The translations under genes were made by a program, and so were the position numbers. Shown here one piece after another: positions 1 to 64,000 of a DNA stretch of 64,000 bases. The DNA is from Candidatus Terraquivivens tikiterensis. GTDB taxonomy: Archaea > Thermoproteota > Nitrososphaeria_A > Caldarchaeales > Wolframiiraptoraceae. Location: assembly GCA_003056285.1 (NCBI GenBank), contig NDWU01000006.1:1543-65542 (forward strand). Direction: 5' to 3'. Positions within the stretch are counted from its first letter, which is position 1; each line of letters begins with the position of its first letter. The notes below the pieces were generated by a model that was given only the letters and a program-made list of their open reading frames with translations, was not told where the DNA came from and ran no database searches.

Positions 1-138
1 GTCGAGATCGTAGTTGGGGGTAGACATGACCCAACGGTTGTTCCAAGAGCCGTACCGGTCGTCGAGGCGGTTGTGGCCATAGTGTTAGCGGACCATGCGA
101 TAAGGGCAGGCTTCATACCACCCGTCATAAGAGACTGA
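1..138 (+). CDS. 3' end of an ORF entering from the left edge (partial), unknown function
   Basis: Frame 1 is open from base 1 to TGA 136-138. The stop overlaps the ATG of the next ORF (TGATG), suggesting coupling. The opposite strand is also open here, so this is weak. Confidence 0.3.
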
Positions 139-314
139 TGGAAAGTATGTGCAAAGAAAAAGAACAGATTATATGCCCAAGATGCGGATACGGGTTAGCG
201 ATTCCCCTAAAGCCTAGGGACAGCAACGTTAAATACGTATGGGATGTATGGTGTCCGCGCTGCGGCCACGTATGGGCTCTGGGACAGCCAATAAGGGTCG
301 AGGACTGGTTTTAA
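138..314 (+). CDS. small zinc-ribbon protein (58 aa), unknown function
   Basis: Not in the ORF track (<60 aa). Translation [23 protein letters not shown]...VWCPRCGHVWALGQPIRVEDWF has two CPRCG knuckles. Confidence 0.5.
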   Translation: MESMCKEKEQIICPRCGYGLAIPLKPRDSNVKYVWDVWCPRCGHVWALGQPIRVEDWF

Positions 315-372
315 GAACTACTCTGAAGAGGCAAAGGATTAATTGTAGCATTCTCCAATTAAATTTGTAGAT

Positions 373-651
373 ATGCGAACCCCCCAAGAAATAAACCCTA
401 GGGCTTTATTGGGCAGGATAAAGAACACGTCGAGAGGCATCAGGGTTCGGAGTACGATAATTAAGATACTGAGGGAACGTAAGGTCGCGTCAGTAGCGCA
501 GATCGCAAACGAGGTCGGCCTTACGCCCTCGGCCATAAGGAGGCATCTGAAAAACATGGGTGCGGAGGGGATAGTTAAAAACCTAAAAGGAAAAGGACAG
601 AACGTATGGATGCTTACGGGCTTGGGCCAGCAGGCCATAGACGAAGTTTAA
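373..651 (+). CDS. winged-helix DNA-binding protein (ArsR/MarR-like)
   Basis: IIKILRERKVASVAQIANEVGLTPSAIRRHLKNMGAEGIV.. is an HTH followed by a wing (KGKGQNVWMLT). Confidence 0.7.
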   Translation: MRTPQEINPRALLGRIKNTSRGIRVRSTIIKILRERKVASVAQIANEVGLTPSAIRRHLKNMGAEGIVKNLKGKGQNVWMLTGLGQQAIDEV

Positions 652-1057
652 CACCGTTAGCGAAATCTGCATCATTCATGCCTGGGATGAAAAGCGAAAG
701 AAGCTCGTAAAAGCCCCAATGCCCCCTCATAATGCCCTCAGGATCACGAAAAGTGACGAAGCCATAAAAGGCATCGAAACGCGCAGAAAACCGGATAAGC
801 TAAAAGCTCATGCCCGGCCGGGAACGATAGAATGGGGAAAGCTTACTGGAAGCTTTGGAGACATTCAAGAAGACCCTATACGCCCATCTAGCGGAGCATC
901 TGCTGGCCTACGTGCTGGCAAGCCCATATTTGAAGCAGGGAAACCGTGGTATTACCGCCTTGGCTAACTCGCATTAACCTAACGCTTTCTGTTAAACTTA
1001 GAAGGCTTTATACGGTTCCCTTAGCCCTTCCAAGATGACGTCGCCGAGGCCGTTGGT

Positions 1058-2059
1058 ATGAAGGTATCCTACAAAGGCGGTGCGCTCGTAGCGTATAAGG
1101 ATACGTTAATGGCATTCGACGCGGCAGAGGATTTGTCAGGCAAAGCTTTAAGGTGCATAACCCATGCGCATGCAGACCACATCATGAGGGTGAACGAATC
1201 CAACCCGCTAATGACCGTTGAAACCTTCGAGCTACTGAGAGCTATAAGAGGCCTGGAACGCCGTGCGAACGTCGTAGAGCTCGGGGCTGTGGTGAAGGTC
1301 GGGCCAGCTAGGATAAGGACAATGAACGCCGGCCATATACTGGGCTCGTGCCAATACGCCGTTGAGTGCGATGAGGGTACCCTGCTCTTTAGCGGAGACA
1401 TAAACGTTCACGACACCCTCGTTACTAGGGCAGCAGAGCCTATCCATGCAGATTTCATGGTCGTAGAGGCGACGTACGGCGAGCCTTCTTTTATATTCCC
1501 TGATAGGGAGGTAGTTTATTCAAAAATCGTGAAGTGGATCTGCGATTGTATAAAGGATGGTAGCTTGCCAGCGTTCAAGGCATACCTCGTAGGCAAGTCT
1601 CAGGAGCTTATAAAATTGGTTAACGAATACTTAGGGATACCTGTCGTTGTAAGCGGGGCAGTGGCTAGGGTGTGTGAAGTTTACAAGAAATTTGGTTTAG
1701 GCCTCTCATATTTTTGCATGGGCTCGGCCGATGCCGATGAGCTCCTCAGGTCAGGCGAGTGCGTGTACGTTGGCAACCGCAGAGTTGATGTTCCCACTAG
1801 TCGGACTGTAAAATGGGCAATAGCGACTGGTTGGGCGCTTAAATACAGGTTCGAGCTTTACGACGCCACTTTTCCGCTGAGCTCCCATGCCGATTTTAAG
1901 GGATTGATAGAGCATGTCGAGGCGTGCATGCCGAGGGTTGTCTACACGATGCATGGCTATAGCATGCAGCTTGCTAGGATACTAGAGAGAAGGGGTTTCG
2001 TGGCGGCGGCTCTCGAATCTGCCGGAACGCTTGCACCGCTCACCCGCGGGGAGATGTAA
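1058..2059 (+). CDS. metallo-beta-lactamase fold nuclease, short beta-CASP-like form
   Basis: HAHADH motif, later GH and D/H motifs (NAGHILGS, SGDIN, SSHAD, MHGY); 333 aa. Confidence 0.75.
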   Translation: MKVSYKGGALVAYKDTLMAFDAAEDLSGKALRCITHAHADHIMRVNESNPLMTVETFELLRAIRGLERRANVVELGAVVKVGPARIRTMNAGHILGSCQYAVECDEGTLLFSGDINVHDTLVTRAAEPIHADFMVVEATYGEPSFIFPDREVVYSKIVKWICDCIKDGSLPAFKAYLVGKSQELIKLVNEYLGIPVVVSGAVARVCEVYKKFGLGLSYFCMGSADADELLRSGECVYVGNRRVDVPTSRTVKWAIATGWALKYRFELYDATFPLSSHADFKGLIEHVEACMPRVVYTMHGYSMQLARILERRGFVAAALESAGTLAPLTRGEM

Positions 2060-2104
2060 ACTCCTTAGCAAAATTAAAATATCCCCAAGAGCAAAATATC
2101 TTCC

Positions 2105-2278
2105 ATGAGCTCTGGGAGAAAACGCAAAGAGGCTCCGATGCCTGCGACGATGGCAGGATTGTTGGCATTCTTCGGCGAAGAGTCTAAAGGTTTTAAGGTT
2201 AGGCCAGAGGTCGTGATGATAGCGGCGATCGCTTTAATCATCATGGTTTTAGTAATGGGCAGGATCTGGCCGTTTTGA
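2105..2278 (+). CDS. secG: preprotein translocase Sec61-beta (archaeal SecG)
   Basis: Not in the ORF track (57 aa). MSSGRKRKEAPMPATMAGLLAFFGEESKGFKVRPEVVMIAAIALIIMVLVMGRIWPF has a basic N-terminus, the AGLxxFF motif and a single C-terminal TM helix. Confidence 0.85.
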   Translation: MSSGRKRKEAPMPATMAGLLAFFGEESKGFKVRPEVVMIAAIALIIMVLVMGRIWPF

Positions 2279-2492
2279 GCTATCCATGGTTGTAAGCCCA
2301 TGGACTCACTGTCTCCTGACTTCCTGACCAACGCCTCTAGACGGTCATGGGCTTTGCGCTGGCTTTCATTATACTGCATCTAAGCTCCAACGCCCCTCCG
2401 CTTTACTGGATGCTTTGCACCAAACACGTACCCTTGGGCTGACGACAAAAAGCTGGAGGAAAACATAAATGTTCGCTTTTCATCCAGACGCT
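2276..2492 (-). repeat. copy X of a duplicated promoter-leader-sORF module (partner at 49085-49310)
   Basis: Hand alignment of the reverse complement to 49085-49310 gives long near-identical blocks: TATA-like box, leader, ATG 2379 and the first 17 codons, then the ...GLQPW codons. Confidence 0.7.
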
Positions 2493-2568
2493 AGATGTTG
2501 CGGGACCTTCACCTCACAATGTTAATATCAATCTTTGTAATAGAGGCGGGGTTAGGGCGGGCGTAGTC

Positions 2569-4335
2569 TTGGCAGGTGATATGGTCTCAGCTATGGCGTC
2601 GAGGTATCGACTCCTTTTTAGGATGCCGAGCCCGAAAGCGGTTATAGCGTCAATAATCTCTCTCTCCTTGCTGACGGCTATGCTCATCTCCACCCGTATG
2701 GGCACGCCGGGTTCGGTTCCGTATCTCTGTGGTTTACTTTTATTTTCATCCATAGGGATGAACGTGCTATTCAAGAAGAGCCTCCTGAAAAATGAGCCCG
2801 TATTCTCGCTCAACAGGATGAACACCCTATCCTTCGTCCAACTGGCGCTTTTATTCTCGGGCACACTCATAGGGTTTATAGTATCGCTCATTACGGACAA
2901 CGCTTTGTACCTAATCGTTACGATGTACGTTGGGCTACAAATCTCAAGTTTCATAAGCTTTTCGACGTTTATGGCGCTCAAGTTCAGGCGGCTCTCTTTA
3001 CCATACATCTTTTTACCGACGCTCATGCAGGCAACGGGAATAGCGCTCATTTTGGGACTAGACTTTGGCGTAGCGGCATCCTTGACTTTAGCCTCCTACG
3101 GGCTAGGAATCGTAGCCTCTACGCTCACGTTATCTGCGATAGAAGTCTTTGGCAAAATTTTGGGCCAGTCTCCTTTTAAATTCCTTAGAGGTTTTGTCCT
3201 CAGCATGCTCGAAGGGGATAGCTCCTATATTGAGGGGCTACTTTGCAAAATCAGCAAGCCAACAGACATAATCGTCGACACATTACTCTTCAGAGATAAG
3301 GAGAAAAAAACCAGTCTACTGTGCGTCGTCGTGCCACGCTTCCATCCTGGACCAGTAAGGTCGATAGGGGGCAGCATAACGCCGTACATCATAGAAAGAA
3401 CGTTCGCGGCTGCTGGCCTAGAGGCGGCGGTCCTTAAGGGGTTGTCTGGACATGAAATGGACATAGCGTCGCGTGAAGATGGCTTGATGCTAGCCAAGCA
3501 ACTTGTCGATTCCTCACTCAAAGCATTCGAGGAAGACGGCTTTAGCGGAATGTCCCTGAAGCCAATGACGATAGCATCGGGTAAGGCAACGGCAAACGTC
3601 TTTGCCTTAGACGGTGTGAAGGTTGCCGTAGTAAGCCTCCACCCTAACCCGATGGAAGACCTGCTTCCCAGCTTGCTACCACGAGAATCGAATAAAATCG
3701 TTATCATAGATGCGCATAACTCTTTTGCAGAGCAAGGCGGAAATCAATTCAATTCAAAATTTGATGACGTCGTGGACTTGATGGAGAAGATAGACTCGCT
3801 TCCTTTATATGAAAATTTTAAGGATTTTTCCATAGGTTTTTCAAGGATAGTACCGAAAGATTACGGGCTGAACGACGGATTAGGTCCGGGTGGAATATCT
3901 TGCTTGGTAATAGGGGTTGACGGGGAGGAATTTGTCTACATAATCGTAGACGGTAACAACGCCCTACCGCAGGTAAGGTCTTTGGTGCAGGATGCTCTAC
4001 GTAAAGAAGGGGCCTCGGGTAGCGAGCTGCTGACGACGGACTCACACCTCGTTTGCGCCATGAGCCTGGGAGGTAGGGGTTACCATCCAGTCGGCGAGGT
4101 ACTGGCGCCAGAGGTCATCGCGGAATACGCAAAGCGTTTGTACAATCAAGCAAGAGCCTGCATGAGACCGGCTGAAGCACGCCACCAAAGGTTGACGATA
4201 AAGGATATAAGGGTGTTCTCAGAAAGCGTAATCAACTATATGGCAAAAAGCACGATAAGGTCTTTTAGGATTTTCATAATCGGTATGCTATCTAGCATCG
4301 TGGTATCGTCGCTGATGCTGCTGGTATTTATATAG
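2569..4335 (+). CDS. polytopic membrane protein with large soluble C-terminal domain and terminal TM (DUF2070-like)
   Basis: 588-aa ORF with a hydrophobic N-terminal third, a soluble domain and a final TM. The family name is from memory of archaeal DUF2070 architecture. Confidence 0.75.
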   Translation: MAGDMVSAMASRYRLLFRMPSPKAVIASIISLSLLTAMLISTRMGTPGSVPYLCGLLLFSSIGMNVLFKKSLLKNEPVFSLNRMNTLSFVQLALLFSGTLIGFIVSLITDNALYLIVTMYVGLQISSFISFSTFMALKFRRLSLPYIFLPTLMQATGIALILGLDFGVAASLTLASYGLGIVASTLTLSAIEVFGKILGQSPFKFLRGFVLSMLEGDSSYIEGLLCKISKPTDIIVDTLLFRDKEKKTSLLCVVVPRFHPGPVRSIGGSITPYIIERTFAAAGLEAAVLKGLSGHEMDIASREDGLMLAKQLVDSSLKAFEEDGFSGMSLKPMTIASGKATANVFALDGVKVAVVSLHPNPMEDLLPSLLPRESNKIVIIDAHNSFAEQGGNQFNSKFDDVVDLMEKIDSLPLYENFKDFSIGFSRIVPKDYGLNDGLGPGGISCLVIGVDGEEFVYIIVDGNNALPQVRSLVQDALRKEGASGSELLTTDSHLVCAMSLGGRGYHPVGEVLAPEVIAEYAKRLYNQARACMRPAEARHQRLTIKDIRVFSESVINYMAKSTIRSFRIFIIGMLSSIVVSSLMLLVFI

Positions 4336-4388
4336 GGAGCGTTACATTTTTATTCGATGGTTTTATGGACACAATAACAGGAACGCCT

Positions 4389-4688
4389 ATGTCCCAGACT
4401 ATGAAAACCGGTTTAATACTCGTCGGTAGCAAGCCTGCGATAAAGTACGTAACGGCTTGCATAACGCTCTTCAACAGGGGGGCCGATGTGGTTGTGCTGA
4501 GGGGTAGGGGAAAAAGTATAAACAATTGTTTAGAGACCATCGAGCTCCTGCGCAACGGATTCTTGAAGGATCTGAAGATCGTCGACGTGAAAATAGGCAG
4601 CGACGAATACAGCACGCCCGATGGTAAGCGAAGGTTCGTGAGCTACATAGAAATTTTCCTAGCTAAAGGTCAAGAAAAGTATTCCTGA
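4389..4688 (+). CDS. albA: Alba (Sso10b) DNA/RNA-binding protein
   Basis: LILVGSKPAIKYVTACITLFNRGADVVVLRGRGKSINNCLETIELLRNGFL...RFVSYIEIFL matches the Alba fold pattern. Start is ATG 4389 or 4401. Confidence 0.9.
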   Translation: MSQTMKTGLILVGSKPAIKYVTACITLFNRGADVVVLRGRGKSINNCLETIELLRNGFLKDLKIVDVKIGSDEYSTPDGKRRFVSYIEIFLAKGQEKYS

Positions 4689-4766
4689 TACCGGAGCATT
4701 GCCCTGCCTTAACACTTAAATTTAGCCTCTGCTGAACTGCAGTTAAGTGCAAAAGAGTGATAACCT

Positions 4767-5045
4767 TTGAAGGTTCCTGCCACCATTCGTACATACTGCC
4801 CTAAATGCAACACGCATACGCAGCATACTGTATCGTTATATAAGAAGGGCAAGGAGAGGAGCTTGGCAATAGGTGCTAGAAGACACCAGAGGGAGCTGAA
4901 GGGCTACGGCGGGCAAAAGTATCCCATCCAGCGCGATAAGGCCAAGACGACCGAGCGTAAGACCCTCATCCTCAAGTGTCAGGTTTGCGGCTTCCAGGTT
5001 TTCAGGGGTGGGATACGATTAAAAAAGCTAGAGATAGTTAGGTGA
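4767..5045 (+). CDS. rpl44e: 50S ribosomal protein L44e
   Basis: TYCPKCNTHTQHTVSLYKKGK...GYGGQ...KCQVCG; TTG start. Confidence 0.95.
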   Translation: MKVPATIRTYCPKCNTHTQHTVSLYKKGKERSLAIGARRHQRELKGYGGQKYPIQRDKAKTTERKTLILKCQVCGFQVFRGGIRLKKLEIVR

Positions 5046-5051
5046 TCGTAT

Positions 5052-5258
5052 ATGGTCGGAGAAGCAGATTGGAGCAAGCTGATTCCAAAACCCACGTCGA
5101 GGTTCTTGCTTGTGAGTTGCGACGAGTGTAACAATAAACAGATAGTATTCGAGCATGCCAAGACCCTGGTGAGGTGTAGAGTCTGTAACTCGATTTTAGC
5201 AAAACCAAAGGGAGGAAAAGCCCAGATATTTGGAAAGGTGTTAGAAGTTTATGAATGA
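5052..5258 (+). CDS. rps27e: 30S ribosomal protein S27e
   Basis: RFLLVSCDECNNKQIVFEHAKTLVRCRVCNSILAKPKGGKA zinc ribbon. Confidence 0.95.
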   Translation: MVGEADWSKLIPKPTSRFLLVSCDECNNKQIVFEHAKTLVRCRVCNSILAKPKGGKAQIFGKVLEVYE

Positions 5259-6033
5259 AAAAAAGCTGCCGGAAACCGGCGAGATAGTGATAGGGACCGT
5301 GAAGAGGGTCGATAAGTTTGGCGCTTACGTTTCGTTAGACGAGTATGAGAATGCGGATGCGTTTATACACGTTTCAGAGATTTCTTTGAGATGGGTAAGG
5401 AATATCAGGGATTATCTCAAAGAGGGCCAGAAGGCAGTATTCAAGGTGTTGCGGTCTGATCCGACTACCATGCAAGTGGATCTATCTTTGAGGAGGGTGT
5501 CAAAAAGGGAGAAGGTAGAGAAGTTACTGTGGTGGAAGAAGAAACAGAAAGTCAAGCGAATAATAAAACTTTTAGCAGACAGGACTGGGCTTGATAGATC
5601 AGAGCTGGAAAAAAATCTTTTTGAGTCTACTAAGGGGAAAGAGGCCGAGCTGTACGATGTCTTTGAAAGGCTTGCGAGGGATGAAGCTGTCCCAGATTCG
5701 TTGAGGGGCTTGCCCGAGAACGTTCTCAAAACCCTGATCGAGATCGTAAAGCAGGAGATAAAGAAGAAGAGCGTCGTGAAGAAGGGTACCCTTGTACTTT
5801 ACTGCCAATCCGGAAATGGCGTCGTAGTTATCAGGGATGCTGTTAAGGAAGCCATGTCGCTTGCGAATAAGGATCAGAGCGTAACGATAACGGTCATCGG
5901 GGCTCCCCGTTACCTTCTCAGAGTAGAGGCGGAGGACGATGAAACGTCCGAGAGGTTACTGAACCAAGCGGCCGAAAAGTGTATAGGGTACGTAGTGAGT
6001 AGAGGAGGTAGGGGAGAGTTCAAGAAGGGTTGA
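5251..6033 (+). CDS. eif2a: translation initiation factor aIF2 alpha
   Basis: N-terminal S1 domain (GEIVIGTVKRVDKFGAYVSLDEY...) with conserved L44e-S27e-aIF2a synteny. Confidence 0.95.
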   Translation: MNEKKLPETGEIVIGTVKRVDKFGAYVSLDEYENADAFIHVSEISLRWVRNIRDYLKEGQKAVFKVLRSDPTTMQVDLSLRRVSKREKVEKLLWWKKKQKVKRIIKLLADRTGLDRSELEKNLFESTKGKEAELYDVFERLARDEAVPDSLRGLPENVLKTLIEIVKQEIKKKSVVKKGTLVLYCQSGNGVVVIRDAVKEAMSLANKDQSVTITVIGAPRYLLRVEAEDDETSERLLNQAAEKCIGYVVSRGGRGEFKKG

Positions 6034-6203
6034 CCAAAATATGGAAGTGTAGCTTGTGCGGCAGGTACACGCTTTCGAGCGAGAGGTGCCCGTCGTGTGG
6101 TGGACGCGTAAAAAACCCGCATCCCCCAAACATTAATCTACAGGATAAGTATATCAACGCCATTGTAAGGTTGAGGAGGGACATGAGGTGGAAACAAGCA
6201 TAA
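6030..6203 (+). CDS. nop10: H/ACA RNP protein Nop10
   Basis: Not in the ORF track. TTG 6030 overlaps the aIF2a stop. MTKIWKCSLCGRYTLSSERCPSCGGRVKNPHPP... has a CxxC..CxxC ribbon plus the HPP motif. Confidence 0.85.
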   Translation: MTKIWKCSLCGRYTLSSERCPSCGGRVKNPHPPNINLQDKYINAIVRLRRDMRWKQA

Positions 6204-6952
6204 AGGTAGATAAGACAGTGAACCTCAAAGGCGCATGCGCCATAGAGGTAGCACCCTCGCCTGGCGCAGCCGGTCTTATAGCTGGCGTTTTCCTAATAGA
6301 TGCCCTGAAGGCTGAGAAGGTCGGCGAAATTTTATCGCCGCACTTCCCCCAAGTGAGCCTCGTAAACGAGGATGGTATAGCGTTTCCGTCACATATAGAC
6401 CTGTACCTTTACGTTGATGAAAAGACCGGCTTGAAGCTCTTGTTCATCGTCAGAAACTTCCCTATGGAAAGCGGAGACGGTAGCTACTTAGTAGCCAAGG
6501 AGATTTACATGTTTTTAAAGGCGAGCGGCGTCGAGAGCCTTTACTGTTTAGGAAGCGGGAGGGTTACGGGAAACGGCGCGGTCCTCGTCTCGGCCGCAAA
6601 GTTGGAGCACGCCAAGGAGATCTTGGAAGCGGGTGCCAAAATGGCACCAAGCCAGGACGTCCTTCCGGTTGACAGGTTGACGTCTTTCCTCTTGCTCTTT
6701 TTTGCAAGGGACGGAAAAAAGACCTGCTTGCTTTTATCAGATTCGCCCTCCTACATACCCGACCCTAGCGCGGCTAAGAGGCTGTTGGAGGTACTCCTTA
6801 GATCTTTAAAGATGGAACTGGATTTGAGCAAGCTCGATGAGGATATCAGGAGATATCAACAGCTGCTGGAGGGACTCGAGAGGAGCATACTTGGTCAAAC
6901 AGAGCCAGCTCGCGAAGAAAGGCCGGCGAGGGAGCCGTTCTATATAGGGTAA
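6188..6952 (+). CDS. PAC2 family (proteasome assembly chaperone-like, COG1938-type) protein
   Basis: Position after Nop10 is the conserved archaeal neighbourhood. The N-terminal pattern ..APSPGAAGLIAGVFLIDAL.. is typical. Confidence 0.7.
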   Translation: METSIKVDKTVNLKGACAIEVAPSPGAAGLIAGVFLIDALKAEKVGEILSPHFPQVSLVNEDGIAFPSHIDLYLYVDEKTGLKLLFIVRNFPMESGDGSYLVAKEIYMFLKASGVESLYCLGSGRVTGNGAVLVSAAKLEHAKEILEAGAKMAPSQDVLPVDRLTSFLLLFFARDGKKTCLLLSDSPSYIPDPSAAKRLLEVLLRSLKMELDLSKLDEDIRRYQQLLEGLERSILGQTEPAREERPAREPFYIG

Positions 6953-7129
6953 CTCAGCTGCTTTCCAAATAGACGGATTTGTACAGAGGTTTATCGAACA
7001 ATTTCCCTTGGATGCTGCCTGGATGTCCGAAAGACCCCGATGAATCCCTAACAATATGGGTAATGGGAAGGGATGAAAGCCTATGAATCCCACAACGGCG
7101 AGCGCATGCCCATCGTAGCATCGGGTTAT

Positions 7130-7330
7130 TTAACGCTCTTGGCCGCTGGATTTTATCCTTCCTAGCTCGCTCTTTAGAAGATCCCTTACAGCCATCCGCA
7201 TGACCGCGCTCCTGCTAGGATACATGCCCTTCCTGACGAGCTCGTCCATGCCCTCTATAAGGGCCTCTGGCATCTTCACGGAGATAAGCCTCATGCCCTT
7301 CTTGTCACGTGCTCCACTAACCTTTTCCAT
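7130..7330 (-). CDS. ribbon-helix-helix (CopG family) protein
   Basis: MRLISVKMPEALIEGMDELVRKGMYPSRSAVMRMAVRDLL. Close paralog of 25598-25783. The real start may be the internal M (about 7294). Confidence 0.75.
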   Translation of the reverse strand: MEKVSGARDKKGMRLISVKMPEALIEGMDELVRKGMYPSRSAVMRMAVRDLLKSELGRIKSSGQER

Positions 7331-7434
7331 GCGTTAACCCCTCCGTCGATAGCTAGCATGGTTGTGGCATAATAGAAAACGCCTGGATATAAGCTTCTTG
7401 AGATACTAGGACGGCGTTAAAGGTCTTAACCGAC

Positions 7435-7710
7435 ATGCACGACACCAAACAATTCATCCTTTTAGGGATATATATTTCTCTTTTTAGCATTTTAAGCGTC
7501 ATGGACGCCGAGTCTGAAGGTATGGTAGATTTTATAAAAGCGTATCTGGAGTTGCTTGGATTTCGGGCATCGGGTGAGGAGCTATCGAAGCTATCTCGCG
7601 ATTTAGACAACGTTCTTAAGATTTCTAAGGTTTTTAACGAAGTCGTTTCGCATGAAGAAGGGCCAGCAATTCTCTTTTCCCCCAAGGTTGAGGGCGATGA
7701 GAAAGGCTGA
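7435..7710 (+). CDS. GatC-like small subunit (probable start internal, near 7501)
   Basis: ...DFIKAYLELLGFRASGEELSKLSRDLDNVLKISKVFNEV.. resembles GatC helices. It overlaps the downstream amidase start. Confidence 0.45.
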   Translation: MHDTKQFILLGIYISLFSILSVMDAESEGMVDFIKAYLELLGFRASGEELSKLSRDLDNVLKISKVFNEVVSHEEGPAILFSPKVEGDEKG

Positions 7711-9109
7711 CCTCCCTCACATTTCTATAAAGGAGGCCTGCGAAGCTATCAGGAGCGGCGAAGTCTCACCAGTAGAGCTGACGGCTTCTGTCATCGAGAG
7801 GATTAGGCGTCTAAATGACGTTTTGAACGCTTACATCTCCGTATTCGAACACTCTGCCATCGAAGAGGCATCCAAGGCGGAGGCAAGAATACGCGCCGGA
7901 AAATGGTTAGGGCCTCTAGACGGTATACCGATATCCGTCAAAGACGTATTCTACATGAAGGATACGATAACGACAGCCGGCTCGCCTGTCCTTAAGGACT
8001 TCAGGGCGGGCTACGACGCGACGGTTGTGAGAAGGTTGCGAGAAGCTGGTGCGGTATTCGTAGGCAAGACAAACCTCCACGAGTTCGCCTACGGTGTAAC
8101 GAACGTTAACCCATACTTCGGGCCGACGAAGAACCCTTGGGATCTTGAGAGGGTTAGCGGCGGAAGCAGCGGCGGCTCTGCGGCGGCCGTCGCGGCCGGC
8201 ATGTGCCTAGCCTCCCTCGGCACGGATACTGGCGGCTCGACCAGAATACCAGCGGCGCTTTGCGGCATCTTCGGCTTTAAACCTACGTACGGCCTCGTGA
8301 GCAAGCATGGTGTCGTGCCGCTCGCTTGGTCCCTAGATCATGTCGGCATACTGGCAAGAAGCGCTTGGGACGTGCGCATCCTTTTAGAAACCGTTGCAGG
8401 GTTTGACCCCATGGACCCCACGACCAATTTCTCTCAACGCTCTGAGCTAAAACGGACGGAGAATGTTGATATTAAAAAGCTAAGGGTCGGATTGCCGGGA
8501 GAAGAGTTTTTAGAACCGCTCCAGGAAGACGTCAGAAAGCTTTTTTGGAGCTCTTTGGAAAAGCTGGAGGGCGAGGGTTGGCAGATTCTTAAACTAGACT
8601 TTAAGTACTTTGAGCACGTTTCAGCCTGCAGGTACGTTATACTCTTGACGGAAGCCGCATCCTTCCACTCGGAGTGGCTTAGAGAGAACCCAGAGCTTTA
8701 TAGCGAGGAGCTGAGGCACAGGCTTATGCTGGGACTGCTGGTTCCGTCGGACGTATACCTAAAAGCCCAAAGAGCCAGGAAGGTTCTAATCAGAGAGTTC
8801 TTGAGGGCGATGAAGGGATTGGACCTCGTAGCGTGCCCTACGACTTCTGTGACAGCCCCGAAGATAGGCGAGGAAAAAATCTTGGTACAGGATAAAGAGC
8901 TGAGCGTAAGGCTGGCCTTACTGAGGTTAACGGAGCCCTTTAACGCCCTAGCGCTCCCTGCCGTATCCGTGCCGTGCGGTAGGTCAAAGGATGGGCTTCC
9001 AGCAGGCCTGCAGCTCGTGGCCAAGCCTTTCTGCGATGGCCTGTTGCTCGCCGCAGCCACGGCATATGAAGAAATAACGGGTAAAGGGTACGAAAGGCCG
9101 CCGCTATAG
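7697..9109 (+). CDS. amidase-signature enzyme (GatA-like)
   Basis: GGSSGGSAAAVAAG, KPTYG and DTGGSTRIPA motifs. TNLHEFAYG is more like generic amidases than canonical GatA (NMDEFAMGSS). Confidence 0.85.
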   Translation: MRKADLPHISIKEACEAIRSGEVSPVELTASVIERIRRLNDVLNAYISVFEHSAIEEASKAEARIRAGKWLGPLDGIPISVKDVFYMKDTITTAGSPVLKDFRAGYDATVVRRLREAGAVFVGKTNLHEFAYGVTNVNPYFGPTKNPWDLERVSGGSSGGSAAAVAAGMCLASLGTDTGGSTRIPAALCGIFGFKPTYGLVSKHGVVPLAWSLDHVGILARSAWDVRILLETVAGFDPMDPTTNFSQRSELKRTENVDIKKLRVGLPGEEFLEPLQEDVRKLFWSSLEKLEGEGWQILKLDFKYFEHVSACRYVILLTEAASFHSEWLRENPELYSEELRHRLMLGLLVPSDVYLKAQRARKVLIREFLRAMKGLDLVACPTTSVTAPKIGEEKILVQDKELSVRLALLRLTEPFNALALPAVSVPCGRSKDGLPAGLQLVAKPFCDGLLLAAATAYEEITGKGYERPPL

Positions 9110-10111
9110 CTTCATGCTAACGTTCGGACACGTGATGGGTAGAATATCTTTAACAGTAAGCAGCCCTGGCCTTGCCTCCATGACCCTGCGAACAGAGTTT
9201 AACACCATGGCGACCGTCGCGATGTCTCCTGGCGTTCCCGTGGTACACCTCCAAGTGAGGTTGGGCTCGCCGTATACCTTAACCTCGTCGTAATCCTCCT
9301 CGCCCACGGCTGCTATTAGCTTTAACTTTATGAACTCCATCCCATCAAGGTATCCGATACCTTGACCCACGATGCCCCTTACTTGCGATCCCTTGATTTG
9401 CAAACCACCCACGTGCACGTCCTCTTTTGCAAGCAAAGGTTCCGTCATCTCGGTAACGTCCTGGAGCTTTATGCCCATTATGCTGGCCATTAAAAGTATG
9501 GACTCCGAAAAGCCAACGTGACACGTTATATCTCCAGAAAGTAGCCTCCTCTCGAACTCTTCTTGAGAAAGCCCTAACCCTATCTTTTTCTGGAAGCTCT
9601 TCCTTCTCTTGCTAGCGTCAAGGGACCTCGTGACCTCGATTTTTCTAACATTTATGCACGGTGCCGTGAGCAGCGAAGGCAGAAGGTCCATGAGGAAGCC
9701 AGGGTTGATCCCAAGGCCAACGACGCTTACCCCATAACGTTTTGCCTCCTCATCCAGCTTAGCCGTTAACCCTGGATACCTATAGTACGGATAGGCGAGC
9801 GTTTCGCACGTCGATATCACGTCGGCACCATGGGTGACGGATAGCGATATCTGGTCGTATACCTTATCAAGATAGCTTCCGGTGGCGTGGAACACGACGT
9901 CTGGTTTTGCATGCTTGAGCACCTTTTCAGCATCCGATTCGACCTTTATGCCCATTAGCTTACTCAACCCAAGGACCTCCCCTACATCCTTCCCTACGAC
10001 GTCCGATGAAACGTCTATCGCTCCCAACATCTCGTAGCCGTACCTCGTCACGGCAACAGAAGCTATAAGCGACCCTATCGAACCTAGGCCGTAAGAGACG
10101 AAGCTGACCAT
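9104..10111 (-). CDS. NAD(P)-binding DapB-like / amine dehydrogenase-like oxidoreductase
   Basis: N-terminal GLGSIGS Rossmann loop, 335 aa, dihydrodipicolinate-reductase-like layout. Confidence 0.65.
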   Translation of the reverse strand: MVSFVSYGLGSIGSLIASVAVTRYGYEMLGAIDVSSDVVGKDVGEVLGLSKLMGIKVESDAEKVLKHAKPDVVFHATGSYLDKVYDQISLSVTHGADVISTCETLAYPYYRYPGLTAKLDEEAKRYGVSVVGLGINPGFLMDLLPSLLTAPCINVRKIEVTRSLDASKRRKSFQKKIGLGLSQEEFERRLLSGDITCHVGFSESILLMASIMGIKLQDVTEMTEPLLAKEDVHVGGLQIKGSQVRGIVGQGIGYLDGMEFIKLKLIAAVGEEDYDEVKVYGEPNLTWRCTTGTPGDIATVAMVLNSVRRVMEARPGLLTVKDILPITCPNVSMKL

Positions 10112-10161
10112 GCCGGTTACGTATGTTTTGTCAAAAACCTCTATAAATCGTTAGCTTTTAG

Positions 10162-11715
10162 CTAAAGCGCTTTCTTGACCTTTCCGAGGCCGGCCGGCTC
10201 TAGGTTAAAAACGATGGTCTTCAGGACTGTCATCTCGTCGATGCTGTAGCCTATGCCCTCCCTGCCTATGCCCGAGTCCTTTATACCGCCGAATGGGAAG
10301 AAGCCAACGCCGTGTTTAGGCAGGTCGTTTATCGTAACCTCACCGACCTGTAACCTCTTGGCGACCTTCCACATCCGGTAAAAGTTGTTGGTGAATACGC
10401 AGGAGTCAAGCCCGTACCTGGATTTTTGCGAGATCTCTATAGCATCGTCCTCGTTGTTTATCCTGACTATCGGTATGACGGGCCCGAACGTCTCTTCCCA
10501 TACTATCTTGGCCTCGAGGGGAACCATGTCGAGGACCGTCGGCTCAAAGTAGCACCCCCAATACCTTCCGCCCCTAAGCAACTTAGCCCCTTTCTCCAAC
10601 GCATCCTTCACCAAACCATAGACGTACTCGACGGCCCTTCTGTTTATCAGAGGCCCCATCATAACATCCGGGTCCCTAGGATCCCCGAACTTCCAAGCAT
10701 CTACTTCCTTTAGCAGCTTTTCGACAAAAACGTCTGCAACACTGTTTTGAACCAAAACCACGCTAATCGCATCGCACCTCTGCCCAGCGTTCTTCAAAGA
10801 GCCCTCCACGCACTTTTTTGCCGCAAGGTCCAGGTCCGCATCGTCGAGGACGATAGCGAGCGCCTTCCCCCCAAGCTCCAGATGCATGGGCTTTATCGTC
10901 GATGCCCTGTAAAGCTCCTTCCCCGTAGCGGTGCTCCCGGTGAACGAGACTAGACGGACTTTATCGCTTGAGGCCAAAAGGCTGGCAATCTTCCCCGGTC
11001 CGGTAACCACGTTCAAGCAACCATGCGGCAAGCCGGCCTCATGTAGGACCCTAGCAAAGAGGAGCTGGCTGATCGGGTCGTCGCTGGCAGGCTTAACCAC
11101 CACGGAGTTGCCCGATAGGAGTGCAGGTATGATCTTCGCCGCAGGTATGTAAAGTGGGTAGTTGAACGGTCCTATCGCGCCGACAACACCGACGGGCTCG
11201 TGGATCACTAGGGCTATCTTTCCCACAGTGTCTTCCGACCAGTCACCGGGTATGTACTCGCCGAATATCTTCCTTGCCTCTTCCATCGTCAGCTGCATCC
11301 TATCGATAGTCGCCTTTACTTCTCCTAGCGCATCCCTCCTAGGCTTGCCAGCCTCGAGCATGAGCGTTTCGACGAAGTCCTGAACCTTTTCCTTCATGAA
11401 CTCGACAGCCATGTGGAATATCTCTATCCTGCTGATTGCGGCAATGTCCCTTATCCTCCTCTGATTTTCTTTTGCTACGTCTATCGCTAACTCCATGTCC
11501 TTCTCTCCGGCTTTTTGTGCTCTTGCGATTACGCTATCGTCGATCGGTGTATCTATATCGAAGGTTTCGTTCGTTGACGCCGTAACCCACTTACCGTCCA
11601 AAAATAACTTGAAGACTGGTATGTCATCAGGCCCTACGTCGTAAACCTCATCGAAGAATGTACTGAGCCTCAGTTTAGGTTTTCCGTACTCTAACCTTGG
11701 CCCCACGACGGACAA
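10162..11715 (-). CDS. gapN: aldehyde dehydrogenase, non-phosphorylating GAPDH (GAPN)-like
   Basis: ALDH motifs LELGGKA and SFTGSTATG plus the catalytic GQRC. The size (517 aa) is typical of crenarchaeal GAPN. Confidence 0.75.
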   Translation of the reverse strand: MSVVGPRLEYGKPKLRLSTFFDEVYDVGPDDIPVFKLFLDGKWVTASTNETFDIDTPIDDSVIARAQKAGEKDMELAIDVAKENQRRIRDIAAISRIEIFHMAVEFMKEKVQDFVETLMLEAGKPRRDALGEVKATIDRMQLTMEEARKIFGEYIPGDWSEDTVGKIALVIHEPVGVVGAIGPFNYPLYIPAAKIIPALLSGNSVVVKPASDDPISQLLFARVLHEAGLPHGCLNVVTGPGKIASLLASSDKVRLVSFTGSTATGKELYRASTIKPMHLELGGKALAIVLDDADLDLAAKKCVEGSLKNAGQRCDAISVVLVQNSVADVFVEKLLKEVDAWKFGDPRDPDVMMGPLINRRAVEYVYGLVKDALEKGAKLLRGGRYWGCYFEPTVLDMVPLEAKIVWEETFGPVIPIVRINNEDDAIEISQKSRYGLDSCVFTNNFYRMWKVAKRLQVGEVTINDLPKHGVGFFPFGGIKDSGIGREGIGYSIDEMTVLKTIVFNLEPAGLGKVKKAL

Positions 11716-11801
11716 GCAACCTCACCTTTTTCAAACCTCCTTTTAAAACATGTTTTAAAAGGCTTTAACCTTTCCGGTCTCATGGAGGATTCGTCACCTA
11801 G

Positions 11802-11832
11802 CCTTTAACTCTTACTCAGGTTTATGTCTAAA
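11802..11832 (+). repeat. 31-bp perfect direct repeat, copy 1 (cctttaactcttactcaggtttatgtctaaa)
   Basis: Identical 31-mer at 14001-14031. Flanks are also similar (about 11795-11843 vs 13994-14043). Confidence 0.9.
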
Positions 11833-12464
11833 GCGCCTTACCAAAACTCAGCGAGAAAGCCCGCGCCCTTTAGGTATTGGATGAATCTCCAAATTAATTT
11901 TAAATTCTCTGAGCAAGCCGCTCGGATGCGGCCTGGACGTACAAAAGCCCGAAAAAGCGGAGGCTCGGGCGGTATAGAGCCTCTCGGTTATGGAGATACT
12001 CTCAACGGCTGATGGCGCACTCATTTCAGATAGCCTTGGAGCGAATGCTATTGCAGACGTGCTTCAGGGCGCTGAAGGGACTGCGTGCAAGAATTCCCAT
12101 AGCTGAAGCTCGTGGGAATGCTAATCGGAACCCAATAGCCCCGAATAGTTCATAGAGAAACCCGCTCATCCAAGTAACTTGAGAAGATAACCTCCTTAAT
12201 ACTCAAATGCGACACTAGAGCTGACATGGTAGTCTAAAAAGCCTAGCAAAAGAGAAGAAAGAATTGTTGGAGACAATACTTAGCTAGAATAAAATCTCCT
12301 GATCTGATGAAGTAGTTTAAAATTTGGTTTCTTTAAAGTGAAAAGAAGGTGTAAAACACAGAGATGCACCTCTATTTATTATTGTTTTTTGGTTTAACGG
12401 TTTGTTTTTTAGGGGGTAAATTCTTATATTGTGGGCGAATTTCATATTTGTGGGTAGTATTTTT

Positions 12465-12713
12465 ATGAGTGTGGTTAGTATTGATGAACGTGGGCGAATT
12501 ACCCTTCCTAAGGGTATTAGAGAGATGGGGGATAGGGCTGTTGTTATTTCTGCTGGGAGCTTTGCGATCGTTATTCCCATCCCTAGGGAGCCTGAGAAGG
12601 TGGTGGAAGGCTGGCTTAAGTCTAGGAGAGGGAGAAAAGAGCTTGGGTTGTTAGCTGAAAAGAAAGCTAGGGCCGATGCTGTCGCTAGGGCTAGAAGGAG
12701 AAAGCAGCTATGA
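12465..12713 (+). CDS. vapB: AbrB/SpoVT-type antitoxin (VapB-like)
   Basis: MSVVSIDERGRITLPKGIREMGDRAVV... swapped-hairpin motif; overlaps the PIN gene (ATGA). Confidence 0.8.
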   Translation: MSVVSIDERGRITLPKGIREMGDRAVVISAGSFAIVIPIPREPEKVVEGWLKSRRGRKELGLLAEKKARADAVARARRRKQL

Positions 12714-13126
12714 TGATAGAGAGCGATGTGATATACGCATACGTTAAGGTCAGCGACTGGCTAAAGCCAGCGGCTAATAAGCTAATATCCAGAATTGCGC
12801 GAGGCGAGTTTGGTACTGTGTACTCAAGTAGAGAAATCCTCCATGAGCTATATTATGTCTCTATGGAAGAGGGAGTGTCTCTTGAGGAGTTCATAAGGAG
12901 AGCGGCAACAATAACAGCAATACCAAACCTTTCACTATTACCTACGACATACGAAATAGACCTTCTAGCCCTAACCCTAATGCAGCAATATAAACTCAGC
13001 TCAATATTTGATGCGTATTATGCTGCGACATGCCTAAACATGATAGATGATAGGACAATAGTAACGACAGATGAAGAATATGACAAGATAGCAGGAATAA
13101 AGAGAATAGATCCACGAGCTCTCTAG
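12710..13126 (+). CDS. vapC: PIN-domain toxin (VapC-like)
   Basis: N-terminal acidic ESDVIY, central E, C-terminal FDAYYAA...TTDEEY; 138 aa. Confidence 0.8.
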   Translation: MMIESDVIYAYVKVSDWLKPAANKLISRIARGEFGTVYSSREILHELYYVSMEEGVSLEEFIRRAATITAIPNLSLLPTTYEIDLLALTLMQQYKLSSIFDAYYAATCLNMIDDRTIVTTDEEYDKIAGIKRIDPRAL

Positions 13127-13768
13127 CATCCATAGCCAAGAATAATCACTTGGCAGAAATACGGGCGTATTCTCATCCTTAGGCTGGCTTTTTTCCTATA
13201 GTTCTGCATTATCGATCGTTTTGAATCAAGAAATATGAGGAAGCATCAACAAGCGCCTATTTCTCTACGAGGTTAACTAAACTACAATATTTAGACGAAT
13301 AGTATTCAGATTAGATTGGTCTGCTTTGAGCGTCGTTAGGGTTGTTTGGGGAGTTGAGTATGAATGGTCTGAGTTTATGTTGAGTATAGCATTAACCTTT
13401 ACTTTTCCAGTCGTCTGGTTAACATAGGTCCCAACAACGCCCTTAACACTCATGAAGGTATTTTTAAACAGCTGGATGCAGGGGCGTGGTGCATTCCACC
13501 AACACTTAGGGTTATTCGGTCCTTCAAAGCCTACATCCAACCTCCTCCAACGCTTTTTCAATAGAAGACCTCAGATAATCGTGCTTGGCAAATGCACGGG
13601 AAGAAGAAAAGTTAACGCTAACGTCATAAACATTATCAAGACTCTTTGTGCTATTAGCTCATGGCGTGCGGTCATCCCGCCTATCTGGAGGCAACTTTAA
13701 TGGCCTTTTTCACACCAATGCACCTAATGCTAAATAAAATATTATGTTGTAAATAAGGGAGGCTTTAG

Positions 13769-13981
13769 CTAGCAACAGATAGCATGTCCCCCGTGGCTGT
13801 TTTTTATGTATTTGTTGGGGTCTTTCTCAAACTCCCGCTTACATGCCTGGGAGCAGAAGTAGTAGGTCTTCCCACCGTGCTCAGCCTTATACTTCACAAC
13901 GGCTACATCAACTTCCATACCACAAACCGGGTCGATCGCCTTCACAACCATATCCTTATCACCAATATAAAATATTGCCAA
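13769..13981 (-). CDS. YHS/TRASH-type metal-binding small protein
   Basis: DPVCGMEVD....GKTYYFCSQACKREFEKDPNKY. Confidence 0.8.
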   Translation of the reverse strand: MAIFYIGDKDMVVKAIDPVCGMEVDVAVVKYKAEHGGKTYYFCSQACKREFEKDPNKYIKNSHGGHAICC

Positions 13982-14000
13982 GAATTTTAGCCTTACCTAA

Positions 14001-14031
14001 CCTTTAACTCTTACTCAGGTTTATGTCTAAA
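14001..14031 (+). repeat. 31-bp perfect direct repeat, copy 2
   Basis: Identical to 11802-11832. Confidence 0.9.
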
Positions 14032-14115
14032 ACCGTCTTACCGCCAATCTGGCCGACGATTTTAGAGCCATGAGGGTGGCATACTCGTACCGGCGTGAGA
14101 GACCCTCTGGAGAGA

Positions 14116-14123
14116 TTTATATA
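14116..14123 (+). promoter_or_regulatory. TATA box candidate for glpK (leaderless GTG 14148)
   Basis: tttatata lies about 25 nt upstream of the GTG that gives a normal GlpK N-terminus. A second tttataaa is at 14127-14134. Confidence 0.5.
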
Positions 14124-14147
14124 GAGTTTATAAACAAAAATATTCTC

Positions 14148-15680
14148 GTGAAAGAGGGAAATTACGTTGCAGCAGTTGACCAAGGAACGACAGGTACTAG
14201 ATGCATGGTTTTTGATGCGGAAAGCAACATCGTAGGATGGGTATACGAGGAGCACACGCAGATATACCCGATGCCTGGGTGGGTTGAGCACGACCCTATA
14301 GAAATATGGGAGAAGACACGGTATGTAATTTCCGAGACCCTAAAACGCTCGGGAATAGACCCTAAGGAGATCGTAGCGGTTGGTGTTACTAACCAACGCG
14401 AGACAACGGTGATCTGGGATGCCAAGACCGGCAGACCTTTGGCGAACGCAATAGTTTGGCAGGACACGAGGACTAAAGAGATATGCGAGCAGCTAAGAAA
14501 GGATAACTACGAAGAAACGCTAATACATCCAAGGACTGGCGTGTTTTCTTTCACCTATTTCTCCGGTCCAAAGATAAAGTGGCTTCTCGAAAACGTTCCT
14601 GGTTTAAGGGAAAAGGCTGAGAAAGGTGAGGCAAAGTTCGGAACGATAGACTCTTGGCTCATCTGGAATCTGACCGGCGGGCCTGATGGTGGCGTTCATG
14701 TAACCGACTATACGAACGCTTCTAGGACGATGCTCATGGACATAGAGAAACTCGAATGGAATGAAGAGATTCTTGAACTCCTTAAAATACCGAGTTCCAT
14801 TCTGCCGGAACTCAGGCCTTCGTCAGACAAGTCAATTTATGGCTACACGAAGCCTGACGGTCCCTTCAAGGCGGAGATACCAGTTTGCGGGGACCTCGGC
14901 GACCAGCAGGCTGCACTCGTCGGTCAGGTCTGCTTTGATAGGGGAATGGCAAAGAACACCTACGGTACCGGTTGCTTTTTGCTCCAAAACATAGGCACGA
15001 AGCCAGAACTCTCCAAGCACGGTTTACTCACGACTGTTGCTTACAGCATGGAAAAGGGTAAGTGTGTTTATGCGCTAGAGGGCTCTATAGCAGTAACAGG
15101 TGCTGCTATACAGTGGCTAAGGGATAACTTGAAGATAATAAGCTCAGCGTCCGAAACCGAACAGATGGCAAGGTCTGTTGAGCAAGAGGGGTCGGGCGGT
15201 GTTTACTTCGTACCAGCTTTCAGCGGGCTCTTCGCACCCTATTGGGACTTGGATGCAAGGGGCATCATAGTGGGCTTGACTAGGTTTATAAGAAGGGAGC
15301 ACATAGTCCACGCTACGCTTGAAAGCATATGCTATCAAACGAGGGACGTACTCGAGGCCATAGCATCGGATACGGGTAGTAGGTTGACGGAACTCAAGGT
15401 AGATGGTGGAGCTGTCATCAACGATTATCTCATGCAACTTCAGGCAGATATCCTCGGTGCCAAAGTGATAAGGCCTAAGGTTACGGAGACCACGTCCTTA
15501 GGTTGCGTTTACGCTGCAGGGCTTGCCGTCGGCTTTTGGAAGGATTTGGATACGCTAAAAAAGCTCTGGAAGGTTGATAGGGTATTCCAGCCAAGGTGGT
15601 CGGAGGAGAAAAGGGAGAAGATGTATAAGGGATGGAGGGCAGCCGTAGAGCGTGCCAAGGGCTGGCTGAAGGACCTTTAG
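14148..15680 (+). CDS. glpK: glycerol kinase
   Basis: [18 protein letters not shown]..., [22 protein letters not shown]. The track ORF starts at 14070, but GTG 14148 gives the usual N-terminus. Confidence 0.95.
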
Positions 15681-15690
15681 CGTCGCGTGA

Positions 15691-16983
15691 GTGGCCTTGG
15701 GAAAATACGATGTGATAGTAGTAGGCGGAGGTGTGACCGGCCTAGCCGTTACGCACGACCTTGCGCTTAGAGGCCTTAAAACACTGCTGTGCGAAAGGGG
15801 CGACCTTTTAAGCGGCACGTCGGGGAAGTTTCACGGTCTACTGCACAGCGGCGCGAGGTATGCCGTCAACGACCCGGAATCGGCCTACGAATGCGCGGTA
15901 GAGAACAAGATAATAAAAGAAATCGCAAGCCACTGCGTGGAGGATACTGGCGGGTATTTTGTATTAATGGACGAGGAAGAGTACTACGACGAGTTTAAGA
16001 AGGGATGCAAGGAGAATAGCATACCGACAAAAGACGTGGACGTCGATGAGGCCTTAAGGGAGGAGCCTGGCCTTAACCCTAACGTTAAAGCAATCGTTGA
16101 GGTTCAGGATGCCGTTCTTTACGCTTACAAGTTTGCCGTCAGCTTAGGCTTGGCCGCAAAAACGAACGGTGCCGAGATACGGACATACAACGAGGTCATC
16201 GGGTTGTTGAAGGAAGGTAGACGCGTCGTTGGGGTAAAGGTCTTCGATAAAATCAACAAAAGTGTCTACGAGGAGGATGCAAAGATGACGGTCGTGGCGG
16301 CCGGACCTTGGTCGGAAAAAATTACGAGGATGGCTGGCATCCAGGACCTCAGGATGGTTCTGACCGCGGGCACGATGGCCGTGGTACCGTATAGGCTTTC
16401 CAAGAGGGTTATCAACAAAATGAGGCCACCCTCGGATGGAGACATACTTGTACCATACGGTAGCGTCTCGATAGTAGGCACGACTGCGTATGTGATAGAG
16501 GACCCAGACGACTATAAAATACCGCCTGAAGACGCTGAGTTTCTCATGGAAGAGGGTAGCGCGCTATTTCCCGCGATTAAAAGGTTGGGCTTTTCAAGGA
16601 TGTACTCCTCCGTCAGACCGCTCGTATCGTTGGGCGAGGAGATGGACGCTAGGAAGATATCGAGACGCTATGAGATATACGATCATGAGGAGCTCCACGG
16701 CATAGAAGGGTTGGTAACTGCTGTAGGCGGTAAGCTGACGACGTGCCGTGCTATGGCAGAGGCCATGGCCGACGTTGTGTGCAAGAAGCTCGGCGTCAAA
16801 AAAGGATGTAAAACAAAGGAAACAAAGCTTCCAAACCCGATCGAGGCACTGAACCTTGAACGGGTAAAAATCAAAGGATTGCCAGAAAACCTCATCAGAA
16901 GGATGCTGGACAGAAGGGGGACGATAGATGAAGAGCTACTATCTGATGCCTTCTATATCTTTATCGCCTCATCGTTGTGGTGA
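15691..16983 (+). CDS. glpA: FAD-dependent glycerol-3-phosphate dehydrogenase (GlpA/GlpD family)
   Basis: YDVIVVGGGVTGLAVTHDLALRG...SGTSGKFHGLLHSGARY; immediately follows glpK. Confidence 0.9.
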   Translation: MALGKYDVIVVGGGVTGLAVTHDLALRGLKTLLCERGDLLSGTSGKFHGLLHSGARYAVNDPESAYECAVENKIIKEIASHCVEDTGGYFVLMDEEEYYDEFKKGCKENSIPTKDVDVDEALREEPGLNPNVKAIVEVQDAVLYAYKFAVSLGLAAKTNGAEIRTYNEVIGLLKEGRRVVGVKVFDKINKSVYEEDAKMTVVAAGPWSEKITRMAGIQDLRMVLTAGTMAVVPYRLSKRVINKMRPPSDGDILVPYGSVSIVGTTAYVIEDPDDYKIPPEDAEFLMEEGSALFPAIKRLGFSRMYSSVRPLVSLGEEMDARKISRRYEIYDHEELHGIEGLVTAVGGKLTTCRAMAEAMADVVCKKLGVKKGCKTKETKLPNPIEALNLERVKIKGLPENLIRRMLDRRGTIDEELLSDAFYIFIASSLW

Positions 16984-16989
16984 TGCGAG

Positions 16990-17466
16990 TTGGTAAAAGT
17001 TGTTGATACGTTCACAGTAAAAGCAAAGCCTGAGGATGTATGGTCTATCGTAAGCAACATGTCAAAGGTCATATCATGTTTCCCGAACGTGCAAAAATTC
17101 GAGACCTTAAGCGATGGCAGCGCGATGGTTGCCTTTAGGGTTGACATATCTGGTGCCGAAGATAGAAGCTTGAAGTCTTATCTTACAAGGATCACAGGAA
17201 AGATGAACGTAAAGTATACGTCCCTTAACCCTCCTGAATCTTTGAAGGTAAACGCAAAAGGTTCAGTAGCAGGCTCAAATGTTTTCGTAAACCTTTCGGT
17301 CAAGTTATCAGCGCTCTCGGACGGTTCTACACAAGTTTTCTATGACGTGGAAGCGGACGTGGGCATACTGGCAAAGCTATTCAGCATTGGCCTCATCCAA
17401 AAGATCGTCGAGAGCAACGCTTCAGCATTCATACAAAACTTTAGGAAGATGCTCGAGAAAGGCTAG
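16990..17466 (+). CDS. SRPBCC/CoxG-like protein
   Basis: VDTFTVKAKPEDVWSIVSNMSKVISCFPNV.. is a CoxG-type N-terminus. The gene is tightly packed after glpA. Confidence 0.7.
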   Translation: MVKVVDTFTVKAKPEDVWSIVSNMSKVISCFPNVQKFETLSDGSAMVAFRVDISGAEDRSLKSYLTRITGKMNVKYTSLNPPESLKVNAKGSVAGSNVFVNLSVKLSALSDGSTQVFYDVEADVGILAKLFSIGLIQKIVESNASAFIQNFRKMLEKG

Positions 17467-17474
17467 CGTCGGTC

Positions 17475-18035
17475 ATGGAACTGACGGAGCTTCTAAGCAA
17501 GAGGCTGAGACCCCCCAGGGAGCTTTTATCTCACAGGAGTTCAGCCGCTGTTATGCTGATACTTCAACCGAGCAACGGCGACCTCAGGATCCTTTTTGTG
17601 AGGCGTAGGGAGGATCCCAAGGACCCCTGGTCGGGTCAAGTAGCGCTACCCGGAGGCCGCCGGATCCCGTCTGATAGATCCATAATAGAAACTGCCGTTA
17701 GGGAGACGTTCGAGGAGGTTGGGATACTCCTCGAGCCGGAACAAACCGTACTCGGCGCCCTGCCGGATGTGAGGCCCCTGAGATACCCGGACATGCTGAT
17801 AACACCGTTCGTTGCCCTTATGAAAGAGGACAGGCCCATCAGGCTTTCTCCGGAGCTCTCCGGCTACTTTTGGGCGCCCATCCGGTCTCTGAAGGAGGAT
17901 GAAGTCAAGGTTAGCCTACAAAACGGCGAAACCAAGGTCGTTAGGGCATACGTCTATAGAAACCATGTAATATGGGGCTTGACGGCACGGGTGGTAGGAT
18001 CGCTCTTAAAAATTTTAAAGGAGGAAACGACGTGA
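17475..18035 (+). CDS. NUDIX hydrolase (CoA pyrophosphatase-like)
   Basis: Nudix box GGRRIPSDRSIIETAVRETFEEVGI. Confidence 0.85.
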   Translation: MELTELLSKRLRPPRELLSHRSSAAVMLILQPSNGDLRILFVRRREDPKDPWSGQVALPGGRRIPSDRSIIETAVRETFEEVGILLEPEQTVLGALPDVRPLRYPDMLITPFVALMKEDRPIRLSPELSGYFWAPIRSLKEDEVKVSLQNGETKVVRAYVYRNHVIWGLTARVVGSLLKILKEETT

Positions 18036-18464
18036 GCTACCGACGACGGAACCGTCGGCTTCCGCCAAGCCCCAAGCCTACAGCCTCCATAGCTGTTCAT
18101 GTGCTTTGAAAGGCTTTTAGGGCTGTACCACACCAAGTCCTTATCTTTATTGCACCTCTGGATTTACGGGACGGATCGCATACCGACACCATTACCTGCA
18201 GGCTGACAAAGGTAGGGTAAAAATGAAGCTCCTGTTATAACACTAGACGTTACGGAGTTTCCGCCGCGATGTTAAGGCTGGCATGTTCTGCTTTTTTTAA
18301 AACGCTAGCATTTTATAAAACGTAACTTGACTCAGCTTTCGCGGTATGATGAGAGCAAAAAGGAGATACTCACGACCTCGCTGCTCACGTTATAAGCGTC
18401 GCTCATCTGCTCAATAGCTGTGGCATATGAACATTAAAATATTTGCGGACAAATTTTTTTACCG

Positions 18465-18698
18465 ATGAATTGGATAATGATAATAGGTCTAATTCTGCTA
18501 CTTGCAAGCATCCTCATAATAATGCTCGCGGTAAGGCTTCTAGGGAGCCTAGGCGGCGAAGGAAAGGCCCGTTTCGGCGGCGTCGTCCTGTTAGGGCCAG
18601 TACCTATATTTTTTGGCGATAGGAGCCTTTTCAGCGTCCTCCTAATCGTTGCAGCGATTTTTGTAATAGCTTTCATAATTTTTTCACTCATATGGTGA
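18465..18698 (+). CDS. small membrane protein, DUF131/TIGR00304-like
   Basis: Two TM helices flank GGVVLLGPVPIFFG. Confidence 0.7.
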   Translation: MNWIMIIGLILLLASILIIMLAVRLLGSLGGEGKARFGGVVLLGPVPIFFGDRSLFSVLLIVAAIFVIAFIIFSLIW

Positions 18699-18738
18699 TT
18701 TTTATCACCGTTGCCCAGAAAGCCTAGAGCTTTAGCCC

Positions 18739-18851
18739 TTGGATGGGTTGGCAAAACTTAAATACGCTCGAGTACCCTTTGGGTTTAGTACATTCTGATG
18801 AGCCATGAACCCGTATATCCCATGCGTTAACGGGTGCATGGGATGGCGGAG
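18739..18851 (+). repeat. copy A of TATA + conserved-hairpin leader element (partner 20675-20771, inverted)
   Basis: Shares with the reverse complement of copy B the 14-mer caaaacttaaatac, tttgggtt(t/g)agtac, and the hairpin CCCAUGC-loop-GCAUGGG followed by the identical atggcggag. Confidence 0.65.
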
Positions 18852-18946
18852 GGTGAGCCAGCGACCGGCAGATGCGGCTGGAGGCTCAAAGCCCATGTTT
18901 TCGGTCAAGGGAGGCTTGCGGCAACATCCGGTGAGGTGACGAATTC

Positions 18947-19225
18947 ATGGAAAGCTCCTTAAAACGAGGCCCAGAGCCGTTGAGGACCATCATGCTGTTA
19001 ACCGTCGGCATAGTCTTAGCGTTCATCGCAGTATTTTTGATCCTCGTAAGCATACTTCCAACACCGTCTGCCGACGTAAAAGGGGGTGCCTTCCTCCTGA
19101 TAAGCCCATTCCCGCTCGTGCTGACGTTCGACAAGCCCACGTTCTGGCTGTTACTGCTTCTGCCCATTCTGTTCATCCTAATTCCCCTGATACTATTCCT
19201 AGCGTGGCTAAGGGTTTTGAGCTAA
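18947..19225 (+). CDS. small membrane protein, divergent DUF131-like paralog
   Basis: TM-GGAFLLISPFPLVLTF-TM layout parallels 18465-18698. Confidence 0.6.
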   Translation: MESSLKRGPEPLRTIMLLTVGIVLAFIAVFLILVSILPTPSADVKGGAFLLISPFPLVLTFDKPTFWLLLLLPILFILIPLILFLAWLRVLS

Positions 19226-19300
19226 GCATGCATGCGAATATACCCAATGCCTGGCCTTTTTACCTCACAGGCCTAGCATTCCTATGGTTCATCGGGCTAG

Positions 19301-19579
19301 GTGAGCCTCTTTACGATTCAGACTAAGGCTTATATCTTGGCTAATCTGGATATAGAACAGCTGGAGGTTAAGATTCTGCGCTTCTGTCCAGACTGCGGCG
19401 GAACGATGTTCTACGACAGGGAAACGAGGCAATACGTATGCAATAGCTGTGGTGCTTCCTATACGATACAAGAGCTTATCGTAAGGAGGGAGAGGGAGCT
19501 GGCCCTAAAGGATGAGCAGGAAAGAAGGAAAAGACAGAAGGAAGAATATTTGGCATGGTGGCTCAGTAAGAAGAAATAG
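19301..19579 (+). CDS. zinc-ribbon protein with basic coiled C-terminus
   Basis: FCPDCGGTMFYDRETRQYVCNSCG, then an RRERELALKDEQERRKRQKEE tail. The start is uncertain. Confidence 0.6.
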   Translation: MSLFTIQTKAYILANLDIEQLEVKILRFCPDCGGTMFYDRETRQYVCNSCGASYTIQELIVRRERELALKDEQERRKRQKEEYLAWWLSKKK

Positions 19580-19585
19580 CTAGCG

Positions 19586-20587
19586 TCAACAGTCTTCGCG
19601 ATCGATCACTATCTCTTCCAGTGGACGAACATCGTTTGGTTTCCAGAAAGGCTCCCTTAGATAAACCGCTTTTAGGAATAGCCTTTCAAGCTCCTCATCT
19701 GAGGCACCGCTCCTCATCGGTGTCAAAAAGTCCACTAGGTTATCATCCCTCATCAAGCACGGTTTAAATTTTCCATCGTGCGTTATCCTTATCCTTGAAT
19801 CGTTCATGCAGAAATCGCAGTTTCTCATCGGTCTTACAAGTTCAACCCAGACGTTTTCAGGTAAAAGGTATTGCCTCCTCAAATGCAGTTTACGCGTTAC
19901 GCATTTTATTGCCCTCCTTTTAATAGCTTCCTCTACCGGTCCGAGGTTGTAATAATATTTTTGGAAAAACTCAGCACTCGATGCTTCACCTTCATGAACC
20001 AGCTCTATCAACTGGAGTATGCAGTTGTCATGCCCGAAAGCTTTCACGAAATTAATCATGTCATCTATCTCATCCTCGTTTACTCCCTTCATAACCACGA
20101 CGTTAAGCTTCACGGTCTCCATGCCAGCATCCAGGGCCGCTTTTATCGCATCTATCGTATACCTAAGCCTGTTTTCCCCGTCTACAGACCTCGTTCCGGT
20201 TATCCAGCAAAACTTTTGCGGGTCTACGGTGTGCAGGCTGATGTTGACCCTGCTTAGGCCGGCCTCGCGTAGCCTTTTCGCAAGCTGTGGAAACCGCGTA
20301 CCGTTCGTCGTCATAGAGATTTCTTTAAAGTTAAGGCCATGTAGCCTCTCAACTATCTCGACGATGTCGTTCCTAAGCATGGGCTCGCCCCCTGTCAGCT
20401 TGACGCTCTCGATGCCGAATTTCTTCAAAACCCTCATTACCCTCTCTATCTCTTCTGGCGTCATAGAGGTATCCGTGTTCTCGTAAACGCCTTCCATGTG
20501 GCAAAAGATGCACCTAAAGTTGCACTTAGCACTTGGGGTGAGCGATATCCTGACACCGTTAACTGGCCTGTTATACCTATCTAACAG
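19586..20587 (-). CDS. moaA: GTP 3',8-cyclase MoaA (radical SAM), start codon unresolved
   Basis: The track ORF (to 20497) lacks the cluster motif. The in-frame upstream extension encodes LLDRYNRPVNGVRISLTPSAKCNFRCIFCH (CX3CX2C). The only in-frame start candidate before the upstream TGA (20600-20602) is CTG 20585-20587. Confidence 0.85.
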   Translation of the reverse strand: MLDRYNRPVNGVRISLTPSAKCNFRCIFCHMEGVYENTDTSMTPEEIERVMRVLKKFGIESVKLTGGEPMLRNDIVEIVERLHGLNFKEISMTTNGTRFPQLAKRLREAGLSRVNISLHTVDPQKFCWITGTRSVDGENRLRYTIDAIKAALDAGMETVKLNVVVMKGVNEDEIDDMINFVKAFGHDNCILQLIELVHEGEASSAEFFQKYYYNLGPVEEAIKRRAIKCVTRKLHLRRQYLLPENVWVELVRPMRNCDFCMNDSRIRITHDGKFKPCLMRDDNLVDFLTPMRSGASDEELERLFLKAVYLREPFWKPNDVRPLEEIVIDREDC

Positions 20588-20674
20588 GCGCGTGCTCTTT
20601 CACCCTTCCACGTGAGCATGTTTTAAACGAATTTGGTTCCTGTTGCATACGACACCCTTTCCAAGTCGCCACGG

Positions 20675-20771
20675 CTCCGCCATCCCATGCCCCTCGTTAA
20701 CGCATAGGCTATAGGGGCGTACTCAACCCAAATAGTATCCAAGGGTATTTAAGTTTTGTCCGTTCATCCAA
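20675..20771 (-). repeat. copy B of TATA + conserved-hairpin leader element (upstream of moaA)
   Basis: See copy A. The stem has a U-G wobble only when read on the minus strand, toward moaA. Confidence 0.65.
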
Positions 20772-20839
20772 CCCTCGATAAGGGGATTGGTTAACGGAGC
20801 AGAAAGCCCTCGAACGACATAACCAATGCTCGTCCATCC

Positions 20840-23602
20840 TTAGAATAAGCTTTCCAATTTTTCCATAACCTCGTGAAACCTTTCTGAGTAGGGCGCCCCA
20901 CCCTGCCCCAAGTCCGGCTTTCCTCCACCCCTCCCTCCTAATGCCGATGAAACCTTTGACGCGATCCGGCCCGCATCTACGCCTAACCTTACAGCCTCCC
21001 CGTTTGCCATCGTCAGGACCCTCAGAGATTCTGTTCCAGCGAAGAGTATCGTCACGGCTGGTCCGGACATCCTGCTAAGAACCTCTGCAGCCAAGGATAT
21101 CAGGTAATCTTTATCGTCGATCTCCTCATAGCCCTTAACCACGGCTACATCGCCAACCTTTTCAACAGTAGAGATTAGCTCGATAGCTCTCTTCTTCGCA
21201 TAGGATTCCACCACCCTCTTAGCAAACTTCCTGGCCTCCTTTAGTTCCGTTATCAACTCCTCAGCCTTCTTATCCAGCTCCGATGTAGGGACCCCTAGGA
21301 CTTCGGCGGCTTTTTGGACAATCCTATCCTGCTCCTGGAGGTATGGTAAGGCAGAAGGCCCAGCGGCGAATATAAGACGCTCTACCCCATCCTGTATTCT
21401 CTCGGTTTTTAATATCTTTATGATTCCCACGTCCTCCGTATTCTCGCAATGTAAACCGCCGCATGCCTGAGCATCCCAACCTGGAATCTCGACAACCCTT
21501 ATCACGGCGGATGGTACCTCACCACCCTGATAAAGACGGAAGCCGTAGCGCGCCTCGGCCTCGTTCCTATCCATCATGCGGACGTGGATGGGAATGCCTC
21601 TCTGGACTACATCGTTCGCTAAGGATTCAATCCTTTGGACTTCCTCCAGCGTTAGCCTCTTATGATGGGATATGTCTAGCCTCGCCTTATCCGGCTCCTT
21701 TTTAGCGCCGGCCTGCCATACATGCTTCCCCAGGACTTGCCTCGCTGCGCTTAGCAGTATGTGGGTCGCCGTATGGTGCCTCATTATCTTTAACCTTCGC
21801 TCGATATCGACCTCGCCTACGACGACCTCGCCCTCGGCGGGCCTCGCTCCTAAAAACTTATGCAGGATGACACCGTCTACGAGTTGTACGTCTACTATCT
21901 TGCACTCGCCTGTGCTGAAGCGAAGGATTCCGGTGTCGCTGACCTGGCCTCCGCTCTCGGCATAGAATAACGTCCTGTCCAAGATAACGTATTCACCAGA
22001 AACCCTTAAAACCTTTGCCTCGAACTTCCTTTCTAATGGAGAGTCGTAGTAGAGCTTAACCGTCGGGCTCAAACCTTGAACGATGACCTCGATATCTTTT
22101 CCTACGCTGGCAACAGTCGGCGCTTCCTGCAAATGCCTAGATGCGACGTGCTCGTAAAAATTCTCGGGCACGTCAACCTTGAGCTGTAGCTTATGGGCAA
22201 TGCGCTCTACTATATCCGGCGTTATGCCCTTTTCATCGTAAACCTTGACGAGGAAATCGAGTGGGATCGTGTCCGAACGTCTCTTTATGCTCGCCAACTC
22301 CCTCTCGACGTACGCCGTCCCCTTATCTATCGTTTCTTTGAATTTCGAAACCTCTGTCGATACGATGTCCAGAACTTCGTCTCGCATCTCCGCAAGGTAA
22401 GGGAAGTCATCCGACCAGTAATCGATCTGCATCTCGATTAGCTCTGCCAGTCTGTCCTCGTGGCCTATTGCCTGGAGAACCCTGTATGCCTTCCTGAGCA
22501 ACAGCCTTGCTAAGTACCCCGATTTGGCGTTAGATGGCACTATGCCCTCGGAGAGTATGAAGGTTATAGATTTCGTGTAATCGAGGGATGCGAAAAACTT
22601 CTCCAGCGGTACTATTAATTTTTCGATAGTCTCGACGGGTATGCCGGAGGCCTTTGCAATCCTCCTCCTTACTTCGGCGATGCTCGTACCCTCCTTGGGT
22701 GTAACGATGGCCGTGTAGGGAGAGTAGGCATCGAGTATGCTCTCATCTGGCATCTCGACGCCAAGCATGTCCATTGCCCTTTTGTAAAGTTCTCCATAGA
22801 CCGCCTCGAACGAGCTGTGCGTTCCTTGACTGAACCAAGCATACCTCTCGATACCGTAACCCGTGTCCACGGTTCTTATCGGTATCTCGACGAGCTCGCC
22901 GTCTAACGTCTTGTAGTGCATGAAGACAAGGGTTGCTAGCTCCAACCCCTCTGACACAGTCTCGAAGCAAGGGCCAGCATTGCCACCTCCAGACCATACG
23001 GACTCCTTGTAGGTTATCCTATCCTCCCTTATGCCGAGCTCCCTCGTCGCAAACTCGTGGTGGTACTGGACCGTAGTATCCTTCCAGTAAACCTCCTTGT
23101 CGGGATAGTTGAAGGCATGCGCTCCACCCATCTCGAATATCGTCAGATGCCTGCCGAACGTAAGGCCAACCTTGTCTATATCCACGAGCCTAATACACGG
23201 CTGGCTCACGACTAAGGGGTTGGCGGGCGGAGGCGCTATGCCCGACGTAACCCATGGCTGGAAGTCTACGATGCTCGCCGACACGAGATACAGGTCGGTC
23301 CTCCATCTGGGCACGACCGGGTAAGGCTTTATTATCTTATGGCCCTTCCTCTCGAAGAACTTTAGGAACTTTTCCCGTACATCCTTCAGCGTTAGCCTAT
23401 CGTTGGTCAGCCTTTTCCCTATAAAAGTATAGGGAACGCACGGTGATTCCCCACAGACATCTCTATCGGCGTCGAGCGTCCAAAAATACTCACCACAGAC
23501 TGTACATTTCTTTCTAGTAAAACCATTGTTTATAAAAAATTCTAGTTTGTAAGCCTCCGGCGGAAAACTCATGAGGCTTGGCACCATCAAAGCGCTAGCC
23601 AA
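20840..23602 (-). CDS. alaS: alanyl-tRNA synthetase (archaeal type)
   Basis: 920 aa with N-terminal [10 protein letters not shown], the editing-domain HHTATHIL motif and a C-terminal DHHA1-like GGRGGGKP. Confidence 0.95.
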
Positions 23603-23906
23603 AGAGTGCGCTCAAGCCGGCAAGTGCCTCTTCCTCTTCCTTCTTCTTCGCCTCCTCCTTCTTTTCCTCTTTCGGTTTTGCCTCCGGCTGAGCCGGTGCG
23701 GTAGGAGCAGTCGCCGCCACGAACGGGGTAGCCATAGCTCCCTTCAAGACCTCGTCTATGTTTATCTCAGAGAGGGCGGCTACGAGGGCCTTCACCCTGC
23801 TTTCGTCGGGCTGTATGCCGGCCGCGGAAAGGACGCTCTTTACGCCTTCTTCGTTCACGGGCTTTCCGGCCTTATGAAGGAGGAGAGCCGCGTATATGTA
23901 CTCCAT
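23595..23906 (-). CDS. rpl12: 50S ribosomal stalk protein P1 (L12e)
   Basis: [26 protein letters not shown]... with an acidic/K-rich tail ending GLSALFG. Confidence 0.9.
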
Positions 23907-24017
23907 ATTGTCAAACCCACCTGGAGACCTCTAAAATGGACTGGCTCTTAAACCTTTAATTTTAAGGCTGGTTTATACCCTAAGTTTAAATTTTTCTGCT
24001 AAAACGTCTTCATTGGT

Positions 24018-24135
24018 AGCCCGGTCGTCTAGCGGCCAAACGCTGGTCAGACATGCAGGGCCAAGGATCGCGGGCTTTGGATCCGCCGTCCGGAGGAGAA
24101 CCCCGCGGACGCCGGTTCGAATCCGGCCCGGGCTA
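24018..24135 (+). tRNA. tRNA-Gln(UUG) with two introns (D-loop and 37/38)
   Basis: Acceptor AGCCCGG/CCGGGCU, D arm GUCU-AGCGGCCAA-GGAU, anticodon arm GCGGG-CUUUGGC-CCCGC, T arm GCCGG-UUCGAAU-CCGGC. It requires removing about 25 nt (24039-24063) and about 20 nt (24081-24100), leaving 73 nt mature. TATA-like gtttaaattt lies about 27 nt upstream. Confidence 0.8.
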
Positions 24136-25329
24136 CTATTTTTCTTCCTTAACGATCCGGAGGAGGGTATCGGCTAAGTTATCGGCAGAGTCTTCATACG
24201 GATGAGAAAGTTCCACGAATCTTATCCCGTAAAACTCAGCAAGCTTTCTGGCTCTGTGACTCAGGGGCTGTATGCCCATGAGCACTTTAACCCTCGCACC
24301 CACGTCGCTCGCCATGGCGTAAAAGCTTGAAACTTCCTCCTCGCCGATGGGTCTAGTCCCGATGACCGTGTGTAGTGTTAAGTAAGGTCGACCGCTTTCT
24401 GCTTCAGAAGAAGCGACGAGGGCAAACGTATGCAGCGCGCCTGACGTGCCCCTCAGCGTCGCAGGCGACTCCACGGTCCATCCTGCTGCCCTAAGCTTTT
24501 CTACTGCCGGCTTGAGGAGAGCATGAGGGATCCCTTTGAGCACGAAGTATGCCTTCTTTCCAACCCTATTCTTGGATAGCAGCCCGAGCGCGGCCAGCTG
24601 GTTGAGGTACATGCTTTCCAAACCCCTAGATCTGCCAGTCTCGGCTACGACGTCTTCGGCCGTCACGCAAAGCTTCCTTAGCACAACCTCGTACGTGGGT
24701 CTGAGCCTTTCGTTCAACCCAGCCTCCGGAAACTCTTCTATGAGGACGTTGCCCGATGCGGTCTTTACTTCCACCGCCTCGGCAATCCTGTTCACCTTGA
24801 GCGTTAGCTCCTCGACGAGTTTTGATAACCTCTTCAGCTCTTCTTTTATAATCTCTATGTCAGACCTCAAGCCCTCTCCCTGATCGTTTACCCCAGCATC
24901 CGTCGCGGCGATCTCATAGCAGTACAATGCTTTCTCCTTAGCCTTGCTTAAACCGAAGACGTTACCGCAGCGTTCGCAGGAAAGTACGATGCTTGGTGAG
25001 AAAAAGCTCGCGCCGCAGCTTTGGCATATAAGCTTCTCATTGGCATGCACGATATCCCTGGAACCGCACTCTGGGCATGCCTCGACGAACTCCTGCGTAA
25101 TGGACCCGCATTTAGGACAAGCCCTCATCTTCATAGCGTACGTCTTCCTTAAAAGGCCCTTGGAAGCGAATGACTCCAACAACTCGACGGTCTCCTCACC
25201 TTCTGTTCCGAACAAAGCATCTGCCTCTGGGTAAGCATACTGTATATTAGAGTACGGGTCGATCCGGGGAGTCAGCTTAGTCAGTCCGCAGAGCCTCAAA
25301 CGGGCCATCAGGCCCTCTTTTTCAGACAT
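24136..25329 (-). CDS. multi-zinc-ribbon / coiled-coil / wHTH protein with C-terminal restriction-endonuclease-like (probably non-catalytic) fold
   Basis: CPKCG..CPECG..CQSCG..CERCG, a coiled-coil (IEIIKEELKRLSKLVEEL), wHTH (VVAETGRSRGLESMYLNQLAALGLL), and a C-terminal beta-alpha pattern (...TFALVAS...VKVLMGIQPLSHRARKLAEFYGIRFVE). Confidence 0.7.
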   Translation of the reverse strand: MSEKEGLMARLRLCGLTKLTPRIDPYSNIQYAYPEADALFGTEGEETVELLESFASKGLLRKTYAMKMRACPKCGSITQEFVEACPECGSRDIVHANEKLICQSCGASFFSPSIVLSCERCGNVFGLSKAKEKALYCYEIAATDAGVNDQGEGLRSDIEIIKEELKRLSKLVEELTLKVNRIAEAVEVKTASGNVLIEEFPEAGLNERLRPTYEVVLRKLCVTAEDVVAETGRSRGLESMYLNQLAALGLLSKNRVGKKAYFVLKGIPHALLKPAVEKLRAAGWTVESPATLRGTSGALHTFALVASSEAESGRPYLTLHTVIGTRPIGEEEVSSFYAMASDVGARVKVLMGIQPLSHRARKLAEFYGIRFVELSHPYEDSADNLADTLLRIVKEEK

Positions 25330-25430
25330 CTTTTATTCGCGTCTAAATCTTATAAGCTCATAACTTAAAAATTTTGCCTAAAACCAGTTTGACGAAAATT
25401 TTATTTATAATTTTTATATTCATTACTAAC

Positions 25431-25601
25431 ATGAGTAAAAGCAAGAGGTCATCATGGATGATATACCAAGCGCTCCTGGAATGCTTCTCCCAAGAGTTCC
25501 TCTCTCTAGCATGCCCTCGTGACAAAAAAACCATCGAGGTCATGCCTATAATCCCTGATGGACATTACATCCAAGCCTACATCCCTAGGTGCGTGGTATG
25601 A
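25431..25601 (+). CDS. small protein (56 aa), unknown, coupled to the RHH gene
   Basis: MSKSKRSSWMIYQALLECFSQEFLSLACPRDKKTIEVMPIIPDGHYIQAYIPRCVV. An AT-rich TATA block (25401-25420) lies directly upstream and the stop overlaps ATG 25598. Confidence 0.45.
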   Translation: MSKSKRSSWMIYQALLECFSQEFLSLACPRDKKTIEVMPIIPDGHYIQAYIPRCVV

Positions 25602-25783
25602 AGCTCGTCTCGGTTAAGATGCCAGAGGCGCTGATAGACGGTATTGATGAGCTAGTAAGGTTAAACTTGTATCCAAGCCGGAGCGCTGTAATAAGGGCTG
25701 CTGTAAGAGACCTGCTAAAAACCGAGCTGCCCGGTTGGTCAGCAGGAAAGAAACGTATAGAGGTCCCGCCGGGAGAGGGGTAA
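25598..25783 (+). CDS. ribbon-helix-helix (CopG family) protein, paralog of 7130-7330
   Basis: MKLVSVKMPEALIDGIDELVRLNLYPSRSAVIRAAVRDLL. Confidence 0.75.
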   Translation: MKLVSVKMPEALIDGIDELVRLNLYPSRSAVIRAAVRDLLKTELPGWSAGKKRIEVPPGEG

Positions 25784-25975
25784 CTGTGTTGTTAACACCG
25801 TTGGCGGGAAATCCGCATACTCTAGGTGTTGGATAAAGGTGAATGCGTGGCTCCGTCCGTTCATCCCGAAGGTCTCTCCATGTTAGGAGAATGGGAGGAT
25901 CCGCTAGCTTTTGAAAGTTGGCAAGCGTCAGAACGGCTCACGGATCAGCCCTAGGAAGCGCTAGTCCGAACAAAA

Positions 25976-26284
25976 CTACCTGTTGACCTCCTCGTTTATC
26001 CTATCGGCCATCACGTGGTTCTTGCAGATGACCGCTACCTTTTTTACACCCTCAACCTTCAAGGATATGGCCTTCAGCGCCATGGCGTAGCTAAAGGCCA
26101 TGGGGTTATAGGGACTACTGGGCGTGAACTCTATTTGGATAATCCCCTCATCCAGCTCTTTTACGCTGAGCATCGCTTGGCTCTCCACTATACTTAGACC
26201 CGTAACCGGATCCCTGAAATTTCGTAGCTTTTCTCTGACTTTTTCTGCTAGCGACAAGCTATACTTCGTTTTGAATAGGCTCAA
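25976..26284 (-). CDS. DUF59/MIP18-family Fe-S assembly protein
   Basis: ...DPVTGLSIVESQAMLSVKELDEGIIQIEFTPSSPYNPMA... Confidence 0.75.
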   Translation of the reverse strand: MSLFKTKYSLSLAEKVREKLRNFRDPVTGLSIVESQAMLSVKELDEGIIQIEFTPSSPYNPMAFSYAMALKAISLKVEGVKKVAVICKNHVMADRINEEVNR

Positions 26285-26312
26285 ATAAATGTTTTGGCTT
26301 TAGTGCGTCGGC

Positions 26313-26516
26313 CTAAGCAGAAAGAAGATTAATATAACGACTACCATAACGACGTAGATTATTAACATCATCCTCCTGCTCCTTTTCTTTGCTAAGCTCA
26401 AGCTTCTCCCTGCAATCCGGCGAGCAAACCTGTTCGTCGGGCGGAATCGCCCGGCCGCACACGATACAGTGACGATGATCTACTATCTTTGGCTTTTCCT
26501 TCTTCTGTTGACCCAA
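26313..26516 (-). CDS. DUF2116-like zinc-ribbon protein (possible frameshift before its TM tail)
   Basis: HRHCIVCGRAIPPDEQVCSPDCRE. The expected C-terminal TM helix (MMLIIYVVMVVVILIFFLLRPTH) is encoded in another frame at 26300-26371. Confidence 0.6.
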   Translation of the reverse strand: MGQQKKEKPKIVDHRHCIVCGRAIPPDEQVCSPDCREKLELSKEKEQEDDVNNLRRYGSRYINLLSA

Positions 26517-26554
26517 TCAGCTACACCATCGCAAACTTTTCTGTAACGCTTCGC

Positions 26555-27169
26555 TTAAGTACTTTTGCTTTTATACCTCTCTTCCAGATATACGTTGCCG
26601 CGCTCATGGTATCCCCTAGCTTCCCAATAACCATCCACGTAGGATTTCATGAATTCTATGGAAACCAGCCACTTAGCACTCTTCCACGCGTACAGGTGCG
26701 GTATGAACGGTCTGGCCGGAAAACCCTGCTCCACGGTGAGCGGCTTGCCGTTCATTTTCAGCACCACCAAGGATTTTTCATGCAAAGCGTCTTCGATGGG
26801 TACGGGTGCGGTGTACCCGTCGGCGCATACGAACATAACCCATTTCGCCTCCGGTCTTACGCCCGCAAGCTCTGCTAAATGGCGCATGCTAACCCCCTCG
26901 AACTCAAGGGACCTTAGGCTCCAGCCTGTGACGCAGTGGAAGTCGTCCAAGATCTTCGTCTGGGGCATGGAGGAAAGCTCCTCATAGCTCAGGACGAGTA
27001 TTCTTTCCGTAAGGCCTCCCATTGTCAGAGTCCAGGATGCCAGGTCTATTTTAGGTACACCAAGAGCGGAATATATCTGCCACTCCTCTACAAATCTTTG
27101 GCCCGGTGGTGGCTTTGGCTTACCCATAGAGCCCCAATAGGGTTGATGAGATATGAACGTTTCCTCCAT
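26555..27169 (-). CDS. molybdopterin-binding oxidoreductase (sulfite oxidase / MsrP-like Moco domain)
   Basis: FHCVTGWSLRSLEFEGVSM..., GKPLTVEQGFPARPFIPHLYAWKSAKWL. Confidence 0.85.
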   Translation of the reverse strand: MEETFISHQPYWGSMGKPKPPPGQRFVEEWQIYSALGVPKIDLASWTLTMGGLTERILVLSYEELSSMPQTKILDDFHCVTGWSLRSLEFEGVSMRHLAELAGVRPEAKWVMFVCADGYTAPVPIEDALHEKSLVVLKMNGKPLTVEQGFPARPFIPHLYAWKSAKWLVSIEFMKSYVDGYWEARGYHERGNVYLEERYKSKST

Positions 27170-27203
27170 GAGCGGTTATATTCAGGGTTTGTTTTAAATA
27201 ATT

Positions 27204-27902
27204 TTGATGGAGTCAGTCAAGGTTGGCACCTCGGGCTATGCCTACTTCTGGAATAAAGGCAGGCCTACCCCGTTTGAATGGTACCTAAATCAAGGGTTTA
27301 AGACCGTCGAGATAAATGCCTCGTTCTACAGGTTTCCAAGCAAGTCTTGGACGAGCGCATGGCTTAAGGCGCCCAAAGGCTTCGACTTCAGCATAAAAGT
27401 TCACAGGTTCATTACGCATAGGAGCAGGCTGGGCGACGCCGCCCTGCGGCTATGGCCACAGTTCGTAAGACCCCTAGAGGACATCCTTGACAAAGTATCC
27501 TTCTTCCTCTTCCAGTTGCCCCCAACATTCGTATCCAACTCAGCAAACCTAGAGAGGTTGACGAAATTCTTCAAAAAGGTAGATTTGTCGTGTACACCGG
27601 TCGTGGAGTTCAGGCATGATTCCTGGTGGAACAGGATAAGCGACGTGGAGTCCTCCGGCTTAGTCTTTTGCTCAGTCGATTCACCAGACTTACCGAGGGG
27701 CATATTTGCGACGAACGACACGGTTTACTTAAGGCTGCACGGAAGGGGTGCTTGGTACGCCTACACGTACGACGAATCTGAGCTGAAGGAGATTGCAGGG
27801 AAAATAAGCGCATTGAAGGCGTCAAGGAAGTACGTTTACTTGAACAACGACCATGGGATGTTGTCCAACGGAAAGCTTCTCATGAAGTTGCTGGGATGTT
27901 GA
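27204..27902 (+). CDS. DUF72 family protein
   Basis: VGTSGYAYFWNKG...VEINASFYRFPS...FSIKVHRFITH...YLRLHG. Confidence 0.85.
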   Translation: MMESVKVGTSGYAYFWNKGRPTPFEWYLNQGFKTVEINASFYRFPSKSWTSAWLKAPKGFDFSIKVHRFITHRSRLGDAALRLWPQFVRPLEDILDKVSFFLFQLPPTFVSNSANLERLTKFFKKVDLSCTPVVEFRHDSWWNRISDVESSGLVFCSVDSPDLPRGIFATNDTVYLRLHGRGAWYAYTYDESELKEIAGKISALKASRKYVYLNNDHGMLSNGKLLMKLLGC

Positions 27903-28431
27903 AAACGACTTTTTCGTAACATCCGACGTTGTCCCCTGCCCTTGCCCATAGTATCAGCACGTTGTTTGTTACCACATCCTTCTCCGTGCTCACGCTTACT
28001 TCCACCACCTCAGAACCCGGCGGGAATACCCAGTAGACTTCATAATCGTACTCCGTCACCTCCTCATCGTAAAAACACTCGTAGACGTTCATACCAGCTC
28101 TGAGCTTGGCCCTGAACTGGACGAAGAACGTTATGCAAGGAAGGTTTTCGGAGCCCCTAAAATCTAGGGCGGTCGTCAGGACCTCGGGCCTGCACACCTC
28201 ACCGTTAACCTTTACAACCTCTTCGTCGAGAATGGATTGCATGCTCTGGACGAGCCCATCCATCTCATCATAGTACCGCTCCTCGTCTTCGAGCAGGGAA
28301 TGGTAGAAGCCAGAAGGGTCATGGTAGTCGAAGCTGATTAGCTGATTGAACAATCCGTCTGCCGATACCAGCATGAACTCGTGCGCATGTAACGGCTTTA
28401 TGGCTCCTGCCGCATGCTCTCCCATACACAA
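27880..28431 (-). CDS. acidic hypothetical protein (183 aa)
   Basis: Long ORF with protein-like composition; no family recognised. Confidence 0.55.
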   Translation of the reverse strand: MCMGEHAAGAIKPLHAHEFMLVSADGLFNQLISFDYHDPSGFYHSLLEDEERYYDEMDGLVQSMQSILDEEVVKVNGEVCRPEVLTTALDFRGSENLPCITFFVQFRAKLRAGMNVYECFYDEEVTEYDYEVYWVFPPGSEVVEVSVSTEKDVVTNNVLILWARAGDNVGCYEKVVFNIPATS

Positions 28432-28513
28432 GCCCTGCAGGAATCAAAAGGCTTTTGGGTAGTTAAGGATTTAAGAGGAGGCTTTTTTCCTTAAAAACAT
28501 CGGTGGTGGTGAA

Positions 28514-30553
28514 ATGGTCTGGCTCTTGCCGGTATCGGCCTCCGTCGTATCGCTCTGTGCGGCCTTGGCCTTTACCGCTTGGGTGCTCAGGCAGAATCCG
28601 GGAAATGAGGCCATGCGGAACATATCGAGCGCTGTAAAGACTGGTGCGCTCGCATTCATTAAGCGGGAATACGTGACGATCCTTCCGATTGCTGTAGCGT
28701 TGGCCGTTGCAATAGGCCTTGCGGCTGGGTACACAAACGCTATAGCGTTCGTCGTTGGAGCAGCGCTCTCGGCAGTATCTGGGATCGTCGCTATACTAAC
28801 GACAGTGAGCGCAGCACCCAGGGCAGCGCAGGCGACCGAGAAAGGCCTTGGGTACGCGCTCTCCGTAGCCTACAGAGGGGGAGCAGTCGCGGGTCTGACG
28901 ATAACGGCGGCTGCCCTCATAGCCGTTACTTTGCTCTACGCGCTCTATCCGAGCCCGATAGCGATAGCCGGCGTCGGCGTAGGTGCTAGCCTGATAGCGC
29001 TCTTCATTAGAATCGGTGGCGGAATCTACACGAAGGCGGCGGACTTGGGCGCCGACTTGGTTGGAAAAATAGAGGCGGGCATACCCGAGGACGATCCCAG
29101 AAACCCGGCCGTGATAGCAGACAACGTAGGCGACAACATAGGAGACGCGGCCGGCATGGGAAGCGACATTTACGAATCCTACATTGTGACGATGCTAGCG
29201 GCTATGCTTTTGGGCTCGCTCATAGGCAAAGCAGAGTTTACAGCCTTTCCGCTTATGATAGGGGCTGTCGGCCTCTTGGCATCGTTGGTCGGGACCTTAA
29301 CGGTCACGCCGAGGAAGGTTGTTTCCCCTATGAGGCCACTAACGCTCTCCTTCGCTGTCGCTGCCCTAATAGCCGTCATCCTGAACTTCTTCGTCTCCAC
29401 GTTTACGTTCGGGTGGTCTAGCATGGCATACGCTCTATTCGCTTCGACGCTGCTTGGAGCGGTCATAGTCCCGACGATCCAGAAGATAACGGACTATTAC
29501 ACTAGCTACAACTACAAGCCAGTCCGCGACGTTGCCGACTCGACGAAGATAGGCCACTCGGCCAACATACTCACGGGAGTTGCCGTCGGCTTGAGGTCCA
29601 CGTTCCCTATGGCTCTGGTCATAGTCGTGTTCATGGCAGCGTCCTACTTTCTTACGTTCTATGTGACCGGTGAGTCACTCATGGGAATATACTCGACAGC
29701 CATAACGACCGCTGCCATGCTATCGCTAAGCGGCATAGTCCTGAGCATAGACAGCTTTGGCCCGATCAGCGACAACGCCGGCGGGATAGTCGAGATGAGC
29801 GGGCTTGGTGAGGAGAACAGGAGGGTTACGGATCAGCTTGATGCCGTCGGAAACACGACTAAGGCGACGACGAAGGGCTTCGCCATAGCCAGCGCAGCCC
29901 TTGCGGCCATAGCCCTCATACAAGCCTTCCAGCATGAGGCCTGGGTCCTCGCATCCAGTCCTGGAAACCCACTCTCAGGCAAAGATTTTGCTTACACTTT
30001 AACGAACCCGGCACTGATACTGGGCCTCCTCATAGGAGCGCTATTGCCGTTCTACGTCTCGAGCTACCTCATAAGGAGCGTTAGCGCTGTTGCATCCTCG
30101 TTAGTCGAAGAGGTCAGGAGACAGTTCAGGGAGATTAAGGGTATACTCGAGGGCATTGCCAAGCCAGACTACGCGAGGTGCATAGACATAGCGACGAAGG
30201 AATCGCTCAAGCAGCTGTTCATGCCGGCGTTCATAGTCATAGTGGCGCCCATACTAGTCGGTATTGTTTTGGGTCCAGTGGCCGTTGCAGGTCTCCTGAT
30301 GGGGTCTGTCTTATCCGGGCTTTACCTCGCGTACCAAATGGCCAACTCCGGCGCTGCTTGGGACAACGCCAAGAAGTACTTGGAGTTGATGGGTTTGAAG
30401 AAGACGCCCCAGCATGCCGTCGCCGTCGCTGGAGACCTGGTGGGCGACCCCTACAAGGATACTGCCGGCCCAGCTCTTAACACGGTGATAAAGCTGCTTA
30501 ACACTGTGTCCATAGTATTTGTCTCGGTATTCGTAGGTCTGCTCGCCTTTTGA
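28514..30553 (+). CDS. hppA: membrane-bound proton/cation-translocating pyrophosphatase
   Basis: AADLGADLVGKIEAGIPEDDPRNPAVIADNVGDNIGD, DNAGGIVEM, AWDNAKKY, GDPYKDTAGP. Confidence 0.95.
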   Translation: MVWLLPVSASVVSLCAALAFTAWVLRQNPGNEAMRNISSAVKTGALAFIKREYVTILPIAVALAVAIGLAAGYTNAIAFVVGAALSAVSGIVAILTTVSAAPRAAQATEKGLGYALSVAYRGGAVAGLTITAAALIAVTLLYALYPSPIAIAGVGVGASLIALFIRIGGGIYTKAADLGADLVGKIEAGIPEDDPRNPAVIADNVGDNIGDAAGMGSDIYESYIVTMLAAMLLGSLIGKAEFTAFPLMIGAVGLLASLVGTLTVTPRKVVSPMRPLTLSFAVAALIAVILNFFVSTFTFGWSSMAYALFASTLLGAVIVPTIQKITDYYTSYNYKPVRDVADSTKIGHSANILTGVAVGLRSTFPMALVIVVFMAASYFLTFYVTGESLMGIYSTAITTAAMLSLSGIVLSIDSFGPISDNAGGIVEMSGLGEENRRVTDQLDAVGNTTKATTKGFAIASAALAAIALIQAFQHEAWVLASSPGNPLSGKDFAYTLTNPALILGLLIGALLPFYVSSYLIRSVSAVASSLVEEVRRQFREIKGILEGIAKPDYARCIDIATKESLKQLFMPAFIVIVAPILVGIVLGPVAVAGLLMGSVLSGLYLAYQMANSGAAWDNAKKYLELMGLKKTPQHAVAVAGDLVGDPYKDTAGPALNTVIKLLNTVSIVFVSVFVGLLAF

Positions 30554-30554
30554 G

Positions 30555-31079
30555 CTAAACAGGGTAGCGCGAGAGGACGTCGCTGCAGAGCTTCCATACC
30601 TTGTCGCCTACGTAGTGTAGGTTTATTACGACCTTTCCCCTTTCCGCCCTCAGCATGTCCTCGGAACCTTTTAAGGCCTTACCGATCGCTATCGGCTTCC
30701 TGTACCTTTCGTCCCTAACGACCACCAACCCTCCCTCACAAAACTCGCCCTCGAGTGCAACTATACCCGGCCTCATAACATCCGCGCCGTTGGCGATATG
30801 CGGTACGGCTCCCATGTCAACGATCACGCTCGGCATACGATCCAGTATATGCCTGTTGGACACCTCGATTAGTACGGGTATAAGCATTCCGTTAACCTTT
30901 ACGAACGTCCCAAAGCCCTCCATAACGTAAACGATCAAGCTACCGTCCTTTACTTCTCTTATGACGTTTTTTTGACCTATGTCTAGTCTTAGGCTGCGGA
31001 GCTGTGAGCTAAAGCATGAGATGAACTCTTGCCTTTCCCTTTTGCTGAGCAACCTTACCTGCATCCTCAGACCATGCAT
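30555..31079 (-). CDS. PUA-domain RNA-binding protein (Tma20/MCT-1-like)
   Basis: ...VIVDMGAVPHIANGADVMRPGIV...VVVRDERYRKPIAIGKAL. Confidence 0.8.
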   Translation of the reverse strand: MHGLRMQVRLLSKRERQEFISCFSSQLRSLRLDIGQKNVIREVKDGSLIVYVMEGFGTFVKVNGMLIPVLIEVSNRHILDRMPSVIVDMGAVPHIANGADVMRPGIVALEGEFCEGGLVVVRDERYRKPIAIGKALKGSEDMLRAERGKVVINLHYVGDKVWKLCSDVLSRYPV

Positions 31080-31209
31080 CCCGAGTTAACTAAAACCTTT
31101 CTCCTCCCGGTGGGTCAAGGTATATAACTTCGGAGTTAGACGCAGATACAGAAAAGGCGGCCGACAAGCGTAAGCTCATAACCTTGAAGGCCGTATAATC
31201 GGTATCCGG

Positions 31210-32238
31210 TTGGGAGTAAACTTGTACGAGTTAGAACGTGTGACGGCCGAGCTGGAGAGGGTCGGGGCTAGGAGGGTCCTGGTCCAGGCACCCCAGGGCC
31301 TAAAGACGGTTGCTCTACAGCTGGCCGACGGGTTGCAACGCCTAGGCTTTGAGGTCATGCTGTCAGGGAGTCCGTGCTGGGGTGGTTGCGACCTGGCTTT
31401 AAATGAGGCGGTTGAGGTATCGGCGGATGCTATAGTGCACCTTGGCCATAAAGGCTTTGTTAAGCAGGATGTATTGCCAGTAATCTACGTTGAGTGTAGG
31501 TACGATTACGGCTTAAACGTTGAGCAGCTGATAGGCAGGGCGGCTCCTATCCTTAAGCCTGCGAGGAAAGTCGGCTTGGGCATTACGCTCCAGTGGTTAA
31601 ACTACTTGGAACGGATTAAGCTGGCGCTAGAGAGCTGCGGTTTTTCAGCCTTTTACGGCCAAAGCGAAGACGGAAGGCTTTACCCATCCCAAGTACTAGG
31701 ATGCGACTACGCAACAGCGAAGAGCGTCGAAAAAGAAGTTGAGAAGTTTCTTGTGGTTGGAAGCTTCTTTCATGGACTCGGCCTATCGATGATAACCGAT
31801 AGGCCCGTCGTTGTAATAGACCCTGAGACCATGCGCGTCGAGGATATTACCCAAAACGCAAAAAGGGTCCTCATGCAAAGGTATGCACAGATATGCGCGT
31901 TCAAGGGCTCGAGAAGGGTCGGCGTCATACTTTGCACAAAACCTGGGCAGAAAAGGGAGGGTTTAGCATCCTCCATCGTCTCAATGCTTAGGAATGCCGG
32001 GAAGGACGCTTACTTACTCGTCTTAAACGAGGTGGACGAAAGGCTCTTGCCGGATGATGTCTTCGATGCATACGTGAATACTGCGTGTCCGCGCATCAGT
32101 ATAGACGACCAGGCTAAGTTCAGGCGGCCAGTTCTGCTACCTGGAGAGCTTATGGTCGCCTTAGGCTTGTGCTCATGGGAGGAAATTGTCTCTGGGGGGA
32201 GGTACTTTGAGTGGTCCATACGAGATGGCCGAGGATAG
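31210..32238 (+). CDS. dph2: diphthamide synthesis protein Dph2
   Basis: RVLVQAPQGLK...SGSPCWGGCDL.., C-terminal ..NTACPRISIDD..; Dph2-Csl4-RpoL synteny. Confidence 0.9.
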   Translation: MGVNLYELERVTAELERVGARRVLVQAPQGLKTVALQLADGLQRLGFEVMLSGSPCWGGCDLALNEAVEVSADAIVHLGHKGFVKQDVLPVIYVECRYDYGLNVEQLIGRAAPILKPARKVGLGITLQWLNYLERIKLALESCGFSAFYGQSEDGRLYPSQVLGCDYATAKSVEKEVEKFLVVGSFFHGLGLSMITDRPVVVIDPETMRVEDITQNAKRVLMQRYAQICAFKGSRRVGVILCTKPGQKREGLASSIVSMLRNAGKDAYLLVLNEVDERLLPDDVFDAYVNTACPRISIDDQAKFRRPVLLPGELMVALGLCSWEEIVSGGRYFEWSIRDGRG

Positions 32239-32818
32239 ACGGCAAATAGTATTACCGGGTGAGAAGCTATGCGTCCTAGAGGAATTTTTATCAGGTAAAG
32301 GAACGAGCACCTCAGCTGATGGCACGGTATTTGCAACAGTCGTCGGCAAAGCCAAGTTCGATAGAAAGAAACGGGAAGTTCAAGTCGAAGCTATAAAGGA
32401 ACCCGATAGCATATCTATCGGGGATATTGTCCTGGGCGAGGTTAAGGAACTCCAGAGTAGATCCGCCGTAATTAAGATCATAGGTAAGAACGGCAAGCTC
32501 CTGAAGCATCAGCGTAGCGCTATCCTCCTGGCAAAACCAGGGATCAAAGACTATCTAGGGCAACATGTTAGCGTAGGTGATGTGATCATAGCTAAGGTAA
32601 CGAGCATCGTTTCAGGACTCATTAACGTTTCCATATGGGAGCAAGGCCTTGGCGTAATCCAGGCCATGTGCGATGGCTGTGGTTCTACAATGGTGTACAC
32701 AAAAAAAGATAAGTACAACGTTTACTGTCCAAAATGTGGAAAGCTCGACACAAGAAAAATACTTACCAATTATGGGAATGTAAAAATGTTATCCGAGTGG
32801 TTGGGGTTGACGGCATGA
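32225..32818 (+). CDS. csl4: exosome subunit Csl4
   Basis: LPGEKLCVLEEFLSGKGT.., S1 domain GDIVLGEVKEL.., C-terminal zinc ribbon CDGCG...CPKCG. Confidence 0.9.
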   Translation: MAEDRRQIVLPGEKLCVLEEFLSGKGTSTSADGTVFATVVGKAKFDRKKREVQVEAIKEPDSISIGDIVLGEVKELQSRSAVIKIIGKNGKLLKHQRSAILLAKPGIKDYLGQHVSVGDVIIAKVTSIVSGLINVSIWEQGLGVIQAMCDGCGSTMVYTKKDKYNVYCPKCGKLDTRKILTNYGNVKMLSEWLGLTA

Positions 32819-33090
32819 AGTTGGATGTTATCAAGGAAAGGGATGACTATATCGAAATCCTAGTTAAGGGTGAGGACCAGTCCATATTCGATGCTGTAAG
32901 CGAGGTTCTTCAGAAAATGCATGGCGTAGAATACGCGGGCCATAACCTGCTTCATCCGTTGACTGGTGAGGTAAGGCTCGTCGTTAAGACGAAGCCCCAA
33001 GGATTAAAAGCGAGGGATGCGCTGCTGAGGGCTCTAGAGGAGCTCGCCGATATGACCGAGAGGTTAAGGTCGCAAGTAGAGCGGCTTTAG
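32815..33090 (+). CDS. rpoL: DNA-directed RNA polymerase subunit L (Rpo11)
   Basis: MKLDVIKERDDYIEILVKGEDQSIFDAVSEVL...YAGHNLLHPL. Confidence 0.9.
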   Translation: MKLDVIKERDDYIEILVKGEDQSIFDAVSEVLQKMHGVEYAGHNLLHPLTGEVRLVVKTKPQGLKARDALLRALEELADMTERLRSQVERL

Positions 33091-33161
33091 ACCATCAGAA
33101 GAGTTATTAAACAGCATTTCGCACCCAATGGTGTCAAGTTGGTCATGCTTACGAAGGGTGG

Positions 33162-33491
33162 TTGAGGGTGGAATTCTGTCCTAACTGCGGAAAAGTTTTG
33201 ACACTCACAAAAAAGTCAGATACTATCGTACTCGTATGCAAAAAATGCGGTTTTGAGAAGAGCGTAGAGAAGGCCGTGGTCCAGGTAGCGCCTAAGAAAA
33301 AGTCGAAGGCTTTGAGAGTTGAGAAGGAAGTGCCCGAGGAGGAGGTGCTGCCAACGACCGATGCCTTGTGTCCGGAATGCGGAAACAATAAGGCCTACTG
33401 GTGGACCGTTCAAACTAGGTCCGCCGATGAGCCGATGACAACCTTCTTTAGATGCACGCGCTGCAGGTATACGTGGAGGGAATACGGTTAA
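33162..33491 (+). CDS. tfs: transcription factor S (TFS / RpoM)
   Basis: FCPNCG..CKKCG N-ribbon; CPECG...QTRSADEPMTTFFRC..C C-ribbon. Confidence 0.9.
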   Translation: MRVEFCPNCGKVLTLTKKSDTIVLVCKKCGFEKSVEKAVVQVAPKKKSKALRVEKEVPEEEVLPTTDALCPECGNNKAYWWTVQTRSADEPMTTFFRCTRCRYTWREYG

Positions 33492-34216
33492 ACTAATAGC
33501 AAGCACTTTTTCCTGCTACCAGGTGGCAGTAGGACTTTTTTCCAAAACTGCTCCCTTGCCACGATGCTGAAAAGTCCAGCTATCGACGCGCCTTTTTTCT
33601 GAAGCATGTGAATTATAGAGTTAACCAAAGAGTCCGCCATGAGGAAGGAAGATAACAAAAGTACGCTGTCCTTACTCGATATCGCCTCCTTAGGCAGCCA
33701 TAGCTTGAACTTCTCTACGAACCCCGGAACCTTGTACGTTAACGTTATGGCGTCCTCGTCATCCCAAAGCGGCCTCTCGCTTAGCAGCAATAGCCTTCTG
33801 TCGATCGTTGTTGCCAAAACTGCTGATACCGGGACGCTGTGAGCGTCCAGGGGCATGATGGCCGTCAACTTGCTACCTGAGAATTCGCTAACTATAAAGA
33901 AGTTGATTATCTTCATTAAACTTGGGTTCGTCACAACACCGTATATATCTACATCCTCTTGATCTATCAAAGCCTTTTCTTTGATCAATTCCGTCGCGTT
34001 TATGAGTGGCGCTACCTTCTCGATAAGCCTCTTTGCTTTCTGAGTTTGGGGCATGGTTTTGTTCTTTATGTAACGGTTAAGCGTCGACACAGGCAACCCG
34101 GTCATCTTGGAGAGTGTCTTATAATCGTACTTTTCTTTAAGCAACTTGAGCAAATCGAGGGCAACAGCCTCCATACCGTGCATGAGCGGTGTGCTTTTTA
34201 AAAATGCTTTAACCAT
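33488..34216 (-). CDS. HTH + phosphoribosyltransferase-like domain protein (PyrE-like/GfcR-like regulator)
   Basis: N-terminal YKTLSKMTGLPVSTLNRYIKN HTH. The C-terminal PRTase-like beta-alpha pattern has a degenerate PRPP loop (VLLLSSFLMADS). Confidence 0.6.
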   Translation of the reverse strand: MVKAFLKSTPLMHGMEAVALDLLKLLKEKYDYKTLSKMTGLPVSTLNRYIKNKTMPQTQKAKRLIEKVAPLINATELIKEKALIDQEDVDIYGVVTNPSLMKIINFFIVSEFSGSKLTAIMPLDAHSVPVSAVLATTIDRRLLLLSERPLWDDEDAITLTYKVPGFVEKFKLWLPKEAISSKDSVLLLSSFLMADSLVNSIIHMLQKKGASIAGLFSIVAREQFWKKVLLPPGSRKKCLLLV

Positions 34217-34362
34217 CTTTCAATTCAAACCCGTCCAGAGGCTAGGTGATAAAGCTTTCTCTTTGGCACCTTCGATGGTAAAAATTTTGTACGTATCGAG
34301 TATTAACAGTAGTTATCGGAGTTTTCTAAAAACTTTAAAGCAGAATTCAAAACATGTTAGGC

Positions 34363-34452
34363 GGGCCCGTAGCCTAGCAAGGACAGGGCGCTGTGCGGAG
34401 GCGCGCAAGCCTTCGGAGCCGGAGGTCGCGGGTTCGAGTCCCGCCGGGCCCG
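34363..34452 (+). tRNA. tRNA-Arg(UCG) with a 15-nt intron inside the anticodon stem (29/30)
   Basis: Acceptor GGGCCCG/CGGGCCC, D arm GCCU-AGCAAGGACA-GGGC, T arm GCGGG-UUCGAGU-CCCGC. The anticodon arm CUGGC-CUUCGGA-GCCGG forms only after removing 34394-34408, leaving 75 nt mature. Confidence 0.75.
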
Positions 34453-34717
34453 CTCCTAATTAAGTGCAAATCGCTATATAGAAGTGCACCTCTTAGGCTT
34501 GACATAAGTACTTCACCTCTCTCAAGCGAGGGCTGCACTTGTCTTAAGGAGTGTTTGGAGGAAAGGATTAGAAGCTATGAGGAGCTAAAGCCCCTTGATA
34601 GCCCATGAGCGAAAATAGGTTGCGGAAAAGCCACTCATAATGACGAAAAAGATAACCACTTTATAATGCAGTGCATGAGAAAAGCCGGAGTTTATAAAAT
34701 GCTGTATGTTCTTATAG

Positions 34718-35041
34718 CTTACGCTGAAACCAGCTGATCATCGCAGAATCGAAGGGAAAAAATTCACACCGTGCCTGCAGTTCATAGCTGGGCATAATGG
34801 GGATATAGAGGCAAGGTATTCGGCGAACAAGGGAGTTCTACCACCAGATATGATCAAGGACATAGGGAACACCTACAGGCAGTGCGAGCCCTTCTTAAGC
34901 ACTGTTGCCCAACCATTGGGGCAGGCGAGCATAATTAAGGAGGCTAAGATCGGGGTTTTGAAAAACATGGCGAAGAGCCTGCTTGGAATAGATTTGCTAG
35001 AGGTTAAGGTTGCCAGGAAAAAGAGCTTGGAAGAGAGCTGA
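34718..35041 (+). pseudogene. tyrosine recombinase C-terminal fragment
   Basis: The open frame ..KKFTPCLQFIAGHNGDIEARY...YRQCEPFLSTVAQPL...LLGIDLLEV parallels the C-terminus of the intact integrase at 57490-58776 (..AGHEAYMITYY...YLKVAPKLMVLTQPL...FGIDPARI). The N-terminal two thirds are missing. Confidence 0.65.
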
Positions 35042-35450
35042 GCAAGGATGAGGAAATCCAGCTTTTTGAAGATGCGTTAAAAAACTTAGGGAAGGAAAGC
35101 ACAATCCACAAAGGATAGTTCATAAAAGGGAGCTTGAGGATTACTTAGCTGGAGGATGATAGTTTGTTTCTGCTCTACTTTCACAAAGGAAGGGATAAAG
35201 AATGCCTGTCGGTGAGATGGCTTCAGTAATTGCAGCTTTATGTTTGCTTCCCGTTTCGCGTGTTATAAAGAGTAGATGCTTTCGAGTTAGCACACCAACC
35301 GTTATATTGCCTAAATTTAATTTTAAATACCTTCATCAGCTTCCCTTCTAGCCACGGAGCCGTAAACCACGGTGGATTTTTACTCCACTTTTTAGCTCCT
35401 TCAGCAAACTTTCCCTTAACCCGTTCAAGGTATTCTTATAACGTTTTAAC

Positions 35451-35827
35451 ATGCGTTATCCCTACCTAATATTCAATGAGAGTGACGTAGACATCTTGGT
35501 TGTTCTTGAGGATAATTCTCTTTACAAAAAAGTTTCAGACATTGCCTATAAAATCGACTTGAAGAATGGAACCGCAACATCGATATTTTGGGCAACCCCC
35601 AAAAAGAGCTTATTAAATACGCGAGAAACGGCTCATCGTTCCTCGAAAATGTAGCTGAAGAAGGTGTCGTTTTGTATGACGATGAACCTTTACCAGAGTT
35701 TGTGAGAGTATCGTTAAGAAGGGCAAATAAGGTACTGCTTGCTGCCAAATCTTTGCTTGAGAAGGATCTCTATAAGCGTGCCGAGAATCGGCGGGTTGAT
35801 TCTCTTAACATGGTTTTCAGGTTCTGA
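35451..35827 (+). pseudogene. frameshifted/truncated MNT nucleotidyltransferase - HEPN module
   Basis: ESDVDILVVLED (NTase) continues in another frame after the c5a5 run near 35595 (..ELIKYARNGSSFLENVAEEGVVLYD), then a HEPN-like start (LRRANKVLLAAKSLLEKDLYKRA) that is truncated. The GS motif is missing. Confidence 0.6.
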
Positions 35828-35924
35828 AAAACATGTAACCTAAAGCCCGCTCACCACAACCATCTCCATATCGCTTGCAGGTCTTAGATGAATTTTAAAT
35901 AGTAGTACCAATAAATGGTAGTAC

Positions 35925-36158
35925 ATGCGGCTGGTTAAGGTGACTAGGAAGCTTCAAATTACTATACCCAAGGACCTTGCAGATTCGGCTGGTATCAGCG
36001 TAGGGGATATCGTTGCAGTCGAGCTCCTCGAAGACGGTTCTATAACCGTAAGAAAACTCGATCTAATCGAAGAGCTCGCCGGAGCCTTAAATCCCGGGAG
36101 AAGGGTAACAGGTCTTGCAGAGGAGCTGGACCGGGAGCGGAAAGCCTCTGAGAGATAG
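35925..36158 (+). CDS. vapB: AbrB/SpoVT-type antitoxin (VapB-like)
   Basis: MRLVKVTRKLQITIPKDLADSAGISVGDIVAVELLEDG. Confidence 0.8.
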   Translation: MRLVKVTRKLQITIPKDLADSAGISVGDIVAVELLEDGSITVRKLDLIEELAGALNPGRRVTGLAEELDRERKASER

Positions 36159-36552
36159 TGCGCTGTACGATTCCAACGTCTTGATAGCTTATCTTTTTCG
36201 CGAAGAAGAGAGATTCCATAAGGCGAAGGGAGCCCTCGCTAAGCACTCTAACAGATATATGTCGATGATCTCAATACACGAAATAGAGTATTATTCTAGG
36301 AAAATAGGTGTCGAGACAAAGTTTATGGAGATAAAGCCAAAACTCTACAAATTGGTGAGGCCGTTACAAGTAGATCAAGAGGTATGCAGTTACGCCATCA
36401 GCCTAAGAGATCTGGAAAAACTCCCCGAAATGGATGCGCTGATAGCCGCAACGGCCATACGGTATGGCATAAACTATCTTTATACCTTCGATGAAGACTT
36501 TGCACGTCTACATAATAGAAGCGTACAAGGGACGGTGATGATCAAACTCTAG
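36115..36552 (+). CDS. vapC: PIN-domain toxin (VapC-like)
   Basis: ALYDSNVLIAYL.., ..ISIHEIEYY.., ..MDALIAATAIRYGINYLYTFDEDF. The start within the overlap is uncertain. Confidence 0.8.
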   Translation: MQRSWTGSGKPLRDSALYDSNVLIAYLFREEERFHKAKGALAKHSNRYMSMISIHEIEYYSRKIGVETKFMEIKPKLYKLVRPLQVDQEVCSYAISLRDLEKLPEMDALIAATAIRYGINYLYTFDEDFARLHNRSVQGTVMIKL

Positions 36553-36835
36553 TCACAGTCAAATTATGATGGAAAAGGTTCCACAGTCTCTTTCCAATTT
36601 ATCTGGCCTGACCTGTACACGATTTCCTTTTTCTTCTTGCACGTTTTGTAATTTTTAGATTTATTTGCGGGGTCGTGGTCGGCTTGGTATCCGTTTGTTC
36701 ATGTTTTTGAGCGGAATGACTCTTCCGTTTTGATGGCTGCCTACCAAGATGGATGGTAGCCTTTTAAGGAGTCTATGAAGCTCTGGGTACATAACCTCCG
36801 AGCTGTACAGCCGTCAACAAGGGCTAGGGGATTTA

Positions 36836-37615
36836 GTGGTATACGTCTTTATCGAAGAGGTCCGTCTTAAACGCTCTATCTTCGTAAGGGAGATTTTTGA
36901 TTGTATACCGCCTGGGATGCGTATTTTTGACGTAGCTGCCCTAACAGGGAAAAACCTTATCACAAATACTGAGCGGCATCGTTTCGTGGACCTAAAGGTC
37001 GTCGGCATAGACCTAGCCGGATCGGAAAATAGACCCACGGGCTTTTGTGTCATGACCGAGGACCTATTCGCCAAAACCTGCATAGTTTACAAGGACCATG
37101 AAATACTTGACCTCGTAAAAAGCACGATGCCAAGAGTGGTCGCCGTGGACGCGCCGCTCAGCCTGCCGCGCGGAAGGACGTCCCTCGAGGTGAGGGAGCC
37201 CTATCACCTTAGGGGCTGCGACCGTGAGCTCCTGAGGTTGGGAATAAAATTCTTCCCGATCACGCTAGGGCCCATGAGGAGGCTGACGGAAAGGGGCATG
37301 AGGCTTAAACCCAGCATCGAGCAACTCGGCGTCAAAGTCATCGAAGTTTATCCCGGGGGCGCCCAGGACGTTCTCCGGATACCGAGAAAGCGTGCGGGCC
37401 TTGATAAGCTGCTCCGGGGGCTAAGGAGGCTCGGCATCAAGGGTTTAAAGCACGGTATGAGCGGCGACGAGCTGGACGCGGTTACGTGCGCGCTTGTGGG
37501 CTACCTTTACTTGAGGGGGAGTTACGTAATCCTGGGCGATGAAGAGGAGGGGGTAATAGTGATGCCAAAACCGCTTAAAAAACGTGCCATAGCCGGAGGA
37601 AGTTCGAGTATTTAA
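36836..37615 (+). CDS. DUF429 family (RNase H-like fold) protein
   Basis: VVGIDLAGSENRPTGFCVM.., ..VAVDAPLSLP.., ..GDELDAVTCALVGYLY. The start is probably internal. Confidence 0.7.
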   Translation: MVYVFIEEVRLKRSIFVREIFDCIPPGMRIFDVAALTGKNLITNTERHRFVDLKVVGIDLAGSENRPTGFCVMTEDLFAKTCIVYKDHEILDLVKSTMPRVVAVDAPLSLPRGRTSLEVREPYHLRGCDRELLRLGIKFFPITLGPMRRLTERGMRLKPSIEQLGVKVIEVYPGGAQDVLRIPRKRAGLDKLLRGLRRLGIKGLKHGMSGDELDAVTCALVGYLYLRGSYVILGDEEEGVIVMPKPLKKRAIAGGSSSI

Positions 37616-37640
37616 ATCGGCATTTACACATTAGGTTGCC

Positions 37641-38558
37641 TTGGAAGCCCTATCCGCCGAGCGCTTGGTGAAGGTTTACGGAAACGGTTTCCATGCCTTG
37701 AAGGGGATAACGCTTAGCGTGAATTCTGGGACTGTCTTCAGTCTCCTCGGTAGGAACGGCGCAGGAAAGACTACATTCTTGAGGATAATGACGACGCAGC
37801 TCCTGCCGACGAGCGGTACCGGGGTGGTCCTAGGGTACGACGTCGTCAAGGAGGCAAAAGAGGTGAGGAAAAGGGTGGCCGTCGTTCCTCAAGAGTCCAA
37901 GCCCATATACCTCCTAACGGTAAGGGAGCACGTAAAGTACTACCTGATGATGAGGGGGTTCTCGATGGTTGAGGCCTCTGAGAAGGCCCGTAAGGTCATA
38001 GACGACCTCGGCCTAAACGACTACGTCGACACGCTTTGCATGAAGCTCTCTGGTGGGCTTAAAAGAAAAGTGCTCGTAGCGATGGCAGTCGCGACGGAAG
38101 CCGACGTGATATTCCTCGACGAGCCGACGACTGGCCTCGACCCGATCGCTAGGAGGCTTGTCTGGGACGTCATAAACAGGGTTGCGAGGTCCGGCAAGAC
38201 TGTCTTCTTAACAACACACAACATGGCAGAGGTCGAGGCCGTAGCGAACGAGTTCGCGCTGATCAATGATGGTAAGCTCGTAGCACAGGGTAGCGTGGAC
38301 GAAGTGCAGCGCATGCTTCCTTACAGGATGAGGGCCGAGGTTCAAGCTACGGCATCCAGCCCGGAGGAGCTGCTCGAGTTCGGCGAGGTCGTCCCAGTAG
38401 GCAGAAGGTTTATCGTTTACCCGAGGAGCGAGGAGGACTCCAGAAGGCTTTACGAATATTGCACGGCTAGGCACGTTAGGGTGTCCTTCTCACCGGTCGG
38501 TGTGGAAGATGTATTCATCAGGAAGGTGGTCGCCCGTGGAGCTGAGGAAAAGCATTAG
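37641..38558 (+). CDS. ABC transporter ATP-binding protein
   Basis: Walker A GRNGAGKTT, signature LSGGLKRK, Walker B IFLDEPTTGLD. Confidence 0.9.
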   Translation: MEALSAERLVKVYGNGFHALKGITLSVNSGTVFSLLGRNGAGKTTFLRIMTTQLLPTSGTGVVLGYDVVKEAKEVRKRVAVVPQESKPIYLLTVREHVKYYLMMRGFSMVEASEKARKVIDDLGLNDYVDTLCMKLSGGLKRKVLVAMAVATEADVIFLDEPTTGLDPIARRLVWDVINRVARSGKTVFLTTHNMAEVEAVANEFALINDGKLVAQGSVDEVQRMLPYRMRAEVQATASSPEELLEFGEVVPVGRRFIVYPRSEEDSRRLYEYCTARHVRVSFSPVGVEDVFIRKVVARGAEEKH

Positions 38559-39279
38559 GGCCATACTCGCGCTCGTGATGGTCAACGGGATCAAGCCGGT
38601 CATCAGGAGCCCGCTCTGGCTCGTCGTTATGCTGATGTATCCGCTGGTGCTGATATTCTTCATCTACATATTCGCGGAGTATGCGATATCGGAGGCTCTG
38701 ATAGGCGGATTGGTTTCGCTCGTCGTGATGAGCGGCGTGGCGATCCAAGCGGACATAGTCTGGTACAAGGTGGAGCTTAAGTTCCAGGATATGGCCGTGG
38801 CATCGCCAACCCCACCCACCGTTTACATGATAGGTATGGCGGTCTCAGAGCTTGCGTACAGCTCTCCAGCGATTGCCCTCTTCTTGGCTCTCATGGGAAT
38901 CAAGGGGATGTTAGGATTATCTAGCATTCCGATGCTTATTGTATCCATGCTGCTGTGCTGGCTCTCGTCGCTCTCAATAGGCTTCTACCTCTCGACACGC
39001 ATATCCGACATAAGGCACATATGGGCCCTGGAGGGGCTTATCTCGATAGTGCTCAGCATGCTTCCGCCTATATACTATCCGATGGGTCTCTTGCCGGAAT
39101 GGGCCCAAATACTATCCATGCTCGTTCCAACGACGCACGCGGCGCTGCTCGCGAAGGAGGCCGTCGGAATAGTATCGCTCACGGGCTACCAGAGGTTGAC
39201 GAGCCTAGCGATCCTTTTGCTGTGGACGGCCGCGCTCTTGGTAGTCGCCGGAAAAAAGTCTGTATGGAGGGAGCCTTGA
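38500..39279 (+). CDS. ABC-2 type transporter permease
   Basis: Six predicted TM helices; overlaps the ATPase gene. Confidence 0.8.
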   Translation: MWKMYSSGRWSPVELRKSIRAILALVMVNGIKPVIRSPLWLVVMLMYPLVLIFFIYIFAEYAISEALIGGLVSLVVMSGVAIQADIVWYKVELKFQDMAVASPTPPTVYMIGMAVSELAYSSPAIALFLALMGIKGMLGLSSIPMLIVSMLLCWLSSLSIGFYLSTRISDIRHIWALEGLISIVLSMLPPIYYPMGLLPEWAQILSMLVPTTHAALLAKEAVGIVSLTGYQRLTSLAILLLWTAALLVVAGKKSVWREP

Positions 39280-39281
39280 TA

Positions 39282-39355
39282 AGCCCCGGGCGGGATTCGA
39301 ACCCGCGGCCTGCGGCTTACAAGGCCGCCGCTATACCGGGCTAAGCTACCGGGGC
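39282..39355 (-). tRNA. tRNA-Thr(UGU), no intron
   Basis: Minus strand reads GCCCCGG-UA-GCUU-AGCCCGGUA-UAGC-G-GCGGC-CUUGUAA-GCCGC-AGGCC-GCGGG-UUCGAAU-CCCGC-CCGGGGC-U. Confidence 0.9.
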
Positions 39356-39390
39356 TCTTTCTATCTCCTAGAACACGTAAAATAAGAACA

Positions 39391-39840
39391 TTATCCTAAA
39401 TTTTTGTACATAACGATGGCATCCTCATCGCCGTAGTATCCTCGCACCTTTCCTTTTTCGACAAACCCTATGCTCCGGTAAAATTTCCTGGCCACGAGGT
39501 TCGACTCCCTGACCTCCAGCCAAACCTCCGATGCTCCCGACGCCTTTACGTAAGATGCTGCAGCCTCCATCAAAGCCCTTCCTATGCCGGTACGCCTGAA
39601 GCCTTCCTCAACAGCAAGGTTGAGGACGTGGCCGACCTTCTTGCCGTCTCTCTCTTCGACATCTACGACGACGTACCCTACGAGTTTTCCGTTTACCGTC
39701 GCTACCCTAACGCTTTCTGGGTTTTTCAGATATAGGTGCATAAAGGCATGACACGGCCATGGGTCTTTGAAGGAGCTTTTCTCAATCCTGCAGACTTCCC
39801 GTATGTCAGATGGTCTGAACGCTCTTATCGTTAGTTCCAT
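39391..39840 (-). CDS. rimI: GNAT N-acetyltransferase (RimI/Ard1-like)
   Basis: ..HVLNLAVEEGFRRTGIGRALME.. acetyl-CoA motif; 149 aa. Confidence 0.8.
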   Translation of the reverse strand: MELTIRAFRPSDIREVCRIEKSSFKDPWPCHAFMHLYLKNPESVRVATVNGKLVGYVVVDVEERDGKKVGHVLNLAVEEGFRRTGIGRALMEAAASYVKASGASEVWLEVRESNLVARKFYRSIGFVEKGKVRGYYGDEDAIVMYKNLG

Positions 39841-40057
39841 GCCTCGTTTTTGTTCAAGGATTAAATATTTCAGGCTTTCCCGTAGCAGAGGATAGAAAGG
39901 GGTAGAAGCGAAGAAAGATAGAGCCCATTACGCTATATAACATTCAAGACATGAGCTCAAATGGTGTCTAGATTCCCATAAATCGGCAATGGTGGATTGG
40001 TGAGTCCACGATTTTACGTTCCAACGAGTAAAAGTGGTGGAGTTCTCAGCCGGGACA

Positions 40058-40324
40058 TCAAAATCGAAGGGATGGCCTCTCAACTTCTTCCTTTTTTGCA
40101 CCAAGCATGCCGAGCGTGAATATAAACCATGCGACGAAGCCACAAACTACGCCGTTGAAGATTGCTATAACTAGCGGTGTGACAGGGATTCCAAGCACCG
40201 GATAGTCAGTTTTCGGAACGCCCAATAGCCCGTAGAGCATTTCACCTGGAGGGATGTTTACAACGTTCAACGTTACGAATAAAAATAGGGCAAAAACTAC
40301 CAAGAACACCATTGCTCCTTTCAT
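40058..40324 (-). CDS. small membrane protein
   Basis: Three hydrophobic segments; 88 aa. Confidence 0.55.
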   Translation of the reverse strand: MKGAMVFLVVFALFLFVTLNVVNIPPGEMLYGLLGVPKTDYPVLGIPVTPLVIAIFNGVVCGFVAWFIFTLGMLGAKKEEVERPSLRF

Positions 40325-40473
40325 CTAAACACCAAACAACACTTTACGTGTTGTAAATCTAACTATGTACTTAAGGTTTTATTGTGTCTCAAACTCATGT
40401 GTCCTTATACCCTCAAAACAACCGTCGCCCATGAAAATAATTCAGCGCCGTCCGTTTGCTGCTCAACTTGACC

Positions 40474-41379
40474 CTAAAACAGCTTAATCATCCTTTCAAA
40501 TTCCTTGATCCTCTGCTTCACCTCGTAATATTCCTCGACGTCCTTCCATGTCAGTATTCTGAATACGTCTTTCATTTCGTGAAACGACCCCTCTACCCAT
40601 CTCTTTGCATCATCAAACTGCTCCTTTGTTGTGATGAGTACCGGTATAGCGTTCCAAAGGTCGAAAGCATGTTTCAGCTTGCTCAGCGCCTCAAAAATGT
40701 TCCCGCCAAACTGAACCTCGAATGCTACCGACGGGACGCTTTTGGGCGTTTTCCTCCATACAACATCGATTTTTCTATTCTCTATCTGGTATTCGACCTC
40801 TGGAAACCTATTTTGTATCTTTCCTATCTGGTATATGATTCTTTTAACGAGGTCGTGATCAGGTCTATCCAGCTTTAGCCTTTCGTTACGGCTACGAAAC
40901 TCGCTTAAAATTTTATCAAAATAAGAGCGTTCATAGGTTTCGCCCTCACCGAAGAGCAACAACGACCACCTATCTGCCTTTTGTCTAAACATTTTGATCC
41001 CTAACAGCTGCAACTCATCCTTTACTACAGGCTCAACGGTCTCTAACTTATCCCTAGAAAATTCATCGATTGGGAAAATTGGTCTGAGCTTAACCTGCCA
41101 AGGGTAACCCGTCGGGTTCTGTACCCAATACCTCACGGGTTCCCGGTTCTCCTTCTTATCTTCGATCAGGCATAACATCCATACGCCCTTAACGCCCCTG
41201 AATTCTCCATAAACGAGTACCTCGTTGCCAACCTCAAGCTTATCCCACTTTTTCTTGTTAATCCCGAGCTTGTCCTCGGGGAACCCCCACAGCCCCTCTT
41301 TGAACAGGGACTCTGTGTGAGGGTGGGTAAAACTTAATATGTTTATCAAAGCGCCCCTCTTCAAAAAGGTCGACCACAA
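40474..41379 (-). CDS. PUA-like (EVE/ASCH-like) domain fused to a PD-(D/E)xK-type nuclease-like domain
   Basis: The N-terminus has ..GLWGFPED..W.KLEVGNEVLVYGEFRGVKGVWMLC...YPWQVKL. The C-terminus has ..EVEYQI...IDVVW....AFEVQFGG..ALSKL... (E / D / ExQ pattern). The gene is AT-richer than its neighbours. Confidence 0.6.
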   Translation of the reverse strand: MWSTFLKRGALINILSFTHPHTESLFKEGLWGFPEDKLGINKKKWDKLEVGNEVLVYGEFRGVKGVWMLCLIEDKKENREPVRYWVQNPTGYPWQVKLRPIFPIDEFSRDKLETVEPVVKDELQLLGIKMFRQKADRWSLLLFGEGETYERSYFDKILSEFRSRNERLKLDRPDHDLVKRIIYQIGKIQNRFPEVEYQIENRKIDVVWRKTPKSVPSVAFEVQFGGNIFEALSKLKHAFDLWNAIPVLITTKEQFDDAKRWVEGSFHEMKDVFRILTWKDVEEYYEVKQRIKEFERMIKLF

Positions 41380-41510
41380 GATAGATAACTTGACGCTGAT
41401 TTAAGCATTATAGCGCAGGAGCGCCTCCGTTGCCTATGACACGCTCTGCGGCTTTATTCTTGCCTATTTTAGCAATAGGCCAATCATGCCGACTAGCCTT
41501 TTTGCAAAAA

Positions 41511-41675
41511 ATGCACATCGTTGTCAGACCAGTTGACTTTAGGCTTAAACCGGTAGAGCCTGACCTCATGCTCATGAAGTCTCCAGTCACAGGATATTTG
41601 GTCATGAGGTCAGGGAAGGATTGCATATTCTGCATGGCTTATGAGGCCTCATGCCCACTACAGGCCATAAAATAA
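41511..41675 (+). CDS. 54-aa ORF with a degenerate ferredoxin cluster motif
   Basis: MHIVVRPVDFRLKPVEPDLMLMKSPVTGYLVMRSGKDCIFCMAYEASCPLQAIK. CIFCMAYEASCPLQAI aligns to CxxCxxCxxxCPxxAI with the third Cys replaced by Tyr. Confidence 0.4.
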   Translation: MHIVVRPVDFRLKPVEPDLMLMKSPVTGYLVMRSGKDCIFCMAYEASCPLQAIK

Positions 41676-41803
41676 CGCCGCCGTAAAATCGATTAAACGG
41701 TCCGACGTTTGCCGAGCGCCCAGAGGCCACCGTACCCTCTCAAGACCTTTTGCGAACCGCCCTAAAATCTTTAAAAGGTACTCGTTTTTCGAAAAGGGAA
41801 GGG

Positions 41804-42847
41804 ATGATCGCCCCTCCATTCTTAGTTTCCTATGCTGTTACGAAGAAATGTAATCTGAAATGTAAGCATTGCTACAGCGACTCTGCAGAAGAACGGTCAC
41901 CTGACGAGCTATCCATTACTGAGGCCAAAAGATTAATCGAGGATTTGGCCAACTGGGGTATAAAGCTCTTAATATTTGACGGTGGCGAACCACTCTGCAG
42001 GGAAGACTTTCTTGACATCGCAAAGCACGCCTCCAGGATGGGCCTAAAGACGGTCGTGGGAACCAACGGAACGCTCCTGGACACGGAGACCGTTAAGAAG
42101 ATGCTGGAGGCTGGAATAGAGTGCGTGCAGATATCCATCGACGGCTCGAGGCCTGAGACGCACGACGAGTTTAGGGGAGAAGTAGGCTCCTTCAAGAAAG
42201 CGATGGACGGTGTTAAAGCGTGTAGGGAGGCAGGGATGCCGTTCCAGTTTGGGATGGTCATAAGAAAAAATACGCTGAGAGAAATTCCTGAGATGTTAAA
42301 CCTAGCTGTAGCGAATGGCGCGATAGCTGCAGAGTTCTTCGACCTAGTCGAGGTTCCGAGGGTTAAGATGAGGTGCCCAGAACAGGTTCTGGATAGGACG
42401 GAAAGGAGGGAAGTTATGGAATGGCTTGCCGAGGCGCAAAGGGATTGCCCGATAATAATAAGGGTGCCTGGGTGCCCTATGTACACGCTTGTACTAAAGG
42501 AGAGAAACATCGCGCCTAAACATTTTCCGTCCGGGCTCCTTAAGAGGATACCATACTACGATAGGGGATGCGCGGCTGGCATGCCAAACGGCTACGTTAC
42601 CGTACTTCCGAACGGTGACGTTATTCCATGCATGCTCCTTCAAGTTAAGCTCGGGAACGTTAGGCAGAAAAGCATCGTGGAGATTTGGGAGGAATCGTCT
42701 GTTCTAGAAAAACTTAGGGATAGGAGGTCGCTCAAAGGAAGGTGCGGTGAATGCAGGTTTAGAGACGTATGCGCGGGATGTCGCGGAAGGGCCTACGAAT
42801 CGACGGGTGATTTCATGGAAACAGACCCTGGATGTTGGCTCGTTTGA
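41804..42847 (+). CDS. radical SAM enzyme with C-terminal SPASM-type Cys-rich domain
   Basis: CNLKCKHC (CX3CX2C) and GGEPL. C-terminal CAAG..C....C..CGEC.F...C.GC.GRAY...GD....DP.C is typical of AhbD/NirJ-like or cofactor/peptide maturases. Confidence 0.85.
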   Translation: MIAPPFLVSYAVTKKCNLKCKHCYSDSAEERSPDELSITEAKRLIEDLANWGIKLLIFDGGEPLCREDFLDIAKHASRMGLKTVVGTNGTLLDTETVKKMLEAGIECVQISIDGSRPETHDEFRGEVGSFKKAMDGVKACREAGMPFQFGMVIRKNTLREIPEMLNLAVANGAIAAEFFDLVEVPRVKMRCPEQVLDRTERREVMEWLAEAQRDCPIIIRVPGCPMYTLVLKERNIAPKHFPSGLLKRIPYYDRGCAAGMPNGYVTVLPNGDVIPCMLLQVKLGNVRQKSIVEIWEESSVLEKLRDRRSLKGRCGECRFRDVCAGCRGRAYESTGDFMETDPGCWLV

Positions 42848-43077
42848 TCTGGTTTGGGTATGAAGATTTTCCTCACATCGACGGTTTATATTAAAGCTAA
42901 TGGACCCTAGCTCAGTTCTTCGTGAGGCACCTAGTCAAGTAGGCAGCGGTTCGTTAGCGGCCACTGCGAAATTCCCAGAACCGCCTGGAATCCGTTAAAT
43001 ATCTCTTCGGCCTGGCTACAGGCCGAAAGACGATATGACGTGTTTGAAGATCCGATATATTTATTCCTAACAAGGTT

Positions 43078-43374
43078 GGGGCGTGTGGCCCGTAGTCCTC
43101 CTTCTGTTTTAGGCGGGATTTGTCTAATCGGCACCGAGGCCTCGTGGGGGCAACTCAAAGGCCTCGTCTGCCTTTCCCGCGCGGGCCGCCCGTTCCACTC
43201 GCTCCCGATGCCTCGTCAGCGGCTTCTGGCCGCATCAAGCTCATCGACATCGGGGGATATCGTTTCTGGTGCGTTGCCAGGGGTCTCCCCCTACGCCTCG
43301 CGGCGTCGCGCGCCCCCGCTCGGGGGAGGAACTTCCGCAGGAGCTCCCCGAGACCCGCCCAGCCACTCGCCCCG
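43078..43374. ncRNA. GC-rich, highly structured ~300-nt RNA candidate (identity and strand unresolved)
   Basis: The ends pair (43078-43089 with 43362-43373, 11 of 12 bp), followed by a second 8-bp helix (43110-43117 with 43354-43361) and many internal perfect hairpins. Its GC resembles the rRNA/tRNAs rather than coding DNA. Overlapping ORFs translate to R/S/P/G-rich nonsense. Confidence 0.5.
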
Positions 43375-44574
43375 TTAAATCGAAGCTAGAATCGCTAATT
43401 AGGCTTTTCCCGGCCGCTAGTGAAGCTTTATAAAGCCAGCTAAATGCTTCGTGAAGGAATGCAATACCTAGTTAAAATATCTTGTTTCCAATAACCAAAA
43501 AGCCTTATTAATGACCATCAAGAATTGAATGATTGCCAAAGCGTTGTATGAAAGCTGCCGGTCTTGGACCGGTTTGCTCGATGCGGGAGTAAGTGAAGCT
43601 TACTGTGACCGCGCTCAAAGGCCTGGAGACGTCGCCAGCTGGGCGGCGTGGAACGCCTAGGCCAGGGTACGCCAGCCGGTGGATAACTCGGCTTGGGCGC
43701 CGACGAAGGGCGTGGCAAGCTGCGATAAGCCCCGGGTAGCCGCATGCAGGCGTCGATCCGGGGATGCCCTAATGGGATTTCCTGCAGCCGGTCGCGCAAG
43801 CGGCTGGCTGCGTACCGCGTTATGCGGTACGGGAACCCCCCGAACGGAAACATCCAAGTAGGGGGAGGAAAAGAAACCAAAATGGGATTCCCTGAGTAAC
43901 GGCGAGTGAAAGGGGAACAGCCCAAACCGAATCCCTACGGGTGACCGTAGGGAGATGTAGGGTTATGGACCGGTCGCCCGCTTAGCCCGCAGAGCCGAAG
44001 CGACCTGGAAAGGTCCGCCATAGAGGGTGAAAGCCCCGTAGGCGAAGGCGGGCTAAGGGAAGGACCGGTATCCAGAGTACCGTACCTCGGATATGGTGCG
44101 GGAAGTTGGGAGCCATCGGCTTCCAAGGCTAAATACGTCCCAAGACCGATAGCGCACCAGTACCGTGAGGGAAAGTTGAAAAGAACCCCGGGAGGGGTGT
44201 GAAAAGCGCTTGAAACCGGCTGGTAACAGACGAGTGCGGCCTGAAAGGGCAATCCACCCGAAGGCTTCCTTCTGGGAGCCGAGGGTGGATACCAGGGTCG
44301 CACGCTCCGTCTTGAAACACGGGCCGGGGAGTTCATGGCCATGGCGAGCTTAAGCGCTCACCAAGGCGCGTAGGCGTGGGGAAACCGACATGCCCGCAAC
44401 CAGGGTTTTCCCTGGTGAGGGGCGGGGTCCGAAAGGGCCTGGAGTCATGGCCATGAGACTAGAAACCGGGCGATCTAGCCCTGGGTAGGGTGAAGCCGGG
44501 CGAAAGCCCGGTCGAGGCCCGAAGGGGTCTTGACGTGCAATTCGGTCCTCTGACCCGGGGCTAGGGGCGAAAAA

Positions 44575-44609
<35 letters not shown>

Positions 44610-45066
44610 GTGAGTCGCAGCTCAGCCTCCGGCGAGGTAGCCCAGGGGGTAGAGCACCGATAGGGGGGTAAGGGCTCGAAAGGGCCCGCCTTCCTTTCGA
44701 ACTCCGAATACCTGGGCGCCGTAGACCCGGGGAGTGGGGCATGGGGGGTAAGCTCCCATGCCGAGAGGGGAACAACCCAGACCTAGGGTTAAGGCCCCTA
44801 AGTGCCCGCTAAGTGACAAACCAAAGGGCGTCTCCAGCCTAAGACAGCGGGGCCGTAGGCTTAGAAGCAGCCATCGGCTAAGAAGTGCGTAACAGCTTAC
44901 CCGCCGAGGCTGGGGGCCCCGAAAATTGACGGGTCTAAGCGGGCCGCCGAAACCCTGGTCCACCAAGCGTGTGCTTGGTGGAGGTAGGAGGGCGTGACGG
45001 TTGGGCAGAAGCCGGGCCGTGAGGTCCGGTGGACCGACCGTCAATGTAGATCCCGGTGGTAGTAAC

Positions 45067-45098
<32 letters not shown>

Positions 45099-45586
45099 GG
45101 GGCAAGGGTCTCCTGGCAATGCGTCGTCAGCCAGGAGTAAGCCGGTCCTAAGGCCGACCTTAACCGGGTAGGCCGAAAGGGAAACCGGTTAAGATTCCGG
45201 TGCCTCCGGGATACGTGCGGCGACGCAAGCCCAGCCTCCGACGCTTCGGGGTAGGCCGAGCCGGGCCGTAGCCCGGTCTAACCGTATAAGCCTGGGGAGT
45301 GCCGTAAAGGCGAGAACCAGGTGAAAGCGGGAATGGCCGCCCGTATGGGCGGTTCGGCTGATCCCTGGAGCCCGTGAAAAGGGGGCTGGGAAGGATTCCC
45401 GGAGACCGTGCCAAGAACCGACACAGGTGCCCCTAGGTGAGAAGCCTAAGGCGTATCGGGTCACTCCGGGGTGAGGGAACTCGGCAAATTGGCCCCGTAC
45501 CTTTGGTAGAAGGGGTGCCTGCGGCCCTGGTGGAGACACTGGGGCCGCAGGTCGCAGTGACCAGGGGGTCCCGACTGTTTAATAAA

Positions 45587-46189
45587 CGGACAAAGGCACC
45601 GGCCAAATCTTTAAATATTATATCTATAGAAAGTTTATGAGGTGTACATCGACCCATACATTGTCGGTATCTTCTTTGGAGATGGAGTTACATATAAAAC
45701 CAAACACGGTGCATACTGCGTTTGGATAGACCAAAAAGACAAAAATAAGGGCATTCTAGAAAGCGAGGTTATTCCAAGGCTTAAAAAGATGGGCCTCAAA
45801 GTATACTTTTATAGCTATTACGCAAAAGCTGACCGCACTTTGAAGTGGCGTGTCTTAACGTACTCAAAAGAATTGTACATGGCAATTCGTAGCATCTCCA
45901 GAAGGATAGCAGAATACTTCAGTACTCTTTCGGATAAAGATGCAACGCAGTTTATCGCAGGCTTCTTCGACGCTGAAGGCACGAAAACGGACAGGATTGT
46001 AATATACAATCAAAACCTTGAACTTCTTAAGATAGTAAAGCAGAGGTTGATAAACTTAAGCATTCAAAATCCTCACATCTACAGATTTGGGTCGATTTAT
46101 GGATTACAAATATACTGTAAAAGATCTGTGAAAAAATTTCTAGAGTTAATCCCTTCTTGTAGGCTAAAGGTGCGCTTGTCCGGTTAAAA
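45587..46189 (+). other. 23S rRNA intron 1 (archaeal splicing type)
   Basis: Interrupts GACUGUUUAAUAAA|AACAUAGG. The intron ends pair (cggacaaaggcacc / ggtgcgcttgtccg). The boundary is ambiguous within the A-run. Confidence 0.8.
45642..46187 (+). CDS. LAGLIDADG homing endonuclease, two-motif, apparently intact
   Basis: IVGIFFGDGV and FIAGFFDAEG motifs in a 181-aa ORF wholly inside intron 1. Confidence 0.85.
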   Translation: MYIDPYIVGIFFGDGVTYKTKHGAYCVWIDQKDKNKGILESEVIPRLKKMGLKVYFYSYYAKADRTLKWRVLTYSKELYMAIRSISRRIAEYFSTLSDKDATQFIAGFFDAEGTKTDRIVIYNQNLELLKIVKQRLINLSIQNPHIYRFGSIYGLQIYCKRSVKKFLELIPSCRLKVRLSG

Positions 46190-46317
46190 AACATAGGAAG
46201 CCGCAAGACCGAAAGGTTTTGAACGGCTTCTGAATCCTGGCCAGTGGGGGTACCTGAAACCCGGGTCCAACCGGGCTAAGGGCCCCTAAACGCCGGGAGT
46301 AACTCTGACTCTCTTAA

Positions 46318-46878
46318 CGGGACCTCCCCACCCCTTAGAGACATATTTTAAATAAAGGTGATCGATCGTTAGCTATGACTGGCGAGCTTGAGAAAGGCTA
46401 CGTAAGTGGTTTAATTGACGCCGAAGCCAGCTTTTCAGTAAGCGTAAAGGTTCAAAACAATTTACGTTGCAAGGTTCGCGTCGATCCAGTTTTCAGTATA
46501 ACACAAATGAGCAGAAAACCGTTAGAAATTGCTCAGAGGGTCCTTGGTTGCGGCAGGATAATACGAAAACCCGGTCAAACACATCTATGGATGCTCGTTG
46601 TGGACCGTTTAGATGATCTCTCTCAAAGATTGATTCCGGCCCTAAACGAACTTAAATTAATATCTAAAAATCTGTATACGGTTTGTTTCGAGAAGTAGTT
46701 TTTAAGCTAGCTAGAAAGAAATACTCCTTAACCTGCAAGGATATTAGAGAACTAGTGATAATGGCTTACAAATTATCAGAACTTAACTCGAAATCCACTC
46801 GTAAAAGGTCTCTTAAAGATACTCTTTCCCTAATTCCTCTCTCGGATAATCATGGGGGTGGGCAAGGCCCGGGAGAAA
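46318..46878 (+). other. 23S rRNA intron 2
   Basis: Interrupts CUCUUAA|GGUAGCCAAAUGCC. Confidence 0.8.
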
Positions 46879-46883
46879 GGTAG
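46375..46883 (+). pseudogene. single-motif (I-CreI-like) LAGLIDADG endonuclease split by a 1-nt frameshift near 46680-46690
   Basis: YVSGLIDAEASFSV is in the first frame (to 46698). The C-terminal part (..FREVVFKLARKK...LSELNSKSTRKRSL..) is in a second frame from 46683. Confidence 0.7.
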
Positions 46884-47400
46884 CCAAATGCCTTGTCGGG
46901 TAAGTTCCGACGTGCATGAATGGATCAACGAGGGCCCCACTGTCCCCACCCGGAGCCCGGTGAACCCACGTAACGTGGGCGAACAGTCCACGAGCCCCCA
47001 GCGGGGAAAGAAGACCCTGTGGAGGTTTACTGCAGCCTGCTGCTGGGATGCGGTCGGAGGCACAGAGCGTAGGCGGGAGCCGTAGATCCCAACTCCTCCG
47101 GGAGTTGGGGGAGGCGCCGATGTAACACCGCCTGCCTTTGGCTGCATCCCTGACCGGGGCCGAGGCCCTGGGACAACGGCAGGTGGGCAGTTCGGCTGGG
47201 GCGGCACCCCCTTGAAAAGATATCGAGGGGGCCCAAAGGTCGGCTTAGGCGGGACAGAAACCCGCCGTTAAGTGTAAGGGCAAAAGCCGGCCTGACTGGA
47301 CCCTTGAACGCAAGGGGTCCAGAGGCGAAAGCCGGGCCTAGCGATCCTTCAACTCCCACCGATGGGGGTTGGAGGTGACAGAAAACTTACCCCAGGGATA

Positions 47401-48039
47401 CTGCGCGCATCGCCCGATTCCTGCCAAAACCCTTTTAACCGGGTGTCTACAAAAAAGTTAAGATTACTATGGATCTTTCCGACGACATATATTTCTTGGT
47501 GGGAGCATTGGAGGATGGATATCTTGGCATGCGGAAAAGTAAGGGAGAATACCTCATAGAATTTTATCAAAAGAATGAGGCTTGGCTGTCCAATGAGATA
47601 CTGATGAGATTAAGATGAGATTAAATAAGAATGGATTCAACACCTCAGTAATATTACAAAGTGGCGGTCTATTCGAAGAAGCTTTATACGATGCTTCAAA
47701 AGGCGAAAAAGCATTTGTATGTACAACTAACGAAGACAGACCTTGACGATAGGAGGACCTTAGGTTACGTCCAAGCGATGTTTGATAGTGAAGGAGCGGT
47801 TCACAAAAACTTAGCTAGAATAACTCTCTGGAATAAGGATGAAAATAAACTTAAGTTGGTTAAGAGGTTGTTAGAGAAAGCCGGCATAACTTGCGGCAAA
47901 ATAACTAGGTCGAGAAACGTTTACGGACTTCCGATTTATGGTAAGGATAATTTAGTTTTATTTGCGAAAAAGATAGGATTCAGACACCCGGTTAAGAGGG
48001 CAAGGTTGGCAGGTAAGGGCGCCTTGGCGCAGCCCTAAA
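47401..48039 (+). other. 23S rRNA intron 3
   Basis: Interrupts CCAGGGAUA|ACAGGCU. The intron ends pair (ctgcgcgc / ggcgcag). Confidence 0.8.
47469..48038 (+). pseudogene. two-motif LAGLIDADG endonuclease broken by a stop and a frameshift
   Basis: MDLSDDIYFLVGALEDGYLG... stops at 47616-47618. The second half (..YVQAMFDSEGAVH..) is in another frame from 47661. Confidence 0.7.
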
Positions 48040-48104
48040 ACAGGCTCGTCGCGGGCGAGAGTTCCCATCGACCCCGCGGCTTGGTACCTCGATGTCGGCT
48101 CTTC

Positions 48105-48136
<32 letters not shown>

Positions 48137-48149
48137 CGGCTGTTCGCCG

Positions 48150-48192
<43 letters not shown>

Positions 48193-49084
48193 ATCGGATT
48201 TTACCTGCTGGGGGTGCTGGCTGCCTGAGGGGAAGGTGCTCCCAGTACGAGAGGAACGGAGCGCCGGGGCCAACGGTTTACCGGTTGTCCTACAGGGCAG
48301 AGCCGGGCAGCTGCGCCCCTGCGGATAAGGGCTGAAAGCATCTAAGCCCGAAGCCGCTCCCGAAAATAGGCAGCCAATCCGGAGCTTAGGGCCTGGCAAC
48401 AGGCTCGTGCTCCGGACGAGAGCCCCCGTAGAAGACGGGCTTGATGGGGTGGAGGTGTACGGGCGGAGGCTTTGGCCGGACGCCCTCAGCCTGCCACTCC
48501 CAAAAGCTCGAGTGGCCTAGGAACGTCACGCCGCCTGGGCGAAAACGTCTCCGGCCTTTGGGCGCGGCCTTGTAGTGTGCCGAAGAGAAAGGTAATATGC
48601 TTTGGTTACTTTAACCTTGACTTCCATTTAGCAAACAGGGCTCGACAGCAATTTCTGAACAGTTAACTCCTCATAAAAGTTCAGAGTATACTCTACTGTA
48701 GAAGCGTCACCAATATCCCGTTCAGTCGCTATACGAATGGCGAAGCTAGGAAGCTCCTAGAGGACTTCAGGGACATGTTAACTTCTGCATAGACTATGCC
48801 GTCAAAAAGAGGGTAACGTCATATGCCAAGCTTATGAGGGGCGCATACGTGGATTGGAAAAGGCGCCGGGACTACTCGAATAATCCAAAGGGAAAGATAT
48901 GTGGTGGAAGGTTGGCAGCGAATGGGCATGGGTTAGTAAGGTGTAGCGTGGATACGAGAACGATAGGGATGCTATTGCATGCTTGAACATGATGTAAACG
49001 GCTACCCGGCATATTTTTATTTTTGGAAGATAACTCAAGCTCTAGTATCGTTTGGCAACGTTAGCTGAAAATCCAGCACGCTCC

Positions 49085-49310
49085 AGCGTCTAAAAGCGAA
49101 CGCTTATATTTTCCCTCCAGCTTTTTGTCGTCAGCCCGGGGGCATGTGTTTGGTGAAAAGCATCCAGTAAAGCGAAGGGGGCGTTGGAGCTTAGATGCCG
49201 TATAATGAAAGCCAGCGCAAAGCCCATGACCGTCTAGAGGCGTTAGGCCGGAGAATAAGCCGGAAGTCAACGGGCGGAAGGCCGACGGGCTTACAGCCAT
49301 GGGAAGCTCA
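49085..49310 (+). repeat. copy Y of the duplicated promoter-leader-sORF module (partner 2276-2492, inverted)
   Basis: See copy X. It includes TATA-like gcttatatttt (about 49102-49112) and a conserved ~75-nt leader. Confidence 0.7.
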
Positions 49311-49347
49311 CATAATGCGTACCTACAGCCACGGTGTTAAAGCTTGA
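49195..49347 (+). CDS. 50-aa sORF, conserved N-terminus MxYNESQRKAHDRLEAL, unknown function
   Basis: GGAG lies 6 nt before the ATG. The paralog at 2379 (minus strand) differs by synonymous changes (ttg/tta, agg/cgg, caa/cag) and an in-frame 12-nt indel. The stop overlaps TTG 49344 of the next gene (TTGA). Confidence 0.55.
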   Translation: MPYNESQRKAHDRLEALGRRISRKSTGGRPTGLQPWEAHIMRTYSHGVKA

Positions 49348-49745
49348 AGCCTGTTTGTGAGATAATGGTCAAGCATTTCTTACCCGTTCTGAGGGCCATG
49401 GTAGCCAAGGAGCTTTGCGAAAAGTACGGGATGAAGCAAGAGGAGTCCGCAAGGAAGCTCGGAATCACGCAGGCGGCCATAAGCTACTACCTCTCTGGTA
49501 AAAGGGGTGTTACGACAAGGAGGGGGCTCGCTCATATAGAGGACGACCCTAAAGTCAAAGAGATGGTGAGGGAGTTAGCGAGGTCCATTGCAAGCGGGAA
49601 GGCATCGACGCCCGACGCGATCGGGCTCTTATGCAGGACGTGCATGCTGCTCAGGTCCCGTGGTGATTTATGCCCCATCCATTCAGATGCTGTCCATTCT
49701 TTGGGCAAGGGCTGCAACCTGTGCAAGAACCTCTTCCCTAAGTGA
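49344..49745 (+). CDS. HTH transcriptional regulator with C-terminal Cys/His cluster
   Basis: ..QEESARKLGITQAAISYYLSGKRG.. HTH; C-terminal CRTC...CPIH...C.LC. Confidence 0.75.
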   Translation: MKPVCEIMVKHFLPVLRAMVAKELCEKYGMKQEESARKLGITQAAISYYLSGKRGVTTRRGLAHIEDDPKVKEMVRELARSIASGKASTPDAIGLLCRTCMLLRSRGDLCPIHSDAVHSLGKGCNLCKNLFPK

Positions 49746-50553
49746 CCCCTTCTTCGTTAGCTAACCTTCTGATCTTTATGAAAATTTTTCGTATAGCTAA
49801 CGTGGAATCGGTAAACGGTTGAACGACCAGCAGGGCGCGCCGTCTCCTAAGATAATCCAGGACACGGAAGCCCTCATCCGATAAAGAAAGGACGTACTCG
49901 TCGATTACGTGCTTCGGGAGACAATCCCCAGGATCGTTAACCATCCCCCTCCTAGCGACGTAGGATTTAACCATATCGTTAATGGCGTCCACGACGACAG
50001 GCGTATAGATCGCCGTGCCACCCTCGCTAGGGAGCGAGAGGAAAGCCTCGAGCATGCTCCTCCTGTACACGTGGAACAACGTCATGTTGAAGAGCCCGGC
50101 TATTCGGGCAGACGCTCTCTCAATATTCTCGCAGCCCAGGTACATCGTACCATCGTACACACGCCTGATGGCCCTGGCGTACGCCTCGATTAGCCTTATT
50201 GGGTTCTTGCACAGTTCATGCTGGGATAAGTATGCTGGGTTCCCGGGTACAAGGCACGGTTGCAAGTTTGTGTAGCTTTGGACAATCCGGACAAACTCGT
50301 TAACCCTCCTCTCTGCGTCGGAGCGCCTCACGGATATCGTGGCCACCAGGGTAACGTTCCGTTGCTCCTCTAGAATGGGTTGGAGGTCAGAGGGCATCGG
50401 GTCTGTGCTAGCCCACTCTGCGTCGATAAAGTGCTTACGCACACCGATGGAACTTAGTATCCTGTTGATCTTGGAGAGTAGAAGCAACCTCTGCTCAGCG
50501 TTAGTGGATAGGTGCGAGGGCTTAGTTGCCTTCGCCAGGCGGAAGTCCCTCAC
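49738..50553 (-). CDS. hypothetical protein (271 aa)
   Basis: Long ORF with protein-like composition; no family recognised. Confidence 0.6.
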   Translation of the reverse strand: MRDFRLAKATKPSHLSTNAEQRLLLLSKINRILSSIGVRKHFIDAEWASTDPMPSDLQPILEEQRNVTLVATISVRRSDAERRVNEFVRIVQSYTNLQPCLVPGNPAYLSQHELCKNPIRLIEAYARAIRRVYDGTMYLGCENIERASARIAGLFNMTLFHVYRRSMLEAFLSLPSEGGTAIYTPVVVDAINDMVKSYVARRGMVNDPGDCLPKHVIDEYVLSLSDEGFRVLDYLRRRRALLVVQPFTDSTLAIRKIFIKIRRLANEEGVT

Positions 50554-50653
50554 CTATTCGGAACCAATCCACCTCTCACCATGGAAGCTGCTCCAACATT
50601 ATTTTTAACCAGTATAAAAATTTAAAAAAGTAGTAGGTGTATAATGTTTTAAC

Positions 50654-51103
50654 CTATTTCAAAGCCAGGAGCCTTTTTATCTCAGCTATGTGTTCTTGCT
50701 CATCCATTATGATCTGCCTGACCTCATGCTCCAACTTAAAATACTCGTAGCGCAGGTTGTCCTTTTCTTGTACGATCTTCTTGAGTATCTCGGTATAATA
50801 GTCAACCGCATCCTTCTCGTCCTTCAAATTAACTTCCAGGATTTCCTGTACTGTCTTGGCGGGCTTCGTCTCAGCTATCCCTGTGGAGGGGACTCCGCCG
50901 AGGTAATCGCCTATGAGCGTCCTAAACTTCTCCTGGTGCTTAGCCTCGTCGCTAGCTATCTCCTTCAACCTTTCTATTATGGGCTCACAGTTCAGACCGT
51001 CTACGATTTCTGCATGGCTTAAGTATTGGACGTAGGCGGCATGTTCCAGCTCAAGAGCCTTGTTAAGCATCTTGATCAATTCTTCCTTTGATTTGGATGA
51101 CAT
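50654..51103 (-). CDS. ferritin-like four-helix-bundle protein (Dps/bacterioferritin-like)
   Basis: Paired E..H motifs (LELEHAAY, DEAKHQEKF, LKDEKDAV, DEQEHIAEI). Confidence 0.8.
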   Translation of the reverse strand: MSSKSKEELIKMLNKALELEHAAYVQYLSHAEIVDGLNCEPIIERLKEIASDEAKHQEKFRTLIGDYLGGVPSTGIAETKPAKTVQEILEVNLKDEKDAVDYYTEILKKIVQEKDNLRYEYFKLEHEVRQIIMDEQEHIAEIKRLLALK

Positions 51104-51214
51104 GCATATTTATTCTTAGCATCCACTATTTTAGCTTTTCGTAACGAGGGCATGGGTACCCAATACATAAAATAGAAAGCGTGATTAAAATGCTCGGTAA
51201 AGGTTGGTCGTCGG

Positions 51215-52759
51215 ATGTTCGAGGTCACTGCTAAAGACCTTCTCGGAAGGATAGGCAGGATAGAGACAAAGTCCGGAAAGTTCGAAACGCCCGCGTTCCT
51301 TCCTGTAATAAACCCTGTGAACCAGACAATCCCTGCAAGCGATATTTCAAAGAAGTTCGGGTGCAGGGCGGTAATAACGAACGCCTACATAATTTACAGG
51401 AGGCTCAGGAACGACGCCGTACAAAAGGGCGTGCACGGCATAGTATCGTTTGATGGTATAGTGATGACTGATTCCGGCGGGTACCAGATGCTCGAGTACG
51501 GCGACGTAGCGGTCTCTCCCAAGGAGATTGCTGCGTTCCAAGAGACGATAGGTACAGATATGGCCGTACCGCTTGACGTGCCGACGGGCTTAGTAAACTA
51601 CGAAAGGGCCAAAGAGACTGTAGAGAGGACGCTGGCGAACGTTAAGGAGACCCTCGAAGTACTGGCCAACGGAAGGAAGGCTCTCTGGGCGGCGCCGATA
51701 CAGGGGGGTACGCACACCCAACTGTTAGAGTACTGTGTCTCGAGGCTGACGGAGATGCCCTTCGACTTTTTCGCTCTAGGGAGCCCTACACCCCTCATGG
51801 AGAGCTATATGTTCACTAAGCTGTTTAGGATGATAGCGACCGTGAAGCGGATAATCCCTTCCGAGAAGCCTCTCCACCTATTCGGTGCGGGCCATCCCAT
51901 GCTCATACCTTTTGCCGTTGCAATGGGCTGCGACACTTTTGACTCTGCCAGCTACTACCTTTATGCAAAGGATGGAAGGTACATGAGTAGCTCGGGGACG
52001 CTGAGGCTCTCCATGCTTGATTACTTTCCATGCGAGTGCGAGGTTTGCTCAAAATACACCCCTGAGGAGCTAAGGTCATTACCCGAGGAGGAGAGGGTTA
52101 AGCTTCTGTCGCTCCATAATCTAAGCGTTTGCTTTCGTGAGGTCAAAGAGACAAAGCAAGCGATTAAGGACGGGAGGTTGATGGAGCTCCTTGAGATTAG
52201 GGCCAGATCCCATCCCAGGCTTTATGCCGCCTTTAGGGCCATGCTTTCTGATAAGAAGCTTATAGGGTTGATGGAGCTGCACACGCCAGTATCAAAGCGG
52301 AGGGGGATGAACCTCTTTGACAGGTTTAGCCTGCTTAGACCGGAAGTAAACAGGGTTAGGAATAAGTTGGTGGAGTACGTTCCCGTGAAAAAATCTGATA
52401 CGATAGTTTTAATACCGCAAGTCGGTGGGGAGTACGGAAGCGTAGAGGCTGCCGAGCGTACAGTTAAGCAGAAGTTCCCCGAGGTCGTTGAAAAAACGTC
52501 CTATGGTTTCTTTCTAAACCCTTACGGCGTAGTACCGGCAGAGCTCAAGTTCGTCTATCCGTTTTCACAGACGAATTTTACCGTTTCCTTGCTGACGGAT
52601 GCCAAAGACGACATAGTCGATGCGACCGTAAGGTACGTGGTGGAGCACGGTTACGAGCACGTCATCCTCTTGGACGTTCGAAAACAGTCGTTGAGGGAGT
52701 TGGTCATGCTCACCAAGTCTAGGCTGGAAGAAAAAGGGATAAGGGTGACCGTGGTTTGA
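51215..52759 (+). CDS. tgtA: archaeosine tRNA-guanine transglycosylase
   Basis: GRIGRIETKSGKFETPAFLPVINP.., ..MTDSGGYQ.., zinc site CECEVCSKY..H. Confidence 0.9.
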   Translation: MFEVTAKDLLGRIGRIETKSGKFETPAFLPVINPVNQTIPASDISKKFGCRAVITNAYIIYRRLRNDAVQKGVHGIVSFDGIVMTDSGGYQMLEYGDVAVSPKEIAAFQETIGTDMAVPLDVPTGLVNYERAKETVERTLANVKETLEVLANGRKALWAAPIQGGTHTQLLEYCVSRLTEMPFDFFALGSPTPLMESYMFTKLFRMIATVKRIIPSEKPLHLFGAGHPMLIPFAVAMGCDTFDSASYYLYAKDGRYMSSSGTLRLSMLDYFPCECEVCSKYTPEELRSLPEEERVKLLSLHNLSVCFREVKETKQAIKDGRLMELLEIRARSHPRLYAAFRAMLSDKKLIGLMELHTPVSKRRGMNLFDRFSLLRPEVNRVRNKLVEYVPVKKSDTIVLIPQVGGEYGSVEAAERTVKQKFPEVVEKTSYGFFLNPYGVVPAELKFVYPFSQTNFTVSLLTDAKDDIVDATVRYVVEHGYEHVILLDVRKQSLRELVMLTKSRLEEKGIRVTVV

Positions 52760-52771
52760 CAAGCATCTAGG

Positions 52772-53290
52772 CTAGCTTATGATGCTGCTAATCGGGTTCC
52801 CGTAAACGTTATAGTAGGCAATCTCCTCGAGCTTCTTTCTATTCTTCTTTCCTTTCCTTGCGGGCTTTGCCGGATACCCAAAAGGTGCTACGGTTATCAG
52901 CTTCCACTCTTTTGGGACTTTGAGTATCTGCTTTACCCTTTCCTCGTCGAAGTTTGTTACCCAGCAAGATCCGACCCCAAGAGACCATGCTGCCAGCATC
53001 ATATCCTCCATGGCTCTGGCACCATCGACCTCAGGAAGCTTTGCTTTCTCCGTGAACAACGCAACGGCAAACGCCGCGTTCGCTATGTGTCCGCCAGTTG
53101 GTGTTGTTTTACTCAACAAAGACAACTTTTCTTTATCGTCAACGAGTATGAAACGCCAGGGTTGCGTGTTCTTGGAGCTATGCGCAAGGCGTCCTGCCTC
53201 CAGAATCTTCAGTATTACGTCGGGAGGGACTTTCTCCGGCCTAAACTCTCTTACAGCCAGGTTTGTCCTTATGGCATCCATAACCTCCAT
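52772..53290 (-). CDS. nitroreductase family protein
   Basis: ..NLAVREFRPE..., ..SSKNTQPWRFILV.. Confidence 0.85.
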   Translation of the reverse strand: MEVMDAIRTNLAVREFRPEKVPPDVILKILEAGRLAHSSKNTQPWRFILVDDKEKLSLLSKTTPTGGHIANAAFAVALFTEKAKLPEVDGARAMEDMMLAAWSLGVGSCWVTNFDEERVKQILKVPKEWKLITVAPFGYPAKPARKGKKNRKKLEEIAYYNVYGNPISSIIS

Positions 53291-53401
53291 GGCTCAAACC
53301 CCAGGGCTCTATACATCGAGAAAGATTTATGAGTTGCGTTAAAGCAAAAAACCTTAAAGATTAAGGTTGCCCATCATGGCACACGGCCTCTCTAAAGAAC
53401 G

Positions 53402-54664
53402 GTGTCCGTCATGGAAATAACTTTTCTAGGCTCCGTGGGCGAAGTAGGCAAATCAGCAATACTCATAAAGGCTGGCGGAGCAAGGATTCTGGTGGATTAC
53501 GGTATCAAACCTAACGACGAGCCGGAGTTTCCTGCCCACGTCGCACCCAAGGACTTAGATGCCGTCATAATCACGCACGCACACTTGGACCATTCCGGAG
53601 CCGCCCCCCTGCTGTACATGGATGAGGGGCCGAGGCTTTATTCCACGAGCATGTCCCTTGAAACTTGCGAGATCCTCCTCGAAGACTTTCTCAGGCTATC
53701 TGGCTACTACGTCCCGTATGAGTACCTGGAGGTGGAATACATGTTGGAGAGGGCAAGGAGGGTTTACTACAGGGAGCCGATAAGGGTTAAGGACGTCGAG
53801 ATAGAGTTGTTGGACGCTGGCCACATACCGGGGAGCGCCCAAGTCCTGATAAATTCTGACAAGCGCCTTCTCTTTACTGGGGATATCAACCCCGTAAAAA
53901 CTAGGCTGCTCAACGGTGCCGACACTAGCCAGACGGATGTGGACGTTTTAATCACAGAGTCCACGTACGCTAAGGAGGTGCACGCAGACAGGTACGAGCT
54001 CGAGAAGCGTTTCGTAGAGGAGTGCAACAAAGTAGTCGAGGGTGGTGGCATAGTTCTAGTACCGGCATTCTCCGTAGGCCGGTCTCAGGAAATCCTATGC
54101 ATCCTTACAGCTCACAACTTTAAGCATACGTTATCTACAGACGGTATGGCCGTCAAGCTGTTAGACCTATACCTAAGAAACAGGGAGTTCATCGCAGACT
54201 ACGATCTTCTCTACAAAGCTAGCAGAAGGGTTAACTTCGTGAGCGGCAGGAGGGAGAGGAAGAGGGTGCTGGAGCACCCTGGCGTTATAGTCTGTCCGGC
54301 CGGCATGCTGAAAGGTGGGCCTGCTGCCTACTACGCTCAGCAAATAGCAGACGACGAGTCCTCAGCGATATTCTTGGTCAGCTACCAGATACCGGGAACG
54401 CCTGGGGCCTCGCTGATATCGGAAAGGAAGTTGATGGTTGACGGTAAGGAGAAGCCCGTCAAGGCCAGGGTCGAGCACTTTCTGTTCTCGAGCCATGCAG
54501 GCCAAAAGGAGCTCCACTCCTTCCTAAGGTCCTTTAACCCTGGAACAAAGGTCTTCATGGTCCACGGCGATGCCGATAGCTGCGAGGTCCTAGCCGAGTG
54601 GGCCAGGAGTGAGTGCTCGTTAGACGCCGTGGCCCCTTCGCTAGGGATGAAGTATGAGGTCTAG
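53402..54664 (+). CDS. beta-CASP family MBL ribonuclease (aCPSF2-like)
   Basis: ITHAHLDHSGA, ..DAGHIPGSA.., ..TESTYA.., ..SSHAG.., ..VHGD. Confidence 0.85.
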   Translation: MSVMEITFLGSVGEVGKSAILIKAGGARILVDYGIKPNDEPEFPAHVAPKDLDAVIITHAHLDHSGAAPLLYMDEGPRLYSTSMSLETCEILLEDFLRLSGYYVPYEYLEVEYMLERARRVYYREPIRVKDVEIELLDAGHIPGSAQVLINSDKRLLFTGDINPVKTRLLNGADTSQTDVDVLITESTYAKEVHADRYELEKRFVEECNKVVEGGGIVLVPAFSVGRSQEILCILTAHNFKHTLSTDGMAVKLLDLYLRNREFIADYDLLYKASRRVNFVSGRRERKRVLEHPGVIVCPAGMLKGGPAAYYAQQIADDESSAIFLVSYQIPGTPGASLISERKLMVDGKEKPVKARVEHFLFSSHAGQKELHSFLRSFNPGTKVFMVHGDADSCEVLAEWARSECSLDAVAPSLGMKYEV

Positions 54665-55833
54665 AGGACCTTACGCAGCTTAAGCCCTAAGCTCAACAAC
54701 GCTACGGCCGATATCGAAGAAAGGATGGCTCCGTAGAGAAACGGTGCATGCGTACCGAAGGCCTCCCACAACAATCCTGCGATCGTGCTGGACAGGAGCG
54801 CGGCAACGCTCGTCAGCGCATGGAAGGTCCCGAACGCGGCGCCCCTTGAGCCTTCGGGTGAGAGGTCCGATACCATGGCTCTCTGGTTTCCGTCAAAAAG
54901 CGCGTAGGATATCCCGTAGGCGGCAAAAAGGATGAAGGGCCATACGTTACCCTCCAACGTCGAGAAACCTAAGCATGTTAGGCTGAAGAGGATATAGCCT
55001 AGGAAGAGGACTGGGATCCTGCCTAGCTTGTCCGAAAGGATTCCAAAAGGAAACGCGGATACGGCGTAAGAAACGTTGAACAGCATGTAGAGGATCAAGG
55101 GCAGCACGCCCGCCTCAACACCTTTGGCTGCCTTGAGTATGAAGAACATGTAACTGAAGTTCGATAGCGTGAATAAAGTAGATATGAGTATGAATGCTTT
55201 AAGGCCGTATGGCAGGCCCCTCAGATGAAAGCTCATCCTGTTGGTTTTTGTTTGCGTAGGCCTTTCAACGATCGCTGAAAAAGGTATGAGCGCCAGGAAT
55301 GCCAAGATGGCAGCTATTAGGAAGATGTAGTTGTAGGGCATCATGAAAATCGACGCAGCAACAAACGCCAAGGCTGAGCCCAGTACCGCTCCTGATGTAT
55401 CCATGGCCCTGTGGAGCCCGAAGCCCCAGCCCACCTTCCTCGGGGACACAGAAGCCGACAGAAGGGCGTCCCTAGGAGAGGTCCTTATCCCCTTCCCAGC
55501 CCTGTCGATAACCCTGTAAACCAGAACGTGCTCCCATGCAGAGGCCGCTACGAGCAAAACCTTGGATATGGCTGATGCTACATACCCGAGGAAAGCCAAG
55601 GGCTTCTTTTTTCCTAAAATGTCTGAATAGACACCGGAGAGAAGGTTCCCTAAGCTATTCAGCATGTCCCCTAGGCCGCCGATCAAGCCGACTATAACGC
55701 TCCCGGCGCCCATTCCGACGAGGAAGAGGGGCAGTAGCGGGTGTATCATCTCGCTGCTTATATCCTGAAGGAGGCTAACGATTCCGAGGAGTATGACGTT
55801 TCTGAAGACGACATCGCCAGATCTATCAACCAA
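54661..55833 (-). CDS. MFS transporter
   Basis: About 12 TM segments with an MFS-type loop ..DRAGKGIRTSPRDA.. Confidence 0.85.
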   Translation of the reverse strand: MVDRSGDVVFRNVILLGIVSLLQDISSEMIHPLLPLFLVGMGAGSVIVGLIGGLGDMLNSLGNLLSGVYSDILGKKKPLAFLGYVASAISKVLLVAASAWEHVLVYRVIDRAGKGIRTSPRDALLSASVSPRKVGWGFGLHRAMDTSGAVLGSALAFVAASIFMMPYNYIFLIAAILAFLALIPFSAIVERPTQTKTNRMSFHLRGLPYGLKAFILISTLFTLSNFSYMFFILKAAKGVEAGVLPLILYMLFNVSYAVSAFPFGILSDKLGRIPVLFLGYILFSLTCLGFSTLEGNVWPFILFAAYGISYALFDGNQRAMVSDLSPEGSRGAAFGTFHALTSVAALLSSTIAGLLWEAFGTHAPFLYGAILSSISAVALLSLGLKLRKVL

Positions 55834-55952
55834 CTCGGCCTTCTACCATGAAGGTTTATTATTAAACTTTTGTCGGGGAAGCAGCACAACGTACGCTCTA
55901 CTTTCGACGAGGTCTCAAAGAATTAAACATGGATGGTCGCTCTTAATACGTA

Positions 55953-56381
55953 ATGTCCTCGTTGGAGGATCTCAAGCATAGGATCGAGGCCCTAGAGCTC
56001 GCCCTAAGCACGATCCTAAAGCATGTACCGGAGGTTAAGGTCTCCGTCGAGGTACCAAAGGTCATCCTAGAAAGGAGACCGGTATACGTGAGGATAGGCG
56101 AGGACGAGATCCACGGTAGGATAATCCTCCTGGCCTTGGACGGCTTCCTGGACGAGTGGAGGACGGCTGGTGAGGTTGCATCGGAGCTTCTCAGGAGGGG
56201 CTGGGCACCGAAGGACTTCAAGCAGGTTAGGCCAGCCTTAGAGCACCTAGTATCCCTCGGCTTGCTCGAGAGGGTTATGGGAAGCAGGAAGGGTAGAGGT
56301 AGGAAGGCTAAGTGGTTGTATAGGGCGGTGAGCAACCTGAGGGACCGGGTTAGCGTCCTTGAAAAATCCCGGGATACGTAG
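55953..56381 (+). CDS. winged-helix protein, unknown function
   Basis: C-terminal ..RTAGEVASELLRRGW...VRPALEHLVSLGLLERV.. wHTH. Confidence 0.6.
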   Translation: MSSLEDLKHRIEALELALSTILKHVPEVKVSVEVPKVILERRPVYVRIGEDEIHGRIILLALDGFLDEWRTAGEVASELLRRGWAPKDFKQVRPALEHLVSLGLLERVMGSRKGRGRKAKWLYRAVSNLRDRVSVLEKSRDT

Positions 56382-56469
56382 CGGCTTTGGTAGCGTGGGC
56401 TCTCCAGACAAAGGTAGGTCCCTGTTGCGGACACAAAAAGCTAAAGATGAGGGCTTAGGAGCAAACGGT

Positions 56470-56814
56470 TTATTTTCCATTTTTTGTATATTGAGAGTTC
56501 GTGGGGCCGAAGGTTATAACGTCCCGCTTGATGATCCTTGATATTTTCAACGTTAGCTGATCTAGAGCCTTGATGAATTCTTCTTCGTTCGTTACGACGT
56601 AGTCCCTGGCTTTCTGTATAAGCTCCCTAATCTCCTCAAGCTCCACGACCTTCCTCTGGTGCTTACCCTCGATGATGTTGATTAACCTCTCAGCAGCATC
56701 GATAAGCCTTAGAGGTCCGTAGATCGCCGGCTCATCTACGCAGCCTCGGGCGCTCGTTAGCAGAAAAGCCAACAGTTGAAAGTGTTCATCTTCTGAGATT
56801 TTGGCCATAGACAT
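56470..56814 (-). CDS. hypothetical protein (114 aa)
   Basis: ORF overlaps the upstream nitroreductase gene end (operon-like); no family recognised with confidence. Confidence 0.55.
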   Translation of the reverse strand: MSMAKISEDEHFQLLAFLLTSARGCVDEPAIYGPLRLIDAAERLINIIEGKHQRKVVELEEIRELIQKARDYVVTNEEEFIKALDQLTLKISRIIKRDVITFGPTNSQYTKNGK

Positions 56815-57313
56815 TTAGATGCACCACCTCCTCTATTGGTCTTCTATGCGGCGGCTCCGGCCATCTGGAAGGGTACCCTAAACTAACCATAAGGACGGGC
56901 TCAACCTCTTCGGGTATGCTAAGCAATTCTTTTAACGCTATCTTGTTGAACGATGCTATTGGGCACGAACCGATTCCAAGAGAATAGGCCATCAGCATCA
57001 TGTTTTGAGCGGCCATGGATATGTCCATAACTGCCAAGCTAGGCCCTATCCTTCCAGCCTTTTCACTCCTCTTCTTGTTAAAGCACAAGACTATTAGGGC
57101 CTTCGGAAGGCCGTACAGGCCTGGCGAAACGAGCTTGACCTTCTTGATTAGGCCCGGGTCGTCTACGAGTATAAACTCCCAAGGTTGGATGTTGCTTCCG
57201 GAAGGCGCCCATATCCCGGCCTCCAAGATGGCATAGAGGGATTCTTTAGGTATCGCCTTATCCGAAAAGCTTCGTACGGACCTTCTGCCTTTAATTATTT
57301 CCAGCACGTCCAT
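56786..57313 (-). CDS. nitroreductase family protein (second paralog)
   Basis: ..GRRSVRSFSDK.., ..SGSNIQPWEFILV.. Confidence 0.85.
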   Translation of the reverse strand: MDVLEIIKGRRSVRSFSDKAIPKESLYAILEAGIWAPSGSNIQPWEFILVDDPGLIKKVKLVSPGLYGLPKALIVLCFNKKRSEKAGRIGPSLAVMDISMAAQNMMLMAYSLGIGSCPIASFNKIALKELLSIPEEVEPVLMVSLGYPSRWPEPPHRRPIEEVVHLNVYGQNLRR

Positions 57314-57413
57314 GAATAGAGTCAGAGCGCAGGAGAGTAAATAAACGTTTTAAGAGGAATTCAGAAGGTATAGGAAAAAGATTGATAAATTAGTGGAGAG
57401 GACCTCTTAATGA

Positions 57414-57435
57414 GCCCTGGTAGTATAGTCCGGTC
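57414..57435 (+). other. 5' fragment of a tRNA gene (acceptor 5' strand to D-loop); putative attL
   Basis: GCCCUGG-UA-GUAU-AGUCCGGUC fits tRNA positions 1 to about 21 (U8, A14, G18G19). TATA-like ttgataaatta lies about 27 nt upstream, as at the intact tRNA genes here. It is followed by AT-rich DNA with no anticodon or T arm. Confidence 0.55.
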
Positions 57436-57489
57436 TTTTGTGATAAAAAAGTTATATTAGACTTCCCTTCATAACCTTTTGGGGCTGCT

Positions 57490-58776
57490 TTGGACGGTTT
57501 AAAGGCCAAGGTTTGGCGTAAGAGCCACAGCCTAAAGAGCGTTGAGATGCTCGAGGTCGGCGAGGCTAAGCTTAGGGAGTACGTCGAGTCTAAAGGGCTT
57601 ACGTTCGATGAGCAAATAAGGCTGCTAAAGTCTGGCGGTGATATATATAGTTTTCTCGACGATTATGTTAGCTACCTGGACTCCCAGTCTCTAAAACCGA
57701 AAACGATCAAGGATTATGTGTACTGGGCTAAAAAAATCCTTAGGCACTACGGCGTCCAGATCAAGAACGAGGAGCTGCGGGAGAGGGTTTCCCTGCCTAA
57801 GGTCCAAAGACCCCTAGATTCTGGCCTGGACGCCGCGCAGGTCAGGAGGATACTTTTAAACTGTAAAAATGAGCGCCTTAGGCTTCTCTTAATGCTCTGC
57901 AAGGATACGCTGGCTAGGCCGATAGAGCTACTCGGGTTGCAGGTAAAGCATTTCAACTTCGACTCTATACCCAAGTCCGTCACGATACCGGCATACCTAG
58001 CAAAAAACGATATGGAGAGGGAAACGTTCTTCACGGACGAAACATTCGAGTTTCTAAGGGGCTATATGCTGAAGCATAATATCCATGGAAAAGAGGACTT
58101 CATCTTCCTGGGTAAGGAGGTAAACCCAAAGGACGAGCTACAGTTTCAATCCCAACTATACAAGGCAGAGGCCGCCATGGAGAAGGCATGGAGGGAGCTC
58201 ATGAGAAGCCCCGCTCTAGCGGATCTGAACGAGAGGATAGAGCTAAGGGGAAAGGCTCCACGCTACAAAATCCACATCTACAGCTTCAGAAAATTCGGCT
58301 TCACAAAGGTTGCAGATACGCTTGGAGAGATAGCAGCGCATGCGCTAGCCGGGCATGAGGCGTACATGATCACGTACTACCGAAAAACTAGAGAGGAGAG
58401 GGCCGCGGATTACCTTAAGGTAGCGCCTAAACTTATGGTTCTCACACAACCGCTGAGCATCGACGAGGTTAAGAGACAGGCTGGGCTCGAGGCAATACGG
58501 CGGCTTGCCGAGAGCTTCGGAATAGACCCGGCCAGGATAAGGATAGAGCGCGAAGGCATGGGTGTCGATGAGGAGATCTCAGCCATACAGGCTGAGATCA
58601 AAAGGTTCATATCCCAGGCGCTAAGGCTTAGGGAAAACTCGGCCGTAGACGACTGCCAATACGAGAGCAGGATAGTTTCAGAGGCTGATTTGGAAAGCTA
58701 CCTGAACGCGGGCTGGGAGTTCCAGGCCCAGATAAACAACGGGAAATACATCGTCAGGAGGCCTAAAAATGCTTAG
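57490..58776 (+). CDS. int: tyrosine recombinase / integrase
   Basis: ..DTLARPIELLGLQV.. (Arg), ..IHIYSFRKFGFT.. (H..R), ..ALAGHEAYMITYYRK (H, Tyr). Confidence 0.85.
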   Translation: MDGLKAKVWRKSHSLKSVEMLEVGEAKLREYVESKGLTFDEQIRLLKSGGDIYSFLDDYVSYLDSQSLKPKTIKDYVYWAKKILRHYGVQIKNEELRERVSLPKVQRPLDSGLDAAQVRRILLNCKNERLRLLLMLCKDTLARPIELLGLQVKHFNFDSIPKSVTIPAYLAKNDMERETFFTDETFEFLRGYMLKHNIHGKEDFIFLGKEVNPKDELQFQSQLYKAEAAMEKAWRELMRSPALADLNERIELRGKAPRYKIHIYSFRKFGFTKVADTLGEIAAHALAGHEAYMITYYRKTREERAADYLKVAPKLMVLTQPLSIDEVKRQAGLEAIRRLAESFGIDPARIRIEREGMGVDEEISAIQAEIKRFISQALRLRENSAVDDCQYESRIVSEADLESYLNAGWEFQAQINNGKYIVRRPKNA

Positions 58777-59188
58777 CTAAAACGTCGGCCAACCTTTCAC
58801 TCCTCTTATATTGCTCATACACGATTTGGGCTAAAAGCCTAGCTAAAAGGTCGAGCAAAGGCATCTTATCCTGGTTAAGCAAAAACTCGAAAAATTCGTG
58901 CTTAAGCGTAAAGACAGGGTCATGTTCGTCGTAGACGAATACCGTGTTGCCCTTAACCTCAGCGGCCAAAGGCCTGCCTTCAGGGTTAAGCACCTTCCTT
59001 CCTGGAAGCCAGACCACCTTCTCCAACTCGTACCCCAACCTCGTCTTCTGCTGGAGCTCCCTGAGCACCTCTTGAAGCTTGGCCTCAACGCCGCTCTTCT
59101 CAGCGTCTATGGCTCTTGGTCTGCTTTTTCTTGTTTTCGTCATTATATCTTTAGCCTCCTGTGCGTATGCTCTGGATTTTCTGCGCAT
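58763..59188 (-). CDS. element ORF, unknown (141 aa, basic N-terminus)
   Basis: ORF overlaps neighbours in an operon-like chain with the helicase gene. Confidence 0.55.
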   Translation of the reverse strand: MRRKSRAYAQEAKDIMTKTRKSRPRAIDAEKSGVEAKLQEVLRELQQKTRLGYELEKVVWLPGRKVLNPEGRPLAAEVKGNTVFVYDEHDPVFTLKHEFFEFLLNQDKMPLLDLLARLLAQIVYEQYKRSERLADVLAKHF

Positions 59189-59528
59189 TTGCAGGAGGGG
59201 AGAGCTGCTGAACGCTAGGGGCTCCCTCCTGCACTGCCTCGATGCTGCTTATTCCAGCCCTCCTTAGTTTCTCGTAGCACCGAAAGTGCGCCCTGACGCT
59301 CAGGCCCCAGAATGCGGAGTACAGGATGACAAGCTCATCTTCATCGCTGACAACTACCTCCTCTCCCCTCAGTATCCTCCCGCCGCATATCCTGCACACC
59401 CCTCCGCCCCTCCTAGCCCTCTCATGCCTAACGCTTGCCCTCGTCCAGGCAGCATGGATCTTCTCGAGTGGCACACCGCTCTCGAGTAGATCACGCATAG
59501 TTTTTATGCCCATCATCGCCGCTTTCAT
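59151..59528 (-). CDS. element ORF, unknown (125 aa)
   Basis: Contains CRICGG...HFRC; overlaps the helicase stop. Confidence 0.5.
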   Translation of the reverse strand: MKAAMMGIKTMRDLLESGVPLEKIHAAWTRASVRHERARRGGGVCRICGGRILRGEEVVVSDEDELVILYSAFWGLSVRAHFRCYEKLRRAGISSIEAVQEGAPSVQQLSPPANAQKIQSIRTGG

Positions 59529-61726
59529 CCCTCCAGAACCTGAGGTTTGCGATCGCTCATGTCGGCTATGTCGGCGCTTTTAGGGCTCAGACCCCCTTGC
59601 GGAGCTGGACATTCATCCCATATTCCCCCTTGACCCCTTAAAGTGGCGGCATGACCGACATGAGCGATCGATGGAAGCTCCTGGAGCCACCTCTTGAAGA
59701 ACCTCACTCCCTTGGCCGTGAAGCGGTAGCCGTCTTTGTCGCTTCTTAAAAGCCCTAGCCCCTTGAGGACTCGGGCCTTCCTCGTTATAGTGTCAGGGTC
59801 AACGTTGGCATAGGCTGCTATCTCATCCCTTTGGCCCTTCTCGTTCTTCGCGATGTATTCTATCATCTTAAAGAAGACGGTCTCCTCCATTCCGCCTCCA
59901 TGCTCTCTCATATCGGCCTGTATCTCCTGCTCGATCCTGGCCTTACACGCTTCGTATTCCACGTCGCTCAGCTCATGCTGGCTCCTCCACCACTCGGCAT
60001 AACCATCCAGCTGGATGTCCTTGGCACAGAAGTCGAGCCACTCGTAGGCTAGGCGTACGTGCCTCTCTTCAGGCTCGTCGTAGCCTTCGAGTAGGGCAAA
60101 GGAGTAGGCTAGGCAGGCTAGCTTGTACGGTATGGCCCTGAGCAGCAGGGGTACGTCCTCGCAGCCATATCTAAGCTCGAGCTCCTTTCCGTAACGCATG
60201 ATGATAGGCCAGAGCTCCCTTCTGACCTCGTACGTTGTTTCTCTGCTTAGGTTCCACCGGAGTATTGTCCTCGCATGTTTAAGCAGCTCGTCATCCTCCG
60301 GCTTCGGGTCGATTATCTCATCCGTGTAGCGCTCCTCGGTAGAAACGCCGTACGTGAAGACGGCAAATGTGAACCTAGCGATGAGCTTGCTGTCGAACAT
60401 CTTAAGGGCCGTGCACCTATACAGCATCTCATCGAATGGCTGGGCTGGGTTGTTCAGTAGCTTTAGCCTGCAGCGGGCCCAAAGCTCCAAGCTCCGTATT
60501 GCCGTAATGGAGACGATACCGTTCCTACGGCTCTCGATTTGCTCGTCGATAGCGTGCGGTGGCATGTTATCAAGTACAAGGAAGCTGAGGTCCATACTGG
60601 GCAGGAGGCCCTTCCTCACTATCCAGCCCATCCCCTCGACCTTCTCGGCGCCAGCCGTCAAGCCAGCTGGCGTCTTCCTGCCCGTGTCGTACTTACCGCA
60701 CCCAAGCCAGTCTATAAGCATCCTAACGCGCTTGCTCTTCGCTGTAGTCGAGGGGCCAAGCTCACATGTTGTCGCGCCAAGCTCTGCAGGGCCCTCCGGT
60801 GTCTTAACCCATACTGGGCTCGCTACGGTCAGCAGATCAGACGCAAAGCCCTTCACGACCTCTGATCCTTTTAGCTGGCTCTTTCTTTTGAGCGCCTCCG
60901 CGACCTTCCATACGCCACTGTTCTTTAGGCCATCTTCGTTGACGAGCTTTCTGATGTAGGCTTTCGCTACCTCCACTTCATCGGGAAGTGGAGAAGCGAC
61001 CTCGCTCTCAGGCGTGAACTCCTCTATCAAAACACCGATCCTACCATTCTTGCCCTTACACAGCCAGCCCTCCCCGATTATCCAATTAGGGCACCTCTTG
61101 AGGTCGCACCTCTGGCTGTGGACGAACCAAGCCTTTCCCTCATTCCCCAGTCTATCGATCATTATGGCTGGTGTTACTGCCCTCTCGTCCTCGCACTTAC
61201 ATTCGACGCTCTTCCACCATGCAGGGCAGCCTGGCTCCAATCCCCGCTCGACGAGGATCCTGAGAGCATCCCGCGGATTGTTGGTGTCGAAGTACGTGGC
61301 GAAAGCGGAGGGATCCTTATCCAGCTCGTTGAAGTTTAATTGTAGATAGGGAACTAGGCTACACGGTGGGCATTCCTCCTTTGCATTTGCACACCGAAAG
61401 GTTAGGCGCATGTATCGGCTCTGCGGCGAGCCTAAGGCGATAACCTGAATTTTGCCATAGAAGGGTCGGTCGCCCGCGTAGGTGAATGTATCGGCTACCT
61501 CGGTCGCCACGTCGCTGTTTGGTGGGGCCCTATCCGGGTTCGCAGCAGCAAAGCGGGCTCTTTGCTTGGCCTTGAAGACCTCGACGGGCTCCGTGTCTAG
61601 TTTTTCCGCTACCTCTTTTACGTTTATTTCATTATAGGTTTTGTAGGGCCCGACCCTACGATCACCGCACCTAAGGTAAATTCCCTCGCCCGTGAGTTCC
61701 ACGACTACTCCTTCGTGACTACTCAA
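59525..61726 (-). CDS. divergent MCM-family AAA+ helicase with C-terminal wHTH
   Basis: LGPSTTAKS (MCM GDPGTAKS), TGRKTPAGLTAG (TGKGSTAAGLTA), FLVLDNMPP (VIDEIDKM), ..NGIVSITA.. (QQTVSIAKAG), LLNNP (AAGNP), LIARFT (ILSRFD). The C-terminus reads ..ITRKARVLKGLGLLRSDKDGYRFT. Confidence 0.75.
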   Translation of the reverse strand: MSSHEGVVVELTGEGIYLRCGDRRVGPYKTYNEINVKEVAEKLDTEPVEVFKAKQRARFAAANPDRAPPNSDVATEVADTFTYAGDRPFYGKIQVIALGSPQSRYMRLTFRCANAKEECPPCSLVPYLQLNFNELDKDPSAFATYFDTNNPRDALRILVERGLEPGCPAWWKSVECKCEDERAVTPAIMIDRLGNEGKAWFVHSQRCDLKRCPNWIIGEGWLCKGKNGRIGVLIEEFTPESEVASPLPDEVEVAKAYIRKLVNEDGLKNSGVWKVAEALKRKSQLKGSEVVKGFASDLLTVASPVWVKTPEGPAELGATTCELGPSTTAKSKRVRMLIDWLGCGKYDTGRKTPAGLTAGAEKVEGMGWIVRKGLLPSMDLSFLVLDNMPPHAIDEQIESRRNGIVSITAIRSLELWARCRLKLLNNPAQPFDEMLYRCTALKMFDSKLIARFTFAVFTYGVSTEERYTDEIIDPKPEDDELLKHARTILRWNLSRETTYEVRRELWPIIMRYGKELELRYGCEDVPLLLRAIPYKLACLAYSFALLEGYDEPEERHVRLAYEWLDFCAKDIQLDGYAEWWRSQHELSDVEYEACKARIEQEIQADMREHGGGMEETVFFKMIEYIAKNEKGQRDEIAAYANVDPDTITRKARVLKGLGLLRSDKDGYRFTAKGVRFFKRWLQELPSIAHVGHAATLRGQGGIWDECPAPQGGLSPKSADIADMSDRKPQVLEG

Positions 61727-61946
61727 GCTCGCCCGCCCTCCGCTTTGGATCTGATGATGAAGTCTCCTGAGCTATGAGGGCCTTCACTTCGGAGCCCATG
61801 AGGTTCATACGCTCCAACTTCTCCAGGATGGCTTGTCGCGCGAATTCACTAATGGAAATGCCCATGGTTGAGGCCGTCAGCTTAACAATCTTTGCAACCG
61901 TTTGCGAGACCTTCACCGATATCCAACAGGTTTTGCGCACGTCCAT
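61719..61946 (-). CDS. ribbon-helix-helix protein
   Basis: MDVRKTCWISVKVSQTVAKIVKLTASTMGISISEFARQAILEKL; overlaps the helicase start. Confidence 0.65.
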   Translation of the reverse strand: MDVRKTCWISVKVSQTVAKIVKLTASTMGISISEFARQAILEKLERMNLMGSEVKALIAQETSSSDPKRRAGELE

Positions 61947-61996
61947 CACCGTGGAAAAAATAAAAAAATTAAAAGGAAGAAAATTTTGGGACACGA

Positions 61997-62731
61997 TTGG
62001 TGTCCGAATTGTCAGAAAATCTAAACAGCATATGCATAACTCCGGCTGAGCTCTACCTAATGCTTCAATTCGACCATGCTCTCTGGAAATTATGTGACTT
62101 ATTCGAAAAGTTCGAGAAGGAGATCTTAAACAAAAAAGACATGGAGAGAAAAATGAAGACCTTTACGATAATCGCGTTATCTATCGTGCTCGGCATTCCC
62201 AGGAACAAAATGGTTAGGATGCTAGTCGAAAGCGGGTTGTACAAAGAGAGCTATGCCGAGAAGGCCGTCCGCAATTATGTAAAAATTCTGGCGAAGCCTT
62301 ATGAGCTCGCATCATACAGGGTAAGGTCCCAGACAAAGAAAACTGAAAAGGGAAGGTGGGGCAGGCATGAAATCGAAAAGAAGGCAGGAAGACCTCCTTT
62401 GGTATTCTCTGTTGAAAAGTCCTTTAGCCTCATTAATATAAAGATGGATGAAAGGCTAGGGCGCCTCATAGGCTTTGCAAGTATACTATCCGGCTCCTTT
62501 CCACGGCTCATGAAGATATTGGTTAGAATGGGATTCAAGCTGGGGATTCTAGACGAAATTGTCCACTGTTTCCAAGAGTTTTCAAAAGTGCATGACCTTC
62601 AGCCTCTAAATCTTAAACTTGAGGATACCGATATCAAGAAAAAAATAGAAAAGGAGATTGATAAATACTTCAACTTGCTGGTGGAACCCATCAGAAAGGA
62701 TGCCTTAAAGTCAATCAAAAAATGCGACTAA
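61997..62731 (+). CDS. element ORF, unknown (244 aa)
   Basis: AT-rich, K/E-rich ORF divergent from the RHH-helicase operon. Confidence 0.55.
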   Translation: MVSELSENLNSICITPAELYLMLQFDHALWKLCDLFEKFEKEILNKKDMERKMKTFTIIALSIVLGIPRNKMVRMLVESGLYKESYAEKAVRNYVKILAKPYELASYRVRSQTKKTEKGRWGRHEIEKKAGRPPLVFSVEKSFSLINIKMDERLGRLIGFASILSGSFPRLMKILVRMGFKLGILDEIVHCFQEFSKVHDLQPLNLKLEDTDIKKKIEKEIDKYFNLLVEPIRKDALKSIKKCD

Positions 62732-62878
62732 ATTATGGAACAAAAGAAAAGAATGAGCTTAACCTCTTCCTGCACACTTCTTCCCTCCCACCAAAAGCCT
62801 GCTCACCTATTGCCTGAGTATAGCGAACGATGAGAATGCATAAAGGTAAAATTTTACCTGTTATAATCATATGATGGC

Positions 62879-63202
62879 ATGAAAGAGGTAAGATGTCCAA
62901 GGTGCGGAAAGAATGTAAGCAGCTTCGGGACGAAGACGATAAACGATAGGAAGTACCTATTCGCATACCATGGCAATAGGCCATGCTATTTAGGCCCATA
63001 CGACTCATACGTACATGCTGAGAGGCTCTGGGGTATCGGTCTGTCCAACGTCTCCGATGCAGATCTGGAAGATATGCTTATGGAAATATTCTCAAGGTTA
63101 CTCCATAAGGTAAGGAGGGCTGAAGGGGAGAAGAAGGAGAAGATGGTTAAAGAATTGAATGAGATGCTCAAGCAGATGCACAAGAAGCTACAGGATGTAT
63201 AA
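62879..63202 (+). CDS. element zinc-ribbon protein
   Basis: VRCPRCGKNVSSFG...YLFAYHGNRPCYLGPYDSYVH, then a K/E-rich helix. Confidence 0.6.
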   Translation: MKEVRCPRCGKNVSSFGTKTINDRKYLFAYHGNRPCYLGPYDSYVHAERLWGIGLSNVSDADLEDMLMEIFSRLLHKVRRAEGEKKEKMVKELNEMLKQMHKKLQDV

Positions 63203-63304
63203 ATGGATAAATTTATCCATTATACAAGTAGACGGCCTTAATTAAATTAATAAAAATTTTAAATAGGTAATACGGACTCGCTTGGTTTAGTAGGAGAGTA
63301 GATA

Positions 63305-63865
63305 ATGGGAATTGACATTGATTACGGATTGTTAATCGGTCTGTTAAGTATCGCAATTGCCATATACTTTGGTTTAAGAGGCATCCCTTCCACATTACAT
63401 AAACATGAAGCTTATCTCCGTGAAATTGAAGAACATACGAGGCCCATTAAAAAAATAGAGGAAACTGTGACAAGGTTAGATGAGAGAATTAATACCGTAT
63501 TAAGATTTCTCCCTTTGGGGGGAACTGTAGAGGTTATTCTTAAAAATGTGGGAAAGATTAAGCTCTTTGCAGACCCTTATAAAGAGTACACCGATTATTA
63601 CATTGAAGTGGAAAAACCCATACTAAGGGCAGGCTTCATAGAGAAGAAAACTTTAGAAACTAATTTGGGTAAAAAAGAAAGAGAACTATTCGCTGAGCGT
63701 CTAGTTGCATTTAAATACATTAATTCTAGACGGATAGTGTTACGTGTCCCATCTACTGACCCGAAAATCTGTTCGGAGTACATTACTTTCTTTTTAAAGT
63801 GGTTAGATTCAGAGTATTGGGAGTCCTTAAAAGAATTGGAAGAGTACGAGAAAATCACTTTATAA
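63305..63865 (+). CDS. element ORF, N-terminal TM anchor, unknown (186 aa)
   Basis: GLLIGLLSIAIAIYFGL TM followed by a coiled segment and a soluble domain. Confidence 0.55.
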   Translation: MGIDIDYGLLIGLLSIAIAIYFGLRGIPSTLHKHEAYLREIEEHTRPIKKIEETVTRLDERINTVLRFLPLGGTVEVILKNVGKIKLFADPYKEYTDYYIEVEKPILRAGFIEKKTLETNLGKKERELFAERLVAFKYINSRRIVLRVPSTDPKICSEYITFFLKWLDSEYWESLKELEEYEKITL

Positions 63866-64000
63866 CTCAATAACTCAATTTTAGCTGAAGTCCTCCCTTC
63901 AAGGAGATAAAGAAACAAACTTAACCTTAAGGGCTCGTTAAATTTATTCCTATCCAATACTTCCCGAATAGGTCTTGTGGCGCCAAAAAAGCATGCTGGC

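What the first reader, a model, noticed from the sequence alone, without database searches (positions are those of the whole stretch)
18739..20771. Inverted pair of TATA + conserved-hairpin leader elements driving a convergent module (DUF131-like/Zn-ribbon vs moaA)
- **Shared sequence:** 18739-18851 (plus) and 20675-20771 (minus) share, in order, ttggatg, an identical 14-mer caaaacttaaatac (BRE/TATA-like), tttgggtt(t/g)agtac, a 7-bp hairpin (CCCAUGC..GCAUGGG vs CCUAUGC..GCAUGGG) and an identical gcatgggatggcggag.
- **Strand evidence:** the one stem difference is a U-G wobble only on the strand pointing at the downstream gene (C-A on the other strand). Loop lengths differ, and copy A carries a ~19-nt insertion.
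- **Not coding:** no reading frame is conserved, so this does not look like coding sequence.
- **Position:** each element lies about 95-185 nt upstream of a gene start (18947 plus; moaA 20587 minus).
- **Interpretation:** the layout looks like a shared cis-regulatory 5' leader or small RNA. I know of no archaeal leader motif linked to Moco biosynthesis.
Basis: seen in the sequence. Interest (0 to 1): 0.62.

Follow-up and report, generated by a model that had tools for sequence, protein, structure and literature searches.

The report
Two decayed gene-less transposon remnants
The two "promoter plus hairpin leaders" are worn-down, gene-less copies of an archaeal IS200/IS605 (TnpB) insertion sequence that landed in two intergenic spacers, which is ordinary mobile-element debris and not a molybdenum-cofactor regulatory RNA.

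Summary

The interpretation does not hold. The hairpin and the 16-mer are the last codons of a tnpB gene (…NIAYALTRxMGW…), which is also the 5' stem of its guide (omega) RNA. The same DNA closes full-length 407-aa TnpB genes in other archaeal MAGs.

The upstream blocks (TTGGATG, CAAAACTTAAATAC, TTTGGGTTKAGTAC) are the left end of the same insertion sequence:
- a two-stem imperfect palindrome with a GGATGAA loop;
- the tnpB BRE/TATA box;
- the tnpB 5' UTR.

So both copies have the layout left end, internal deletion, tnpB 3' stub. That is a PATE-like non-autonomous IS200/IS605 element.

Supporting points:
- Four syntenic relatives (moaA 80-84% identical) lack both copies.
- Each copy follows a (T)TTAT.
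- Both have lost the right-end hairpin.
- A sister strain carries substitutions inside the "invariant" blocks.
- Other related fragments are multi-copy in the source metagenomes.

Their tnpB promoter may still fire towards DUF131-2 and moaA, but nothing requires this. There is no link to Moco.

This is a known kind of element and of low interest.

The parts
18701..18705 (+). TTTAT immediately 5' of element A. Inferred target / transposon-adjacent motif.
   Evidence: A TTTAT or TTAT lies 5-10 nt upstream of the left-end outer stem in L029, L030, L033, L034, L035 and copy A. It is an inference from conservation and was not tested.
18706..18929 (+). Element A: a PATE-like, tnpB-less IS200/IS605 derivative of about 224 nt. 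The right boundary is approximate.
   Evidence: It fills the spacer between the two DUF131 genes. That spacer is 248 nt here and about 42 nt in relatives L002, L004 and L005. The relatives' SD-ATG region resumes at about 18930.
18711..18754 (+).
   Evidence: A left-end profile built only from other genomes hits 18699-18763, E 2e-4. The two-stem fold is shared with full-length elements and the stem sequences covary. The core 18713-18744 is multi-copy in the metagenomes.
18752..18765 (+). BRE/TATA box (CAAAACTTAAATAC), which is the tnpB promoter of the element.
   Evidence: It aligns with GTAAAAGTTTAAATA, which lies 26 nt (end of the TATA box to the ATG) upstream of the tnpB ATG in full-length L029.
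18778..18791 (+). TTTGGGTTTAGTAC: remnant of the tnpB 5' UTR and initiator region, just before the deletion joint.
   Evidence: It sits at the same distance from the TATA box as GGTTTGGGATGTTCCC-ATG in L029. The sequence similarity is modest and the match rests on position.
18792..18808 (+). 17-nt segment specific to copy A at the deletion joint (ATTCTGATGAGCCATGA).
   Evidence: It is a gap in copy B in the pairwise alignment. Its origin is unknown.
18815..18899 (+). Stub of the tnpB 3' end, equal to the 5' two-thirds of the omega-RNA scaffold. Includes the hairpin CCCATGC (18819-25) / GCATGGG (18836-42) and the 16-mer (18836-51). Frameshifted.
   Evidence: nhmmer with profiles from other genomes: 18815-18898, E 1.6e-13. 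A tail-only profile that excludes the fishing pattern hits 18864-18899, E 6.5e-4, the best hit in the window. The peptide MGWRRVSQRPADAAGGSKP compares with MGWGSCEPPKPADEGIGVKP.
20649..20818 (-). Element B: a second copy of the same PATE-like element, about 170 nt. Boundaries are inferred.
   Evidence: It fills the alaS-moaA spacer, which is 252 nt here and about 100 nt in relatives. The flanks GAGCATTGGTTAT| and |ATGCAACAGG match consecutive sequence GCATTTAT|ATGCCACC in relatives. An alternative right-flank alignment exists.
20819..20822 (-). TTAT 5' of element B. Inferred target site, corresponding to TTTAT in the relatives' distal TATA-like box.
   Evidence: Comparison with L002, L004 and L005. 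Inference only.
20760..20797 (-). Left-end imperfect palindrome of B. Outer stem CCGTT (20797-93) / AACGG (20764-60); inner hairpin CCAATCC..GGGTTGG; GGATGAA loop (TTGGATG 20771-65).
   Evidence: The predicted fold has the same two-stem layout as L029, L030, L033 and L035, with different stem sequences.
20745..20758 (-). BRE/TATA box of B, identical to that of A.
20719..20732 (-). TTTGGGTTGAGTAC: tnpB 5' UTR remnant in B.
20670..20712 (-). Stub of the tnpB 3' end in B (IAYALTRGMGWRS). Hairpin CCTATGC (20708-02) / GCATGGG (20690-84). Truncated about 35 nt earlier than in A.
   Evidence: nhmmer 20712-20670, E 1.9e-10, profile positions 6-48 only. tblastn to the L029 TnpB gives 10 of 11 residues. 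In other contigs of the same metagenome this piece is preceded by ...NRDLNACVN (loose ends).
20620..20628 (-). Proximal TATA-like box GTTTAAAAC upstream of moaA. It lies outside the element and is conserved in position with the relatives' AAATTTATTTTAC.
   Evidence: Its presence means moaA need not depend on the element's promoter.

Best explanation
Both copies are decayed members of one family of non-autonomous, gene-less (PATE-like) derivatives of an IS200/IS605-family insertion sequence that encodes the RNA-guided nuclease TnpB.

**Layout of each copy, in order:**
- the element's left end, a two-stem imperfect palindrome with a conserved GGATGAA internal loop, of the kind recognised on single-stranded DNA by a TnpA Y1 transposase supplied in trans;
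- the tnpB BRE/TATA promoter and the start of its 5' UTR;
- a deletion joint that removed nearly the whole tnpB gene;
- the last codons of tnpB (IAYALTRxMGW…), which in intact elements double as the first stem-loops of the omega (guide) RNA.

**History.**
- Shown: both copies share the same deletion joint, and both are absent from related genomes.
- Inferred: the mini-element transposed as such into two spacers of this lineage, each time 3' of a (T)TTAT.
- Shown: both copies have lost the right-end terminal hairpin and the guide-adjacent end. Copy A keeps about 85 nt of the 3' module and copy B about 40 nt. Copy A is frameshifted.
- Inferred from that: they can no longer move or make a working guide RNA.

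- The 'conserved hairpin' and its G-U wobble on the sense strand are inherited from the tnpB/omega-RNA strand.
- The 'identical' blocks are what 82% identity produces by chance.

**Present-day effect (inferred).** At most, residual outward transcription from the tnpB promoter into DUF131-2 and moaA. Most likely they are neutral passengers.
For: **1. The hairpin block is the end of tnpB.**
- The pattern ATGCGTTAAC-N3-7-GCATGGGATGG recovers seven archaeal MAG loci and one bacterial locus.
- In L028, L029 and L030 it is the 3' end of an intact TnpB of about 407 aa, reading …CPRCSLTYNRDLNAAINIAYALTRRMGWGSCEPPKPADEG…*.
- That protein matches Pfam Cas12f1-like_TNB (E 1.9e-19) and RuvC_1.

**2. Profile searches built only from those foreign loci.**
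- Copy A is hit at 18815-18898 (E 1.6e-13) and copy B at 20712-20670 (E 1.9e-10).
- A profile of the tail alone, without the fishing pattern, still finds copy A at 18864-18899 as the best hit in the window (E 6.5e-4).

**3. The upstream blocks are the left end.**
- Full-length elements (L029, L030) and gene-less ones (L033, L034, L035) share this order: TTTAT, outer stem, AGAAAAC, inner hairpin, GGATGAAT, TTTAAATA, then about 25 nt to the tnpB ATG.
- The stems covary: ACCGCAA/TTGCGGT, TCGCAA/TTGCGA, GCCCA/TGGGC, TTCGCCA/TGGCGAA, copy A TTGCC/GGCAA, copy B CCGTT/AACGG.
- A left-end profile hits copy A with E 2e-4.

**4. Gene-less elements with the same junction exist elsewhere.** L033, L034 and L035 join the left end to the same point just before TAGCCYATGCG.

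**5. Relatives lack both copies.** L002-L005 keep the order glpA-coxG-NUDIX-DUF131-DUF131-…-Zn ribbon-moaA-alaS without either element.

**6. Metagenome contigs.**
- The left-end core 18713-18744 has depth 850-1240, against 106 and 17.7 for the host contig.
- The tnpB 3' piece is also multi-copy, and there it is preceded by NRDLNACVN.
- A strain about 98% identical carries both elements, with substitutions at 18786 and 18843 inside the 'invariant' blocks.

**7. A third left-end-like element** with a right-end-like hairpin lies at 11848-12127 of the same window.

**8. Literature.** PATEs formed by deletion of the IS605 core are documented in archaea (PMC3119063). PATEs that keep omega-RNA sequence are noted in PMC10055086.

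**9. Earlier unchecked notes** on other pieces of this genome describe many IS605-derived mini-elements.
Against: - No intact tnpB or tnpA with this left end was found in the 64-kb window. The autonomous parent in this organism is therefore not identified.
- The right-end hairpin that defines a complete PATE is missing from both copies. Membership rests on the left end and the tnpB 3' stub.
- Exact boundaries, the (T)TTAT target and the mode of insertion are inferred. Copy B's left end lies 21 nt from the TTAT, against 5-10 nt elsewhere. An alternative alignment of its right flank exists.
- Part of the profile E-values is inflated, because the comparison loci were fished with a 21-nt pattern taken from the window.
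- A second 6-bp stem covaries between A (ACCCGT/ACGGGT) and B (GCCCCT/AGGGGC). It is absent from full-length elements and is unexplained.
Confidence: 0.88

Rival explanations
1. Exapted promoter. The elements are IS-derived, but their tnpB promoter now serves as the promoter, or an extra one, of DUF131-2 and/or moaA. The omega-RNA stub then becomes part of a long 5' leader. This adds to the best explanation and does not exclude it.
For: - Both elements point at the downstream gene, and the BRE/TATA box is the best-preserved block.
- Under the preferred alignment, element B sits inside the relatives' distal TATA-like box, GCATTTAT|ATGCC.
- Element A separates two DUF131 genes that are 42 nt apart, and presumably co-transcribed, in relatives.
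- Both elements are kept in a strain about 98% identical.
Against: - moaA keeps a proximal TATA-like box (GTTTAAAAC, 20628-20620) at the position conserved in relatives.
- DUF131-2 keeps its Shine-Dalgarno sequence and could be read through from DUF131-1.
- In the sister strain, element A differs about twice as often as its flanks: 8 differences in 252 nt, against about 30 in 1970 nt.
- No RNA data exist.
Confidence: 0.22
2. One reading: a dedicated cis-regulatory leader, riboswitch or small RNA shared by a Moco-related convergent module.
For: - It has a promoter, a hairpin and an invariant 16-mer upstream of moaA.
- Two overlapping alternative stems exist in both copies, one of them with two compensatory changes (read directly from the sequence).
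Against: - Every shared block is accounted for by the IS left end and the tnpB 3' end.
- It is absent upstream of moaA and DUF131 in four syntenic relatives.
- The same sequence ends TnpB genes in unrelated archaea.
- There is no Rfam hit, even at E up to 10.
- The 16-mer is mutated in a sister strain.
- DUF131 has no known link to Moco.
Confidence: 0.03
3. Stand-alone omega-RNA genes. The mini-elements are kept because each makes a guide RNA that a TnpB encoded elsewhere uses in trans.
For: - The promoter sits directly upstream of the start of the omega-RNA scaffold. All gene-less relatives keep exactly this part.
- PATEs that encode omega RNAs acted on in trans are discussed in PMC10055086.
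Against: - Both window copies lack the 3' third of the scaffold, including the conserved terminal hairpin (…CTCCC…GGGAG-TAGCTCAC) and the guide-adjacent end.
- Copy B keeps only the first stem-loop and the 5' strand of the second stem.
- In copy A the second stem (GGCGG…) has lost its partner strand.
Confidence: 0.04
4. Local inverted duplication or gene conversion. One copy was generated from the other by recombination within this 2-kb region and not by transposition.
For: - There are only two copies within 2 kb, in inverted orientation.
- No other copy of the central junction region was seen at 80% identity or more in the X1 metagenome contigs.
Against: - Each copy has its own flanks and follows a (T)TTAT, like elements in other genomes.
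- The genes between them keep the ancestral order and orientation.
- Divergence is 18%, with independent truncations.
- Related ends are multi-copy in the community.
Confidence: 0.06

Closest known systems
PATEs (palindrome-associated transposable elements), the non-autonomous derivatives of IS200/IS605 elements. Described in Haloquadratum walsbyi (PMC3119063); PATE-like elements in Geobacillus stearothermophilus (PMC10055086).
   Same: - Too short to encode a protein.
- No terminal inverted repeats.
- A subterminal palindrome related to that of full-length IS605-type elements.
- Origin by deletion of the core, leaving fused ends.
- Retention of omega-RNA sequence.
- Location in intergenic spacers.
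- No target duplication evident.
   Different: - Both copies here have lost the right-end palindrome, so they are relics and not complete PATEs.
- The family (left-end consensus, TTTAT target, TnpB tail AYALTRxMGW) comes from thermophilic TACK/Asgard-type archaea, not from haloarchaea or Bacillota.
- The parent element in this genome was not found.
TnpB omega-RNA / reRNA (ISDra2, PMC8612924) and archaeal sotRNAs of IS1341-type tnpB genes (Rfam RF02656 and RF02657, as cited in PMC12558985).
   Same: - The hairpin and 16-mer lie where the guide-RNA scaffold begins, inside the last codons of tnpB and on the sense strand.
- The stem tolerates G-U pairs only on that strand.
- In intact relatives the distance from the hairpin to the element end is about 125 nt, which is a typical scaffold length.
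   Different: - The window copies hold only the 5' part of the scaffold and have no guide-adjacent end.
- No TnpB is nearby.
- There is no match to the haloarchaeal Rfam models.
Moco riboswitch (Rfam RF01055).
   Same: Only the position upstream of a moaA gene.
   Different: - No sequence or structure match.
- To my knowledge the Rfam family is bacterial; this was not checked here.
- The element here is absent from moaA upstream regions of close relatives.
IS-borne outward promoters that activate neighbouring genes (general knowledge of bacterial and archaeal insertion sequences).
   Same: An element-internal promoter is oriented towards a host gene in both copies.
   Different: Activity is untested here, and moaA retains a proximal TATA-like box of its own.

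Membership tests
IS200/IS605-derived non-autonomous element (PATE) | Sequence homology of the ends to full-length IS200/IS605 (tnpB-bearing) elements | tested here: met
   - Left-end profile: copy A, E 2e-4.
- 3' module profile: copy A E 1.6e-13, copy B E 1.9e-10.
- Pattern-free tail profile: copy A E 6.5e-4.
-. The full-length references are L028-L030.
IS200/IS605-derived non-autonomous element (PATE) | Subterminal imperfect palindrome at the left end, no terminal inverted repeats | tested here: met
   The two-stem palindrome with a GGATGAA loop is present in B and partly decayed in A. It has the same layout, with covarying stems, in L029, L030, L033 and L035.
IS200/IS605-derived non-autonomous element (PATE) | Subterminal palindrome at the right end | tested here: not met
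   The conserved right-end hairpin plus TAGCTCAC of L028, L030 and L034 has no counterpart in A or B. The copies are therefore filed as truncated relics of such elements, not as complete PATEs.
IS200/IS605-derived non-autonomous element (PATE) | Too short to encode a transposase or TnpB | tested here: met
   The elements are about 224 and 170 nt. They hold only frameshifted or truncated tnpB tail codons.
IS200/IS605-derived non-autonomous element (PATE) | Insertion 3' of a short specific target without target-site duplication | tested here: inconclusive
   (T)TTAT precedes both copies and most related elements. The boundaries are inferred from comparison with relatives only, and a TGTCGT repeat flanks B.
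IS200/IS605-derived non-autonomous element (PATE) | Presence/absence polymorphism or multiple copies, as evidence of mobility | tested here: met
   Both are absent from the same spacers in L002-L005. There are two copies with one shared deletion joint. Related ends are multi-copy in the metagenomes.
Functional TnpB omega-RNA gene | Complete scaffold reaching the element's right end, followed by a guide | tested here: not met
   Profile matches stop at position 93 (A) or 48 (B) of the 3' module. The terminal hairpin is missing.
Functional TnpB omega-RNA gene | Cognate TnpB available | not testable with these tools
Earlier unchecked notes mention TnpB genes elsewhere in the genome.
Moco riboswitch (RF01055) or any Rfam cis-regulatory family | Match to the covariance model | tested here: not met
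   There is no match at gathering score in the window. Nothing relevant appears at E up to 10 in 18400-21000.
Archaeal BRE/TATA promoter | BRE (RNWAAW) followed by an A/T-rich TATA box about 25 nt upstream of a transcription start | tested here: inconclusive
   GCAAAA-CTTAAATA fits the consensus and is homologous to the box upstream of intact tnpB. No transcript data are available.

The most novel reading that the evidence does not exclude
Promoter capture in an archaeon. Element B landed in the distal TATA-like box of moaA, and element A landed between two co-transcribed DUF131 genes. The surviving tnpB promoter, with the omega-RNA stub as a structured 5' leader, would now drive or co-regulate both genes flanking this convergent module. 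That would explain why the promoter block is the best-preserved part and why both relics persist in sister strains.
Probability: 0.18. Interest if true: 0.35.

Novelty: new member of a known kind. Interest (0 to 1): 0.14.

Why it matters
Mainly as a caution. In archaeal genomes rich in IS200/IS605 debris, a 'promoter plus conserved hairpin' repeated upstream of unrelated genes can mimic a regulatory RNA family. Here it is the left end and guide-RNA stub of a dead transposon.

It also records two smaller points:
- An undescribed family of TnpB elements and their gene-less derivatives is shared, with striking DNA-level conservation of the tnpB 3' end, across several archaeal lineages (MAGs labelled Thermoproteota, Bathyarchaeota, Nitrososphaeria, Odinarchaeota, Baldrarchaeota).
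- If the element promoters are active, this would be a small example of IS-derived promoter donation in an uncultured thermophile.

It does not bear on Moco or tungsten-cofactor regulation.

Tried and rejected
- **Rfam.** Scans at gathering score (whole window) and at E up to 10 (18400-21000) gave nothing relevant.
- **tRNA, split-tRNA and C/D-box ideas.** ARAGORN finds nothing here. The UGAUGA lies only in the A-specific 17-nt insert.
- **H-type pseudoknot or riboswitch.** I considered one built from the two overlapping stems (ACCCGU/ACGGGU with CCCAUGC/GCAUGGG). It is rejected as a simultaneous fold because there is no linker between the stems. The first stem is absent from full-length elements.
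- **Leader peptide** (MGWR…). This is simply the tnpB tail.
- **CRISPR repeat** as the source of the high-depth 32-mer. Rejected once the left-end architecture was seen in L033 and L035.
- **Exact-protein look-up of moaA.** Not on record.
- **Plasmid and phage collections.** Only chance hits.
- **Earlier findings by sequence.** None.
- **RNA runs.** None available.
- **Residual A-B similarity at the right ends.** Not above shuffles.
Full report
**1.

The repeat finder reports three collinear inverted-repeat segments:
- 18739-18791 / 20719-20771;
- 18810-18832 / 20695-20717;
- 18833-18851 / 20675-20693.

The pairwise alignment shows the blocks TTGGATG, CAAAACTTAAATAC, TTTGGGTTKAGTAC, YATGCGTTAACG and GCATGGGATGGCGGAG. 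Copy A has a 17-nt insert and a 1-nt deletion. The 14-mer and the 16-mer each occur only at these two places in the window.

Identity is 78 of 95 aligned positions, or 82%. At that identity, two exact runs of at least 16 and at least 14 nt appear in 22% of simulated random decays. The block pattern therefore does not by itself indicate selection.

No Rfam family matches, either at gathering score or at E up to 10. ARAGORN finds no tRNA here.

**2. Context**

The window belongs to an uncultured archaeon from a hot-spring metagenome. Its LSU rRNA carries large insertions, and an archaeal RNase P RNA is present.

The local genes, in order:

| Gene | Strand |
|---|---|
| glpA-like FAD dehydrogenase | + |
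| CoxG-like | + |
| NUDIX | + |
| DUF131 (18465-18698) | + |
| **copy A** | + |
| DUF131-like (18947-19225) | + |
| Zn-ribbon protein (19301-19579) | + |
| moaA (about 20587-19586) | - |
| **copy B** | - |
| alaS (23602-20840) | - |

**3. Relatives lack both copies**

A scan for moaA relatives gave four syntenic metagenome contigs with 80-84% MoaA identity, L002-L005. Gene order and orientation are the same there. The spacers differ:

| Spacer | Relatives | Window |
|---|---|---|
| DUF131 to DUF131 | about 42 nt | 248 nt |
| alaS to moaA | about 100 nt | 252 nt |

None of the shared blocks occurs in the relatives. Both copies are therefore insertions in the window's lineage.

**4. What the hairpin block is**

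An exact scan of the species-representative genomes with ATGCGTTAAC-N3-7-GCATGGGATGG returned eight loci. Seven are archaeal MAGs labelled Odinarchaeota, Baldrarchaeota, Thermoproteota, Bathyarchaeota (three) and Nitrososphaeria.

- In L028, L029 and L030 the pattern lies in the last codons of an intact protein of about 407 aa. It ends …CHKCGYV…FKCPRCSLTYNRDLNAAINIAYALTRRMGWGSCEPPKPADEGIGVKP…*.
- Pfam calls that protein Cas12f1-like TNB domain (E 1.9e-19) plus RuvC. It is a TnpB of an IS200/IS605-family element.
- Copy B still reads IAYALTRGMGWRS in that frame.
- Copy A reads the same with a 1-nt deletion, then MGWRRVSQRPADAAGGSKP. The TnpB tail is MGWGSCEPPKPADEGIGVKP.

Profile searches, with profiles built only from the foreign loci:

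| Profile | Hit in window | E-value |
|---|---|---|
| 3' module | copy A, 18815-18898 | 1.6e-13 |
| 3' module | copy B, 20712-20670 | 1.9e-10 |
| Tail only (excludes the fishing pattern) | copy A, 18864-18899, best in window | 6.5e-4 |

The loci were fished with a pattern from the window, so the first two E-values are partly inflated. The tail-only profile was the control for this.

In TnpB elements the 3' end of the gene plus the right end encodes the omega/reRNA guide scaffold (PMC8612924). In archaea these RNAs were first called sotRNAs (PMC12558985).

- Its C/U and UUU variants pair with G only on the sense strand.

**5. What the upstream blocks are**

Upstream of intact tnpB (L029, L030), and at the 5' side of gene-less elements in L033, L034 and L035, the same layout recurs:

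1. TTTAT or TTAT;
2. 5-10 nt;
3. an outer stem;
4. AGAAAAC;
5. an inner hairpin;
6. GGATGAAT;
7. TTTAAATA;
8. about 25 nt;
9. GGGATGTTCCC-ATG, the tnpB start.

The stems differ in sequence but keep pairing:

| Locus | Outer stem |
|---|---|
| L029 | ACCGCAA / TTGCGGT |
| L030 | TCGCAA / TTGCGA |
| L033 | GCCCA / TGGGC |
| L035 | TTCGCCA / TGGCGAA |
| copy A | TTGCC / GGCAA |
| copy B | CCGTT / AACGG |

- TTGGATG is the internal loop of this left-end imperfect palindrome.
- CAAAACTTAAATAC is the tnpB BRE/TATA box.
- TTTGGGTTKAGTAC is the remnant of the tnpB 5' UTR.

A left-end profile from foreign loci hits copy A with E 2e-4.

The gene-less elements in L033, L034 and L035 and both window copies all join the left end to the tnpB 3' end just upstream of TAGCCYATGCG. 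This is the PATE architecture:
- IS605-type elements reduced to fused ends (PMC3119063);
- often still carrying omega-RNA sequence (PMC10055086).

A and B share the same deletion joint, so they descend from one mini-element.

**6. State of the two copies**

Intact relatives end with a conserved hairpin and TAGCTCAC. Neither window copy has it.

- Copy A matches profile positions 6-93 only.
- Copy B matches positions 6-48 only.

They are immobile relics and cannot encode a complete guide RNA.

Logan contigs of two metagenomes add three points:
- The left-end core 18713-18744 has depth 850-1240. The host contig has depth 106 (X1) and 17.7 (X2).
- The tnpB 3' piece occurs in many other contexts. 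There it is preceded by …NRDLNACVN.
- A strain about 98% identical carries both elements, with substitutions at 18786 and 18843 inside the 'invariant' blocks. Element A differs about twice as often as its flanks.

A third left-end-like element with a right-end-like hairpin lies at 11848-12127 of the same window. Earlier unchecked notes on other pieces of this genome describe many IS605-derived mini-elements and TnpB remnants. I read those notes after reaching my own reading.

**7. Insertion sites (inferred)**

- Copy A follows GATTTTTAT (18701-18705).
- For copy B, the flanks GAGCATTGGTTAT| and |ATGCAACAGG match consecutive sequence GCATTTAT|ATGCCACC in the relatives. That would place the insertion in a distal TATA-like box.
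- The right flank of B also aligns, less parsimoniously, with the relatives' SD/start region. The exact boundary is therefore uncertain.
- moaA keeps a proximal TATA-like box (GTTTAAAAC, 20628-20620) at a position conserved in relatives. It need not depend on the element's promoter.

**8. How it works**

*Past (inferred from the family).* Mobilisation as single-stranded DNA by a TnpA supplied in trans. Recognition of the left-end palindrome. Insertion 3' of (T)TTAT.

*Present.* Most likely inert. The only plausible activity is residual transcription from the tnpB promoter into DUF131-2 and moaA. I rate that at about 0.2. No RNA data exist.

A Moco-related leader is not supported. A trans-acting guide RNA is unlikely because the scaffold is truncated.

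**9. Verdict and limits**

This is a new member of a known kind, and of low interest.

The genome-wide copy number and the autonomous parent are therefore unknown.
- One oddity is unexplained. A second 6-bp stem carries two compensatory differences between A and B (ACCCGT/ACGGGT versus GCCCCT/AGGGGC). It straddles the deletion joint and is absent from full-length elements.

Noticed in passing
window 20585-20603; L002 about 3895-3925; L004 about 3895-3925: moaA has no ATG, GTG or TTG between the upstream in-frame TGA (20602-20600) and its CxxxCxxC motif. Only a CTG (20587-20585) and an ACG are available. The same holds in L002. L004 has a GTG further in, at the V of NGVRIS. A short out-of-frame GTG ORF (GTG at 20603-20601, about 8 codons) overlaps the start region and is conserved in the relatives.
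   Followed up: partly
window 11802-12160 and 14001-14047: A third IS605-type left-end-like module lies at 11848-11939 (nhmmer E 1.5e-3). About 200 nt later comes a right-end-like hairpin, TTCCCA-TAGCTGAAGCTCG-TGGGAA + TGCTAAT (about 12092-12134). It sits at the left edge of a 2.2-kb vapBC cassette bracketed by a direct repeat of about 45 nt that contains GTTTAT.
   Followed up: partly
L028 (MAG labelled Odinarchaeota) and L029 (MAG labelled Baldrarchaeota): The TnpB element is about 99% identical between the two MAGs, and the flanking DNA upstream of the left end is nearly identical too. This suggests the same or a very close organism under two labels, mis-binning, or very recent transfer.
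   Followed up: no
L004 5196-5915 (also L002, L005): Relatives carry a 239-aa metallophosphoesterase-like gene between DUF131-2 and the Zn-ribbon gene. The window lacks it.
   Followed up: no
window 43654-48523: The LSU rRNA match spans 4870 nt for a 2987-position model. That implies about 1.9 kb of insertions, presumably introns. An RNase P RNA gene lies immediately upstream on the opposite strand (43081-43370).
   Followed up: no
window 34363-34453: ARAGORN reports a 91-nt 'tRNA-???' with a 2-nt anticodon. It is probably an intron-containing tRNA that neither ARAGORN nor the Rfam tRNA model resolves.
   Followed up: no
window 18809-18835 and 20718-20691 (minus strand): A 6-bp stem straddles the deletion joint and carries two compensatory differences between the copies: A ACCCGT/ACGGGT, B GCCCCT/AGGGGC. 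It overlaps the tnpB-derived hairpin and is absent from full-length elements. It is unexplained.
   Followed up: partly
L032 2525-2548 (Verrucomicrobia MAG): This is the only bacterial hit to the fishing pattern. It has no tnpB context around it (…RRMGWCCQ… in a short frame). It is probably a chance match or an isolated fragment.
   Followed up: no

What the first reader, a model, noticed from the sequence alone, without database searches (positions are those of the whole stretch)
49085..49347. Duplicated promoter-leader-sORF module with a conserved N-terminus and a swapped central cassette (copy Y, coupled to an HTH/Cys regulator)
- **Alignment:** by hand, 49085-49310 aligns to the reverse complement of 2276-2492.
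- **Near-identical blocks:** a TATA-like box (gcttatatttt vs atttatgtttt), a ~75-nt leader (..ctccagctttttgtcgtcagccc..gtgtttggtg.aaagcatccagtaaagcg..ggggcgttggagcttag), the ATG preceded by GGAG, and 17 codons (M-[P/Q]-YNESQRKAHDRLEAL).
- **Divergent middle:** about 30-45 nt barely align and differ in length by 12 nt (in frame), after which identity resumes (GLQPW).
- **Evidence for coding:** differences in the conserved coding blocks include three synonymous ones (ttg/tta, agg/cgg, caa/cag), which points to a translated small protein.
- **Leader:** the strong conservation of the untranslated leader additionally suggests an RNA-level function.
- **Context:** the sORF stop overlaps the TTG start of the regulator gene at 49344 (TTGA). 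I recognise no family.
Basis: seen in the sequence. Interest (0 to 1): 0.72.

Follow-up and report, generated by a model that had tools for sequence, protein, structure and literature searches.

The report
Orphan promoter-like repeat in an archaeon
The duplicated "promoter-leader-small ORF" is real, but it looks like a roughly 250-bp repeat found only in one hot-spring archaeal lineage, sitting where the genome was rearranged, not a conserved small-protein or RNA family.

Summary
**Observation confirmed.** 49050-49310 (+) aligns with 2274-2520 (-). The core is 90-96% identical, the central patch 38% and the right block 84%.

**What it is.**
- The organism is a relative of Candidatus Terraquivivens ("Aigarchaeota").
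- The unit is a repeat specific to this lineage. A third, partial copy lies about 1 kb left of the window, upstream of aroC.
- It is absent from the matching sites in sister genomes.
- Copy Y sits in about 650 bp of extra DNA that replaces the regulator's TATA region, next to a decayed YHS gene.
- Copy X sits at one junction of a 1.3-kb inversion and supplies the stop codon of secG.

**The sORF looks incidental.**
- The unit has no stop codon in the sORF frame. The ORF ends in flanking DNA: the regulator's native 5' region in Y, and 65 antisense-secG codons in X.
- The peptide has no homologue among 1.84 billion representative proteins.
- There is no Rfam match and no excess folding stability.
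- Between strains the sORF changes at about the neutral rate, and all changes are nonsynonymous.

**Best reading (0.5).** It is a dispersed, possibly once mobile, repeat carrying a TATA-like box. Recent copying or gene conversion keeps the copies alike. In Y it probably now drives the regulator.

A young orphan small protein (0.25) is not excluded. Interest is low to moderate.

The parts
49050..49310 (+). Repeat unit, copy Y (core 49088-49246)
   Evidence: It aligns to X. It is absent from the orthologous 23S-to-regulator interval of GCA_023267975.1.
49104..49112 (+). TATA-like box TTATATTTT (X has TTTATGTTTT at about 2462-2471, minus strand). Placing the transcription start near 49130-49136 is an inference.
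   Evidence: Read from the sequence. It is an archaeal-type A/T box preceded by AAAAGCGAAC in both copies. No transcript data exist.
49195..49347 (+). 50-codon sORF of copy Y. Codons 1 to about 39 come from the repeat. The last 6 codons (and possibly up to about 11) come from flanking DNA, including the regulator's native 5' region.
   Evidence: ORF listed. A gene caller called it in a JGI metagenome (P0001). The tail ACGGTGTTAAAGCTTGA is conserved in L003, which lacks the repeat.
49247..49285 (+). Divergent central patch (38% identical to X), built of short tandem repeats
   Evidence: Y has GCCGGAGAATAA/GCCGGAAGTCAA; X has GTCAGGAA/GTCAGGAG (read).
49286..49310 (+). Right-end block, motif GGCTTWCARCCRTGGNWAGCTCA
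   Evidence: It is shared by Y, X and a third copy at L010:3-25.
49344..49745 (+). HTH_3 regulator with a Cys/His-rich C-terminus; the TTG start is plausible
   Evidence: Pfam HTH_3, E = 5e-7. Codons 2-7 after the TTG differ from L003 by two synonymous changes and one replaced codon.
48660..49049 (.). About 390 bp of extra DNA of unknown origin, left of copy Y and also absent from L003
   Evidence: No protein or family match.
48563..48650 (-). Decayed YHS-domain gene (in-frame stop, cysteines lost, internal deletion)
   Evidence: tblastn with the intact L003 YHS protein.
2274..2520 (-). Repeat unit, copy X. It fills the gap between the secG stop codon and the DUF2070 promoter.
2074..2379 (-). 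101-codon ORF of copy X: 35 repeat-borne codons, then 65 codons antisense to secG
   Evidence: No gene with this product is on record.
2105..2278 (+). Sec61beta/secG gene. Its TGA stop is formed with bases from the right end of X (TGAGCT).
   Evidence: Pfam Sec61_beta, E = 4e-12. The T. ruidianensis orthologue ends in TAA, overlapping the stop of the HTH gene.
652..995 (+). Extra DNA at the other junction of the 1.3-kb inversion. 646-700 weakly resembles the left end of X/Y ('Z').
   Evidence: Gene order compared with L008. There is a 14-nt exact match, GGATGAAAAGCGAA, but nhmmer gives only E = 1.7.

Best explanation
The module is a copy of a short (about 250 bp) dispersed repeat specific to this lineage. 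It is not a conserved gene or RNA.

**Shown**
- The genome carries at least three copies within about 52 kb. Y lies upstream of the HTH regulator. X lies between secG and DUF2070. W is a partial copy just upstream of aroC, about 1 kb left of the window.
- The unit is missing from the matching sites of sister species.
- The copies sit exactly where local DNA was remodelled.
   - Y is part of about 650 bp of extra DNA. That DNA replaces the intergenic region holding the regulator's TATA box, beside a decayed YHS gene.
   - X sits at one junction of a 1.3-kb inversion of the 333-aa gene plus secG.
- The unit carries a TATA-like box, a GGAG-ATG and an open frame, but no stop codon. Each copy therefore yields a different chimeric ORF that ends in flanking DNA.

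**Inferred**
- The unit spread by transposition-like insertion or by recombination. The transposase, if there was one, is not seen.
- The 135-bp core was later homogenised by gene conversion or recent copying. This would explain a 90-96% core beside 38-53% segments.
- In copy Y the unit's promoter now transcribes the regulator through a roughly 210-nt 5' region in which the sORF acts at most as an upstream ORF.
- In copy X the same promoter would make an RNA antisense to secG.
For: 1. **Copy number and repeat nature.** X and Y. W matches the 23-nt right-end motif; by my count of the sequences, 20 of 23 bases are identical to Y. Logan contigs break inside the 45-nt identical block.
2. **Absence at orthologous sites.**
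   - L003 has 23S, then YHS, then a TATA box (TTTAAATA), then the regulator, with no unit. Homology to the window resumes at ACGGTGTTAAAGCTTGAAGCC.
   - L008 has neither X nor W.
   - Other regulator homologues lack it.
3. **Rearrangement context.** The inversion is seen against T. ruidianensis, with extra DNA at both junctions and the secG stop changed from TAA to TGA. The YHS pseudogene.
4. **No stop inside the unit; chimeric ORFs.**
5. **Orphan status.**
6. **Core not under detectable constraint.** Between strains about 2% apart, the sORF has 4 changes in 153 nt. All are nonsynonymous, and 3 of the 4 move towards the X state. pN is 0.035, against pS of 0.044-0.046 in the adjacent genes.
7. 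**Downstream of the TATA-like box there is no run of five T** apart from one at 49121-49125, just upstream of the inferred start, before the regulator (read).
Against: - There are no terminal inverted repeats and no target-site duplications.
- No transposase is nearby. My guess of a TnpB fragment at 48700-48990 found no support.
- Only three copies are known, and none outside this species, so mobility is not demonstrated.
- Mosaic identity is not what simple transposition predicts and needs an extra step (gene conversion).
- The frame stays open through the variable patch in X and Y.
- In the right block, 5 of about 7 differences among W, X and Y fall on third codon positions (p about 0.05). 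This hints at coding constraint.
- A weak A/T box (CATAATG, 49309-49315) could still serve the regulator.
- Upstream of aroC, a TAAATAA box lies downstream of W. Promoter donation is therefore unproven.
Confidence: 0.5

Rival explanations
1. A genuine young (orphan) small-protein gene family. The repeat carries a promoter, a Shine-Dalgarno-like GGAG and about 38 functional codons (MxYNESQRKAHDRLEAL ... G[LF]QPW). These are translated in each copy, with a tolerated variable middle and tail. In Y the protein would be translationally coupled to the regulator.
For: - GGAG lies 7 nt before the ATG, and a gene caller called the ORF.
- The frame is kept across the 12-nt indel.
- Between X and Y, pS is 0.18 against pN 0.06 over 28 codons.
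- The third copy W keeps GFQPWVAHI in frame, with changes mostly at third codon positions.
- The TGA stop overlaps the TTG start.
Against: - No homologue was found anywhere.
- The conserved unit has no stop codon, so the tails are accidental: 65 antisense-secG codons in X, and the regulator's native 5' region in Y.
- Strain-level changes are all nonsynonymous and occur at the neutral rate, including D12G in the 'conserved' N-terminus.
- The opposite strand of Y holds an even longer ORF of 79 codons, so an open frame of this size is not evidence by itself.
- All the counts are tiny.
Confidence: 0.25
2. A structured non-coding RNA or cis-regulatory leader of about 165 nt (49130-49296). Its ends pair as GUCAGCCC[G/A] with [C/U]GGGCUUAC, and it has a variable internal segment.
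For: - RNAalifold finds a 9-bp closing helix with one G-C to A-U double change. The helix would explain why the right block is kept.
- The leader is 90% identical between copies.
Against: - No Rfam family matches, even at E <= 10.
- Minimum free energies are no better than shuffles: z = +1.6 for Y and -0.9 for X.
- Only two full sequences exist, so one double change next to a hypervariable patch is weak.
- Predicted hairpins differ between copies; for example the CCATGG hairpin occurs only in X.
- No DNA homologue was found in genomes, metagenomes or viral contigs.
Confidence: 0.1
3. This is not an element at all. The copies are patches of DNA copied from one locus into break-repair or inversion junctions (template switching, or segmental duplication with later decay), with no function.
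For: - X lies exactly at an inversion junction, and both junctions carry filler DNA.
- Short direct repeats sit near the right ends: TACAGCCATGG/TACAGCCACGG in Y and CATGGTTTTA/CATGGTTGTA in X.
- The identity is patchwork.
Against: - The right end falls at the same place (AGCTCA) in three independent loci. In Y it coincides, within 20 nt, with the point where homology to the sister genome resumes. This favours a discrete unit.
- Uniform random decay is excluded by the contrast of 96% against 38% identity.
Confidence: 0.15

Closest known systems
Putative mobile promoters (PMPs; Matus-Garcia, Nijveen & van Passel 2012, summarised in PMC3575422)
   Same: Highly similar DNA (92% over 153 nt) lies upstream of unrelated genes within one genome. 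Like most PMP families it occurs as a pair or very small family, with about 92% identity, no known mobile element attached and no Rfam match (for the definition; here).
   Different: PMPs were defined from the -150 to -50 region upstream of annotated genes. Copy X is not upstream of any co-oriented gene; it faces the 3' end of secG. The unit also extends into an ORF. Promoter activity is untested.
Promoter-carrying miniature elements (Correia elements, ERIC, REPIN; archaeal MITEs of Sulfolobus, the latter from my own knowledge)
   Same: It is a short non-coding repeat in intergenic regions. It is absent from orthologous sites in relatives, is associated with rearrangement, and can bring an outward promoter.
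   Different: It has no terminal inverted repeats, no target-site duplication, no conserved hairpins and no partner transposase. Only three copies are known.
Upstream-ORF or leader-peptide control of a downstream regulator; toxin-antitoxin-like small ORF plus HTH pair
   Same: A small ORF lies directly before an HTH_3 gene with an overlapping stop and start (TTGA). The regulator gives faint HigA/HipB/MqsA-like hits.
   Different: - The regulator's homologues lack the sORF.
- The overlap uses the regulator's pre-existing 5' sequence.
- All the NCBIfam antitoxin scores are far below their cut-offs.

Membership tests
Conserved small-protein (sORF) family | Homologues in other genomes | tested here: not met
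   Only the protein itself was found in 5.8 billion clusters and in 1.84 billion representatives (P0007 is a spurious hit to a repeat adhesin). Peptide and DNA pattern scans of genomes, metagenomes and viral contigs gave 0.
Conserved small-protein (sORF) family | Purifying selection (excess of synonymous change) | tested here: inconclusive
   X against Y: 3 synonymous and 4 nonsynonymous. Window against the L007 strain: 0 synonymous and 4 nonsynonymous, at the neutral rate. W, X and Y right block: 5 of about 7 changes at third positions.
Conserved small-protein (sORF) family | A complete ORF (start and stop) inside the conserved unit | tested here: not met
   The stop lies in flanking DNA in Y and W. 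In X the frame runs 65 codons antisense into secG.
Known structured RNA or cis-regulatory leader (Rfam) | Match to a covariance model | tested here: not met
   There were no relevant hits at the gathering threshold or at E <= 10.
Known structured RNA or cis-regulatory leader (Rfam) | Folding stability above shuffles, and covariation | tested here: inconclusive
   z = +1.58 and -0.88. There is one double change in a 9-bp helix from only two sequences.
MITE or non-autonomous insertion element | Terminal inverted repeats and target-site duplication | tested here: not met
   The repeat finder shows none at the unit ends.
MITE or non-autonomous insertion element | Several dispersed copies, absent from orthologous sites of relatives | tested here: met
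   There are three copies (X, Y, W). The sites are empty or different in L003 and L008. The copy number is low.
IS200/IS605 derivative or TnpB guide-RNA region | TnpB/TnpA homologue, or subterminal hairpins conserved between copies | tested here: not met
   The 48700-48990 fragment gave no hit in Pfam, NCBIfam, PHROGs or the homology search. Hairpins are not shared by X and Y.
Putative mobile promoter (PMP) | At least 80% identity over at least 50 nt in upstream regions of non-paralogous genes | tested here: inconclusive
   The identity criterion is met (92% over 153 nt). Y, and probably W, lie upstream of co-oriented genes, but X does not.
Putative mobile promoter (PMP) | Actual promoter activity | not testable with these tools
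   There is only a TATA-like box at 49104-49112. No transcript data exist.
Type II toxin-antitoxin operon (small ORF plus HTH antitoxin) | Conserved gene pair in relatives | tested here: not met
   The regulator homologues in L003-L006 and L012-L014 have no upstream sORF.

The most novel reading that the evidence does not exclude
A previously undescribed kind of archaeal miniature element. It would lack inverted ends and target duplications, land in or beside core promoters, and bring its own TATA box, leader and an open-ended start codon. It would thereby rewire host genes (here an HTH regulator and possibly the aroC operon). Its read-through would create new small chimeric proteins, making it a visible route to de novo gene birth.
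Probability: 0.15. Interest if true: 0.55.

Novelty: new member of a known kind. Interest (0 to 1): 0.3.

Why it matters
If the unit really carries an active promoter, this is a clean archaeal example of promoter replacement. A conserved regulator would have lost its own TATA box and become dependent on a repeat. The same repeat would also produce an antisense RNA to an essential translocon gene.

It also shows how a repeat with an open-ended start codon makes different chimeric small ORFs at each site. That is raw material for new genes.

If it is inert, the case is a useful caution. Near-identity of a "leader" and a "sORF" between two copies within one genome reflects recent copying or gene conversion, not function.

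Tried and rejected
1. **TnpB/IS605 remnant.** I read 48700-48990 as a decayed TnpB N-terminus and considered the unit as a transposon right end or guide-RNA scaffold. There was no support from Pfam, NCBIfam, PHROGs or the homology search, and identity resumes after the variable patch, so I dropped it.
2. **Integrated element with att sites.** The copies are inverted and the interval holds 23S rRNA, RNase P RNA and core genes. The tyrosine recombinase at 57490-58776 is not linked by any evidence.
3. **C/D-box or H/ACA guide RNA with a swapped guide.** No boxes or pockets are visible in the sequence, and Rfam is empty.
4. **Third copy 'Z' at 646-700, with the 82-codon ORF as a divergent member.** It has a 14-nt exact match and sits at the other inversion junction. 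However, nhmmer gives E = 1.7 and BLASTP finds nothing, so I keep it only as a weak lead.
5. **Pattern scans elsewhere.** Scans for the peptide, the leader and the right end in GTDB genomes, JGI metagenome contigs and IMG/VR were all empty. Those collections evidently do not hold this organism.
6. **Inversion polymorphism between X and Y.** Both JGI contigs show the window's arrangement.

Full report

Yes.

- blastn joins X 2276-2517 with Y 49060-49310: 256 columns, 80% identity, E = 3e-56. The central 153 nt are 92% identical.
- The repeat finder reports two arms, of 75 nt (95%) and 71 nt (90%).
- Degenerate patterns for the peptide, the leader and the right end each hit only these two places in 64 kb, against zero in shuffles.
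- Identity is strongly mosaic: 53% at 49050-49087, 72% over the TATA-like box, 90% over the leader, 96% over the first 17 codons, 38% over 49247-49285 (with the 12-nt indel), and 84% over the GLQPW block.

Four corrections to the description:

1. Homology reaches further left than stated.
2. The alignable codons carry 3 synonymous but also 4 nonsynonymous differences.
3. The 12-nt difference is a tandem duplication in Y. The variable patch is made of short repeats in both copies.
4. Copy X has no stop codon. Its ORF runs 101 codons, antisense through a Sec61beta/secG gene.

**2. Organism and setting**

The window comes from an archaeon.

- It holds an intron-rich 23S rRNA (43654-48523), an archaeal RNase P RNA and one tRNA.
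- The DUF2070 protein next to X is 78% identical to that of Candidatus Terraquivivens ruidianensis and 71% identical to that of T. yellowstonensis. These belong to Wolframiiraptoraceae, Nitrososphaerota, formerly "Aigarchaeota".
- The same sequence occurs in JGI hot-spring metagenome 3300005800 and in Logan assemblies.

Position of the copies:

- Y lies 560 nt downstream of the 23S rRNA and directly upstream of an HTH_3 regulator with a Cys/His-rich tail.
- X fills the gap between the secG stop codon and the promoter of a DUF2070 membrane-protein gene.

**3. Comparison with relatives**

*The Y locus.* The regulator has few homologues.

- In GCA_023267975.1 (75% identical) gene order is conserved on both sides: the 23S end upstream, and the DUF7388-like gene, ferritin and TGT downstream.
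- There the interval between the 23S rRNA and the regulator holds only an intact 50-codon YHS gene on the minus strand, then a TTTAAATA box about 45 nt before the TTG start.
- The window diverges from that genome just after the 23S end. Homology returns at ACGGTGTTAAAGCTTGAAGCC, the Shine-Dalgarno-like GGTG and the first codons of the regulator.
- In between, the window has a decayed YHS gene with an in-frame stop, lost cysteines and a deletion. It is followed by about 390 bp of unknown DNA and then copy Y.
- The native TATA box is gone.
- The first codons after the TTG differ from the relative by two synonymous changes. The TTG start is therefore plausible.
- The last 6 codons of the sORF (HGVKA-stop) and the "TTGA overlap" are pre-existing regulator 5' sequence. 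They are not part of the repeat.
- More distant regulator homologues (54%, 44%, 44%) also lack the module.

*The X locus.*

- T. ruidianensis has the order aroC, Zn-ribbon, HTH (+), secG (-), 333-aa gene (-), DUF2070 (+). The HTH and secG stop codons overlap.
- The window has HTH (+), 340 bp of extra DNA (652-995), 333-aa gene (+), secG (+), X, DUF2070 (+).
- So a 1.3-kb segment is inverted, with extra DNA at both junctions. X is one of these junctions.
- The secG stop has changed from TAA to a TGA that uses bases of X's right end (TGAGCT).

*A third copy.*

- The JGI contig that covers X ends, about 1.03 kb left of the window, in CTGGCTTTCAGCCGTGGGTAGCTCACAT. By my count of the sequences, 20 of the 23 right-end motif bases are identical to Y.
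- It points towards aroC and lies about 40 nt upstream of it.
- The T. ruidianensis aroC upstream region has a TTTAAAT box where this copy ends, and it shows no trace of the unit.
- Logan contigs break inside the 45-nt identical block of X and Y, as expected for a repeat.

**4. Coding, RNA, or neither?**

*Protein.*

- A profile of both N-termini finds only the protein itself among 5.8 billion protein clusters.
- An exhaustive HMMER search of 1.84 billion representatives finds the protein itself plus one spurious repeat adhesin.
- Pfam, NCBIfam and PHROGs are empty.
- The unit carries no stop in the sORF frame, so the three copies end differently: AHIMRTYSHGVKA in Y, AHIWSGK in W, and 65 antisense-secG codons in X.
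- The opposite strand of Y has a longer ORF of 79 codons that is broken in X.
- Against a strain about 2% diverged (L007), the sORF has 4 nucleotide changes, all nonsynonymous: P2Q, D12G and E37I. Three of the four move towards the X state.
- For that comparison pN is 0.035. In the adjacent regulator and DUF7388 genes pS is 0.044-0.046 and pN is 0.008-0.013. The core therefore changes at about the neutral rate, with signs of exchange between copies.
- In favour of coding: the frame is kept across the indel; X against Y gives pS 0.18 and pN 0.06; and differences in the right block among W, X and Y fall mostly on third codon positions. All of these rest on a handful of sites.

*RNA.*

- No Rfam family matches, even at E <= 10.
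- Folding energies are no better than shuffles.
- RNAalifold proposes a 9-bp helix between 49130-49138 and 49286-49294, with one G-C to A-U double change. This is a lead, not evidence, because only two sequences are available.

**5. Most likely explanation (confidence 0.5)**

The module is a small dispersed repeat specific to this lineage, with defined ends.

- *Shown:* at least three copies; absence at orthologous sites; association with an inversion, a pseudogene and extra DNA; no stop codon in the unit; orphan status; no detectable constraint between strains.
- *Inferred:*
   - The unit spread by insertion or recombination.
   - Its 135-bp core was homogenised by gene conversion or recent copying.
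   - Its TATA-like box (49104-49112) fires at about 49130-49136.
   - In Y this now supplies transcription of the regulator, whose own TATA is lost.
   - In X it would give an RNA antisense to secG.
- *Caveats:*
   - The unit has no inverted ends or target duplications.
   - No transposase is present.
   - Weak A/T boxes lie downstream of Y (CATAATG) and W (TAAATAA), and these might serve the downstream genes.

**6. Rivals**

- A young orphan small protein: 0.25.
- Inert DNA patches copied into repair junctions: 0.15.
- A structured RNA or leader: 0.1.

**7. Comparison with known systems**

- The nearest concept is the "putative mobile promoter". That class is mostly pairs of about 92% identical upstream regions before unrelated genes, usually with no recognisable element or RNA family (PMC3575422).
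- The identity criterion is met, but copy X is not upstream of a co-oriented gene and promoter activity is untested.
- The unit fails the defining tests for a MITE (ends, duplications), for an IS200/IS605 derivative, for an Rfam family, for a conserved sORF family and for a toxin-antitoxin pair.

**8. Verdict**

- The sequence observation is right.
- The functional reading (a translated conserved small protein plus a functional RNA leader tied to this regulator family) is not supported.
- This is a new instance of a known kind of thing: a small intergenic repeat, possibly promoter-bearing. Interest is modest (0.3).
- The most novel reading still open is a promoter-targeting archaeal mini-element that rewires genes and spawns chimeric small ORFs. 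I put it at about 0.15.

Noticed in passing
window 43654-48523 (+), 43081-43370 (-): The 23S rRNA spans 4870 nt against a 2987-nt model, which implies about 1.9 kb of introns with LAGLIDADG-like ORFs (45642-46187, 47661-48038). No 16S gene lies upstream. Instead an RNase P RNA gene sits about 280 nt upstream on the other strand.
   Followed up: no
window 48563-48650 (-) and 13805-13933 (-): The YHS-domain gene next to the 23S rRNA is a pseudogene here (in-frame stop, Cys to Ser/Tyr, deletion). It is intact in GCA_023267975.1. An intact paralogue, 65% identical, lies at 13805-13933.
   Followed up: partly
window 652-2520 compared with L008 2374-4000: There is a 1.3-kb inversion of the 333-aa metallo-beta-lactamase-fold gene plus secG, relative to T. 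ruidianensis. Both junctions carry 240-340 bp of extra DNA. The left junction (719-967) holds an 82-codon ORF with no homologue, called as a gene in the JGI contig.
   Followed up: partly
L010:1-27 (about 1.03 kb left of window position 1): This is a third, partial copy of the repeat's right end, just upstream of aroC. The JGI contig ends inside it, so the rest of that copy is unknown.
   Followed up: partly
window 7130-7330 (-) and 25589-25783 (+): The 134-nt inverted repeat (75%) is a pair of paralogous small ribbon-helix-helix-like genes (M[RK]L[IV]SVKMPEALI[ED]G[MI]DELVR...). They are ordinary paralogues.
   Followed up: yes
window 18739-18791 and 20719-20771: A 53-nt inverted repeat (77%) contains AAACTTAAATAC-like boxes and flanks the gene at 19586-20497. 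It may be another duplicated promoter region.
   Followed up: no
window 57490-58776 (+): A 428-aa tyrosine recombinase (Phage_integrase, E = 1e-9) lies 8 kb downstream of copy Y. I found no link to the repeat.
   Followed up: no
window 49292-49302 / 49324-49334 and 2242-2251 / 2285-2294: In both full copies the right-end motif TACARCCATGG recurs imperfectly 32-43 nt further on in the flanking DNA. This could be microhomology used in insertion or recombination, or it could be chance.
   Followed up: no
window 34363-34453 (+): ARAGORN calls a 91-nt tRNA of undetermined type (two-base anticodon read). It is probably an intron-containing archaeal tRNA that Rfam missed at the gathering threshold.
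   Followed up: no
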